From Desulfobacterales bacterium (GTDB lineage Bacteria > Desulfobacterota > Desulfobacteria > Desulfobacterales > YD0425bin51), in the NCBI GenBank assembly GCA_015228685.1, contig JADGCY010000009.1, positions 39,589-103,588 of the forward strand: a DNA stretch of 64,000 nt, read 5' to 3'. The notes below the pieces were generated by a model. The model saw nothing but the letters and a program-made list of their open reading frames with translations. It searched no databases and was not told the DNA's origin. Positions 1 through 64,000 of this stretch are shown in pieces. Within the stretch, counting starts at the first letter, position 1; each line of letters begins with the position of its first letter. The position numbers and the translations under genes are program-made.

Positions 1-1050
1 AGTGATACTTTTATAGTAACCCTTATCATTTTTTGTACAGGTGGTTTTGGAAGTATATTTTCTTTCCTTTATCTTGTAGTAATTATGTATTCAAGCCTCC
101 TTTTATTTAGAAAAGGGAGTATTATTATGGCTTCAATTTGCAGCATTCAGTATGGAGTCATGATTGATTTAGAATATTACAAAATAATTATACCTTTTGG
201 AATAGAAGAAAATATACTTGCTTTAAGTTATGACTGGGTTTTTATATTGTATAGAATAATAATGCTTATAATGGCTTGTTTTGCAGTTGCATTACTTAGT
301 GGATTTTTATCTGAGCAGATTAAAAGGACAAGAAAAGAACTTTTAGTAATGGAAGAACAGGTTAAACGTGTTGAAAAGGTAGCTGTTATTGGTGAAATGG
401 CAGCTAGCATGGCTCATGAAATTAAAAATCCTTTAGCATCGTTAATTGGAGCTATCCAGATATTAAAGGAAGAGCTTCCTCCAAATGCTCATCAAGATAA
501 GCTGATGGCAATTATAAATAGAGAAGCTGAAAGACTTAATATGTTGCTTACTAATTTTTTGTTTTTCACAAAACCTGTGACTAGCAGTATTAAAGCAATT
601 GATTTAGCTAAAGTAATAGATGAAATAGTATCGCTTTTTGAAAAAGATAAATGCTGCAGAGATAGAATAACAATTTCTACAAAGTTTAATCCAAATATTT
701 TTGTTGAAATGGATCAGTCTCATTTATGTCAGGTAATGTGGAACCTTTTAATTAATTCTGCAGAGGCAATAAAAGATAAAGGGATTATATCTATTGATAT
801 ATATAAAACAAAAAGAGGGTATGCATGTATAAGAATTTCAGATAATGGATGTGGAATTTCAGAAAAAGATTTAAATTCTATTTTTGACCCATTTTTTACT
901 ACTAAGAGTAAAGGTACAGGTCTTGGATTATCTATTGTTAATAGAATATTAGAATCATATGATGGAGAGTTAGATGTAGAAAGCAAAATTGGAATTGGCA
1001 CAACATTTACATTGAGTTTAAAGTTGATTAATTTTAATATTGATAAGTAA
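1..1050 (+). CDS. Membrane sensor histidine kinase (HisKA + HATPase_c), truncated at the 5' end by the window edge
   Basis: Frame 1 is open from position 1 and encodes a hydrophobic TM segment before the first Met at 85. H-box 'MAHEIKNPLASL', N/G boxes 'NLLINSAEA' and 'GTGLGLSIV'. Confidence 0.8.
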   Translation, partial: SDTFIVTLIIFCTGGFGSIFSFLYLVVIMYSSLLLFRKGSIIMASICSIQYGVMIDLEYYKIIIPFGIEENILALSYDWVFILYRIIMLIMACFAVALLSGFLSEQIKRTRKELLVMEEQVKRVEKVAVIGEMAASMAHEIKNPLASLIGAIQILKEELPPNAHQDKLMAIINREAERLNMLLTNFLFFTKPVTSSIKAIDLAKVIDEIVSLFEKDKCCRDRITISTKFNPNIFVEMDQSHLCQVMWNLLINSAEAIKDKGIISIDIYKTKRGYACIRISDNGCGISEKDLNSIFDPFFTTKSKGTGLGLSIVNRILESYDGELDVESKIGIGTTFTLSLKLINFNIDK

Positions 1051-1087
1051 AGTGATCTAAAAATTCAAATTAATAAAGAGGACTTTT

Positions 1088-2566
1088 ATGGATAAAGAAA
1101 GTGATATTATTGAAAAGCGTAAAAAAAAGAATGAAGATTTATTAAATCAAGGTATTAACCTTTTTCCAAATGATTTTAAAGTATCAAATACAATAAAAGA
1201 TTTTAAGGCAACAGTTGATAGTTATTCAAGCGAATGCCATGAAGGGAAAGAAGTATTGGTAGTTGCCGGTCGTATGATGGCAATTAACAGATTTGGCAAA
1301 GCATCTTTCATAAGAATTAAGGATAGAACAGGTCTTGTTCAAGCATATATTGCAAAGGAAAAAGTAGGAGAAAACTCTTATGCTCTTTTTAAACAACTTG
1401 ATGTAGGTGATTTTGTTGGAATAAAAGGGAGTCCTTTTAAAACTAAAACAGGTGAATGGACTCTTTTAGCAACTGAAATATCTCTTTTATGTAAAGCAAC
1501 TAAACCTTTGCCCGAAAAATTTCATGGATTAAAAGACCCTGAAAAGCGTTACCGTCAGAGATATATAGATCTTATAATGAACTCTGAAGTACGAGATATA
1601 TTTATTAAAAGAAGTAAGATTGTACAAGCAGTTAGAGCTTTCTTATTATCCTATGATTTTCTTGAAGTTGAAACTCCTATGATGCAGCCAATTCCTGGAG
1701 GAGCAGAAGCTGCTCCTTTTGTCACTCACCATAAAACATTAGATATGAACATGTATCTTAGAATTGCTCCGGAGCTTTATCTAAAAAGGCTTGTAGTCGG
1801 AGGGTTTGAAAGAGTTTTTGAAATTAATAGAAATTTTAGGAATGAAGGTGTTTCAACTCAACACAATCCTGAATTTACAATGATGGAATTTTATATGGCA
1901 TATGCCACTTATCTTGATCTCATGACATTAACAGAAGAAATGTTTAGATATGTAGCAAAAGATGTGGTTGGTTCAGATACTTTTTTGTATCAAGAAAATA
2001 ATATTTCATTTTCTGGAACATGGAAAAGAATTCCACTTTTAAATTCGCTTATAGAAATAGGAGGAGTTCCTGAAAATATAATTAATGATAAAGCAAAACT
2101 ATTGGATTTTGCTTCCTCAAAAGGTATTAAAATAACAAATGTAAACAGATTTGGAAAAATAATTACAAAATTATTTGATGTTTTGGTTGAGCCAAAGCTT
2201 ATTCAACCAACCTTTATTACAGGTTATCCAGTTGAGGTTTCTCCTCTTTCGAGAAAAAGCGATGAAAATAAAGAACTAACAGATAGATTTGAACTTTTTA
2301 TTGCGGGTCGTGAAATTGCAAATGGATTTTCTGAGTTAAATGATCCAATAGATCAGAAGTATAGATTTATGGAACAGTTGAAGGATAGAGAAGCAGGGGA
2401 TGAAGAGGCTCATCATATGGATGAAGATTATATCGAAGCTTTAGAATATGGTATGCCTCCTACAGCAGGTGAAGGAATAGGAATTGATAGACTAGTAATG
2501 CTTCTTACAAACTCACCATCGATTAGAGAAGTAATTTTATTCCCTCATATGAGAACTAAAAATTAA
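1088..2566 (+). CDS. lysS: Lysyl-tRNA synthetase (class II)
   Basis: Length 492 aa. N-terminal OB-fold, class II motifs ('FRNEG', 'GGAEAAPF', C-terminal 'GIGIDRLVMLLT'). RBS AAGAGGA upstream. Confidence 0.92.
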   Translation: MDKESDIIEKRKKKNEDLLNQGINLFPNDFKVSNTIKDFKATVDSYSSECHEGKEVLVVAGRMMAINRFGKASFIRIKDRTGLVQAYIAKEKVGENSYALFKQLDVGDFVGIKGSPFKTKTGEWTLLATEISLLCKATKPLPEKFHGLKDPEKRYRQRYIDLIMNSEVRDIFIKRSKIVQAVRAFLLSYDFLEVETPMMQPIPGGAEAAPFVTHHKTLDMNMYLRIAPELYLKRLVVGGFERVFEINRNFRNEGVSTQHNPEFTMMEFYMAYATYLDLMTLTEEMFRYVAKDVVGSDTFLYQENNISFSGTWKRIPLLNSLIEIGGVPENIINDKAKLLDFASSKGIKITNVNRFGKIITKLFDVLVEPKLIQPTFITGYPVEVSPLSRKSDENKELTDRFELFIAGREIANGFSELNDPIDQKYRFMEQLKDREAGDEEAHHMDEDYIEALEYGMPPTAGEGIGIDRLVMLLTNSPSIREVILFPHMRTKN

Positions 2567-2580
2567 GAAAATATAATTTT

Positions 2581-3798
2581 ATGTCATTTGAATCTTTTAT
2601 TGGCAAACGATATTTAAGAAGTAAGCAAAAGCATGCTTTTATTTCTTTAATAACTCTTTTATCAGTTGCAGGTGTAACAGTTGGTGTTATGGCTTTGATT
2701 GTTGTAATTGCTGTTATGTCAGGGGCTGAAGCAGATTTAAAATCTAAAATACTTTCAGTTGTATCGCATGTTGTAGTAATGAAACATGGTGGAGCTTTTT
2801 CAGATTATAAAAATACAATTGAAAATATTGAAAAAACAGATGGAGTTAATGCTGCTACCCCTTTTGTTTATACTCAGGTTATGCTTAAATCGTCATCTAA
2901 TGCGGCTGGAAGTATTTTAAGAGGAGTAGATCCTGATAATTTTGGAAAGGTTAGTAAAATATTAAGCGATCTACAACTAAAAAAACTATCAAATATAGAC
3001 AGCAAAATACCACAAATAACCTTGGGAAAAGAGTTAGCAAAAACTCTTCAGGTTGATGAAGGAGATAGTCTTTATATTATTTCTCCTAGAGGAATGCTGT
3101 CCCCAATTGGTCATGTACCATCTATGCGAAGATTTCAAGTTGTTGGAGTTTTTAAGTCTGGAATGTATGAATATGATGGTACCTTAGCATATATACATAT
3201 TAAAGAAGCTCAAAAGATGCTTCATATGGATAATGCAGTAACTGGGATTGAAGTACGAATAAAAGATATTTACAAGGCAAAAGAAATCTCAGATAGGATC
3301 CTTTCAAATTTAGGGTTTACTTATTGGGCAAAAGACTGGATGGAAATGAATCAAAATTTATTTTCAGCCTTAAAATTAGAAAAAACTGTAATGTTTATTA
3401 TATTAACCCTTATTATTTTAGTTGCCGCATTTAATATAGCCAGCATGTTAATTATGATGGTGATGGAGAAGACAAAAGATATAGCAATTCTTAAGGCAAT
3501 GGGTGCAACTGATAAAAGTATTTATAAGATTTTTGTTTTCAAAGGTATGGCTATAGGGAGCTTGGGAACAATTTTGGGACTTGTTTTAGGACTTATTTTA
3601 TGTATTCTTCTTAAACAATATCAATTTATAGACCTTCCCGGCGATGTCTATCCTTTTAGTAAATTACCTGTTAAAATAGAGATATTAGATATTTCCTCAA
3701 TTGCTATTTCAGCAATGTTTATATGTTTTTTGGCAACGCTTTATCCAGCGAGGCGTGCATCTAAATTAAATCCTGTTGAAGCTATTCGTTATGGTTGA
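2581..3798 (+). CDS. lolE: Lipoprotein-releasing system permease, LolC/LolE family (FtsX-like)
   Basis: Length 405 aa. N-terminal TM, large periplasmic loop, C-terminal FtsX-type three TM helices. Followed by lolD. Confidence 0.8.
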   Translation: MSFESFIGKRYLRSKQKHAFISLITLLSVAGVTVGVMALIVVIAVMSGAEADLKSKILSVVSHVVVMKHGGAFSDYKNTIENIEKTDGVNAATPFVYTQVMLKSSSNAAGSILRGVDPDNFGKVSKILSDLQLKKLSNIDSKIPQITLGKELAKTLQVDEGDSLYIISPRGMLSPIGHVPSMRRFQVVGVFKSGMYEYDGTLAYIHIKEAQKMLHMDNAVTGIEVRIKDIYKAKEISDRILSNLGFTYWAKDWMEMNQNLFSALKLEKTVMFIILTLIILVAAFNIASMLIMMVMEKTKDIAILKAMGATDKSIYKIFVFKGMAIGSLGTILGLVLGLILCILLKQYQFIDLPGDVYPFSKLPVKIEILDISSIAISAMFICFLATLYPARRASKLNPVEAIRYG

Positions 3799-3806
3799 TA
3801 AAATAA

Positions 3807-4478
3807 TTGTCTTGTATGTTGAAAATTAATTCATACACAATCAGAGATGAGATATTTATGGATGTTTTAGAAATCATCCATAAATATTTAAGTGAGATAC
3901 CTTATGCTATAGTCGGAGGAGGGGCTGTACAGATATATACATCATCAATTGCAATAAAAAAAAAAGTTATAGATTCAATAAAAGATATTAATGGCTTGTC
4001 ATTTATGTTCAGAAAAACTGGAGATATTGATTTGTCTTTTTTATATGATCTATCTGAGCTTATCAAAACCTTTAATATGATTATAGAACAATATTCAGAT
4101 GTCTATAAATTTCATAGTTTCATTAAAAGATTTGTTATTCAAAAAGGTAATCATAGGTTAAATCTGAATTATCAAACAGAACCTAATGATTTAAAAGGAA
4201 TTCGATCATATTATGATGATATTATACATACCGCAATAACAGTTTGCCTTCCATACAGGAATAAAATCATCGAAGTCAAAACTGCAAAACCTGAATATAT
4301 AGTTGCATCTAAGCTTACAAGGATTAAACCTAAAGATCAGATAGATATAATGATTTTACTTAAAGCTGTAGATATGGATAATTATCCCTTTGATTCTGAA
4401 GAAGTGAGATCTATCCTCAAATCAGTAAATAAAGAAGACAATTATTCAATTCTTATGGATATCATGGATTCTATGTAG
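3807..4478 (+). CDS. Minimal nucleotidyltransferase-fold protein, AbiEii/DUF1814-like, with no visible partner
   Basis: 'AIVGGGAVQIY...TGDIDLSFLYD' has the hG[GS]...DhDh NTase signature and resembles AbiEii 'GGTAL...SEDIDL'. Sits between lolE and lolD. Start could instead be Met at 3858. Confidence 0.45.
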   Translation: MSCMLKINSYTIRDEIFMDVLEIIHKYLSEIPYAIVGGGAVQIYTSSIAIKKKVIDSIKDINGLSFMFRKTGDIDLSFLYDLSELIKTFNMIIEQYSDVYKFHSFIKRFVIQKGNHRLNLNYQTEPNDLKGIRSYYDDIIHTAITVCLPYRNKIIEVKTAKPEYIVASKLTRIKPKDQIDIMILLKAVDMDNYPFDSEEVRSILKSVNKEDNYSILMDIMDSM

Positions 4479-4551
4479 TTCTTGACACTTAACTTTAAAT
4501 AGGTTAGCAAGGAGAACTTATTTTTCAATATTTTATAATTTATGAAAATTT

Positions 4552-5244
4552 ATGCAAAATGACAATTATAGTTTTATAAGTCTTAAAGGTATTTATAAGA
4601 CCTTTAAGAATAATGGTGTTAATGTAGAGATTCTAAAAGAGCTTTGTTTTGATATAAATAAAGGTGATACTATTGCTATTGTTGGTGCATCTGGAATTGG
4701 CAAGTCAACCCTTCTTCACATTTTAGGTACATTAGACAGACCAGATATAGGAACAATTTTATTTGAAGAAAAAGATGTTTTCCTTTTTGATGATAAAAAA
4801 TTAGCAAAATTTAGAAATCAGTTTATTGGATTTGTTTTTCAATTTCATCATCTTTTACCTGAATTTTCTACTATTGAAAATGTTATGATGCCTGCTTTGA
4901 TTCAAGGTTATAATAAAAAAGAATCAAAAGATATGGCAGAATCAATTTTAGTTAGAGTTGGATTAAAAGAAAGACTTTATTTTAGAACAAATCAGCTATC
5001 AGGTGGTGAACAGCAGAGGACTGCTCTAGCTAGATCTCTTATCATGAATCCAATGGTACTTTTAGCAGATGAACCAACAGGTAATCTTGATAAAAGGAAT
5101 AGTAATCAAGTTCATGATCTACTAATGGAACTGAATCGCGAGTTATCCATGACTATGGTTGTTGTAACGCATAATATGGAACTTGCAGGTTTAATGAATC
5201 ATCGCGTAACTATTGTTGATGGACAGTTATTAGAAACAAGTTGA
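4552..5244 (+). CDS. lolD: Lipoprotein-releasing system ATP-binding protein
   Basis: Walker A 'GASGIGKST', ABC signature 'LSGGEQQRTALARSL', Walker B 'LLADEPTGNLD'. Confidence 0.88.
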   Translation: MQNDNYSFISLKGIYKTFKNNGVNVEILKELCFDINKGDTIAIVGASGIGKSTLLHILGTLDRPDIGTILFEEKDVFLFDDKKLAKFRNQFIGFVFQFHHLLPEFSTIENVMMPALIQGYNKKESKDMAESILVRVGLKERLYFRTNQLSGGEQQRTALARSLIMNPMVLLADEPTGNLDKRNSNQVHDLLMELNRELSMTMVVVTHNMELAGLMNHRVTIVDGQLLETS

Positions 5245-7868
5245 GGTGTTTTCAAATGCAAAGGTATTTTTTATTGTTTATTTTTTGTCTTTTTACTTCA
5301 CTTGCCTATTCAGGCCAAGATAATCCACGAATAATAATCCTTCCTTTTGATATTCATTCAAAAGAAGATATATCTTATTTATCAACTAAGATACCAGATG
5401 TTATTAAGAAAAATTTGAAAGAACATCAAGCAGTAATAATTGATAATGTTATTTTTCCTAAACAAATTAAAGATAATTTAGAATTAAAAAAAATTGGGAT
5501 CACAAATGATGCAGATTATATAATTGCAGGAACTCTTACAAGAATAGGAGAGGAATTTAGCTTAGATTTAAGATTAATTCAGACTTTTTCAAATGATCCT
5601 GTTAAACCTTTTTTTGTGCAAGGTAAAGGAATTGAAAATATTTCTGGACTTGTTGAAACTTTATCAACTGATATAATTGCAAATATTTTTAAAGAAACAA
5701 AGATTGCTGTAATAGAAATATTGGGAAATAAAAGAATTGAAGCTGATGCAATCAAACGTTCCATAAAGAGCAAAGAAGGGGATATATTTAGTTCTGAAAA
5801 ACTCTCAAAAGATTTAAAATCTGTTTTTGCAATGGGATACTTTGAGGATGTAAGGGTTGAACAGGAGGAGATAAAATCTGGAAAAAAAGTTAGCTTTTTT
5901 GTAGTTGAAAAACCTACAATAAAAGTAATCAATATAAAAGGTAACAAAGCTTATACAGGTGAGGAGATAAAAAAAGCATTAACAATTAATACAGGCTCTA
6001 TATTAAATATTAAGCAGCTTAAAAGTAACGTTTCAAGAATAGAAGAGCTTTATAAGGAAAAAAATTATCATAATGTTAAAGTAAGCTATAAAACAAATGC
6101 TTTGGATCATAACCAAGTTGATCTTGATTTTGTTATAGAAGAAGGGGAAAAACTTAAAATAAAAAAGATTACTTTCATTGGTAATAAAGCTTATAAAGAA
6201 AAAGAATTAAAGAAATTAATGAAAAGTTCTGAGAAAGGTTTTTTTTCATTTCTTACTTCTTCTGGTGAGTATAATATTGAAAATTTAAATAGGGACGGGG
6301 CAGAAATTGCTAATTTTTATCAAGATAATGGCTACATAGACTGTAAAGTCAGCGAACCTCAAGTGGATTTTAAGGATAACTCAATATATATTACAATAAA
6401 GTTAGATGAAGGTATGCAGTTTAAAGTAGGTAAAGTTGATATTGAGGGAGATTTTATTTTAACTAAGGATGATTTATTAAAAGATGTCAAAATAAAAAAA
6501 GAAAAAATTTTTAGCAGGAAAGTTGTTCAGGATGACATTATTAAACTTACTGATAATTATTCTGATAAAGGTTATGCTTATGCTGACATAATGCCGCGAG
6601 TGGATAAAAATGTTGAAAAATTATCAGTTGATATTACTTACGTAATAGAAAAGGGTAAAGAAGTTTATTTTGAGAGAATTTTAATAAGTGGGAATACAAA
6701 AACCAGAGATAAAGTGATTCGTCGTGAGCTTCCAGTCTATGAGCAGGAATTATATAGTGGTCAGAAATTAAAAAGGGGTGTTCGTAATCTATATCGTTTA
6801 GATTTTTTTGAAGATATTAAAGTTGATACAGCAAAAGGAAGTTCTGATGATAAAATGGTTTTAAAAATTGATTTAAAAGAGAAACCAACAGGAGCTTTTA
6901 CTTTTGGAGGCGGATACAGTAGTGTTGAGTCATTTTTTTTAACAGGTTCTGTTTCACAAAAGAATATGCAGGGACTAGGTCAGGTACTTCAATTGAAAGC
7001 TCAATTTGGAGGAATAACAAATCGCTATACAGTAAGTTTTACAGAACCATGGTTGTTTGATATACCTCTTTCAGGAGGTTTTGATCTATATAACTGGGAC
7101 ACAGAATACGATACCTATGATAAACACAGCATAGGAGGCGGGCTTAGGTCTAGTTATCTAATATTTGACTTTACAAGGGCATATATTTCCTATTCTTATG
7201 AAACTGCAAATATTGAAAATGTAACTGTTGATGCTCCTGATGTAATAAAGGAAATGATTGGAGAAAATGTTACAAGCACAATAACTACAAGTTTAGATTA
7301 TGATTCAAGAGATAGAATTTTTAACCCTACTGAAGGTTCTCAGCATACTGTCACATTTCAGTATTCAGGTCTTGGTGGAGATGTTGGTTTCACAAAGTAT
7401 TTGATAGAGAGTGGAAAATATTTTCCATTGTTTTGGGATACGGTTGGATTTTTACATGGTGCATGCGGATTTGTATATCAAAATCCAGCAAAAAAATTAC
7501 CATCATATGAGCGTTTTTATCTTGGTGGCTTAAATTCTTTACGCGGTTTTAAGTGGCAGGAGCTTAGTCCTGTTGATAATAATGGAATAAAGATAGGTGG
7601 AAATAAATTTGTTCAGTTTAATGTAGAATATTTAATACCTTTAATAAAAAAAGCAGGGCTTGTTGGAGTTGTTTTTTATGATACAGGTAATGTCTGGGAT
7701 AATAATGTAGATATAGATTTAGGAAATCTGCGCAGATGCGCAGGATATGGATTTAGATGGTATTCTCCAATAGGTCCAATTCGTTTGGAATGTGGTTATA
7801 TTCTTGATAAAAAAGATGGAGAAAGCGAAGGAGGGCGCTGGGATTTTACGATGGGAACAGCGTTTTAA
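5241..7868 (+). CDS. bamA: Outer membrane protein assembly factor BamA (POTRA repeats + Omp85 barrel)
   Basis: Length 875 aa. Signal peptide, five POTRA-like repeats, C-terminal beta-barrel ending in aromatic residues. Conserved position upstream of skp-lpxD. Confidence 0.9.
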   Translation: MRCFQMQRYFLLFIFCLFTSLAYSGQDNPRIIILPFDIHSKEDISYLSTKIPDVIKKNLKEHQAVIIDNVIFPKQIKDNLELKKIGITNDADYIIAGTLTRIGEEFSLDLRLIQTFSNDPVKPFFVQGKGIENISGLVETLSTDIIANIFKETKIAVIEILGNKRIEADAIKRSIKSKEGDIFSSEKLSKDLKSVFAMGYFEDVRVEQEEIKSGKKVSFFVVEKPTIKVINIKGNKAYTGEEIKKALTINTGSILNIKQLKSNVSRIEELYKEKNYHNVKVSYKTNALDHNQVDLDFVIEEGEKLKIKKITFIGNKAYKEKELKKLMKSSEKGFFSFLTSSGEYNIENLNRDGAEIANFYQDNGYIDCKVSEPQVDFKDNSIYITIKLDEGMQFKVGKVDIEGDFILTKDDLLKDVKIKKEKIFSRKVVQDDIIKLTDNYSDKGYAYADIMPRVDKNVEKLSVDITYVIEKGKEVYFERILISGNTKTRDKVIRRELPVYEQELYSGQKLKRGVRNLYRLDFFEDIKVDTAKGSSDDKMVLKIDLKEKPTGAFTFGGGYSSVESFFLTGSVSQKNMQGLGQVLQLKAQFGGITNRYTVSFTEPWLFDIPLSGGFDLYNWDTEYDTYDKHSIGGGLRSSYLIFDFTRAYISYSYETANIENVTVDAPDVIKEMIGENVTSTITTSLDYDSRDRIFNPTEGSQHTVTFQYSGLGGDVGFTKYLIESGKYFPLFWDTVGFLHGACGFVYQNPAKKLPSYERFYLGGLNSLRGFKWQELSPVDNNGIKIGGNKFVQFNVEYLIPLIKKAGLVGVVFYDTGNVWDNNVDIDLGNLRRCAGYGFRWYSPIGPIRLECGYILDKKDGESEGGRWDFTMGTAF

Positions 7869-7906
7869 CTTATTATTTATAAATTAAATTATTTCAAGGA
7901 GGATAA

Positions 7907-8437
7907 ATGCAGAAGAAGGTTGTAGTTTTTTTAATTGGTTTATTTTGTTTACTTGTTATTCCTGTTTATTCAGCAGAAGTTAAAATTGCAGTTATAGATT
8001 TTCAAACTATTTTTGATGTTTCTGAGATAGGAAAGGCAGCAAAAGATGATGTAAATCGACAAGGTGAAAAAATGGCTGCAGAAGTTAAGAAAAAAAGAGC
8101 AGAGCTTGAAGAAATGAAGAAACAGTTAGAGCGTGATTCAATGGTTGGAAATAAGACTAAACTTGAAGAAAAAGCACGCGACTTTAGAATAAAAGTAGAA
8201 GATTTTAAATTTATGGAACAAAAATATAATGATGAATTTAGGAAAGTGAATGGAGAAGCAGTAAACCGTATTCAGGGTGAAGTAATGGTAATCATCCAGG
8301 AAATTGGTAAAAAAGAAGGATATACTTTGATTTTAGAAAAGCGAGAAACCGGGACATTATATTTATCTAATCAGATTGATATAACAGATAGAATTATTCA
8401 ACTTGCAAATGAAAAATTTAAACAAAAGAAAAAATAA
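7907..8437 (+). CDS. skp: Periplasmic chaperone Skp/OmpH
   Basis: Length 176 aa. Signal peptide, K/E-rich coiled coil. Canonical bamA-skp-lpxD order. RBS AAGGAGGA. Confidence 0.8.
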   Translation: MQKKVVVFLIGLFCLLVIPVYSAEVKIAVIDFQTIFDVSEIGKAAKDDVNRQGEKMAAEVKKKRAELEEMKKQLERDSMVGNKTKLEEKARDFRIKVEDFKFMEQKYNDEFRKVNGEAVNRIQGEVMVIIQEIGKKEGYTLILEKRETGTLYLSNQIDITDRIIQLANEKFKQKKK

Positions 8438-8444
8438 ATAAATT

Positions 8445-9470
8445 ATGGAACTATCACTTGGCGAGGTAACAAAACTTGTTTCAGGAAATTTGATTGGTAA
8501 TCCAGATAAAAAAATTTATGGAGTTGCCCCTTTTGAGAATTCAACAGAGCTTGATATCACTTATGCTGCAGCTCCAAAATTTTTAAAACAAATTGAAAAC
8601 ACGCACGCTTGCGCTGTTATTGTTCCAAAATCATTTAAAGAAGGAAATAAATTCCTTATTCAAGCAGATAATCCCCAAATTGCTTTTATTAAAGTATTAT
8701 CTGCTTTTCACAAACCACTAAAACCACGATACACTATCTCCGAATCAGCATATATTGGAAAAAATGTAATTTTAGGCAAAAATGTTTCAATTGGTCCTTG
8801 TGCTGTTATTCAGGATAATGTGAAAATAGGAGATAGAGTTACTATTCATCCAGGAACTGTTATAGGAAATGATGTTCAAATTGGAGATGATACGCTGATT
8901 TATCCAAATGTCACTATTTTAGATCGTTGTATTTTAGGGAAACGTATTATTATTCATTCAGGTACAGTAATTGGAAGTGATGGTTTTGGTTTTGCTTATG
9001 ATGGTAAAATGAACCATAAAATTAATCATATAGGGATTGTTCAAATAGATGATGATGTTGAAATAGGCGCAAATAATACTATAGATAGAGGTACTTTTGG
9101 AAAAACATGGATCAAAGATGGAGTAAAGACAGATAATTTAGTTCATATAGCTCATAATGTAACAATAGGCGAAAATAGCATAATTGTTGCTCAAGTTGGA
9201 ATAGCTGGAAGCACAAAGCTTGGAAAACGTGTCATATTGGGAGGACAGACCGGAGTTGCTGGTCATATTACAATTGGCGATAATGTTATGGTTGCAGGTC
9301 AATCTGGAGTTAGCAAATCTGTTCCAGAAGGTAAAATTGTATCAGGAACCCCTGAGATGCCTCATGATACGTGGTTAAAAGTTCAAGCTATTATACATAG
9401 ATTACCTGAAATGAGAAAAAAAATAATAGATTTAGAAAAACAATTAAATGAATTAAAAGCAAAGGATTAA
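8445..9470 (+). CDS. lpxD: UDP-3-O-acylglucosamine N-acyltransferase
   Basis: Left-handed beta-helix hexapeptide repeats, N-terminal LpxD domain, C-terminal coiled coil. Confidence 0.88.
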   Translation: MELSLGEVTKLVSGNLIGNPDKKIYGVAPFENSTELDITYAAAPKFLKQIENTHACAVIVPKSFKEGNKFLIQADNPQIAFIKVLSAFHKPLKPRYTISESAYIGKNVILGKNVSIGPCAVIQDNVKIGDRVTIHPGTVIGNDVQIGDDTLIYPNVTILDRCILGKRIIIHSGTVIGSDGFGFAYDGKMNHKINHIGIVQIDDDVEIGANNTIDRGTFGKTWIKDGVKTDNLVHIAHNVTIGENSIIVAQVGIAGSTKLGKRVILGGQTGVAGHITIGDNVMVAGQSGVSKSVPEGKIVSGTPEMPHDTWLKVQAIIHRLPEMRKKIIDLEKQLNELKAKD

Positions 9471-9474
9471 TTTT

Positions 9475-10245
9475 ATGATACATCCAGCCGCAATTGTTGA
9501 TCCAACAGCTAAAGTAGCATCTGATGCTGAGATAGGACCTTACACTGTAATTTCTCATGATGTCATTATCGGAAGCGGAACAATTATTGGACCTAACGTT
9601 GTAATTGAACCTTATACTGAAATTGGTCCAAAATGCAGGATTTTTCAATTTGCTTCCATTGGCGCAATTCCTCAGGCTATTAAATTTGAGGGTGAAAAAA
9701 CACTTTTAAAAATTGGCGGAGGAACTGTCATTAGGGAGTTTGTAACAATTAATCGTGGAACAGGATTTGGGGGAGGAAAAACAGAAGTTGGAGAGGAAAA
9801 CTTTTTAATGGCATATAGTCATATTGCACATGACTGCAAAACAGGAAAAAGAGTAGTTCTCGCTAATAATGCAACTTTAGCTGGACATATTACTATTGGT
9901 AATTATGCAACAATAGGAGGGCTTGTTGCTATACATCAATTTGTCAAAATCGGAGACTATGCATTTGTTGGTGGAAAATCTGCTGTTGTTAAAGATGTTC
10001 CTCCATTTGTCATTGCATCAGGTGATAGAGCAAAGTTATATGGACTGAATTCTGTAGGTCTTAGGCGAAATGGTTTTACAGATGAAAAATTGATTCTTTT
10101 AAAGAAGGCTTATAGAATTATATTTAGAATCGGGCTTGCTTTAAATGAAGCTATACAGCGTGTTAGAGCAGAGATAGAACAGATTCCAGAAGTTGTTGAA
10201 TTTATATCTTTTATTAAATCTTCTGAAAGAGGAATTACTCGTTAA
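9475..10245 (+). CDS. lpxA: Acyl-ACP--UDP-GlcNAc O-acyltransferase
   Basis: Length 256 aa. Hexapeptide repeats. 'MAYSHIAHDCKTG' contains the catalytic His region. Confidence 0.88.
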   Translation: MIHPAAIVDPTAKVASDAEIGPYTVISHDVIIGSGTIIGPNVVIEPYTEIGPKCRIFQFASIGAIPQAIKFEGEKTLLKIGGGTVIREFVTINRGTGFGGGKTEVGEENFLMAYSHIAHDCKTGKRVVLANNATLAGHITIGNYATIGGLVAIHQFVKIGDYAFVGGKSAVVKDVPPFVIASGDRAKLYGLNSVGLRRNGFTDEKLILLKKAYRIIFRIGLALNEAIQRVRAEIEQIPEVVEFISFIKSSERGITR

Positions 10246-10252
10246 TTTAAAT

Positions 10253-11056
10253 ATGAATAAAATAGGACTTATTGCTGGCAATGGGCAGTTTCCCATTATG
10301 TTTGCAAAAAAAGCTAAAGAAAAAGGTATATCAGTTTATGCTGTTGCTCATATAAATGAAACAGAAGAAAGCTTAAAAGATTTTGTTTTTAAGATTGAAT
10401 GGATACATGTGGGACAGCTTAAAAAACTGATAGATATGTTTAAGTCCAATGGTGTAACAGATGCAGTAATGGTTGGCGGAATTAAGAAAACTAGAATGTT
10501 TTATGATGTAAAACCAGATATTAAAGCTATAAAACTTATATCCAATATAAAAACCACTCATGATGATGGACTGCTTAGAGCTGTTGCTGATACAATAGAA
10601 CAAGAAGGAATTACAATAAAAGCCTCTACTTTTCTTATGCCTGAACTTATAGCTGATAAAGGATGCTGGACAAAAAGAAAGCCTAGCCGTACTGAAAGAG
10701 CAGATATTGATATAGGCTGGAAAATAGCAAAAGAGCTTGGAAAACTAGATGTTGGGCAATCCGTTGTAGTCAGCAAGAGATCAGTTCTGGCATTAGAAGC
10801 TATAGATGGGACTGATGCTACAATTTCAAGAGCTGGAAATTTGGCTAAAGCTGAAGAAATAGTAGTTGTAAAAGTCTGCAAGCCTAATCAGGATATGCGT
10901 TTTGATGTACCAGCAATTGGTTCAAAAACAATACAAACAATGTATGAGGCAAAAGCTACAGCTCTTGCAATTGAAGCAGGAAAAGCTCTTGTTTTTGATA
11001 AAGAAGAAATGGTAAGTTTGGCTAATAAATTTAATATTTCTATAATTGCTTTATAG
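10253..11056 (+). CDS. lpxI: UDP-2,3-diacylglucosamine hydrolase LpxI (DUF1009)
   Basis: 'MNKIGLIAGNGQFP' N-terminus is typical of LpxI. Located between lpxA and lpxB. Confidence 0.7.
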   Translation: MNKIGLIAGNGQFPIMFAKKAKEKGISVYAVAHINETEESLKDFVFKIEWIHVGQLKKLIDMFKSNGVTDAVMVGGIKKTRMFYDVKPDIKAIKLISNIKTTHDDGLLRAVADTIEQEGITIKASTFLMPELIADKGCWTKRKPSRTERADIDIGWKIAKELGKLDVGQSVVVSKRSVLALEAIDGTDATISRAGNLAKAEEIVVVKVCKPNQDMRFDVPAIGSKTIQTMYEAKATALAIEAGKALVFDKEEMVSLANKFNISIIAL

Positions 11057-11067
11057 GTTTATTTTTA

Positions 11068-12023
11068 TGAAAAAAATTCGAGTAGGCGTTGTTGGCGTTG
11101 GATATCTTGGAAAATTCCATGCAGAGAAGTATGCAAATATTGAAGATGTTGAACTTGTAGGTGTTGTTGATGTAAATCATGAAAATGCTTGCAAAATAGC
11201 TGAAAATGTCAAAACCAGACCTTATTGTAATCATAAAGAGCTTATAGGTAAAGTAGATGCTGTAAGCATTGTTGTTCCAACACAATTTCATTTTTCTGTT
11301 GCCAAGGATTTTTTAGAAAATGGAGCTGATGTTTTAATAGAAAAACCAATAACAACAACTGTTGATGAAGCAGATGAATTAATAAAAATTGCCAATTCAA
11401 AGGGCTTAATTATACAGGTAGGTCATCTGGAAAGATTCAATCCTGCAGTTTTGGCTGTGAAAGATATTGTAAATAAACCAATTTTTATAGAATCCCATCG
11501 CTTGGGAATTTATAAAGAAAGAGGAATTGATGTAAGCGTAGTTTTAGATCTGATGATTCACGATATTGATATTATAAGAAGTTTTGTAAAATCAGATATA
11601 AAAGAACTAAGAGCTTCAGGCGTTGCTGTTATATCCTCAAATATTGATATAGCAAATGCTAGAATTGAATTTAAAAGCGGATGTGTGGCAAATGTAACAG
11701 CAAGTCGAATTTCCATGAAAAACGAGCGCAAGATAAGACTATTTCAAAAAGATGCTTATGTATCTGTTGATTTTGCAAATCATGAAATTGTTGTAATACA
11801 GCCTACAGAAGGTAAAACAGGAGATGAACTGATTCCTGGCATGAATATTAATAAGCGTTCTTTTGATAAAAGCGACGCTCTATACGAAGAATTAAAATCA
11901 TTTGTAAAATCAGTTAAAAACCGTGAAACTCCAGAAGTTTCAGGAATTGTTGGAAGAGATGCCTTAAAGGTTGCTCTGAATATAATAGATCAAATAAAAA
12001 TTTCCATGCCCTCATATCCATAA
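11068..12023 (+). CDS. Gfo/Idh/MocA-family NAD(P)-dependent oxidoreductase, possibly GnnA-like (UDP-GlcNAc 3-dehydrogenase)
   Basis: Rossmann 'IRVGVVGVGYLGKFH', 'EKP' motif. Position between lpxA/lpxI and lpxB matches the gnnA context. Confidence 0.7.
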
Positions 12024-12030
12024 AATTCTA

Positions 12031-12450
12031 ATGAAATTCGTCAAGAATGAAATAATAATTAAAAAAGTTCAGCAAGAATTAGATAAAATAGAATCTGTAG
12101 TATCTGCCTATATTTTTGGATCTATTTTGAAAAAGGGTGTTTTTAACGATATTGATATTTTGATACTTCTAAACAATCAAGCAGATAAAAATTCTATATT
12201 CTTAGAATTACCTTGTAATTTGGCTAGATCTTTAAATATTTCTTCTAATAAAATTGATATTCTTAATTTTGATCTAAGAGAAGCAAATCCTATTGTTTTA
12301 ATTAAAGCAGTCAAAGGAAGATTAATTAAAAATGTAGATGATGAACTCTTAACAGACAAATTAGAAGAACTATCATGTTTTTTTTTAATGAATGAGCCTA
12401 TTTTATATTATAGAAAAGAGCTTTTGAGAGAATTATTATATGAATATTGA
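12031..12450 (+). CDS. Minimal nucleotidyltransferase (MNT/MntA-like antitoxin)
   Basis: 'IFGSILKKGVFNDIDILIL' matches the GS-x9-DxD pol-beta NTase motif. Overlaps the HEPN gene by 11 nt. Confidence 0.75.
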   Translation: MKFVKNEIIIKKVQQELDKIESVVSAYIFGSILKKGVFNDIDILILLNNQADKNSIFLELPCNLARSLNISSNKIDILNFDLREANPIVLIKAVKGRLIKNVDDELLTDKLEELSCFFLMNEPILYYRKELLRELLYEY

Positions 12451-12775
12451 TGTATATAGGATTTCTCAATACCTAAATGAAATAGATGAACAAATCTCCT
12501 TGATAAATAAAATCCTTAAAACAGATGATAACGAACTTCTAAATGATTTAATTAAGCTTAATGCTCTCAAATATTCTGTGATTCTTATCTCAAGCGAGCT
12601 AAAAATAAAATTAAAACCTTTTTTTCGAGTTAGAAATATGATCGTTCATAGATACTGGAAATTAGATAATTCAAATTTTCTTAAGGATTTAAGACAAGGT
12701 GTTGAAGATTTTCGTGAATTTCATGTTGAAGTCAAACAATTTTTACAGGGTTGTGTAAATGAAAAATCCCTTTGA
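12440..12775 (+). CDS. HEPN-domain protein (DUF86/HepT-like toxin)
   Basis: 'RNMIVHRYW' is the Rx4HxY HEPN RNase motif. Typical MNT-then-HEPN order. Confidence 0.75.
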   Translation: MNIDVYRISQYLNEIDEQISLINKILKTDDNELLNDLIKLNALKYSVILISSELKIKLKPFFRVRNMIVHRYWKLDNSNFLKDLRQGVEDFREFHVEVKQFLQGCVNEKSL

Positions 12776-13904
12776 ACAAAAATGCGTTATGATTATTGCT
12801 GGAGAAGCATCAGGGGATCTTCATGGCTCAAACTTAGTTTATGCAATGCGGAGAAAATGCAGCTCTATTTTTTTTTGTGGCATTGGCGGCGAAAGGTTAA
12901 AGGATAGCGGGGTAAGAATTCTATTTGATGCTGCAAAATTATCTGTAGTTGGAATTACTGAAGTCATTTCAAAACTTCCAACTATTTTAAAAGGTATGAA
13001 TATTTCCAAAAATACTTTAAAAATCTTAAAACCTGATCTTTTGATTTTAATTGATTTTCCTGATTTTAATTTTGTAGTAGCATCTTATGCTAAAAAGCTT
13101 AATATTCCTGTTCTCTATTATATAAGTCCTCAAGTTTGGGCTTGGAGGCAGGGAAGGGTGAAAAAAATCAGAAAATTAGTAGATCACTTAGCTGTTATTT
13201 TACCTTTTGAAGCTTCTTTTTTTAAAAAACATGATGTTCCAGTAACATTTGTTGGTCATCCCCTTCTTGATCACTTAAGCTTAGAACCAATAAAAAAAAT
13301 ACCGCAAATTGTTTCAGCAATAGGTCTTTTGCCTGGTTCACGAAATAGTGAAATTAAAAAACTTTTGCCTACAATGATAGAGACAGCAGAGGTTTTGACT
13401 AAACGTATAGGTAATATTAAATTTATTCTTTCTGTATCTCCAACAGTAGACAGATTGTATGTAGAAAAAATTATAAATACTTATCAAAAAGAGAGTGTTA
13501 TTGAAATATCAACAGATAATGTTTATGAAGTTTTTAAAAGAAGTATTATGGTAATCGCAGCATCTGGAACAGTAACTTTAGAAGCTGCAATTGCCTGCAT
13601 TCCTACTGTAATTATTTATAAAGTATCATCTTTAAGCTATTTTTTAGGTAAAGCATTGATAAAAGTCAATTTTATAGGTTTAATTAATCTTATTGCAGGT
13701 GAAGAAATTTTCCCAGAACTTCTGCAAAAAGAAGCAACACCAGAAAATATTTCTGAAATAGTTTATAAAATGATAAGTACGCCATCTACTCTGAATCAAA
13801 TAAAAGATAAGCTTTTCAATGCTAGAAAACTGTTAGGTGAACCAGGCGCTTCAAACCGCACCGCAGATATTGCAATTAATATGCTCGAAGGTATGAAAAT
13901 ATGA
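12759..13904 (+). CDS. lpxB: Lipid-A-disaccharide synthase
   Basis: 'IAGEASGDLHGSNL' N-terminus. GT-B fold, 381 aa. Confidence 0.88.
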   Translation: MKNPFEQKCVMIIAGEASGDLHGSNLVYAMRRKCSSIFFCGIGGERLKDSGVRILFDAAKLSVVGITEVISKLPTILKGMNISKNTLKILKPDLLILIDFPDFNFVVASYAKKLNIPVLYYISPQVWAWRQGRVKKIRKLVDHLAVILPFEASFFKKHDVPVTFVGHPLLDHLSLEPIKKIPQIVSAIGLLPGSRNSEIKKLLPTMIETAEVLTKRIGNIKFILSVSPTVDRLYVEKIINTYQKESVIEISTDNVYEVFKRSIMVIAASGTVTLEAAIACIPTVIIYKVSSLSYFLGKALIKVNFIGLINLIAGEEIFPELLQKEATPENISEIVYKMISTPSTLNQIKDKLFNARKLLGEPGASNRTADIAINMLEGMKI

Positions 13905-15628
13905 CAGATAGATATAAAAACTTACTTCTACTTATAAAAGAAAACTGGCATAGACTAGTTTTAGCAATGTTTTGCATGCTACTTGTCTCTATTGCAACAT
14001 CAGTAACAGCTTTTTTAGTAAAACCTGTTTTAGATGACATATTTTTTAAACAAAACGCAAAAATGTTAATATTTATACCTATTGCAGTTGTTTTTGTATA
14101 TTTAATTCGTGGAATTGGATCTTATGGCCAAGAATATCTGATGAATTATGTTGGAGAGAGTATTATTAAACATTTGCGTGATAGTCTTTATTATAACATA
14201 CAAGATTTACCACTCTCTTTTTTTCATAAAGAAAAAACAGGTGTTTTAATGTCAAGGATTACAAATGATGTAAATATTGTAAAAACTATGGTATCGACTG
14301 CTGTAACTAGCTCCCTTAGGGATATCTTCACAATCTTAGGTTTGACTATTGTTATTTTTTATAGAGATTGGATAATGGCATCTTTTGCTTTTATTGTTTT
14401 GCCAATAGCTTTTTTTCCTATTGTCAAATTTGGGAGAAAAGTTAGAAAGGTAAGTACTGGAAGGCAAGAAGTGATGGCAGATTTAAATACTTTTCTGCAT
14501 GAAACATTTTCAGGAAATATGATTGTTAAAGCTTTTTGTATGGAAGAATATGAAAAAAAGAGATTTTTTGAAAAAACAAAGAATCTATTCAGGCTTGAAA
14601 TGAAGGCAGTAGTTGCAAAGTCTCTTTCTTCACCAATTATGGAATTTTTAGCAGGAGTAGGTATTGCTTTTATAATCTGGTATGGAGGATATATGGTAAT
14701 AAAAGGGACATCAACTCCTGGTACATTTTTTTCTTTTATGGCTGCAGTACTTATGCTCTATGATCCAGTAAAAAAATTGAGTAATTTAAATAATGCTGTT
14801 CAAGAGGGAATTGCTGCTGCAAACAGGGTCTATGATATAATTGAAAAAAAATCAGAAATAAAAGAAATTGAGAATCCTATTCTTCTTAAGCAGGGACCAC
14901 ATAATATTAATTTAAAAAATGTTTATTTTAAATATGACGAAAATAGTACAGTTTTACATGATATAAATTTAAATGTGCTATCAGGTGAAATAATAGCCTT
15001 AGTTGGCGAAAGCGGAGGAGGAAAAACTTCTCTGGTAAATTTAATTCCCAGATTTTATGATGTAAGTTCTGGATTGATCTTAATTGATGATATAGATATT
15101 CGAAATATATCATTACATTCACTCAGGAGCCAAATAGCAATTGTAACGCAGAGCCCCATCCTTTTTAATGATACTATAAGGAATAATATAGCTTATGGTA
15201 ATTTAGATGCAAATGAAGAAGATATAATAAATGCAGCGAAAGCAGCATTTGCTTACGAATTTATTGAAAGTTTTCCTGATAAATTTAATACAAATATTGG
15301 GGAGCTTGGTAGCCGACTTTCTGGAGGGGAAAAACAGCGCCTTTGCATAGCAAGAGCTATACTAAAAAATGCTCCTATACTTATTATGGATGAGGCAACT
15401 TCTTCATTAGACGCTGAATCTGAGATGTGGGTGCAAAAAGCCCTTGAAAATTTGATGAAGGGACGTACAACATTTGTTATTGCCCATAGATTGTCTACAA
15501 TAAGTTATGCAAATAAAATTATAACAATTGTAGATGGTAGAATTGTTGAAGAGGGTACACATGAAGAGCTTATGGCTCTTTGCGGAGAATATTACAAATT
15601 ACATCAGATGCAGTTTTCCCAAGAATGA
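13901..15628 (+). CDS. msbA: Lipid A export ABC transporter (fused permease/ATPase)
   Basis: Six-TM domain plus NBD 'GESGGGKTS', 'LSGGEKQRLCIARA'. Follows lpxB. Confidence 0.85.
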   Translation: MTDRYKNLLLLIKENWHRLVLAMFCMLLVSIATSVTAFLVKPVLDDIFFKQNAKMLIFIPIAVVFVYLIRGIGSYGQEYLMNYVGESIIKHLRDSLYYNIQDLPLSFFHKEKTGVLMSRITNDVNIVKTMVSTAVTSSLRDIFTILGLTIVIFYRDWIMASFAFIVLPIAFFPIVKFGRKVRKVSTGRQEVMADLNTFLHETFSGNMIVKAFCMEEYEKKRFFEKTKNLFRLEMKAVVAKSLSSPIMEFLAGVGIAFIIWYGGYMVIKGTSTPGTFFSFMAAVLMLYDPVKKLSNLNNAVQEGIAAANRVYDIIEKKSEIKEIENPILLKQGPHNINLKNVYFKYDENSTVLHDINLNVLSGEIIALVGESGGGKTSLVNLIPRFYDVSSGLILIDDIDIRNISLHSLRSQIAIVTQSPILFNDTIRNNIAYGNLDANEEDIINAAKAAFAYEFIESFPDKFNTNIGELGSRLSGGEKQRLCIARAILKNAPILIMDEATSSLDAESEMWVQKALENLMKGRTTFVIAHRLSTISYANKIITIVDGRIVEEGTHEELMALCGEYYKLHQMQFSQE

Positions 15629-16716
15629 AAATTATAACCCGCTATATATTCAAGGAAATGCTCCCCCCTTTTTTTATAAATATCATATTTTTCACTTTTA
15701 TTTTCTTAATGGTTCAGCTTTTAGAAATTACTAACATGGTAGTTAATTATCAAATGAGTATAATAGTTGTTGGGCTTATGCTTGTTTATTCAATGCCTTA
15801 TTTTTTAGTCTTTGTAATTCCAATGTCTGTTATGATGTCAGTTTTATTAACTTTTTTAAGACTATCAAGCGATAATGAAATTGTAGCTTTAAAATCTTGC
15901 GGTTTTAGCAATTATACATTTTTAAGACCTGCATTTTTGTTTGCATTTATTGGTTGGGCAATCACTTCTTTAATGATTATTTATGGTATGCCAAATGGGG
16001 AAATGGCATTTAAAGGTTTAATCTCTAAAATAGCTCAATCCAGCTTGCATATTGGACTGAAAGAAAGAACTTTCAACGATAGCTTTAAAGGTGTCACGAT
16101 CTATGTATCCAAAATTAATCCCAAAGATAAATCTCTTCAGGACATATTTATAGAAGATCAAAGAACAGAGAACATGATTAGCACAGTTATTGCACCAAAA
16201 GGAGTTATTTTAAAAGATATTAATCAAAATATCTTTCATCTGAGACTACATGATGGAACTATAAATCAAGTTTCTCTTGAGAGAAAAACAACAAATGCCA
16301 TTCATTTTGATGTATATGATGTTAAACTTGATTTAGAAAAAGCAATTTCAGGTGTAAAAACTGATACAAAATCTGAAAAAGAGATGCTGCTGTCAGAGCT
16401 TAAAGATACATTAAAGAGTAAGACAAGAGATAGGAAATATTATGCAGCAGCAATAGAATTTCATAAAAAGTTTTCAATACCTTTTTCATGTATTGTTTTA
16501 GGATTCCTTGCTGTGCCTCTGGGATTACACGCTAAATCTTCAAGACCTTCTTTAGGGCTTGGTCTTGGACTTATTTTTTTTCTTCTTTACTACCTATTAT
16601 TATCAGCAGGGAGAGTTTTTGCTGAAAAGGGGACATTTCCGCCGGAAGTCGGCATGTGGTCCCCTAATATTTTAATGGCTTTAATTGGTATATATTTATT
16701 TTATAGACGTCTATAA
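15625..16716 (+). CDS. LptF/LptG-family LPS export permease (YjgP/YjgQ)
   Basis: 'MKIITRYIFKEMLPPF' N-terminus is typical of LptF/G. Six TM helices with a periplasmic loop. Confidence 0.8.
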   Translation: MKIITRYIFKEMLPPFFINIIFFTFIFLMVQLLEITNMVVNYQMSIIVVGLMLVYSMPYFLVFVIPMSVMMSVLLTFLRLSSDNEIVALKSCGFSNYTFLRPAFLFAFIGWAITSLMIIYGMPNGEMAFKGLISKIAQSSLHIGLKERTFNDSFKGVTIYVSKINPKDKSLQDIFIEDQRTENMISTVIAPKGVILKDINQNIFHLRLHDGTINQVSLERKTTNAIHFDVYDVKLDLEKAISGVKTDTKSEKEMLLSELKDTLKSKTRDRKYYAAAIEFHKKFSIPFSCIVLGFLAVPLGLHAKSSRPSLGLGLGLIFFLLYYLLLSAGRVFAEKGTFPPEVGMWSPNILMALIGIYLFYRRL

Positions 16717-16723
16717 TAAATAA

Positions 16724-17518
16724 TTATTGCAGCCATTTTTTCCTTATTTCATCATATTTTCCACTCTTTTTTAATTCAATTAGTTCTTTTTCAAATTTTT
16801 CTCCAACTTCTTTTATGTTTGGATAGCTAGATTTCTTTGCAAATGGCATTGGATAGTTTTTAGAATATAATACCGTTTCATAATAAGTAATTTCATTTTG
16901 CAAGTTTAATTTTTTTACTCCATAAAGTCCTACAGTCTTATCTACGATATATAGGTCAATTCTTCCTGCAGCTAGTTTTTTGATGTTTGTTTCCATATCA
17001 ACAGCTTCATCCAGTTGTGCGTTTATTTTTTTCTTTTCAGTATCAGCATATGGAAAAGCCTGCCAAAAAGCATCATTATATGAGTTTCCTCTAATAACAC
17101 CTATTTTAAGGTTATTTTTTTTAGCGTCTTCATAACCTTTAAATTCAGGAAGTTTTTTATCTTTTTTCACAAAAAATACGACTTCGCTAACCCACATGCT
17201 CTCATTTGGATAGTATAAAAACTCTTCACGTTCTGCTTTTTTAGAAGTTGAAAATGAGGCATCAGCTTCACCTTTTTGAAGCATTTCCCATGCTCTTGCC
17301 CAAGGTAGTATTTTTACTTCGAAATCAATATTTAATTTTTTTAAAATTTCTGAAGCAATATCAACATCAATTCCAGTAGGTTTTTTATCCTGATCTAAAA
17401 ATTCAAATGGAGGCCACTCCTCTGCAACTACAATTATTTTTTTTTCTGCAGCTAAAACATTTGCATAGATAAATAAAACTGCAAAGAATGTTAAGAAATA
17501 CAAAGTAGATTTTTTCAT
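16724..17518 (-). CDS. Periplasmic substrate-binding protein (SBP family 3, amino-acid type)
   Basis: Signal peptide and bilobed SBP_bac_3-like sequence. No permease or ATPase adjacent. Confidence 0.65.
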   Translation of the reverse strand: MKKSTLYFLTFFAVLFIYANVLAAEKKIIVVAEEWPPFEFLDQDKKPTGIDVDIASEILKKLNIDFEVKILPWARAWEMLQKGEADASFSTSKKAEREEFLYYPNESMWVSEVVFFVKKDKKLPEFKGYEDAKKNNLKIGVIRGNSYNDAFWQAFPYADTEKKKINAQLDEAVDMETNIKKLAAGRIDLYIVDKTVGLYGVKKLNLQNEITYYETVLYSKNYPMPFAKKSSYPNIKEVGEKFEKELIELKKSGKYDEIRKKWLQ

Positions 17519-17546
17519 TTTTCCCCCTTAATTATTTTTTTTACTG

Positions 17547-18344
17547 TTAATGCGGCTTATATTTTATAGCCTCTGGAATTTCTGACTTTATCTCCCTAAT
17601 CCGCCTTTCATCTGCAGGGTGAGTACTCAAAAATTCAGGAGGCGCTCCGCCTTTTTTGTTCTTTGCCATCCTTTCCCAGAAAATAACTGCAGTTTCAGGA
17701 TTATAGCCTGCCATAGCCATAAAAACTAGTCCTAAGTGATCTGCTTCTGACTCATGTAATCTGCTGTAAGGAAGCAATATCCCAACCTGTGTTCCTATCC
17801 CGAATGCTGTCATAAAGAGCTGTCTAGTTTGGGATGGTTTTTCAGCTAAAGCTGTAGAAAGAGCTACACCTCCTAATTCTGCAAGAAGACCTTGACTCAT
17901 ACGTTCACTTCCATGTCCAACAACTGCATGAGCTACTTCATGACCCATAATAACTGCAAGTCCTTCTTCATTTTGAGCAATAGGGAGTATTCCTGTATAG
18001 ACAACTACTTTTCCACCAGGCATAGCCCAAGCATTAACAGCATCATCTTTCACAAGATTAAATTCCCAATTATATCCTTCTAATCTATTCATGAGATTTT
18101 GTTCTTTAAAATACTTCTCAACTGCTCTCTGAATCCTTCTACCTGCTCTATTTACCATTTCTGCTTCAGGAGTACTTTTTATTATTTCGTTTTTTGAAAT
18201 AAACTGTTTATAAGAACTAAAACTCATTCCTAAAATTTGGTTTGAAGGGATTAAATTTAATTGCTGCCTCCCTGTTATTGGAACAGTTTGACATGAAAAA
18301 ATAAATATGATTGTTATAAGAAATAATATAAGTTTTTTGTTCAT
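17547..18344 (-). CDS. M48-family Zn metalloprotease (lipoprotein)
   Basis: HExxH 'MGHEVAHAVVGH' and downstream 'ESEAD'. Lipobox-like 'IFSCQT'. Confidence 0.8.
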   Translation of the reverse strand: MNKKLILFLITIIFIFSCQTVPITGRQQLNLIPSNQILGMSFSSYKQFISKNEIIKSTPEAEMVNRAGRRIQRAVEKYFKEQNLMNRLEGYNWEFNLVKDDAVNAWAMPGGKVVVYTGILPIAQNEEGLAVIMGHEVAHAVVGHGSERMSQGLLAELGGVALSTALAEKPSQTRQLFMTAFGIGTQVGILLPYSRLHESEADHLGLVFMAMAGYNPETAVIFWERMAKNKKGGAPPEFLSTHPADERRIREIKSEIPEAIKYKPH

Positions 18345-18352
18345 AATTTACC

Positions 18353-18769
18353 TCATTCAAAAATATCTATAATGGAAAGTTCTATATTAAAGAGATTATC
18401 AATAACTTTGTCATCAGAATATGTTTTATAATGATCCAAACTGGAATAAATCACAATGCTTTTTGCATGAGGTATAACTAGCCAACAAGATTTAATTCCA
18501 GCATTAAAATATATTTCAAATTTATCTATTAAATCTTGAATAGGTTGAGTAGGAGACAATATTTCAATTGTAACTAATGGCAATTCAACCATTTTAATAA
18601 TATCTTTTTGTTGGATCCTTTTTTTTTTAGAATATATGCTAATGTCTGGCTTATGTTCTACTCCATTAATTTCAATACTTAACTCTGGGAATATTTCATA
18701 CTTGTCTATATTTCCCAAAAGTCTTATAAGCCTTCCATGTACAAAACTATGATTGAATGATGTCATCAT
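18353..18769 (-). CDS. Uma2-family (DUF820) putative restriction-endonuclease-fold protein
   Basis: 'KPDISIY...EILSPTQ...D..K...Y...GIKSCWLV' matches the PD-(D/E)xK Uma2 pattern. Confidence 0.55.
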   Translation of the reverse strand: MMTSFNHSFVHGRLIRLLGNIDKYEIFPELSIEINGVEHKPDISIYSKKKRIQQKDIIKMVELPLVTIEILSPTQPIQDLIDKFEIYFNAGIKSCWLVIPHAKSIVIYSSLDHYKTYSDDKVIDNLFNIELSIIDIFE

Positions 18770-18785
18770 AATTTATAACCCTCGT

Positions 18786-20432
18786 TTACTTTAGTGAATT
18801 GTATAATATAAAACCGCCTGAAATTCCTTTGGCATTAAATCCATATTGCCTTAAAATTCTTGCTGCAATATATGATCTTTTACCAACAACACAATATGTA
18901 AGTATTTCTCGATCTTTAGGAATTTCTGAGATTTTATCTCTAATTTGATGCAAAGGAATATTAATGCTTCCTTGAAGGTGGCTTTTTGAATATTCAAAAA
19001 CTGTTCTGACATCTATAATGTAAGGAGAATTATCATTTATATTTTCCCAATGAGCAACAGGAGAATAACCTCTAATTGAATTTGATGCAATCATACCAGC
19101 CATATTTACAGGGTCTTTTGCTGAACCATATGGTGGAGCATAACATAATTCAGCTTCTTCAAGGTCAAAAACAGTTCCATTTTTTTGAATAGCCATGGAA
19201 ATAACGTCAATCCGCTTATCAACTCCTGCCATACCTACAGCTTGTGCGCCTAAAATTTTTCCATCTGACTGTGAAAATATGAGCTTCATTGTTATTGTTT
19301 TAGCATCAGGGTAATAACCAGCATGATTGTCCGGATGAAGGTAAATCTTTTCATATTCATTCATTTTATTTCTTTTCAGTGCTTTTTCTGAAAGACCTGT
19401 AAATGCAACAGTTAAACCTAGAATACCGCATATAGATGTTCCTTGAACTCCTCTGAATTTAGGCAATGGGTCTTTTCCAAAAAGAACGTCAGCAACTATT
19501 CTACCTTGTCTATTAGCTGGACCAGCAAGCGGAATAAGTGCAGGTATTCCTGAAATATAATCTTTAACTTGAACTGCATCACCTACTGCATAGATATTTT
19601 CATCACTGGTCTGCATATATTCATTAACTTCAATTCCTCCAAGTTTGCCAATGGATAGTCCTGCCTGTTTTGCCAGATCAATTTCCGGTTTAACACCAAT
19701 ACTTAAAACCACAATATCAGATTGTATAACTTTCCCTGTATTAGTTAAAATTCCTATACTTCCGTCCTTTTCCTGTTTAAATCCTGTTACAGAAGTTTTT
19801 AATAAAAGAGAAATATCATATTTCTTTAGGTGTTCATGAATAAAGCTTGCAATTTCTGGATCAACTGGAGGCATAACTTGAGGCTGCATTTCAATAATAG
19901 AAACATCCAAACCATGCCTTTTTAGATTTTCAACCATTTCAAGCCCAATAAAACCTCCTCCAACAACAACAGCCCGTTTTATATGTTTCTGTTTTATCCA
20001 GTTTATTATATTTCTGGAATCAGCTATGTTTCGCAGAGTAAATATGCCTGGTAAATCGATTCCATCTAGTTTAGGTTTGATTGGAGAAGCTCCAGGAGAT
20101 AGAAGGAGTTTATCGTATGATTCTTTATAAATTTTACCTGTTTTTAAGTCCTGAACTTCAATCTCTTTTTTTTCTCTATTTATTGAGCAGACGTTATTTT
20201 CAGTTCTTACTTCAATATTAAACCAGCCTTTAAACATTTGAGGAGAAGCTACAAGAAGGTTTTCTTCTTTTGTAATTACATTTCCAACATAATAAGGAAG
20301 TCCGCAGTTTGCAAATGAAACAAATTCACCTCGTTCAAAGATAATAATTTCAGTATGTTCTGAGAGCCTTCTAGCACGAGCTGCGCATGATGCTCCTCCT
20401 GCAACACCTCCGACAATTAATAATCTCTTCAT
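18786..20432 (-). CDS. CoA-disulfide reductase / NADH oxidase with C-terminal rhodanese domain
   Basis: FAD 'IVGGVAGGASCAARA', redox Cys 'SFANCGLPY', C-terminal rhodanese 'YCVVGKRS'. Confidence 0.8.
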   Translation of the reverse strand: MKRLLIVGGVAGGASCAARARRLSEHTEIIIFERGEFVSFANCGLPYYVGNVITKEENLLVASPQMFKGWFNIEVRTENNVCSINREKKEIEVQDLKTGKIYKESYDKLLLSPGASPIKPKLDGIDLPGIFTLRNIADSRNIINWIKQKHIKRAVVVGGGFIGLEMVENLKRHGLDVSIIEMQPQVMPPVDPEIASFIHEHLKKYDISLLLKTSVTGFKQEKDGSIGILTNTGKVIQSDIVVLSIGVKPEIDLAKQAGLSIGKLGGIEVNEYMQTSDENIYAVGDAVQVKDYISGIPALIPLAGPANRQGRIVADVLFGKDPLPKFRGVQGTSICGILGLTVAFTGLSEKALKRNKMNEYEKIYLHPDNHAGYYPDAKTITMKLIFSQSDGKILGAQAVGMAGVDKRIDVISMAIQKNGTVFDLEEAELCYAPPYGSAKDPVNMAGMIASNSIRGYSPVAHWENINDNSPYIIDVRTVFEYSKSHLQGSINIPLHQIRDKISEIPKDREILTYCVVGKRSYIAARILRQYGFNAKGISGGFILYNSLK

Positions 20433-20436
20433 TTTA

Positions 20437-22278
20437 TTAAACCTCCTGTTTTCTTTTAGATGCTTCTTTTAGATGCCTTTGATGGCTAGAAAGTACACTT
20501 TTTCTTAGTCTTATTGATTTTGGTGTAACTTCTATCAGCTCATCATCTTTAATAAAGTTAATAGCGCGCTCTAAAGTCATTTGTTTTATAGTAGTTAAGA
20601 TAATATTTTCATCTTTTCCAGCAGCCCTCATATTACTTAATTTTTTTTCTTTGCATGGGTTTACATTAATATCATTATGCTTGCTGTGTTCGCCAATTAC
20701 CATTCCTTCATATACAAGATTACCGGGTACAATAAAAAGTTGACCTCTTGGCTCTAGATTAAATAAGGCATAAGCTACAGCATTTCCTGATCTGTCACTT
20801 ACAAGTGAACCAGTAAATCTGGTTAAAAAATCACCTCTATAAGGCTCATATCCAATAAAGTAAGAATTTATAATTCCTGTACCTTTTGTGTCAGTTAAAA
20901 GTTCTTCTCTGTAACCTATAAGCCCCCTGGAAGGTATACTAAATTCTATTCTTACCCTTCCTTTGCCGTCATTTGCAAGATTCAGCATCTTTCCTTTTCT
21001 AATGGAAAGTTTTTCAGTAACAATTCCCATAAATTCTTCATTACAATCAATAAAAAGATGTTCAATTGGTTCTAACTTTGTTTTATCCTCATATTTATAT
21101 ATAACCTCAGGTCTTCCAACGCACATTTCAAAGCCTTCTCTCCGCATGGTTTCAACCAAAATAGCCATTTGGAATTCCCCACGTCCTTTTACTGTAAAAC
21201 TTTCTTTATCATCTGTCATTTCAACTTGAATAGCAACATTTTTCAATGCTTCTTTTTGAAGTCTTTCAAAAATTCTACTAGACTGAACGTAGGCTCCTTC
21301 TCGACCAACTAAAGGGGAGTTGTTTCCAGAAAATTTCATGCTCACTGTAGGCTCGTCAACTCTAATTCTATTTAATGCTTTAGGCGAGCTTTTTGTACAG
21401 ATTGTATCACCTATTGTAACATTTTCAATACCTGATAAAACAACTATGTCTCCTGGTTCTACAAAATCTGCAGGAACGAATTTAGGTCCTTCGTAAACTT
21501 GAAGTCTTATAACTTTTAAAGGAATACTTTCTCCTTTTCCGTTTATACAGATTAGATTATCATTAGACATTGTTTTACCATTTATTATTCTCCCAATTGC
21601 CAGTCTTCCCATATAATCGGAATATCCTAAATCAGCAACCAGCATTTGAAAAGGCTCATCTATTTCATATTTAGGTCCTGGTATATATTCAAGTACTGTA
21701 TCAAAAAGAATTTCTAAATTTTTATTTTCATCTTCTAAATTTTTCTTGCAAACTCCATCTCTTCCAATTGAATAGAGTACAGGAAAATCTATTTGCTCCT
21801 CTGTTGCATCCAGATCAATAAAAAGGTCATAGATTTCATCTAATACCTGAGTGATTCTAGCATCTTTTCTATCAATTTTATTTATAACTACTATAACCTT
21901 TAATTTAGCCTCCAATGTTTTCTTTAAAACAAATCGAGTCTGGGGGAGAGGTCCTTCTGATGCATCAACTAAAAGAAGAGCACCGTCTGCCATAGCAAGA
22001 GCACGTTCTACTTCTCCTCCAAAATCAGCATGCCCTGGCGTATCTATTATATTAATCTTTACATTTTTCCAAAACACTGAACAATTTTTGGCAGCAATTG
22101 TGATTCCTCTTTCCCTCTCTAAATCAAGGTTATCCATTACTCTTCTGGCTATTTCCTGGCCATCTCTAAAAACTCCGCTTTGTTTAAACATAGCGTCAAC
22201 TAATGTTGTTTTTCCATGATCAACATGTGCAATAATAGCAATATTTCTTATTTTGTCATTTACAGCAATTCGCTTCAT
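20437..22278 (-). CDS. typA: Translational GTPase TypA/BipA
   Basis: 'IRNIAIIAHVDHGKTTL', 'DTPGHADF', EF-G-like domains. Length 613 aa. Confidence 0.92.
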   Translation of the reverse strand: MKRIAVNDKIRNIAIIAHVDHGKTTLVDAMFKQSGVFRDGQEIARRVMDNLDLERERGITIAAKNCSVFWKNVKINIIDTPGHADFGGEVERALAMADGALLLVDASEGPLPQTRFVLKKTLEAKLKVIVVINKIDRKDARITQVLDEIYDLFIDLDATEEQIDFPVLYSIGRDGVCKKNLEDENKNLEILFDTVLEYIPGPKYEIDEPFQMLVADLGYSDYMGRLAIGRIINGKTMSNDNLICINGKGESIPLKVIRLQVYEGPKFVPADFVEPGDIVVLSGIENVTIGDTICTKSSPKALNRIRVDEPTVSMKFSGNNSPLVGREGAYVQSSRIFERLQKEALKNVAIQVEMTDDKESFTVKGRGEFQMAILVETMRREGFEMCVGRPEVIYKYEDKTKLEPIEHLFIDCNEEFMGIVTEKLSIRKGKMLNLANDGKGRVRIEFSIPSRGLIGYREELLTDTKGTGIINSYFIGYEPYRGDFLTRFTGSLVSDRSGNAVAYALFNLEPRGQLFIVPGNLVYEGMVIGEHSKHNDINVNPCKEKKLSNMRAAGKDENIILTTIKQMTLERAINFIKDDELIEVTPKSIRLRKSVLSSHQRHLKEASKRKQEV

Positions 22279-22360
22279 TTCTATTTTTTTTAACTCCTTT
22301 CATTATTTTATGGTATTATATCATCTTTTTAAATAATAACAAACATTAGGAGGGGAAAAA

Positions 22361-22816
22361 ATGGGAGCATTCAGAGACGCTCTTTTAAGTGATGTTAATA
22401 GACAGAATCTGATTGCAAGTTGCGTTAATCTGATTGAAAGTGAAGTATCAGGGAAAAAAGGAGCATCAGGAATAATGATTAGAGCTGCTTATAAAGCATT
22501 TAAGTCAATAAAGCCTAAAATAGTTGAAAAAGGAGTTTTATATATTTTAGATGATTTTACTTATGTTCTTGAACAGCAGTATTCATTATATCTATACAAT
22601 GAGACATCAAATATTTCCGGCTTTGATGAATGGCTGATTCAAAGATCTATTTTTATTGCAGAAGATATGCTAAAGATAACAGACAATATTATAGAAAAAT
22701 CTAATAAGATAGTTTTAAAAAAGATATATGGGAAATTAAGAGATATAGCATCTCAAAATGTAGCTTTAGCTATGCCGAAAATTGCAGAAATTATTATGAA
22801 GTTTTTAAAAAAATAA
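22361..22816 (+). CDS. Hypothetical protein
   Basis: Length 151 aa. Strong RBS AGGAGGGG. No recognisable motif. Confidence 0.5.
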   Translation: MGAFRDALLSDVNRQNLIASCVNLIESEVSGKKGASGIMIRAAYKAFKSIKPKIVEKGVLYILDDFTYVLEQQYSLYLYNETSNISGFDEWLIQRSIFIAEDMLKITDNIIEKSNKIVLKKIYGKLRDIASQNVALAMPKIAEIIMKFLKK

Positions 22817-22876
22817 TAATGGATTTTATAATAAAACAATGGTAATTTACTCTTAAATTAGGAGGTATAACACCAG

Positions 22877-23839
22877 ATGGAACTTATAAATTTAGAAGAT
22901 GATTCTGTTGAAAAAAAAACATATGATTTATTAATTTTAGGCGGAGGTGCATCAGCAATGACAGCTGCTATTTATGCAGCTAGAAAGATGTTAAAGATTG
23001 CTTTGATGACCAAAGATATAGGTGGACAGATTACTTATACTTCAGAAATAGAGAACTATCCAGGGTTCCAAGCAATTACAGGAAATGAGCTTACAGATAA
23101 ATTTCAAGCCCAAGTTAAGGCTTTTGATATTCCCATATGGCTGGACAATATTTCTAAAGTCCGAAAAGAAGAGGATTTGTTTTATGTTGAAACAGAAAGT
23201 GAAACAGTTTTTAAGGGGAGAACTCTTATAGTTGCTACTGGAAAACGTTATAGATCACTTAATGTTCCTGGAGAAAAGGAATTTGTTGGAAGAGGAGTAG
23301 CTTATTGCAGCACATGTGATGCTCCTTTTTATAGAAATAGAAATGTTGTAGTTGCAGGAGGAGGAAATTCAGCCGTAACTGCTGCATTAGATTTGCTTAA
23401 AGTTGCAAAACATGTTTATTTAGTCAATTATTCCAAAGGGCTGCAAGCAGACCCAATTATGATATCTTCTCTAGAAAAATTTAAGGATAAATTAACGCTT
23501 TTGGATGAAAGTGCCATAACTAAAATTGAAGGTGATAAGTTTGTAACAGGTATTTATATAAAAGATAGAAAAGATAATAAAGAAAGAATAATTGAAGCAG
23601 AAGGAATTTTTATTGAAATTGGTTTGATACCAAATTCAGAAATAGTAAAAGATTTTGTTGAGCTTAATAAAAATAATGAAATTGTTGTTGATTATAAGTG
23701 TTCTACTAATATACTAGGGTTATTTGCAGCAGGTGATGTAACAACAGTTCCACACAAACAGATTATAATAGCTGCAGGAGAGGGAGCAAAAGCAGCACTG
23801 TCTGCTTATGAATATCTATCTAAACAGGGCTATGTCTAA
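22877..23839 (+). CDS. trxB: Thioredoxin-reductase-like FAD/NAD(P) disulfide oxidoreductase
   Basis: 'ILGGGASAMTAAIYAAR', redox 'CSTCD', second dinucleotide site 'VVAGGGNSA'. Confidence 0.8.
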   Translation: MELINLEDDSVEKKTYDLLILGGGASAMTAAIYAARKMLKIALMTKDIGGQITYTSEIENYPGFQAITGNELTDKFQAQVKAFDIPIWLDNISKVRKEEDLFYVETESETVFKGRTLIVATGKRYRSLNVPGEKEFVGRGVAYCSTCDAPFYRNRNVVVAGGGNSAVTAALDLLKVAKHVYLVNYSKGLQADPIMISSLEKFKDKLTLLDESAITKIEGDKFVTGIYIKDRKDNKERIIEAEGIFIEIGLIPNSEIVKDFVELNKNNEIVVDYKCSTNILGLFAAGDVTTVPHKQIIIAAGEGAKAALSAYEYLSKQGYV

Positions 23840-24359
23840 CAAATCATTTTTTTTATATATAATATTATTGTTTTCAACAAATTCATATGCTCATCTTGAT
23901 GATCATCTGATAAAAGCAGGTTTTTTAGAAAAATTTGCGCTTTTTACAGAATGGCCTCCTGAATCTAAATTTAAAGATTGCTCCAAACCTTTTATCATTT
24001 CAGTTTTAGGTCAAGATCCAATTATTAATGATCTGGAAAAAATATATAAACATTATAGAATTAATAATAAAGATGTTAAAATAAGGACTATTTCCAAGAT
24101 AAATGAAATAGAAGATTCTGATATTTTATATCTTACAGAATCCATTAAAGATAATATTCCTGAAATTATCAAATATACAGAAAATTTGCCCATAATAACT
24201 GTTTGTGATACAGAAAATTGTGCAGAAATTGGTTGTCATATTGGTTTTTATATTACAGATAAAGGAACAGTTCATTTTAAGATTAACGTATCTAAAATGA
24301 AGCAAGCTGGACTAAAAATGAATGTTTTAGTCTTAGACATAGCAAAAATTATTAAATGA
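23832..24359 (+). CDS. DUF4154 / YfiR-family periplasmic regulator
   Basis: Signal peptide, 'KAGFLEKFALFTEWP' matches the DUF4154 signature. Precedes a hybrid HK. Confidence 0.6.
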   Translation: MSNKSFFLYIILLFSTNSYAHLDDHLIKAGFLEKFALFTEWPPESKFKDCSKPFIISVLGQDPIINDLEKIYKHYRINNKDVKIRTISKINEIEDSDILYLTESIKDNIPEIIKYTENLPIITVCDTENCAEIGCHIGFYITDKGTVHFKINVSKMKQAGLKMNVLVLDIAKIIK

Positions 24360-26677
24360 GAATAAGGCAATTAAAAATGTTTTCAAAGAAAAGCTCGATT
24401 CGAAAAAAACTAATTAATATTATTATTCTATCTTGTGCTTTTGTTATTGTATTTGGAATATCCATAATTACAATAGGTTATATTAGATATATAAAACAAG
24501 ATATAATAAATCGAACTATAATGGAAACAAAACTTATTGGCGAATACTGTGTTACCCCCCTTAGTTTTGATTATCCTGAGAGAGCAAAAGAGGTTTTGGA
24601 AAAATTAAGATTCTGGCCAGATATTATAGCAGGAATAGTTTTTGATAATAAAGGCAAAATATTTGCTGAATATAAAATCGATGGCGCAAATACAAAGATT
24701 TTAATTGATCGCAATAATAAAAATATTGGGACATATCATCTGTTTGAAGATGATAAATTACATGTTTGCTCAAATATTTTTTATAAAAACATGCAATATG
24801 GCTCTATTTATATTATCCTCAATACAAAGATTACAGAAAAGATAGATAAATTTCTTGTTCTTATATCTTTACTTATGTTTTTTTTATTGATTTTAGCATA
24901 CCTTGTTGCAAATAATATGCAGAAATTTATATCAAAGCCTATTTTAAAGCTAACAAATATTGCAGAAGAAATTTATAAAAAGACTAAAGGTGATGTGGAA
25001 ATTTCTTATGATGATAATGATGAGATTAGTAAATTAAACATGGCATTTAATTTAATGGTAGCATCTTTAGAAACAAGAGAAATAGAGATTAACATGATTA
25101 TTGAGACTGCTAATGCCCCTATATTTGCTATAGATAGAGATGGTACAATAGTTAAATGGAATAAAAAAGCTGAAGATATAACTGGTTACAGTAAAGATGA
25201 AGTAATTGGAAAGAAATCTACTATGGATATCATAGAACCAGATTCCTACTTGCTATACAATAATATTGTAGATAAAGCTTTCTCAGGGAATAGCGATTCA
25301 AATATTGAAATTTTCTTTATTACAAAAAGTAGAAATAAAATAGACATACTCTTAAACATTTCTCCCAGAAAGGATATAGAAGGTAATATTATTGGAGCAA
25401 TAATCATGGGTCAAGATATTACAGATAGGAGACGCTTTCAGGAAGAATTAGAGCATGAAAGAGAATCTTTAGCCCAGCGCGTTCAAGATCGAACTAATAA
25501 GCTTATGACAGCAAATGCTGAATTATCAAGGGCAGCAAGGCTTAAAGATGAATTTTTAGCAAATATGAGTCATGAATTACGTACTCCTCTTAGTTCAATT
25601 TTGGGAATGACTGAAGTGCTAAATGAACAAATATATGGTCAATTGAATGAAAAACAATTATCGTTTTTAAAAACTATTGAAGATAGCGGCCGTCATTTGT
25701 TAAGTTTAATAAATGATATTTTGGATATTTCAAAAATTGAAGCAGGTAAATTAAAGGTTCAGATCTCGCCTGTATTTATACCATCAATATGTGAGATCAG
25801 TTTAAGATTTATAAAACAAATAGCCGCCAAGAAACGGATCAAAGTGCAATCAAAATTAATGAATATTGAAAAGACTATTGGTGCTGATGAAATTAGACTA
25901 AAGCAAATTTTAGTAAATCTCTTATCCAATGCAGTTAAGTTTACCCAAGAAGGCGGAAATGTTGGCTTAGAAGTTTATGAGGATAATGAGAATTCTGTTA
26001 CCCAATTTACAGTTTGGGATACAGGAATCGGAATTGCAAAGGAAGATATAAGTAAACTATTTCAGCCTTTTATTCAATTAGATACAAGCCTTTCAAGAAA
26101 ATATGAAGGGGCAGGACTAGGGCTTGCTTTAGTATCTCGTTTAGCTAAAATTCAAGGCGGTGATGTAAAAGTAGAAAGCACATTAGGACAAGGAAGCAAA
26201 TTTACGGTTTCAATACCATGGAATAATTTAGATGACAATAAAAACAATAACCCAAAAGAGATAATAGATGAAGATACAGATGACCCCCTATTTTCAAATA
26301 AAGAAACAGGTATTTTGATTTTAATTGTTGATGATGTTAAAGAAAATCTTAATACATTTTCATATTACTTAAAAGCAAAAGGATATAGCATTATTACTGC
26401 ACAAAGCGGTACTGGAGGGATTAAAATGGCTATTTCAGAACATCCTGATTTGATTTTAATGGATATCCAGATGCCGGAAATGGATGGTCTAGAAGCAATT
26501 AGCCGTATTCGTTCTTATAATGAATTAAAATCTATTCCAATTATTGCAATCACTGCTTTGGCAATGCCGGGTGATGACAAAAGATGCTTAGATGCTGGAG
26601 CTAATATGTACATAAGTAAACCAGTTAAGTTAAAACAGCTTGTTATAAAAATTTCTGAACTTTTAAATAGGGCTTGA
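24356..26677 (+). CDS. Hybrid sensor histidine kinase (TM sensor-HAMP-PAS-HisKA-HATPase-REC)
   Basis: H-box 'MSHELRTPLSSI', 'GAGLGLALV', C-terminal receiver 'LILMDIQMPEMDG'. Confidence 0.85.
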   Translation: MRIRQLKMFSKKSSIRKKLINIIILSCAFVIVFGISIITIGYIRYIKQDIINRTIMETKLIGEYCVTPLSFDYPERAKEVLEKLRFWPDIIAGIVFDNKGKIFAEYKIDGANTKILIDRNNKNIGTYHLFEDDKLHVCSNIFYKNMQYGSIYIILNTKITEKIDKFLVLISLLMFFLLILAYLVANNMQKFISKPILKLTNIAEEIYKKTKGDVEISYDDNDEISKLNMAFNLMVASLETREIEINMIIETANAPIFAIDRDGTIVKWNKKAEDITGYSKDEVIGKKSTMDIIEPDSYLLYNNIVDKAFSGNSDSNIEIFFITKSRNKIDILLNISPRKDIEGNIIGAIIMGQDITDRRRFQEELEHERESLAQRVQDRTNKLMTANAELSRAARLKDEFLANMSHELRTPLSSILGMTEVLNEQIYGQLNEKQLSFLKTIEDSGRHLLSLINDILDISKIEAGKLKVQISPVFIPSICEISLRFIKQIAAKKRIKVQSKLMNIEKTIGADEIRLKQILVNLLSNAVKFTQEGGNVGLEVYEDNENSVTQFTVWDTGIGIAKEDISKLFQPFIQLDTSLSRKYEGAGLGLALVSRLAKIQGGDVKVESTLGQGSKFTVSIPWNNLDDNKNNNPKEIIDEDTDDPLFSNKETGILILIVDDVKENLNTFSYYLKAKGYSIITAQSGTGGIKMAISEHPDLILMDIQMPEMDGLEAISRIRSYNELKSIPIIAITALAMPGDDKRCLDAGANMYISKPVKLKQLVIKISELLNRA

Positions 26678-26686
26678 TCATAAGTC

Positions 26687-28810
26687 ATGAAAACATTCAT
26701 TATTTTATTTACAATCTTATTTTTTAATTATCTTTATGCAGGAGAACCCAATATACTAAAACCTGAAGATATATTTAAGATGTCCCTTAAAGAAATGCTT
26801 GAAGTTAAAGTTACAACTGCATCCAAAAAAGAGGAGAAAATTTCAGATATACCAGCAAGCGTTATTATCATAAACCGTAATAAAATAGAACAATATGGTT
26901 ATATGTCTTTACAAGAAATATTAGCAAATGTTCCTGGAATGTATAAAATATATGATATGGCATATGGAGCAAGTTTTGGAGTTCGCGGATTCTGGACTGG
27001 TTATCCCCGTAATCTTATATTTTTAGTTAATGGCGTAACCCAAATTGATCCTTTTTTTAACTATCATATTCTTTCTAATTTCAATATACCTGTAGAAGCA
27101 ATTGACAGAATTGAAATAATAAGAGGACCAATGTCTGTTATGTATGGCCAGGGAGGATTTTTTGGAGCTGTAAATATAATAACAAATGATACATATAATA
27201 ATAAAAATATTATTTCAGGCTCTACTGATGTTATAACAACTAAAAAAACTGCAATAAGATATGCTGGAAAAGATAAAAATATAAAATTTGCCATAAATGC
27301 TGGTTACTCTGACTTTAAGCCTCCATCTAAAGATTATTATAAAATGGTTTCTAATCCTTCAATTCTTTCCAGCTATGGTGTTAATGAAAATAATAACTCG
27401 ACTGAAGGAAGACTTGACAGCGAATCAAAATATTTCAATGTTTCAACATCTTACAACCAATTTTATACAAATATGAGCTTTAACACAAGCAGTTGCAAAG
27501 CCTATGTAATTATGCCTTCAACCTCAACTGGTGCTCCATATGCAAGAGAAATGGCAAAGATTATGCTTGGTTACAAAACACCATTAAATGATATTATTTC
27601 CATTGATGGAAAAATTACATATCATAATTTTTCATTTGCAGTTGATTATGATCTGCACCCCATATCTTTTAAAGGATTATCAAGCGGAGGTACACGGGGA
27701 AAAGCAGAAATGTATGAAGTTGAAATTGATACATATTTTGTTTTTAATTCCAACTTAGATTTAACTATTGGTTTATATTATCAAAATACCCCTAAAACCA
27801 ATTATGATGTAGATCTTCATGTTTTTAATAAATATCTTAAACAGGATGCTGATGATATAGAAAATTTAGCTGGATTTAGCCAGATAAATTATAAATTTAA
27901 TGACAATTTTAAATTTGTAGGAGGTTTAAGGTTAGAGAGAAGTTTTGATTATACTATAAGGAGTATTGATAATTCTGGGAAGCCAGATTATTCAATAACC
28001 CAAAGGAAATATAATGACAATAATCTTGATATTATACCAAGACTTGCTGCAATATATTCAATAAATGAAAGTAATGTATTAAAATTTATGTATGGAGAAG
28101 CTATAAACAGCCCTTCATTTTTTCAAAATGCTGACCAGCTTAAAGAAAAAAAAGAGGGTCTTAAATATGAACAAATTAAGACTTTTGAACTAAATTATCT
28201 TATGACTCATTATAAAAATTTACACATAAATGCTTCATATTTTCATAATGTACTTGATAATTTGATTGTAAGAAACATATCAGTTGACGCTAATAATAAT
28301 ATTTACGCTTATAGCAATAATGGTGGTGAAATTGTAACTGATGGATTTGAGTTATCAATATTTTCAAATCCTTTTAATGATTTTAATTTAGAATTAAGCG
28401 GAACATATCAAAACAGCAAAGATAAAAGAAATGGATTTGGAGATATTTATCCTTCATATTCACCTCATTTATTAGGTTTTGTAAAAGCAAGTTATAATTT
28501 TTATCCTTATATTTTTTCAATAACAGGTAATTATATTGATAAAATGGAAACATACTGGGATGTATCTAAAAAAAATCCAGATGGAACATATGGCAACAGA
28601 ATTGGTGAAACAGTAAATGGTTATTTTGTTTTGGGTGCAAATTTTAGAATTGATGACCTATTTTCTAAAGGTTATTATTTAAATCTTAGATGTTCAAATA
28701 TTTTAAATAAAGAATATTTATATCCAGCTTATGTTAATAATACATGGGCAGATAAAGGATTAGTTGGAGAACCTATATCGTTTTTACTAACTTTTGGTCG
28801 AAAGTTTTAA
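26687..28810 (+). CDS. TonB-dependent outer-membrane receptor
   Basis: Plug domain 'DRIEIIRGPMSVMYGQGGFFGAVNIIT', beta-barrel, C-terminal 'F'. Confidence 0.8.
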   Translation: MKTFIILFTILFFNYLYAGEPNILKPEDIFKMSLKEMLEVKVTTASKKEEKISDIPASVIIINRNKIEQYGYMSLQEILANVPGMYKIYDMAYGASFGVRGFWTGYPRNLIFLVNGVTQIDPFFNYHILSNFNIPVEAIDRIEIIRGPMSVMYGQGGFFGAVNIITNDTYNNKNIISGSTDVITTKKTAIRYAGKDKNIKFAINAGYSDFKPPSKDYYKMVSNPSILSSYGVNENNNSTEGRLDSESKYFNVSTSYNQFYTNMSFNTSSCKAYVIMPSTSTGAPYAREMAKIMLGYKTPLNDIISIDGKITYHNFSFAVDYDLHPISFKGLSSGGTRGKAEMYEVEIDTYFVFNSNLDLTIGLYYQNTPKTNYDVDLHVFNKYLKQDADDIENLAGFSQINYKFNDNFKFVGGLRLERSFDYTIRSIDNSGKPDYSITQRKYNDNNLDIIPRLAAIYSINESNVLKFMYGEAINSPSFFQNADQLKEKKEGLKYEQIKTFELNYLMTHYKNLHINASYFHNVLDNLIVRNISVDANNNIYAYSNNGGEIVTDGFELSIFSNPFNDFNLELSGTYQNSKDKRNGFGDIYPSYSPHLLGFVKASYNFYPYIFSITGNYIDKMETYWDVSKKNPDGTYGNRIGETVNGYFVLGANFRIDDLFSKGYYLNLRCSNILNKEYLYPAYVNNTWADKGLVGEPISFLLTFGRKF

Positions 28811-28837
28811 ATTATACAACAAAAATGGAGGGAATTT

Positions 28838-29803
28838 ATGAAGACATTGGAAGGGTACACAAAATCACATGACGGAACAGAAATATATTATAAATCAGAG
28901 GGTGAAGGATTTCCTTTAATCGTATGTAATGGAATTCTTTGTTCCACTGGTTACTGGGTTTACTTAACACCTTTTTTTAAGGATAGATGTCAAGTCGTAA
29001 CATGGGATTATAGAGGACATGGTAAATCAGGACTCCCTGCTAAGGAAAAAAATCATACAATGAATGATTTTGCCGCTGATTTGCTTGCTGTCATGAATGA
29101 ACTAAAAATTTCCAAAGCTGTCTTTGCAGGTCATAGCATGGGAGTCCAACTTATACTGGAATTTTATAAGCAGCATCCAGAAAAAGTAATGGGTTTGATA
29201 CCAATACTGGGAACTTACGGAAGACCTTTTACCAGTTTTTATGGACAAGCATGGGTGGATAAAATTATGCCTGTATTCCTTAAACAAGCTGAAAGATTTT
29301 CTGGCATAATTTCTTTTGTAGCAAGACCATTGATTAATTCTCCTCTTTCTGTTCCTTCAGCTCGGCTAAGTGGTGCTATTAACTGGTATTTGGCGCCTGG
29401 CGATGTAATGCAGAAATATTTTGCTCAAATTGCAGATATGGATTTGGGATTTGCATTCAGAGCTCTTCGAGCTATGGGAAACCATACTGCAGAAGATATA
29501 TTAGATAAAATCAAAGTGCCTACTTTAATTATTGCAGGAGAAAATGACCCATTTACACCTGCTGAACAATCTGAAAAAATGCACCGGAAAATTAAAAATT
29601 CTGAACTTCTTATGATTCGTAAAGGAACACATACAGCTTTAATTGAACAGCCAGATTTGATGCACTTGAGAATAGAATTATTTTTAAGACATCATTTTCA
29701 GGATCAAGGATATCGTCCTCTAGTTGAAAATATTGATGCACATCTTTTCCAGAAAAAATCAGAGGATGGTATTATTTCTAAAGCATTAAAATTATTATTT
29801 TAA
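28838..29803 (+). CDS. Alpha/beta-fold hydrolase
   Basis: Nucleophile elbow 'GHSMGV'. Late 'GENDPF' and 'GTHTA' for the acid and His. Confidence 0.7.
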   Translation: MKTLEGYTKSHDGTEIYYKSEGEGFPLIVCNGILCSTGYWVYLTPFFKDRCQVVTWDYRGHGKSGLPAKEKNHTMNDFAADLLAVMNELKISKAVFAGHSMGVQLILEFYKQHPEKVMGLIPILGTYGRPFTSFYGQAWVDKIMPVFLKQAERFSGIISFVARPLINSPLSVPSARLSGAINWYLAPGDVMQKYFAQIADMDLGFAFRALRAMGNHTAEDILDKIKVPTLIIAGENDPFTPAEQSEKMHRKIKNSELLMIRKGTHTALIEQPDLMHLRIELFLRHHFQDQGYRPLVENIDAHLFQKKSEDGIISKALKLLF

Positions 29804-29815
29804 GGAATAAATAAC

Positions 29816-30655
29816 ATGAAAAAATTAACTTTATTTTTAAGCCTATTGATATCTTTATGTTTAATAACAGATGCAAATGCTAAAAAAGATGTTAAAAAAA
29901 AAGAACCTGCTGAAGTAAAAAAATCTACCAGCTCTAAAAAGACATATAAAGACCCTTTAACTGGAGCAGAGTTTGCCTATATTTCAGCCGGCAGTTTTAC
30001 AATGGGAAGCCCAAGTAATGAACCCCAGAGATTTGATAATGAAAAGCAGCATAAAGTAACCATAAACAAAGGATTTTATATTCAGACAACTGAAGTAACA
30101 CAAGAACAGTGGAAAAAGATAATGGGAAATAACCCAGCTTACTTCAGTAAGTGCGGAGAAAATTGCCCTGTGGAACAAGTGTCATGGAACGATGCCAATG
30201 AATTTATAAAAAAGCTTAATACCCAAGAAGGTAAAAATAACTATAGGCTCCCTACTGAAGCAGAATGGGAATATTCTTGCAGAGCAGAAAAAATCACTCC
30301 ATATTCATTTGGGGCATGTTTATCTACTGATGATGCAAATTATGATGGAAATAACCCTCTCTCTGGCTGTGATAAAGGGAAATATCGTGAAAAAACAACT
30401 CCTGCAGGCAGTTTAAAGGCAAATGGATGGGGGCTTTTTGATATGCATGGGAACGTATGGGAATGGTGTCAGGATATATTTGGAGATTATACAGAAGAAC
30501 CAGCTAAAGAATCCCCAAAAGTAACAAACAGAGTTTTAAGAGGCGGCAGCTACAGTATAAATGGCTGGTTCTGCAGATCAGCATTCAGGTTTAGTTCTTC
30601 TCCAGACGCTCGCAGCAATGATATAGGTTTCCGCCTGGTCAGAATCGCTGATTAA
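29816..30655 (+). CDS. Formylglycine-generating-enzyme (SUMF1/FGE) family lipoprotein
   Basis: 'RLPTEAEWEY', 'DMHGNVWEWCQD', 'RGGSY' FGE-sulfatase domain signatures. Confidence 0.8.
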   Translation: MKKLTLFLSLLISLCLITDANAKKDVKKKEPAEVKKSTSSKKTYKDPLTGAEFAYISAGSFTMGSPSNEPQRFDNEKQHKVTINKGFYIQTTEVTQEQWKKIMGNNPAYFSKCGENCPVEQVSWNDANEFIKKLNTQEGKNNYRLPTEAEWEYSCRAEKITPYSFGACLSTDDANYDGNNPLSGCDKGKYREKTTPAGSLKANGWGLFDMHGNVWEWCQDIFGDYTEEPAKESPKVTNRVLRGGSYSINGWFCRSAFRFSSSPDARSNDIGFRLVRIAD

Positions 30656-30710
30656 CAGGGATTACACGGATTCCGCTGATTTAAAAGTGCCTAAGTACTT
30701 CGTTGATTAT

Positions 30711-30746
30711 CTCGTTCCCACGCTCTGCGTTGGAACGAGATTTTAA
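30711..30746. terminator. GC-rich hairpin between convergent genes (probable bidirectional terminator)
   Basis: CTCGTTCC(30711-18)/GGAACGAG(30732-39) 8-bp stem, 13-nt loop, followed by ATTTTAAT. Confidence 0.4.
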
Positions 30747-30772
30747 TCCGATGCATCTGCCTAATCCTCGAT

Positions 30773-38977: not shown

Positions 38978-41398
38978 ATGACAACAGATACATCCCGTAT
39001 AGGTGTTTATGTATGCCACTGCGGTTTAAATATAGCTCAGACAGTGGATTGTTCGGAAGTTAAAGAAAAAGCATCCAAATTAGAAGGAGTTGTTATATCA
39101 AAAGATATAGCTTACGCATGCTCAGAACCAGGTCAAAAAGAAATTAGAGATGACATATATAAAAACGAGTTAAATAGAATTGTTATAGCATCCTGTTCTC
39201 CTAGGCTACATGAGCCTACTTTCCGTAACATGATGGTTGATGCTGATCTAAATCCATATTTGCTGGATATGGCAAATATTCGTGAACAATGCAGTTGGGT
39301 TCATATGTCTGATAAAAGAGGAGCTACTGATAAAGCCATTGATCTTGTTAAAATGTCAGTGGGAAGAGTAAAAGAGCTTCAGCCTCTTTTTGAGGAAAGA
39401 CTTTCTCTTACAAAAAGAAGTTTAGTCATTGGAGGAGGAATAGCTGGAATTCAGGCTGCTTTAGATCTTGCAGATAATGGTTATGAAGTTGTTTTAGTTG
39501 AAAAGAATGCATCCATTGGCGGAATTATGGCTAAATTAGATAAAACATTTCCAACAATGGATTGTTCCATCTGAATTTTAGGTCCTAAAATGACAGATGT
39601 CGGTCGACATCCTAAAATTAAACTTTTAACTCTTAGTGAAGTTGTTGATGTAAAAGGTTACGTTGGTAATTTTGAAGTAAAAATTTTAAAAAGACCAAGA
39701 TATATAGAAGAAAAAGATTGCACATCATGCGGAGATTGCACTAAGGTATGCCCAGTTGTAAGACCAGATGAGTTCAATGTTGGATTATCTTCTAGGAAAG
39801 CAATATTTAAACCCTTCCCACAAGCTGTTCCTTCAGCGTATATTTTAAATATTTCTGAATGTCTTGGTCATAATCCTTCAGTCTGCGCTAAATGCCTTGA
39901 AGCTTGTGATAAAAAATGTATAAATTTTCATATGTCAGACAAAGAATTAGTTGAAAAGGTAGGTACAATTGTTGTTGCAACAGGTGTTGAGCCTTATGAT
40001 CCTAAAATTCTTGATGAATATGGATATACCCGTTTTGACAATGTTGTAACCAGCCTAGAATTTGAAAGATTAGTAAATGCCGGAGGTCCAAGCAAAGGGG
40101 ATTTAATTCGTCCAACTGACATGAAAAGACCAAAATCAGTAGGTTTTATTCAATGTGTAGGATCTCGAGCTAAAAGGAAAGGAAAAGAGTACTGCTCTAA
40201 TGTTTGCTGTATGAATACTATTAAAAGCACTCTTGTATTAAAAGAACATTTTGAAGATATTGAAATAAAAGTATTTTACATTGATATCAGAGCGTTTGGA
40301 AAAGGTTTTGAAAATCTTTTTAAAAGAAGTAGAGAACTTGGAGTTCATTATTTGAGAGGACTTCCTGGAAGAGTTGAAGAACTTGCGGATAAAAGTCTTC
40401 GCGTTGCAGTAGAAAATACAAGCACTGGAAAAATAGAATTTTATGATTTAGATATGCTTGTTTTAGCAATAGGATTAAACCCATCTAAAAGCACACAAAA
40501 AATTCAGGAAATGCTTGGTCTTCAACTTACTCCTGATGGTTTTTTCCTTGAAGCCCATCCCAAGCTTCAACCTGTAGATGCTGCAACTCGTGGTATCTTT
40601 TACGCAGGATGTGCTGAATCTCCTAAAGATATTAAAGATACTGTAACTCAAGCTTCAGCAGCTTCAAGCAGAGCTATAAGAATTATGCATAAAGGAGAAA
40701 TTTTAACTGAGCCAATTACGTCAGAAGTGATTGTTAATCTGTGCAAAGCATGTGGAAAATGCGCTGAAGTATGTCCCTATAATGCTATTTCTGTAGATGT
40801 TAAGAAAAAAATATTAGCGAAAGTTAATTCAGCAGCATGTGCTGGATGTGGAACTTGTGCAGCAGAATGTCCTTTTGGTGCAATCCAAATGAATCATTTT
40901 AGCGATGTTCAGATTACAAATCAGATAGATGAACTCCTCTCTGATGACTCTGAGCAAAAAATATTAGCCTTTGCATGTAATTGGTGTTCCTATGCTGGAG
41001 CAGATTATGCTGGAGTTTCAAGAGTTCAATATCCATCTAATGTCAGAATAATAAGAACAATGTGTTCAGGTCGTGTTAGTGAAGATTTTATATGGCGCGG
41101 ATTTTTAAAAGGAGCGCCTGTTATATTAGTTAGTGGTTGCCACATTGGTGATTGCCATTATATCAATGCAAATCATTGGACTGAGAAAAGAATAGAAAAA
41201 GTAAGAGCTAAAATGGAAAAAATGGGAATCAGACAAGATAGGCTCCAATTGGCATGGATTAGCGCAGCAGAAGGGATTTTATTCGGAGAAGTTATGAATA
41301 AAATGGAGGTGTTAAGAAAAAGTGTTTCATCTAAGGAAATTGCAGAAACAATTGGTATTTTGACAAACAAACTTAAAAACATAAGGACAAAAACATGA
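38978..41398 (+). CDS. hdrA: Heterodisulfide reductase subunit A-like protein fused to an MvhD domain; selenoprotein with in-frame UGA (Sec) at 39572-39574
   Basis: ORFs 38978..39574 and 39590..41398 share one frame, separated only by a TGA. Read-through gives 'KTFPTMDCSI-U-ILGPK', the HdrA 'DCSxC(I/S)LxPK' motif with Sec at the second Cys. FAD 'VIGGGIAGIQAA', several 4Fe-4S CxxCxxCxxxCP motifs, C-terminal MvhD-like 'FACNWCSYAG...GCHIGDCHY'. Confidence 0.8.
39575..39611 (+). promoter_or_regulatory. Candidate SECIS element(s) just 3' of the in-frame UGA
   Basis: Hairpin ATTTTAGG-T-CCTAAAAT (39575-39591), then GATGT-CGGUCG-ACATC (39596-39611) with apical GGUC about 30 nt after the UGA. Confidence 0.45.
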
Positions 41399-41486
41399 AA
41401 ATAAAAACAAATCTTAAAAGTGGCGGGCTTTTTAGTGAAGAAAATACAGGTTTATCATTATATGCAGCAGTAAGAGGGTAAGCAAA

Positions 41487-42638
41487 ATGATAGAACTTAG
41501 AAAATTTCTTGCTCCAGAATTTGTATTTGGGGAAGGAGCAATACATTTAGCAGGACAATATGCAAGAAATTTTAGCGCACAAAAAGTGTTAGTTGTAACT
41601 GATTCTGGTGTTATTCTCGCAGGATGGGCAGATAAAGTTACAAAATCATTAGAGAGTTCAGGGATTAACTATTCTATATATCATAATGTTTCTCCAAATC
41701 CTAGGGCAGAAGAGGTGATGGAGGGAGCAGATTATTATCATAGCGAAGGATGTGATATCATAATTGCTGTTGGCGGCGGCAGTGCTATAGATTGTGCAAA
41801 AGGTATAGGTATTGTCAGCACAAATAAAAAAAATATTCTTGAATTTGAAGGTGTTGATAATGTAAGTATTCCAGGACCTCCTTTAATATGTATTCCAACC
41901 ACATCAGGAACATCAGCAGATGTTTCACAATTCGACATAATTACAAACTCAAAAGATAAAATAAAAATTGCAATAATAAGTAAAGCAATGGTGCCTGATG
42001 TGGCACTTATTGATCCGTCTACTGCTTTAACTATGGATACTTATTTAACTGCATGTACAGGTATTGACGCCTTTGTTCATGCCATAGAAGCTTTTGTTTC
42101 AACTGCAAGTTCTCCTATTACAGATCTGCACGCCCTAGAAGCTATAAAATTGATTCATGAAAATCTTCTTAAAGTTATTAATAATCCAAATGATATTATA
42201 CTTCGCAGCAAAATTATGTTTGCAAGCCTTCAGGCAGGACTTGCATTTTCAAATGCAAGTCTTGGAGCAGTACATGCAATGGCACATAGTTTGGGTGGAT
42301 ATTTAGATCTTCCTCATGGTGAATGTAACAGCATTTTAATAGATCATGTAGTTGCTTTTAATTATAAAGAGGCAAATGATCGTTTTAATAAAATAGGTGA
42401 TGTCTTAAAATTAGATTTAACTAGTATGACTTCTAAAGAAAAACAGAAAGCAGTACTAGAAGAAATTACCAGATTTAAAATAGCTGCTGGTATTAGTTCT
42501 ACACTTAGCAAAAAAGGAGTTTCAATTTCAGATATCCCTGAATTATCTAAAAAAGCATTATGCGATCCATGTATTGTTACAAATCCTAGACGTCCAAATA
42601 AGCGTGATATTGAGGTAATATATGAAGAAGCCATCTAA
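41487..42638 (+). CDS. Iron-containing (group III) alcohol dehydrogenase
   Basis: 'GGGSAIDCAKGIG', metal-binding His cluster 'HAMAHSLGG'. Length 383 aa. Confidence 0.85.
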   Translation: MIELRKFLAPEFVFGEGAIHLAGQYARNFSAQKVLVVTDSGVILAGWADKVTKSLESSGINYSIYHNVSPNPRAEEVMEGADYYHSEGCDIIIAVGGGSAIDCAKGIGIVSTNKKNILEFEGVDNVSIPGPPLICIPTTSGTSADVSQFDIITNSKDKIKIAIISKAMVPDVALIDPSTALTMDTYLTACTGIDAFVHAIEAFVSTASSPITDLHALEAIKLIHENLLKVINNPNDIILRSKIMFASLQAGLAFSNASLGAVHAMAHSLGGYLDLPHGECNSILIDHVVAFNYKEANDRFNKIGDVLKLDLTSMTSKEKQKAVLEEITRFKIAAGISSTLSKKGVSISDIPELSKKALCDPCIVTNPRRPNKRDIEVIYEEAI

Positions 42639-44229
42639 TATTCATGATCAATGGAAAGATATGCGTAATCGCATTATTGGATTTGGCGAAAAATCAATAA
42701 AAAAAAGCTATTACCCAGAATTACGAGAACAGCTTTTAGAGCTCACTGAGACAAAAGAAAAATATCGTCAGCTATTTGAATATGCAACAGATGCTATTTT
42801 TATCATTCAAAATCAATTTATTAAGTTTCCAAACCCTAAAACCCTTGAGCTTCTTGGTTATTCATCAGAAGAATTAGCAAATACTGATTTTTTTAGCTTA
42901 ATTAAGGAATCAGATATACCTTTAATTAAAGAATGGTGTCAAAAAAAACATGCAAATGATACAGAAAATAGCCCAATATCATTTGTTATTTTACCTAAAA
43001 ATAGAGAAAAATTATGGGTTGAACTAAATTCAGTAATAATAAATTGGGAAGGTAAACCTGCTCTCTTAAATTTTTTAAGAGATATTACTGAGAAGAAAAG
43101 TCTTGAAACTCAACTTTTGCAGTCACAAAAGATGGAAAGTCTAGGGACTCTTGCAGGAGGTATTGCTCATGATTTTAACAATCTTCTTATGGGAATACAG
43201 GGAACTTTATCCCTTACTTTGCTTGAGTCTAATATAACTGATAATATTTCCATTCAATTAAAAAAAATTGAGCAATATGTAAAACAAGCATCTGAGCTTA
43301 CAAACCAATTATTAGGTTTTGCAAGAAAAGGAAAATATGAAGTTAAACCAGCTAATATTAATAATCTTGTAGAAAAAACCTCTATGCTCTTTGGCAGGAC
43401 AAAAAAAGAAATTACCATAAATTCTCAATATCAAAAAGATGTATGGACAGTTGAAGTTGATATGTGCCAACTGGAGCAAGTTCTCCTTAATCTTTATATA
43501 AATGCTTGGCAGGCAATGCCAAATGGTGGGGAAATTCATCTTAAAACTAAAAATGTCGTTTTAAATAAAGACAATCTAAAATCGATTTCTGTTACGCCTG
43601 GAAAATATGTAAATTTTTCTATTAGTGACACAGGTGTTGGAATAGATGAAAAAACAGTTCAAAGAATTTTTGAACCTTTTTTTACTACAAAAGAGATTGG
43701 GAGAGGAACTGGACTTGGTCTTGCGTCAGCTTATGGAATTATTAAAAATCATGGTGGATTTATCACAGTAAATAGTAAAATTGGTGTTGGATCAACTTTT
43801 GATATATTTTTGCCAGCCTCAGATAAAAAACTTCCTATTGAGAATAGAACAGAAGAAGAAATAATAAAAGGGGATAAAACAGTTTTAATTATTGATGATG
43901 AGAAAATGGTACTGGATGTAATGCCTAAAATGTTAAATAAACTAGGCTATAAAACTCTAACTGCACAAAATGGTAAAGAGGCAATAGAGATTTATGAAAA
44001 TAATATTAAAAAAATTGACATTGTTATTCTTGATATAATTATGCCAGAAATGAGCGGAGCAGATGTTTTTAAACATTTAAAGGAAATAGATCCAAATGTT
44101 AAAGTGCTTCTCTGCAGCGGATACAGTATTGAAGATGTAGCACCTCAATTACTTAATGAGGGGTGTAAAGGGTTTATAAAAAAACCTTTTAATATGATAC
44201 AATTATCACATAAGTTAAAGGAGATTTAA
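42622..44229 (+). CDS. Hybrid PAS sensor histidine kinase with C-terminal receiver
   Basis: PAS region, H-box 'IAHDFNNLLMGI', 'GTGLGLASAYGI', receiver 'IVILDIIMPEMSG'. Confidence 0.85.
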   Translation: MKKPSNIHDQWKDMRNRIIGFGEKSIKKSYYPELREQLLELTETKEKYRQLFEYATDAIFIIQNQFIKFPNPKTLELLGYSSEELANTDFFSLIKESDIPLIKEWCQKKHANDTENSPISFVILPKNREKLWVELNSVIINWEGKPALLNFLRDITEKKSLETQLLQSQKMESLGTLAGGIAHDFNNLLMGIQGTLSLTLLESNITDNISIQLKKIEQYVKQASELTNQLLGFARKGKYEVKPANINNLVEKTSMLFGRTKKEITINSQYQKDVWTVEVDMCQLEQVLLNLYINAWQAMPNGGEIHLKTKNVVLNKDNLKSISVTPGKYVNFSISDTGVGIDEKTVQRIFEPFFTTKEIGRGTGLGLASAYGIIKNHGGFITVNSKIGVGSTFDIFLPASDKKLPIENRTEEEIIKGDKTVLIIDDEKMVLDVMPKMLNKLGYKTLTAQNGKEAIEIYENNIKKIDIVILDIIMPEMSGADVFKHLKEIDPNVKVLLCSGYSIEDVAPQLLNEGCKGFIKKPFNMIQLSHKLKEI

Positions 44230-44230
44230 T

Positions 44231-44824
44231 TTACCATTTTGAGTTATATATATCAAAAATCTGTTTTTTTGTATTTTCTATGTGCGAACTATTATCTATT
44301 ATAATGTTTGCTATCATTTTTTTTTCTTCTATAGGCATCTGTGATTTAATTCGAGATAGTGCCTCTTCTTTTGATATATCATCCCTTTTCATTAGTCTTT
44401 CTAACTGAACCTCTTCATTAACATATACCAAAATTACATCAGGTATTCCTTTATGCATTCCACATTCAATTAAAAGAGGTACATCCAATATAGCAATGCT
44501 TTCAGGTTTTGAATTTTTAAGTTTTTCTAATTGTTTTAGCATTTCCTGAAAAACATGTGGATGTACTATATTATTTAAGATTTGCTTTTCTTTATGGTTA
44601 TTAAAGATTATATTTCCAAGATATGTTCTATTAATTTCTCCATTTAAAAGCAGAACATTTTTTCCAAAGTGTTTAACAATATCTTCCCATGCTGGTTTAC
44701 CATATTTCACAACTTCGTGTGAAATTTTATCTGCATCTATAATAAATGCTCCTAATTCTTTAAATATAGATGAAACTGTTGATTTTCCTGTTGCAATGCC
44801 TCCAGTAAGTCCTGCTATAATCAA
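44231..44824 (-). CDS. coaE: Dephospho-CoA kinase
   Basis: 'MIIAGLTGGIATGKSTV' P-loop. Length 197 aa. Confidence 0.85.
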   Translation of the reverse strand: MIIAGLTGGIATGKSTVSSIFKELGAFIIDADKISHEVVKYGKPAWEDIVKHFGKNVLLLNGEINRTYLGNIIFNNHKEKQILNNIVHPHVFQEMLKQLEKLKNSKPESIAILDVPLLIECGMHKGIPDVILVYVNEEVQLERLMKRDDISKEEALSRIKSQMPIEEKKMIANIIIDNSSHIENTKKQIFDIYNSKW

Positions 44825-44925
44825 ATTTAACCTCCTTGTTATAATAACTTCAATATTTTATACAATATTCTTGTTACTCTTGTATTATTAAAAAAAAATT
44901 ATTACAATATGCAAATTAAATAATT

Positions 44926-45825
44926 ATGAACTATAAAATAAATCAACTTTCAAAAGAACTTTTTTTAATTACCCTTGTTCCAGACATTTCTGGCTTTGAT
45001 GACTTTATTGGGGTTTTGCTTTACAAAAACGAAGTAACATTTTTAGTAGATGTTGGACCAGCATCTACTCATAGTTTACTTATAAAAGCTCTTTTGGATT
45101 TAAAAATTGAAAATTTAGATTATATTTTTTTAACTCATATTCATCTGGATCATGCAGGCGCAACTCACGATATTTCGCTTCAATTTCCCAACACTCCTAT
45201 AATTTGTCATTCTATAGGGATACCACATCTTATTGATCCTTCGCGTTTATGGGAAGGATCGGTTAAGACCTTAGGGGAACTTGCTCTATCCTACGGAAAA
45301 ATTCTTCCAGTTCCTAAAGAGAGTTTAGTACCACATGATAAGTTTATCTCTGACATTATATTACCAATCCAAACGCCAGGTCATTCTGTGCATCATATTA
45401 GCTATAAAAAAGGAGACTATCTTTTTGCAGGGGAGCTAGGAGGAGTCTATTTGAAGATTTCTAATGATAAAGAATATCTAAGACCAGCAACGCCTCCCCG
45501 ACTATTTTTGAACCAGTTTATAGAAAGTATAGATAAAGTTGTATCCCTAAAAGCTCAAAAAATATGTTATGGTCATTTTGGAATGTTAGATTGCGCAAGT
45601 TCAAATTTAAAAAAACAGAAAGAACAGCTTTTACTTTGGGAACGGATTATTTCTGATGAAATAAAAAAAAGAAAAGATGATGATATTGTTTTATTATGTT
45701 TAAATCGTCTTTTAAAAGAAGATCCGTTTTTATCTAACTTTTGTCATCTTGATCATAAAAAACAAGATAGAGAAACATGGTTTCTAAAAAATAGTATAAA
45801 AGGATTTATTGAATATCTATGCTAA
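44926..45825 (+). CDS. MBL-fold metallo-hydrolase
   Basis: 'LTHIHLDHAGA' HxHxDH motif. Confidence 0.75.
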   Translation: MNYKINQLSKELFLITLVPDISGFDDFIGVLLYKNEVTFLVDVGPASTHSLLIKALLDLKIENLDYIFLTHIHLDHAGATHDISLQFPNTPIICHSIGIPHLIDPSRLWEGSVKTLGELALSYGKILPVPKESLVPHDKFISDIILPIQTPGHSVHHISYKKGDYLFAGELGGVYLKISNDKEYLRPATPPRLFLNQFIESIDKVVSLKAQKICYGHFGMLDCASSNLKKQKEQLLLWERIISDEIKKRKDDDIVLLCLNRLLKEDPFLSNFCHLDHKKQDRETWFLKNSIKGFIEYLC

Positions 45826-47084
45826 CAACACAGGCTTTTTTATTTTTTATTTTTATTTTTCTTACAGCTTTATTTTCATGCATCGAAACAGCTTTTATCT
45901 CTTTATCCGATATAAAGATTCAACATCTGATGGATAATAAAATAAAGGGAATACAGTTAGTAAAAGCACTCAAAGACAATTCTGACCGTCTTATAATAAC
46001 TATTCTCATTGGAACAGATCTTGTACAGATAGCTGCATCATCTCTTGCTACTTCAATTGCCATAGATATTTTTGAGTCCCATGCAATAGGCATTGCTGTT
46101 GGAGTTATGACAGTTATTATGCTTATCTTTGGCGAGATTATTCCAAAAAGCATAGGAATGTCTCAAAATGAATGGATAACCATAAATACTGCTCCAATAA
46201 TAAAAGTTTTGCAATATATTCTATTCCCAGTAATTAAATTACTAGAATGGTTTATGATCTTAACTTCAACTACCACCAGATATGATGATATTGATCCAAT
46301 AATAACTGAGGCTGAAATAAAGAGCGTTGTTAACTTAGGTGAAAAAATAGGTGAGGTAGAAGAAGATGAACGTATTATGATCCATAATATCTTTAGATTT
46401 ACTGATCTAAAGGCTAGTGACATTATGGTTGATAGAATGAAAATGTTTTCTGTAAATGGAAAAGAAAGCTTAAAAAATACTGCTCCTGAGATGATTAGGC
46501 AAGGATATTCCAGAATACCTGTTTATGAAGGTCATCCTGATAACATAATAGGAATTCTTTATGTAAAAGATATTATTCCCATAATATTTAGCTGTAATTA
46601 TGATATTCCTATTCGAGATATAGTAAGACCGCCAATGTTTATTACTGAATCAATGCCAATTGATGATCTTTTAAAAGAATTTCAAAAAAAGAAAATTCAT
46701 ATAGCTCTTATTGTAGATGAACATGGCGGAATTGCAGGTCTTGTTACTATTGAAGATCTATTGGAGGAAATTGTCGGCGATATTTATGATGAAACAGATG
46801 GTGAGCCGGTAACTATAAAAAAGTTGAGTGAAACTAAAAGCCTTGTAAGAGGAGATACTGAAATTGAAGAAGTAAACAGGGAATTAAATCTTAATTTATC
46901 TGAAAATGAAGATTATTATACAATATCTGGTTTTATTTTACATGAGCTTCAAAGGATTCCTAAAGTTGGAGTAGAACTTAAAATTAAGGAAGATTACATC
47001 ATTCGCATAACAAAAGCTGATAGAAAAAGGATAATTGAGGTGGAGATAGAAAAAATTATTCCCACTCCACCTGAAGAGAAATAA
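45819..47084 (+). CDS. Hemolysin/CorC-family membrane protein (DUF21-CBS pair-CorC_HlyC)
   Basis: Four N-terminal TM helices, tandem CBS domains, C-terminal transporter-associated domain. Confidence 0.8.
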   Translation: MLTTQAFLFFIFIFLTALFSCIETAFISLSDIKIQHLMDNKIKGIQLVKALKDNSDRLIITILIGTDLVQIAASSLATSIAIDIFESHAIGIAVGVMTVIMLIFGEIIPKSIGMSQNEWITINTAPIIKVLQYILFPVIKLLEWFMILTSTTTRYDDIDPIITEAEIKSVVNLGEKIGEVEEDERIMIHNIFRFTDLKASDIMVDRMKMFSVNGKESLKNTAPEMIRQGYSRIPVYEGHPDNIIGILYVKDIIPIIFSCNYDIPIRDIVRPPMFITESMPIDDLLKEFQKKKIHIALIVDEHGGIAGLVTIEDLLEEIVGDIYDETDGEPVTIKKLSETKSLVRGDTEIEEVNRELNLNLSENEDYYTISGFILHELQRIPKVGVELKIKEDYIIRITKADRKRIIEVEIEKIIPTPPEEK

Positions 47085-48956
47085 TTACTCGATTATTATC
47101 TCATATTTTACCGTATAATTTGCTAAAATATCGTACACTCGTTTTTTGATAAATTCAGGGTCTATACTTTCACTTGCCTGTATTTTTATTAAAGCTTTTG
47201 TCCCATATACTTTATCTTCACAAACAGTTACGTAAATTGATTTAACATCACTTTTTAATGCTTCTAGTTCCTGTGTGTAGACTCTTTTTATGCTGTCCCA
47301 TCTGAGAGCAGGTTTAAATATTTTTCCAACAGGAGTAAGAGGTATAACATCGACTATATGAATTTCTTTTGGAATGGCAGCTTTTTCACCAATTGTTTCC
47401 TTAACCATTTCTAAAATTTTATCTTGAGTAAGATTACTTTCTGGTGCAATTTGAACATAAGCAACAGGGACTTCACCTGCATGGGGATCAGGTCTTCCAA
47501 TTGCTGCTGCTACTTTAACATCAGGTATTCTATATAAAGGCTCCTCAATTGCTGCAGGATCAATATTGTGCCCTCCTCGAATAATAAGCTCTTTTTTTCT
47601 TCCAGTAAGCCAGAAATAACCATCGGCATCTAATCTGCCTAAATCTCCTGTGTTAAACCAATCATCTATCCATATACCTTTATTATGAACATCTTCAACA
47701 TAGCCTTTAAAAACATTAGGACCTTTAATAACAATAGTACCAATTTCAGAAGTATTTGCATCCCTTAAATATTTACCTTGTTCATCTAAAATCACAACCT
47801 TCATTTCTTGATATGGTAGTCTTATTCCAATACTTCCAACTTTTCTCTCTCCATCTTTTGGATTTAAAGAAGAAGCACAAGCACCTTCTGTAAGACCATA
47901 TCCTTCCAATACTTTCATTTTTGTATGATTTTCAAAGCGTTTAAAAAGTTCAACACTCAAAGGAGCAGCACCACAAATTGCATATTTAAGAGAAGAAATA
48001 TCTGTATCTCCTACAGGTAAAGTAAGTAAACCAGATAAAACAGTAGGAACAGAAGAGAAGAAATTAGCCTTATATTTTTCAACAATTTTATAGAAATTTT
48101 TAATAATAGATGGTTCTCTATATCCAGCAGGTGATAATAAAACTACATGAGCACCAACAGAAAATGGAGCAAGTCCTGTAACTGTAGTACCATTAACATG
48201 GAATAGCGGAAGACCACATAAGATTGTAGTTGTGCTTGTTATTCCCCCCATGACTATTATATCCCACGCCATAATAACTTCATTAAAATGAGTTCTTTTT
48301 GCAAGCTTTGGCGTACCAGTTGTTCCTCCAGTGTGGTAAAGTGATGAAATATCATCAGGTTCAATTTTTCGTGAAAAAGTAAGCTTATCTCCTTGGTATT
48401 TTTCAATTGCTTGTTCAAAACTCAAGATATTTTGAGATTCGTCACCTGGTCCCATAACACTTATTATATGTTTTAATGTTGGAATTTCATTTTTAATAGC
48501 TTCTACTTTTCTCCAGATATTTGTTCCTGGTAAGTCTCCTAAAGCAACTAATACTTTTGTTTTTGCAGCACGGCAGATATCTTTGATTGTTGAAGCTTCT
48601 AAAAGAGGATTTATCGGATTAACAATTCCTGCAGCTTCTGCTCCCCATAATATAAAATGTGTTTGAGGCAAATTAGGAAGAAGATATGTAACAACATCAG
48701 AATGCCCAATGCCTAAATCATAAAACATATTGGCGCATTGTCTGATTTTTGTTATAAGTGTTTTGTAGGAAATCTGCGTTGGCTTATCATAAGCATAACC
48801 TGATGCGATGAAACTTAATGCAATACCATCTGGATTTGAGTTTGCTCCTTTTTCAATAGCTTCTAAGGTGTTTTTTTCAGGTACACGTTCAGAATAAGGA
48901 GTTTTTTCAATTTCTGATATATCATTGCCATTTCTAATGGTAAAAATTTCGTTCAT
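47085..48956 (-). CDS. AMP-forming acyl-CoA synthetase/ligase
   Basis: AMP-binding 'YHTGGTTGTPKLAKRTH', 'GYGLTEG', C-terminal 'GKIFKPALR'. Confidence 0.8.
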   Translation of the reverse strand: MNEIFTIRNGNDISEIEKTPYSERVPEKNTLEAIEKGANSNPDGIALSFIASGYAYDKPTQISYKTLITKIRQCANMFYDLGIGHSDVVTYLLPNLPQTHFILWGAEAAGIVNPINPLLEASTIKDICRAAKTKVLVALGDLPGTNIWRKVEAIKNEIPTLKHIISVMGPGDESQNILSFEQAIEKYQGDKLTFSRKIEPDDISSLYHTGGTTGTPKLAKRTHFNEVIMAWDIIVMGGITSTTTILCGLPLFHVNGTTVTGLAPFSVGAHVVLLSPAGYREPSIIKNFYKIVEKYKANFFSSVPTVLSGLLTLPVGDTDISSLKYAICGAAPLSVELFKRFENHTKMKVLEGYGLTEGACASSLNPKDGERKVGSIGIRLPYQEMKVVILDEQGKYLRDANTSEIGTIVIKGPNVFKGYVEDVHNKGIWIDDWFNTGDLGRLDADGYFWLTGRKKELIIRGGHNIDPAAIEEPLYRIPDVKVAAAIGRPDPHAGEVPVAYVQIAPESNLTQDKILEMVKETIGEKAAIPKEIHIVDVIPLTPVGKIFKPALRWDSIKRVYTQELEALKSDVKSIYVTVCEDKVYGTKALIKIQASESIDPEFIKKRVYDILANYTVKYEIIIE

Positions 48957-48971
48957 ATTAACCTTCCATCG

Positions 48972-49397
48972 TTATCTTGTTAAATATGGTTTTATACCGT
49001 CAATAACTTTATTTACCGTATCTTTTAATCCTTCTTTAAGTTCGTCTTTTGTAACCATCTTTGATTCTACAGAGCCTAATCTTGATTCCACAGACCCTAA
49101 TCTTGATTCTACAGACCCTAATCTTGATTCTACAGAGTTAAGTTTTTCTTTTATGATAGAAACATCGCCTTTCATTGTAGCCATTTCAGCTTTAAGCTGT
49201 TCTAATCTGCTTACTATAGTTGCTCCAATAAGGCTTTTTAATGATTGGCTATCAAATTCTTCAGGAATTTTTTTTCTAAATTTTTGTTCAACTATACCCT
49301 CCATAACATCAGAAAAAATATTTATTACTCTTGGGCTAAGTAATGTTGAAACTACAATATCTTCAAATTCTGGGCTATTAAATGATAAGTTTTCCAT
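48972..49397 (-). CDS. Coiled-coil protein with four tandem heptads (SVESRLG)x4
   Basis: Protein-like, amphipathic sequence, co-oriented and tightly spaced with the EAL and acyl-CoA ligase genes. Repeats are encoded by 21-bp tandem DNA repeats. The opposite-strand ORF 48925..49434 is low-complexity. Confidence 0.5.
   Translation of the reverse strand: MENLSFNSPEFEDIVVSTLLSPRVINIFSDVMEGIVEQKFRKKIPEEFDSQSLKSLIGATIVSRLEQLKAEMATMKGDVSIIKEKLNSVESRLGSVESRLGSVESRLGSVESKMVTKDELKEGLKDTVNKVIDGIKPYLTR
49061..49144. repeat. 4 x 21-bp near-perfect tandem repeat (ttgattc[t/c]acaga[g/c]cctaatc) inside the coding sequence
   Basis: Copies at 49061, 49082 and 49103, plus a degenerate copy at 49124. In frame (7 codons per unit). 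Confidence 0.85.
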
Positions 49398-49414
49398 TAT
49401 ACCTCCTTTCTTTA

Positions 49415-50725
49415 TTAGATATTTAAAATATTAGTATTTATTGGCTCTAATTTTTCAGAAGGCTTTGCAAACAAATATCCTTGACCATATTTTATACCTA
49501 GTTTTTTTAATTCCTTATACTCTTCTTTTGTCTCAATACCTTCAACAATAATTTGGGAGCCGATTTTTGAGGATAGATTGGACATAGCCTTCACAATTTC
49601 CTGTTTGATATAGTTTGTATCAATTCCTCTAATAAAAGACATATCAATTTTTAAATAACCAGGGTTTAATTCCATTATCCTCTCCATGTCTGAATAACCT
49701 GTTCCAATATCATCTCCAGCGTGAACAATTCCGATATCTGTATAATCTTTTAGAGCAGCTCTAAAAATATCATAATTATCAATAGCCAGTTTTTCACTTA
49801 TTTCAAAAATAACATTTTCTGGTTTGATTGCTAAATCATCTAGTAATTCTTTTAAATAAAGACCGCGAAATTGAGGATCATGAATTGTCATGCTTAATGT
49901 ATTTATAAAAATTTTTTTATCAGTAGCTAATTGAGGAATACGTTCAAAAGCTTTTTTACGGCATAATCTATCTAATTCAAAAGAGAGACCGCATTCTTGA
50001 GCCAGCATAAAAAGCATAAGAGGGTCTGAAAATCCAGAATTTTCAGGTCCTCTTGTCAATGCTTCATAACCAAGAACATCCAAAGTTTGCATATCGATTA
50101 TTGGCTGATAAAGAGTGAGAACATCCTGCTCCAAGATAAGTTTTTGAAGTTCGAATTTGCTTTCATAATTCCTTTTTATAGAAGAGTATTCTGCCATTTT
50201 TTTAGAGTTTCTAATCAGGCGCATGACAATCCTCATATTATTTACCATAGGATTTTGAATTTCCATTGCATAGCCAATAACTGGTCTTATGTACTCTTTA
50301 AGGTAGGGATAAATTAATTGAAAAATTTCTTTTTCTAAACTTAGCCTAATACGTTCAGAAATACTGTCTAAATGAGAGAGAAGCTGAGTTTTATAGCGCC
50401 TGGGAGATGATAGAAATAAAACAAAAGTATCAGGGTCATGAAAATCAACCACAAAAATATCTTTACCCCTAAATGATTTATTTTTAATATCTCTCAAACG
50501 ATCAGTAATTCGGTTTAATAGAGCATGGTAAATATTGCTTCCATATATATATTCAATTTTAGATAATTGTTCTACCTGAACTGTTATGCAAGCAAGATAA
50601 TGAGATTCTATGAGTATTTTTTCAATTTTTTCATACTCTCTAACAACAGTAGGAAGTCCTAAATATTCATTATAAAAAAAGCCTTCATGGATGTTAATTT
50701 TTGGATCTATTTGAGAGCCTGTCAT
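49415..50725 (-). CDS. EAL-domain c-di-GMP phosphodiesterase with N-terminal degenerate GGDEF-like domain
   Basis: 'LGYEALTRGP' EAL motif, 'QGYLFAKP' end of the EAL domain. The N-terminal ~170 aa lack GG(D/E)EF. Confidence 0.75.
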   Translation of the reverse strand: MTGSQIDPKINIHEGFFYNEYLGLPTVVREYEKIEKILIESHYLACITVQVEQLSKIEYIYGSNIYHALLNRITDRLRDIKNKSFRGKDIFVVDFHDPDTFVLFLSSPRRYKTQLLSHLDSISERIRLSLEKEIFQLIYPYLKEYIRPVIGYAMEIQNPMVNNMRIVMRLIRNSKKMAEYSSIKRNYESKFELQKLILEQDVLTLYQPIIDMQTLDVLGYEALTRGPENSGFSDPLMLFMLAQECGLSFELDRLCRKKAFERIPQLATDKKIFINTLSMTIHDPQFRGLYLKELLDDLAIKPENVIFEISEKLAIDNYDIFRAALKDYTDIGIVHAGDDIGTGYSDMERIMELNPGYLKIDMSFIRGIDTNYIKQEIVKAMSNLSSKIGSQIIVEGIETKEEYKELKKLGIKYGQGYLFAKPSEKLEPINTNILNI

Positions 50726-50739
50726 TTTACCTCCCCTCC

Positions 50740-51873
50740 TTATCTTTGATAATATTTTTCTAAAGTTTGATCTGCCTGCCTTAAAATAAGATTAAAATCA
50801 CGCGGTTCTATTTCATCATGCTTGCATCCACACCCTATACATCCGCGGTTCCCTCTTTTTTCAAAATACCTGCATGGAAGGATATTACCATTTTCATCTT
50901 TTCTCCTGCCATAAAATTCTTCATTAGGCAATAGAGATGAATTTGACATGCCGTGGTAATACCAGTTTGTAAGAACACATCCCCCTCCATTTTCAGGAGA
51001 TGGACATGAGCATATTGTATATCGAGTATCAAGAAGTTTCATTGAAGAAAAAACAATTCCCTTAGAAAGGTATAATATTGTTGCCATTTCAAGACACAAT
51101 TCTTTATTGATAGTATGTGCTTTATGATTTTTATGCATAGAGCGGATCCATGCTGGTGTATATTTTTCAAGAACAGGTAGTATCTCAAAATCAGGATATG
51201 TTAATTCTAAAAAAGTCTCTAAAGAATATTCTTTTGAGTTAGATTTTCGTAAATCTGACATTTTTTCAAATATTAATTCAAATTTTTCACTAGTGTCAGG
51301 AATAGATCCATGTTTTTGAACTATTGATGTATATTTATCCATCATACGATTCAGTAAAATATTTTTTTCTTCATCGTTTAAAATAGTGAAAACTTTTTTA
51401 TTTTCATATTTATTTTCATAGAGATCATCAGCAATACCTGCGCTTCTGCACACACAATGACCTAAATAAACAATTGGAGACTTTAAAATTTCTTCCCAGA
51501 CCATTTGAACAGGAACAACAATACCATTTAAAACATTTTCAAGGGCAATATCTCTCATCTTTGGTATTACTTCACCTTTAAGCTGGCTTATCCACCAAGG
51601 GAGGAGAACAATTAGTTCATGAATTAAAGGTATGCTTGGTTCTCGCCGCCATAAAAAATAATCTCCTATTTTATTAGCCATCCTCCTTATTACAGATCTT
51701 TTAAGTTCTGGTCTATCATCTACATGGAGAGAATCAAAAATAGCTTCTATAAATTCTTTTTTTTCAATTTTTGAAAACTGTTTTATTTGTAATTCTTCAC
51801 TGTTTTCGGGTTTTATATCCTTTATTCTTTCAAGTAAAGATATAAGTTCATTAACATGCTTATTTTGTTCCAT
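50740..51873 (-). CDS. Hypothetical Cys-rich protein
   Basis: Length 377 aa. Clusters 'GHCVCRSAG', 'ICSCPSPENGGGCVLTNWYYHG', 'CRYFEKRGNRGCIGCGCKHD'. No known motif recognised. Confidence 0.5.
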   Translation of the reverse strand: MEQNKHVNELISLLERIKDIKPENSEELQIKQFSKIEKKEFIEAIFDSLHVDDRPELKRSVIRRMANKIGDYFLWRREPSIPLIHELIVLLPWWISQLKGEVIPKMRDIALENVLNGIVVPVQMVWEEILKSPIVYLGHCVCRSAGIADDLYENKYENKKVFTILNDEEKNILLNRMMDKYTSIVQKHGSIPDTSEKFELIFEKMSDLRKSNSKEYSLETFLELTYPDFEILPVLEKYTPAWIRSMHKNHKAHTINKELCLEMATILYLSKGIVFSSMKLLDTRYTICSCPSPENGGGCVLTNWYYHGMSNSSLLPNEEFYGRRKDENGNILPCRYFEKRGNRGCIGCGCKHDEIEPRDFNLILRQADQTLEKYYQR

Positions 51874-52026
51874 TTATTTACCTTTCCTGAAAAATCAATT
51901 ATGTACAATTGACAATTTTCACTCTACCTCTTGAATATTATAGCATATATTAATATAATGTCTAAAGTTTTATGAATAAAGTTAACATGCTTTTTTAAGA
52001 TTATTTTTTTTAAATAAGGAGATTTA

Positions 52027-53043
52027 ATGAAATTGTATAAGAAGATTTGTACTATAATATTATTTTTAATTTTTTTTATAATCTTAAACAACCATGTTGC
52101 TGAATCACAAACTCATGGATTACCAACTGGAATAAAAGAATTTTTTGATGATGGCAAGTTTTTACCAGATGGAAATGCTGAATATAGATTCCAATTAGGT
52201 GGTTTTTATAGTTTATCAAAGAAGTTTTACAACACGGATAATGATCTTGTAGAACCTTCATCTTATAAAAATTATAAAAGATTTGGCTATTTTTTAGTAG
52301 GAGAGAAAAAAATCATGAATGATTTTTTGGTAGGATTTACTTTACCTTGGCTCAGAAGCGAATCATATCGAAATAAAACTTATTATTCGGTTGGTGATTA
52401 TGCTTTGGAAGGAATTGGTGATATTTATTTACGTGGAGGATGGATCCCTATCAAAAATGAACTTTTTTCTTTTTATGGGGAACTCCAGATTATTATAACT
52501 AATACTGATAAAAGAGATTCTTTTACAGATGCTTATGTGTATATTGGAAATGATGGGCATAATGCAGTATCTGGAAAATTTGCTGCCTCATATCAACCAA
52601 TAAAATCTTTCAAACTGAATGGCCATGTTGGCTACCAAGCAAATTTGTCTGATAAAAGAGTTGTCATTGAAGGAGAAAGAGCAAAAAAGGTTTCTAATGG
52701 AACTATGAGTCAGATCAATGCAGAAATTGATCCAAGAGACTATTTTACTTTGTTTTTGGATAGTACTTATTCCTTTTCTAATTTTAAATTTTCTATAGGT
52801 TATGAATGGTTTTATGAAACTAAAGACAGGATTTCAAATATTGAGAGTGATGGATTAACTAAAGTAGAACAGGAAGCTCTTAAAACAGTTGGCGGATATG
52901 CCTATATCCATAGTATTCTTGCAGGAATAGGATATGAATTCAATAAGGAATTTTCATTTTTATTAAACTATAAAACGCCATTTAAAGGACATTATGGCTA
53001 TAGTGAGGATATCTGGTCATTTATGATTGAGAGAGTATTCTAA
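52027..53043 (+). CDS. Putative outer-membrane beta-barrel protein
   Basis: Signal peptide, alternating hydrophobic beta-strand pattern, C-terminal '...RVF'. Confidence 0.45.
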   Translation: MKLYKKICTIILFLIFFIILNNHVAESQTHGLPTGIKEFFDDGKFLPDGNAEYRFQLGGFYSLSKKFYNTDNDLVEPSSYKNYKRFGYFLVGEKKIMNDFLVGFTLPWLRSESYRNKTYYSVGDYALEGIGDIYLRGGWIPIKNELFSFYGELQIIITNTDKRDSFTDAYVYIGNDGHNAVSGKFAASYQPIKSFKLNGHVGYQANLSDKRVVIEGERAKKVSNGTMSQINAEIDPRDYFTLFLDSTYSFSNFKFSIGYEWFYETKDRISNIESDGLTKVEQEALKTVGGYAYIHSILAGIGYEFNKEFSFLLNYKTPFKGHYGYSEDIWSFMIERVF

Positions 53044-53073
53044 TAAATTAACACTCAGAGTTTTATATGTTAT

Positions 53074-53922
53074 TTAGCTTTTTTTAACCTTGTAATATAT
53101 TGCACCCATTTCATCTATGATATCAAATTTACTACTATATCCAGATGCAGTTTCTCCTGTTCCAAGAAAAAGAAATCCTTTGGGAGATAATATATTAGCT
53201 AAGCTGTCTATAAGTTTTTGCTTTAACTCATCTGAAAAATAAATAATAACATTTCTTAAAAATATTATATCAAAAGTTTTTTGTATATTAGTTGGATTCT
53301 TAAAGTTTATTGTTTTAAATTGAACTAGTTTTTTTATTTTTTCGTCTAAAATCCATTGATTTTTATCTTTTTTAAAATAAGAATCGAGATATTTTTGAGG
53401 CATACCACGGTTTATGGCAATATCATCATATTTGCCCAAAGATGCTATTGAAAGTACACGATTTGATATATCTGTTGCTAGAATGTTTATTTTACCAAGA
53501 TATATATTTTTATCTTTTTGAGAGTTAAAAAAATCAAAAGCAATAATAGCAATAGAATAAGGTTCCTGACCTGTAGAACATCCTGCTGACCAAATATTTA
53601 TTTCTTTACGCTGGCCTGATAAAATTTCTTCTTTATATTGCGGAAACAATTTTTCCTCTAAAATTTTAAAAGGATATTTATCTCTAAACCATAAGGTCTC
53701 ATTTGTTGTTATTGAATCTATAAATAAAGTATGAAGATCAGCTCTGGGTGTGCTGTTTTTTAATTTATAATAAAATTCAGTAAAAGTTTTGCATCCATTT
53801 TGAGCTATTAAACTTCCTAGTCTGGTTTCAAGAAGATATTTTTTATTTTCTCCTAGAGAAATACCACAGTGCTCTTTAATAAAATTTTTAAATAATGAAT
53901 ATTCTTGATCTGTAATTTTCAT
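53074..53922 (-). CDS. cheR: Chemotaxis protein methyltransferase CheR
   Basis: N-terminal helical CheR_N, SAM-binding 'NIWSAGCSTGQEPYSIAI'. Confidence 0.85.
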   Translation of the reverse strand: MKITDQEYSLFKNFIKEHCGISLGENKKYLLETRLGSLIAQNGCKTFTEFYYKLKNSTPRADLHTLFIDSITTNETLWFRDKYPFKILEEKLFPQYKEEILSGQRKEINIWSAGCSTGQEPYSIAIIAFDFFNSQKDKNIYLGKINILATDISNRVLSIASLGKYDDIAINRGMPQKYLDSYFKKDKNQWILDEKIKKLVQFKTINFKNPTNIQKTFDIIFLRNVIIYFSDELKQKLIDSLANILSPKGFLFLGTGETASGYSSKFDIIDEMGAIYYKVKKS

Positions 53923-54105
53923 GTTGCCAAATTAGTTAAAGCTATAAAATGTGTCAATATAAAAAAAATACATTTGCTCTTAAAAAATAAAAATGCTATC
54001 AAGAATTGAGTAAACTTTATAAGCTCTTGAAATAAAGGGCTTATAAAAACTAAATTTAACCATAAAAAAACTTATAGTCTTTAATCAGAAAGGAGAGAAA
54101 GTTTT

Positions 54106-54792
54106 ATGAAGAAAAATCTTATGAAGGGTATTTTAATTGCGCTAGGTGTAATTATGCTTGTATCAATTGGCAATATTGTACTTGCAGAAGAAAAGAAAGA
54201 AGCGGCGCCACCTTCAGAAAACATCGTAGTGGTTAATGGACAGGCTGTTTCAAGAGCATGTTTTAATTGGGCTCTATCTAATTCATTAACAAGAGTTGAA
54301 AAAAACGGTAAAAAATTGGATGCTAAAGACCTTCTTTCTCTTAAGCATCAAATTGTTGAAACAATAGTTAATGCTGTTGTTTTAGCTCAGCAAGCTGCAA
54401 AAGATGGTATTAAAGTTGATGATGCAGTAGTAAATACAAAATGCGATGAAAGAAAAAAGAAACAATTTCCTAATGACGCTGACTATCAAACTATGCTTAC
54501 AAAAGCTGTTGCAACTGATGCTGCAGTAAAAGAACTTTGCAAAATGGATTTAGTTGTGGCTGCATTTGAGAAAAAAATGTCTGATGCTATAAAAAATACC
54601 CCAGAAGAAATAAAAGAATTTTATGATAAAAATCCTGATAAATTTAAAGGAAAAGATGGAAAAGTTGTAGCTTTTGATACTGCAAAAGTAGCAATTGATG
54701 CTCTTTTAAAGATAACAAAATTCCAGAAAGATCGTGATGATTTTATTACTAAATTAAGAAAAGAAACTAAACTAGAAAGATTCCCAATGTAG
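54106..54792 (+). CDS. SurA-N-like periplasmic chaperone-domain protein (no PPIase domain); paralogue of the N-terminus of the next gene
   Basis: Signal peptide. 'VVVNGQAVSRACFNWAL' parallels 'VAVVNGTAISRADFNRAL' of 54870..55841. No parvulin domain. Confidence 0.55.
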   Translation: MKKNLMKGILIALGVIMLVSIGNIVLAEEKKEAAPPSENIVVVNGQAVSRACFNWALSNSLTRVEKNGKKLDAKDLLSLKHQIVETIVNAVVLAQQAAKDGIKVDDAVVNTKCDERKKKQFPNDADYQTMLTKAVATDAAVKELCKMDLVVAAFEKKMSDAIKNTPEEIKEFYDKNPDKFKGKDGKVVAFDTAKVAIDALLKITKFQKDRDDFITKLRKETKLERFPM

Positions 54793-54822
54793 TATTATAA
54801 ATTAAAATTATTAAGATAAATT

Positions 54823-54858
54823 ACAGCCCGCAATAAAACGGCGGGCTGTAATTTTATT
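54823..54858 (+). terminator. Rho-independent terminator
   Basis: Perfect 9-bp GC-rich stem ACAGCCCGC/GCGGGCTGT (54823-31 / 54841-49), 9-nt loop, then AATTTTATTAT. Confidence 0.7.
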
Positions 54859-54869
54859 ATAGAGGTTAT

Positions 54870-55841
54870 ATGAAAAAAACATACTTTTTTATTTTTACAA
54901 TACTTTTAATTATTTTTCAGTCTAATTTAATAAATGCAGAAACGAAAAATGCAGCTTCTAATGAAAATGTTGCAGTAGTTAATGGTACTGCAATTTCAAG
55001 AGCTGATTTTAATAGGGCATTAGATTTTTTTACTCAGAGGATGGGTAAAATGGGTAAACCATCAGATGATACTCAACTAGGAAATTATAAAAAAAATATA
55101 CTTGATTCCTTGATAAATGTTCAGCTACTTTATCAAGAGAGCGTAAAACAAGGCATTAAAATTGATGACAAAGAAGTTGAAAAAAAATTTGAAGACGCTA
55201 CAAAAAGAGTTTATTCTAAAGATTCTGATTATAAAGATATGCTAAAGCAAGCTGGCCTTACTGAAAAAGAATTTAAAGATCATTTTAAAAAGGATTTATT
55301 TGTGCAAGAATTTATAGCAAAGAAAATAGAGCAGAATGTAAAAGTTACACCAGAGGATCTAAAATCTTTTTATGACAAAAATCCTCAAAAATTTTTGAGA
55401 CCAGAAATGGCAAGAGCAAGCCATATATTAATTAAAGTAGATAAAGGTGTTGATAAAGAAAAGGCAAAAAAACAGATTGAAGGTATTTTAGAAAAAGTTA
55501 AAAAAGGTGAGGATTTTGCAAATCTTGCTAAACAAAATTCTCAATGCCCAAGTGCTGCTCAAGGAGGAGATCTTAATTATTTTGATAGAACTAGAATGGT
55601 AAAACCATTTTCTGATGCTGCTTTTGCTTTAAAAATTGGAGAAGCAAGCGGAATAATAGAAACAGAATTTGGATATCATATAATAAAATTAACTGATAAA
55701 AAGCCTGAATCAACAGTATCTTTTGACGAAGCAAAAGATAAAATCGAACAATATCTAAAAAAATCTAAAGTTCAAAAAGATATTGAAGATTATATTACAA
55801 AACTAAGAAAAGATGCTAAAATAGAAACTTTTTCACTATAG
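54870..55841 (+). CDS. Parvulin-type peptidyl-prolyl cis-trans isomerase (SurA/PrsA-like)
   Basis: SurA-N-like domain plus PpiC domain 'ARASHILIKV...FGYHIIKL'. Confidence 0.8.
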   Translation: MKKTYFFIFTILLIIFQSNLINAETKNAASNENVAVVNGTAISRADFNRALDFFTQRMGKMGKPSDDTQLGNYKKNILDSLINVQLLYQESVKQGIKIDDKEVEKKFEDATKRVYSKDSDYKDMLKQAGLTEKEFKDHFKKDLFVQEFIAKKIEQNVKVTPEDLKSFYDKNPQKFLRPEMARASHILIKVDKGVDKEKAKKQIEGILEKVKKGEDFANLAKQNSQCPSAAQGGDLNYFDRTRMVKPFSDAAFALKIGEASGIIETEFGYHIIKLTDKKPESTVSFDEAKDKIEQYLKKSKVQKDIEDYITKLRKDAKIETFSL

Positions 55842-55846
55842 TATTT

Positions 55847-57673
55847 ATGCTTAGGGTTGAAAATCTTAAAAAAAGTTTTGGATCTGAACTACTTTTTGAA
55901 GGAGTCAGTTTTACTGTAAATAATGGAGAAAGGGTAGGTCTTGTAGGCAGGAATGGGCATGGCAAAACTACCCTTTTTCGTATCTTAAACCGTGATGAAA
56001 TTCCTGATGAAGGTATTATTACTTATCCAAGACATTATCACATAGGTTGTATAAAACAGGAAATATCATTTACAGAAGATACAGTTTTAAAAGAAGGAAT
56101 GACAGGATTAAGAGTTGAAGAACGTGGTCATTATTGGAAAGTAGAAAAAATTTTAATAGGACTTGGTTTTGGAACTAAAGATTTTAATCGTCATCCCCTT
56201 GAATTTTCAGGAGGATATCAGGTTCGTTTGAATCTTGTTAAAGTATTAGTATCTGAACCTGATATGCTTCTTTTAGACGAACCTACCAATTATCTTGATA
56301 TTACTTCTATTAGATGGATTGAAAAATTTTTAATAAACTGGCAGCATGGGCTTATGTTAATTACCCATGATAGAAGTTTTATGGATAAAGTTGCAACTGC
56401 AATTATTGGAATTCACAGAAAAAAAACCCGCAAAATATATGGAAATACAGAAAAATATTACAATCAGATAGCTCAAGAAGAAGAAGTATATGAAAAGACT
56501 CGAATTAATGATGAACGCCAAAAAAAAGAAGTTGAGCAGTTTATCCAAAGATTTAGGGCTAAAGCTAGACTTGCAAATATGGTGCAATCTAGAATTAAGC
56601 AGCTAGAAAAAAAAGATAAAAAAGATAAACTAGAAAAAATAAAGAATCTTGAATTCTCTTTTAGAGACAAGCCTTTCCCTGCTAAATATGCTTTAACTGC
56701 AAAAAATATTTCATTTTCATACGATGGTCAAAATCCTTTAATATCAACATTTGATATTACTATAAAAAGCGGAGATAGAGTTTTTATTATTGGGAAAAAT
56801 GGAAAAGGAAAAACAACTCTTTTGAAAATTTTAGCTGGAAAACTCTTGCCAAATTATGGGGAAATAATCTATCATCCTAATTTATCTTTTGGTTTATTTG
56901 AACAGACTAATATTAAAACATTAGTTGATACAAGAAGCGTTTATGAAGAAATAATATTTAGCGATCCTGATTATGATAAGCAAAAAGCTAGAAATATTTG
57001 CGGAGTTATGATGTTTGAAGAAGATTTGGCTTTAAAAAAGATAGGAGTTCTATCAGGTGGTGAGAAAAGCCGGGTTCTTATAGGAAAACTATTGATTACA
57101 CCAACTAATATGCTTCTTTTAGATGAGCCAACTAATCATTTTGATATGCAGTCTTGTGATTCACTAATTTCTGCTTTAGATGAATTTCCTCATGCTTTTG
57201 TCATGGTTACCCATAATGAGTTGTTTCTTCATGCTTTAGCAACAAGACTCATTGTATTCAAAGATGAATTTCCATATGTATTTGAAGGTACTTATCAGGA
57301 ATTCCTGGAAAAAGATGGATGGGATGAAGAGGAAATAGTAAAAACTGAAAAAAAGACAGATAATAAAAAAGAAATAAGACGTAAAAGATCCCAAATTTTA
57401 GCAGACAGATCAAAAGCATTAAAACCAATTGAAGAAAAAATAGAGCAAATAGAAAATAATATAGAAAACATAGAAAAAAAGATAAATGAATTAAATGAAG
57501 CAGTAATAAAAGCTTCTATAGATAAAGATAGCTCTAGAATCAAAGAACTTTCGCAAAATATTTATAAATTTCAACAAATGCTTGACAATTCTTTCGATGA
57601 ATTGCAAATATTAACAGACAATATAGATAGTCAAAAACAATTTTTTGAAAAACAACTCTCACAAATAGAGTAA
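55847..57673 (+). CDS. ABC-F family ATPase (tandem ABC domains, no TMD)
   Basis: Walker A 'GRNGHGKTT' and 'GKNGKGKTT'. Signatures 'FSGGYQVRLNL' and 'LSGGEKSRVL'. C-terminal coiled coil. Confidence 0.85.
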   Translation: MLRVENLKKSFGSELLFEGVSFTVNNGERVGLVGRNGHGKTTLFRILNRDEIPDEGIITYPRHYHIGCIKQEISFTEDTVLKEGMTGLRVEERGHYWKVEKILIGLGFGTKDFNRHPLEFSGGYQVRLNLVKVLVSEPDMLLLDEPTNYLDITSIRWIEKFLINWQHGLMLITHDRSFMDKVATAIIGIHRKKTRKIYGNTEKYYNQIAQEEEVYEKTRINDERQKKEVEQFIQRFRAKARLANMVQSRIKQLEKKDKKDKLEKIKNLEFSFRDKPFPAKYALTAKNISFSYDGQNPLISTFDITIKSGDRVFIIGKNGKGKTTLLKILAGKLLPNYGEIIYHPNLSFGLFEQTNIKTLVDTRSVYEEIIFSDPDYDKQKARNICGVMMFEEDLALKKIGVLSGGEKSRVLIGKLLITPTNMLLLDEPTNHFDMQSCDSLISALDEFPHAFVMVTHNELFLHALATRLIVFKDEFPYVFEGTYQEFLEKDGWDEEEIVKTEKKTDNKKEIRRKRSQILADRSKALKPIEEKIEQIENNIENIEKKINELNEAVIKASIDKDSSRIKELSQNIYKFQQMLDNSFDELQILTDNIDSQKQFFEKQLSQIE

Positions 57674-57679
57674 ATAATT

Positions 57680-59617
57680 ATGATATTTAAAAAAAATAGC
57701 ATTCTTGTAGTTGATGACAATCCATTCAATAGAGAATTAATTTCACATATAGCTAAAGAAAAAGGTTTTAAAATTGTTGAAGCTAGTAATGGGAAAGAAG
57801 CTATTGATAAAATAAAAGAAAGTAATTTCGTGTTGGTTTTTATGGATATGATAATGCCAATAATGGATGGATATGAGGCAACAAGAAAAATAAGATCAAT
57901 GGGTTTAGATATCCCTATTATTGCAGTTTCTGCAATGAGTTTTAAACAGGATAGACAGAAAAGTTTAGAGGCTGGGTGCAATGATTTTTTACCAAAGCCT
58001 TTAAATACAACTGATCTAGAAGATATGATAGAAAAATATAGCAAGGGAAAATCAAAACAGGAAATAGATACTCCTACAGTAAAATATTTTGTTCAAAATA
58101 TTAATTTCAGAGATTTCCCTATCCTTCTTGTTGAAGAAAATGATGGATTATGTAAGAAATATATAGAAATATTAAAAAAATCTGGGTTTGAGGTTACGCG
58201 TGTAAAAAATGGCTCTGAAGCTTTTGAATTTATAAAGGAAGAGCGTTTTAAAATTATTTTAACAAATATTTTTACTCCTGGTATAGATGGCTTAGGTTTA
58301 CTTATTTTAACTAGAAGGCAATATCCTCAAATACTTTTTTTTATATACACTCCAAAATATGACCCTGACACTTTTCAATTAGCTATTCAACAAGGTGTTA
58401 ATGGCATAATTCCTCAGTACCAGTTTGAAGGGTCAGCAATAAGAATGATTGAAATAGCCCTTCATCAGAGACATCAAGAAGAGGTTAAACAGACATCAAC
58501 TTCCAATATGATTAAAATTGCTCAAGATCAATTAATTGGTTTTGGATGTGATGTTCAGTGTAAATTTTGTGACATAGCTTATTATAGCCTAAAAGAAGCA
58601 GGCGGAGATATGGCAAGATGCCGTCATTTTAATAAAGAAGGAAGATGTGGAATTATTGTAGCAGATGTAGCAGGCCATGATGTGATGAGCTCTTATATAA
58701 GTGCAATATTCCTTGGAATGCTTCTTACAATTTGGGACAAAAATCAAAATCCAATGGAACTTTTTAAGATTATTAATTTTGAATTAAATAAATTTGGATA
58801 TAATGAAACACATGTTTGTGCTACAGCAATACTATGGGATCGCAATAGAAATAAAATGAAGATTGCAACTGCTGGAAATCCTGGTGGAATTTTCATAAAC
58901 AAAAATCCAGATGGTTCATTGAATTATAAGGAATTTCAGGGTGGAGGTATGGCATTGGGACTTCTTAAAACCCATGATCTTTTTTTTGAAGAGGAAGTAT
59001 CCTTTGATAAAGAAGGATTTTTATTTATTTTTTCAGATGGAATTGAAAAAGAACAACTGCTTCACATAATAGCAGAAAATCCTTCCATGCTTGATAAAGA
59101 AAATTTTTGTGGAATAAGCCAAAAAATTTTAGACGGGGTTTTGGCTAAAGAAAAACAGAAAGATGATATGGTTTTAGCTACCCTTTATATCAGAGGGGAA
59201 GCAACTTCAAAACTTCATTATGGATTTTTGTCAAGTTATGAAGGAGTTGACAAAGCATGTGAGTGGTTTAATGAAAATTTGACGCATGAGAATTTTCCAA
59301 AGGGAAAAGATAAGGATTTAATTTTACTCGCAGTACGAGAGTCTTTGTTAAATGCTGTTGAACATGGAAATAAATATAATAACAACGCTTATGTTGATTT
59401 ATCGGTTTCTTTTAGCCCAAAGGAGCTAAAAATTAATATTTCAGATGAAGGAGCAGGTTTTAGTCTAAACGATAAAATAAAGCAAATTGATACATTAACT
59501 GATATTCGCATTGGCAGCAGAGGGTTACCTTTGATGCTCTTAGCTTCAGACAAAGTAGAAGTAGATGGTGGAACAGTTTCATTAATATTTAATAACAATG
59601 TGGAGGTAATTTCATGA
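57680..59617 (+). CDS. Partner-switching regulator: REC + degenerate REC + PP2C (SpoIIE) phosphatase + RsbW-like HATPase kinase (HsbR/RsbU-like)
   Basis: REC1 'LVFMDMIMPIMDG'. REC2 has Asn at the acceptor position ('IILTNIFTPGIDG'). PP2C 'GIIVADVAGHDVMSSY'. C-terminal 'LLNAVEHGNKYN...ISDEGAGF' GHKL kinase. Confidence 0.75.
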   Translation: MIFKKNSILVVDDNPFNRELISHIAKEKGFKIVEASNGKEAIDKIKESNFVLVFMDMIMPIMDGYEATRKIRSMGLDIPIIAVSAMSFKQDRQKSLEAGCNDFLPKPLNTTDLEDMIEKYSKGKSKQEIDTPTVKYFVQNINFRDFPILLVEENDGLCKKYIEILKKSGFEVTRVKNGSEAFEFIKEERFKIILTNIFTPGIDGLGLLILTRRQYPQILFFIYTPKYDPDTFQLAIQQGVNGIIPQYQFEGSAIRMIEIALHQRHQEEVKQTSTSNMIKIAQDQLIGFGCDVQCKFCDIAYYSLKEAGGDMARCRHFNKEGRCGIIVADVAGHDVMSSYISAIFLGMLLTIWDKNQNPMELFKIINFELNKFGYNETHVCATAILWDRNRNKMKIATAGNPGGIFINKNPDGSLNYKEFQGGGMALGLLKTHDLFFEEEVSFDKEGFLFIFSDGIEKEQLLHIIAENPSMLDKENFCGISQKILDGVLAKEKQKDDMVLATLYIRGEATSKLHYGFLSSYEGVDKACEWFNENLTHENFPKGKDKDLILLAVRESLLNAVEHGNKYNNNAYVDLSVSFSPKELKINISDEGAGFSLNDKIKQIDTLTDIRIGSRGLPLMLLASDKVEVDGGTVSLIFNNNVEVIS

Positions 59618-59937
59618 AAGCCTTGGTTAATAACCAAACTTTATTTATATATCCAGAGACAGATCTAGTTGCAAGCCGTATTGAAAGCTTAAGGGATTTT
59701 ATTTTGGGACAACTAAGACAATATAAAGAACCTTCTAGAATTGTTTTAGATGCTTCAGGAATTGAGATTGTTGATTCACTGGGGGTAAACTTGATAATAG
59801 GTCTCTACAGGCAGGCTGATTCTGAATCTAAAAAATTCGAGATAGTTGCGGCTGGAAACCAATTTATGAAAGTTGCAAATTTTTTCCGTTTCTCGACACT
59901 TTTTAGCGTTAAAAGTAAGGAGGAAAAAGGTGATTAA
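59614..59937 (+). CDS. STAS-domain anti-sigma-factor antagonist (SpoIIAA/HsbA-like)
   Basis: Length 107 aa. 'LDASGIEIVDSLGVNLII' with the conserved phosphorylatable Ser in 'DSLG'. Confidence 0.75.
   Translation: MKALVNNQTLFIYPETDLVASRIESLRDFILGQLRQYKEPSRIVLDASGIEIVDSLGVNLIIGLYRQADSESKKFEIVAAGNQFMKVANFFRFSTLFSVKSKEEKGD

Positions 59938-64000: not shown

Follow-up and report, generated by a model that had tools for sequence, protein, structure and literature searches.

Does the locus at positions 38978-41398 hold one gene for a selenocysteine (Sec)-containing protein, or a gene that has been cut in two, or broken, by an in-frame TGA? The TGA in question (39572-39574) is the sole one in the window (here, the whole 64-kb stretch of Desulfobacterales DNA that was analyzed) to lie inside a real gene between long open stretches, of 203 and 607 codons, and a search of the window for further read-through candidates, i.e., TGA-ended ORFs with long in-frame extensions, returned none that was convincing and no second selenoprotein gene. 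The reading that we favor from sequence comparison, with a probability of roughly 0.92, is that 38978-41398 is one intact and functional gene for a Sec-containing HdrA2-type flavin/iron-sulfur protein, in which UGA 39572 encodes selenocysteine.

One HdrA-MvhD reading frame across an internal TGA

Structurally, a single frame of 806 codons extends from an ATG (38978-38980) to a TGA (41396-41398), and is interrupted solely by the TGA at 39572-39574, which lies in the same frame exactly 198 codons on. The frame is immediately open 3' of this codon, up to the terminal TGA, and the second ORF listed for the region begins at ATG 39590, five codons past the interruption. Around the TGA (asterisk) the translation reads ...KTFPTMDCSI*ILGPKMTDVGRHP..., so that the UGA corresponds to residue 199 of the read-through product, and the coding sequence contains no further stops or frameshifts. 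A scan for promoters and terminators gave counts no higher than chance. The main features of the gene are as follows:

38962..38967, forward strand: putative Shine-Dalgarno-like GAGGAG, as read from the sequence, 10 nt 5' of the start codon
38978..41398, forward strand: hdrA2 (HdrA-MvhD fusion) as a single CDS, 806 codons including one predicted Sec codon, stop TGA 41396-41398
39419..39532, forward strand: FAD-binding Rossmann motif GGGIAG, thioredoxin-reductase-like domain (residues 148-185; Pfam FAD_oxidored, NAD_binding_8 and Pyr_redox_2 on the N-terminal piece)
39563..39574, forward strand: C196-S-I-U199 (CxxU) motif with the predicted Sec codon UGA 39572-39574, aligning with C194-S-I-C197 of Methanothermococcus thermolithotrophicus HdrA (5odc_A)
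40721..40894, forward strand: C-terminal 2x[4Fe-4S] ferredoxin domain of HdrA (Pfam Fer4_7, Fer4 and Fer4_9; residues 383-440 of the piece translated from 39575)
40961..41308, forward strand: MvhD/FlpD domain, a [2Fe-2S] electron-entry module fused in frame (Pfam PF02662, 1e-43; residues 463-578 of the piece translated from 39575)

With Sec replaced by Cys for the scan, the protein matched the NCBIfam HdrA2 family NF040770 above its cutoff (1179.4 vs. 1100 bits) over model positions 1-775 of 777. Among PDB entries, HdrA 5odc_A aligned with residues 6-656 (E 1.5e-229) and MvhD/VhuD chains with residues 658-777 (E ~1e-36), and PDB matches, Pfam domains and Cys columns together indicate a complete HdrA, with its N-terminal Fe-S, FAD, inserted ferredoxin and C-terminal ferredoxin domains, followed by MvhD in one chain, as in the HdrA2 fusion. 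Matches to orthologs by tblastn continue across the TGA and cover residues ~6-800, all 35 conserved Cys columns are present, 247 of the 249 positions that are invariant in the other orthologs are retained, and a rough neighbor-joining tree places the protein within the Sec clade. The initial annotation, which had described two same-frame ORFs parted only by the TGA and an HdrA-MvhD fusion on reading through, is thus borne out by sequence, translation and domain matches alike.

A large protein collection lists the gene as separate 198-aa and 602-aa pieces, alongside dozens of truncated orthologs of 593-607 aa that begin with MTDVGRHP, as expected from the earlier suggestion that an automated caller would split it. 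That suggestion probably does not extend to the GenBank source: because apparently exactly one protein accession lies between the neighbors MBF0118792.1 and MBF0118794.1, which flank the gene, the NCBI pipeline probably annotated the full gene. Generic gene callers do split this gene, and the significance of the locus is mainly one of annotation; read correctly, it would add one more selenoprotein to an uncultured Desulfobacterales genome and imply selenium use by the organism.

Conservation of the UGA site

The UGA had been proposed to fall on the canonical Cys/Sec site of HdrA, and alignment with known HdrA proteins places it there: its column is that of Cys197 in 5odc_A, in an ungapped part of the alignment (97% posterior), and full-length homologs (e.g., P0001-P0023) carry Cys at this position. 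In the HdrA of Methanococcus maripaludis the same position is Sec197, observed bonded to the adjacent Cys (PMC13518236), and in methanogen HdrA Cys197 coordinates the partner protomer's N-terminal [4Fe-4S] cluster (PMC9012536). Sec-HdrA occurs in Deltaproteobacteria (PMC1794560), and in a review from 2026 the family of HdrA selenoproteins is given as NF040770, with the motif CxxU (PMC13188914).

Evolutionarily, TGA is found at the identical codon in 80/80 of the closest orthologous loci, each from another Desulfobacterota species; among them are Desulfatibacillum alkenivorans, Desulfobulbus rhabdoformis, D. elongatus and Desulfogranum marinum, all of which are in culture. Throughout the alignment of 80 sequences, the Ile-Leu-Gly-Pro-Lys codons that separate the UGA from the next AUG vary at third positions only and only synonymously, which indicates that these five codons are translated; a Lys to Arg change among them is seen in L051, the sole locus outside this alignment.

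These codons bear directly on the alternative of a split HdrA, in which translation would stop at UGA 39572 and restart at AUG 39590, and the resulting 198-aa and 602-aa pieces would assemble. An AUG does stand five codons past the UGA in all orthologs, and both pieces are what gene callers routinely yield. However, codons that such a split would leave untranslated are under selection at the amino-acid level, the residue equivalent to the cluster ligand Cys197 would be lost, and uninterrupted Cys homologs and archaeal HdrA (ILAPKM) conserve the Met just as well, which identifies it as an internal residue. We thus consider a split protein very improbable.

A conserved GGUC hairpin downstream of the UGA

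Two hairpins can be drawn 3' of the UGA, which the initial annotation had described as consistent with a bacterial SECIS element:

39575..39591, forward strand: hairpin 1, AUUUUAGG-UCC-UAAAAU, directly after the UGA, not a conserved element
39596..39611, forward strand: hairpin 2, predicted SECIS hairpin GAUGUC-GGUC-GACAUC, stem 39596-39601 with 39606-39611 (RNAalifold consensus)

Both structures exist, and the second is conserved with compensatory change, whereas the first is not conserved. Hairpin 2 has a 6-bp stem (dG -7.1 kcal/mol) and a GGUC apical loop (39602-39605) at 31-34 nt from the U of the UGA, i.e., 28 nt after the UGA, close to the ~30 nt proposed beforehand. It is kept in 80/80 orthologs, with 98.8% of the helix paired, and its sole variable pair (29-36) covaries (U-A in 42 sequences, C-G in 29, U-G in 9 and C-A in 0). 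Inside the hairpin, third codon positions 27, 30 and 39 never vary and position 33 is T in 79/80 sequences, in contrast to synonymous sites outside it, which are free to vary. The rare codons GUC (6.4%) and CGA (8.3%) are kept in the hairpin despite the 31% GC of the genome (joint P 0.0013), and a single copy of the pattern GATGYCGGTCGRCATC is present in the window, against none in 100 shuffles. A covariance model built from the orthologs, with the window excluded, matched 39590-39617 with 43.7 bits (E ~2e-13), the runner-up in the window having an E of 2.5. Compared with 73/80 relatives, the stem is one base pair shorter here, owing to an A-C at its base. The hairpin is missing from distant Cys homologs, which use other codons. 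Counting against the Sec reading, besides the shorter stem, are the two Cys homologs L081 and L082, of the Cys clade nearest the Sec clade, in which a similar stem still folds, with a 6-nt loop, and the fact that the GAUG...CAUC part of the stem is favored by the Asp-Val...His-Pro codons themselves.

Criteria of the bSECISearch type call for a stem-loop shortly 3' of the UGA whose apical loop contains a G and lies 16-37 nt from that codon, and hairpin 2 is such a structure, conserved and covarying. The Rfam SECIS families gave no match at the gathering score across the window and none at E up to 10 within 39400-39800; the only Rfam matches were to snoRNA/sRNA families, at chance level. Bacterial SECIS elements inside coding sequences are poorly covered by Rfam, and this null result therefore says little. 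The SECIS of the ortholog group is itself cleanly defined (a 6-7 bp stem, a GGUC loop, a single covarying pair and synonymous sites that are frozen), and could be used as a search model.

Hairpin 1, for its part, was ruled out as a conserved part of the SECIS: 61/200 shuffles fold equally well (dG -1.3 kcal/mol), 75% of its cells are paired across the orthologs, and pair 7-17 is broken in 72/80. It is probably a by-product of the AT-rich Ile-Leu-Gly-Pro-Lys codons. A long-range helix in the single-sequence minimum free energy fold (positions 4-11 with 40-47 after the UGA) was likewise rejected, being no better than shuffles across the orthologs and a product of the repeated CCUAAAAU in AT-rich sequence.

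The hairpin also bears on whether the UGA might be read through without selenium, by near-cognate Cys or Trp insertion or under a reassigned code, to give a full-length product lacking Sec. Bacteria are known to read through UGA at a low level with Cys or Trp, and no Sec machinery was found within the 64-kb window, where Pfam scans of the 53 other ORFs returned no selA, selB or selD, and ARAGORN no tRNA-Sec nor indeed any tRNA. Against this, TGA ends 11/53 of the other ORFs as well as hdrA2 itself, which indicates the standard genetic code, and the conserved, covarying GGUC hairpin would have no role in such read-through. Moreover, in Desulfococcus multivorans, a member of the same order, hdrA is annotated as a Sec gene and selA/B/D are present (PMC5109826). 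Sec-independent read-through accordingly appears most unlikely.

Gene neighborhood, proposed function and related systems

Most orthologous loci with sufficient upstream sequence share a conserved upstream set (a POR-gamma-like protein, a 1125-aa NAD(P)H/GltD-like Fe-S flavoprotein and a 527-aa MvhD-HdrC-HdrB fusion), and all three genes are absent from the window. No hdrB or hdrC (CCG-domain) gene was found beside hdrA2 among the 53 other ORFs scanned, so that no HdrABC operon is seen here. The neighbors of hdrA2 in the window are an alpha/beta hydrolase gene and a pair encoding an ErcA-like Fe-ADH and a hybrid sensor kinase, and these flanking genes have no conserved neighbors of their own in 84 related loci. 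The genes for the missing partners may simply lie elsewhere in the genome. That the Sec-HdrA2 gene, which sits between the hydrolase gene and the ErcA-like/sensor-kinase pair, has been cut loose from these partners and works with others in an alcohol-responsive redox module seems unlikely; a hint in that direction is that, in D. multivorans, detection of the Sec-HdrA1 protein was confined to cells grown on butanol, propanol or butanoate.

The lost partners, which flank all close orthologs, would also suit a decaying pseudogene truncated by mutation of a Cys codon (TGT or TGC) to TGA, for which one transversion would suffice, but with the identical TGA in 80/80 orthologs of different species, both halves equally conserved (247/249 invariant positions, without extra stops or frameshifts) and hairpin 2 retained against the codon bias of the genome, this explanation is very improbable.

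Under the favored reading of an intact Sec-HdrA2 gene, UGA 39572 would not be taken as a stop during translation, and the hairpin at 39596-39611, with its GGUC loop, 24 nt beyond the UGA, would act as a bacterial SECIS. By the established bacterial mechanism, this element would recruit SelB-GTP-Sec-tRNA(Sec) to the ribosome, and Sec would be inserted as residue 199, the predicted second redox residue of the C-x-x-U motif in the thioredoxin-reductase-like FAD domain. Given the equivalence of this residue to the cluster-ligating Cys197/Sec197 of methanogen HdrA, the most likely role of its selenol is to tune electron flow between the bifurcating FAD and the ferredoxin-side clusters. The whole protein would then be a flavin-based electron-bifurcating core with a built-in MvhD [2Fe-2S] entry module.

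Among known systems, the HdrA of Methanococcales (Sec197 in M. maripaludis, Cys197 in M. thermolithotrophicus 5ODC) has the same fold, cofactor motifs and Sec/Cys alignment column. There, however, MvhD/VhuD is a separate subunit rather than fused, and the partners of the enzymes are HdrBC plus a hydrogenase or formate dehydrogenase; their substrate, CoM-S-S-CoB, is not one to be expected in a sulfate reducer. Archaeal Sec insertion relies on a SECIS in the 3'-UTR, not on a hairpin in the coding sequence. The insertion mechanisms differ between archaea and bacteria (PMC1794560). The HdrA2 of Methanosarcina acetivorans (HdrA2B2C2) is an HdrA-MvhD fusion, predicted to carry one FAD, four [4Fe-4S] and one [2Fe-2S] (PMC5296606). 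It is the founder of the family name and shares the fusion with the window protein, but it has Cys instead of Sec, its gene adjoins hdrB2C2, and it uses F420H2 and ferredoxin with CoM-S-S-CoB.

The SECIS of Escherichia coli fdhF is a hairpin that lies within the coding sequence on the 3' side of the UGA and has GGUC as its apical loop. Location and loop are thus common to fdhF and hairpin 2, whereas the loop lies 22-25 nt from the U of the UGA in fdhF vs. 31-34 nt in the window, and the stem of hairpin 2 is without the bulged U and without an Rfam SECIS model match.

The closest counterparts are the Sec-HdrA proteins of Desulfobacterota (NF040770; orthologs L001-L080), such as D. multivorans hdrA1 (dmul_C02770/80) and that of Desulfatibacillum alkenivorans DSM 16219. 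The window differs from these in its lack of the conserved upstream set, its 31% GC genome and a stem of 6 instead of 7 bp, but the fusion architecture is the same (72-79% identity), as are the C-x-x-U UGA codon and the GGUC-loop SECIS hairpin. Sulfate-reducing bacteria have long been known to have this selenoprotein family, of which the gene is an ordinary member, and what is known of HdrA or of Sec decoding is unchanged by it.

An open frame across an in-frame TGA

Reading the sequence from 38800 to 41600 places the hdrA2 start codon at ATG 38978, preceded by GAGGAG (38962-38967). In this frame, TGA 39572-39574 lies 198 codons 3' of the ATG, and the frame is open again from the very next base through to the TGA at 41396-41398. 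The ORF table accordingly holds two entries, 38978-39574 (198 aa) and 39590-41398 (602 aa), and the translation around the UGA is ...KTFPTMDCSI*ILGPKMTDVGRHP..., which confirms the initial annotation's observation of two same-frame ORFs separated by TGA alone. Nowhere else in the window (GC ~31%) do long open stretches (here 203 + 607 codons) flank a TGA inside a real gene. TGA is also the stop of 11 out of 53 other window ORFs and of hdrA2 itself, so the genetic code is standard.

The N-terminal piece carries an FAD-binding Rossmann motif, and the C-terminal piece a 2x[4Fe-4S] ferredoxin domain and a complete MvhD/FlpD domain (PF02662, 1e-43). Among solved structures, HdrA of Methanothermococcus thermolithotrophicus (5odc_A) aligns to residues 6-656 of the read-through protein (E 1.5e-229), and MvhD/VhuD chains to residues 658-777 (~1e-36). 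The protein also passes NF040770 'HdrA2', the NCBI model of the HdrA-MvhD fusion (model kind 'exception'; 1179 bits vs. a cutoff of 1100), so that the proposed fusion stands. Residue 199, encoded by the UGA, shares an alignment column with Cys197 of 5odc_A, and Cys196 with Cys194, which gives the motif C-x-x-U and puts the UGA at the canonical HdrA Cys/Sec site, as had been claimed.

In methanogen HdrA, Cys197 is a ligand of the other protomer's N-terminal [4Fe-4S] cluster (PMC9012536); in the M. maripaludis super-assembly, Sec197 was seen bonded to the adjacent Cys and may relay electrons between FAD and a distal cluster (PMC13518236). Since the N-terminal domain is present in the window protein, residue 199 could play either part, cluster ligand or electron shuttle.

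Conservation of the UGA and its annotation

Protein searches recovered the exact 602-aa piece (entry P0002) and full-length relatives (58-73% identity) with Cys in FPT[MI]DCSICILGPKM. Scanning a single genome for each species yielded 80 loci, all from Desulfobacterota (72-79% identity), with alignments crossing the TGA; cultured carriers include Desulfatibacillum alkenivorans, Desulfobulbus rhabdoformis, D. elongatus and Desulfogranum marinum. A motif search found TGA at the identical codon in 79 of these loci, and the 80th (L051) has it too, having been missed only through a nearby Lys-to-Arg change.

Termination at the UGA with restart at the next AUG is excluded: the five intervening codons vary only at third positions across 80 aligned sequences (L051, with its Lys-to-Arg change, lies outside this alignment), which indicates that they are translated. 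The window protein keeps 247 of the 249 positions invariant in other orthologs and all conserved Cys columns (35/35), and falls within the Sec clade of a rough neighbor-joining tree. The genes selA, selB, selD and tRNA-Sec were not found within the 64-kb window; given the comparative evidence from sequence, a non-Sec reading of the UGA is unlikely.

Automated callers do split such genes, as the initial annotation anticipated. Beyond the 198-aa and 602-aa ORFs here, the protein collection holds dozens of 593-607-aa relatives (78-79% identity), all cut at the same place and starting with MTDVGRHP, some of them carrying just the label 'hypothetical protein' or 'methyl-viologen-reducing hydrogenase subunit delta'. 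One such entry is P0046 from Desulforhabdus amnigena ('hypothetical protein DAMNIGENAA_10410'). In GenBank, the neighbours are listed under 'MAG: Desulfobacterales bacterium' as a hydrolase (MBF0118792.1, HQK79_08145), an alcohol dehydrogenase (MBF0118794.1) and a kinase (MBF0118795.1). The first two are separated by a single accession number, and neither the 198-aa nor the 602-aa piece has an NCBI accession, so the NCBI pipeline probably annotated one full-length product.

Hairpins downstream of the UGA

From an alignment of 66 nt starting at the UGA (80 sequences), RNAalifold predicted a single consensus hairpin, with columns 25-30 paired with 35-40 and a GGUC loop. This hairpin and a similar stem in two Cys homologs lie at:

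39596-39611, + strand: SECIS hairpin, the consensus mapped on the window
L081:6610-6675 and L082:6628-6693: SECIS-like stem in Cys homologs, GGAUGU...ACAUCC, 6-nt loop

The sole variable pair of the SECIS hairpin is U-A in 42, C-G in 29, U-G in 9 and C-A in 0 sequences. Third codon positions within it (27, 30, 33, 39) show little or no variation, with flanking third positions free to vary, which points to an RNA-level constraint added to that on the protein. Given Asp-Val-Gly-Arg-His and window codon usage (GUC 6.4% of Val, CGA 8.3% of Arg), GAT GTC GGT CGA CAT has P = 0.0013. When a covariance model was trained on the orthologs, window left out, it gave one strong match in the window (39590-39617), whose 43.7 bits are partly plain coding homology; the runner-up had E 2.5. 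The element matched no Rfam family. In the established bacterial pathway, SelB with Sec-tRNA(Sec) would recognise the apical part of the hairpin with the UGA in the A site, and selenocysteine would then be inserted.

Of the two hairpins that had been noted after the UGA, only this conserved, covarying one is retained. The other (39575-39591; -1.3 kcal/mol, no better than shuffles) is weak and broken in most orthologs, and was rejected as a conserved element. Its 7 bp are all formed in the window, in Desulfobulbus-type loci and in L051, in which AAG has become AGG through the Lys-to-Arg change and a pair is regained (loci listed beside the window: L034, L051, L059, L061, L070 and L076); chance or a trait of particular lineages may account for this. 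A long-range helix in the window's single-sequence MFE fold was unsupported.

The control DNA came from four Cys homologs of full length, plus a second HdrA gene of L073 that is of the Cys type. The three more distant genes have other codons and no hairpin, and L081 and L082, which belong to the Cys clade closest to the Sec clade, retain a similar stem, which may be a SECIS relic or a coding by-product. Two Cys forms (P0004, P0006) are nested within the Sec clade of the rough tree. These stems and tree positions suggest Sec-to-Cys reversions; the 2006 survey (PMC1794560) reported none for HdrA.

Gene neighbourhood and comparison with known systems

Where orthologous loci extend far enough upstream, hdrA2 is in most cases the last gene of a conserved set (e.g., L060:295-8400), whose other members are, upstream of it:

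~200 aa: POR-gamma-like protein
~1125 aa: flavoprotein with NAD(P)H/GltD-like, Fe-S and ferredoxin domains
~527 aa: MvhD + HdrC-like + HdrB-like (2x CCG) fusion

None of these three partners was found in the window, and none of the window's own neighbours recurs beside orthologs:

35503-38955, directly upstream: lipase-chaperone-like gene (-), 370-aa protein without family match (-), alpha/beta hydrolase (+)
41487-44229, + strand: ErcA-like Fe-ADH and PAS hybrid histidine kinase/response regulator, beginning 88 nt after the hdrA2 stop

The hydrolase gene (weak family match) stops 22 nt short of the hdrA2 start codon, and the pair may thus be transcribed together. Elsewhere in the window are a nucleotidyltransferase/HepT-like toxin-antitoxin pair (12031-12775, +) within a lipid-A cluster, flanked by an oxidoreductase gene and lpxB; a flavoprotein resembling CoA-disulfide reductase with a fused rhodanese domain (18786-20432, -) and a thioredoxin-reductase/AhpF-like protein (22877-23839, +), both below equivalog cutoffs and neither gene with an in-frame TGA; and an 815-aa protein (30773-33223, -) that combines a major-vault-protein shoulder domain (7.8e-28) with an SPFH/Band-7 region and matches no NCBIfam family.

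The Fe-ADH passes the ErcA model NF041833 (629 bits vs. 550) and overlaps the kinase gene by 17 nt, an arrangement resembling the ethanol-sensing ercA-ercS pair of Pseudomonas. As for hdrA2 itself, a 2006 study described Sec-containing HdrA in Deltaproteobacteria (PMC1794560), and Methanosarcina acetivorans HdrA2 is the protein on which the HdrA-MvhD fusion was defined (PMC5296606). In the genome paper on Desulfococcus multivorans, a Sec hdrA with a SECIS is annotated as split between two locus tags, alongside selA, selB and selD (PMC5109826), and a 2026 review equates the HdrA selenoprotein family with NF040770, motif CxxU (PMC13188914). The evidence thus supports a selenocysteine-containing HdrA-MvhD protein, with only one of the two hairpins relevant, and the gene, which shows no departure from the described Sec-HdrA/HdrA2 family, is an ordinary member of a selenoprotein family already well described.
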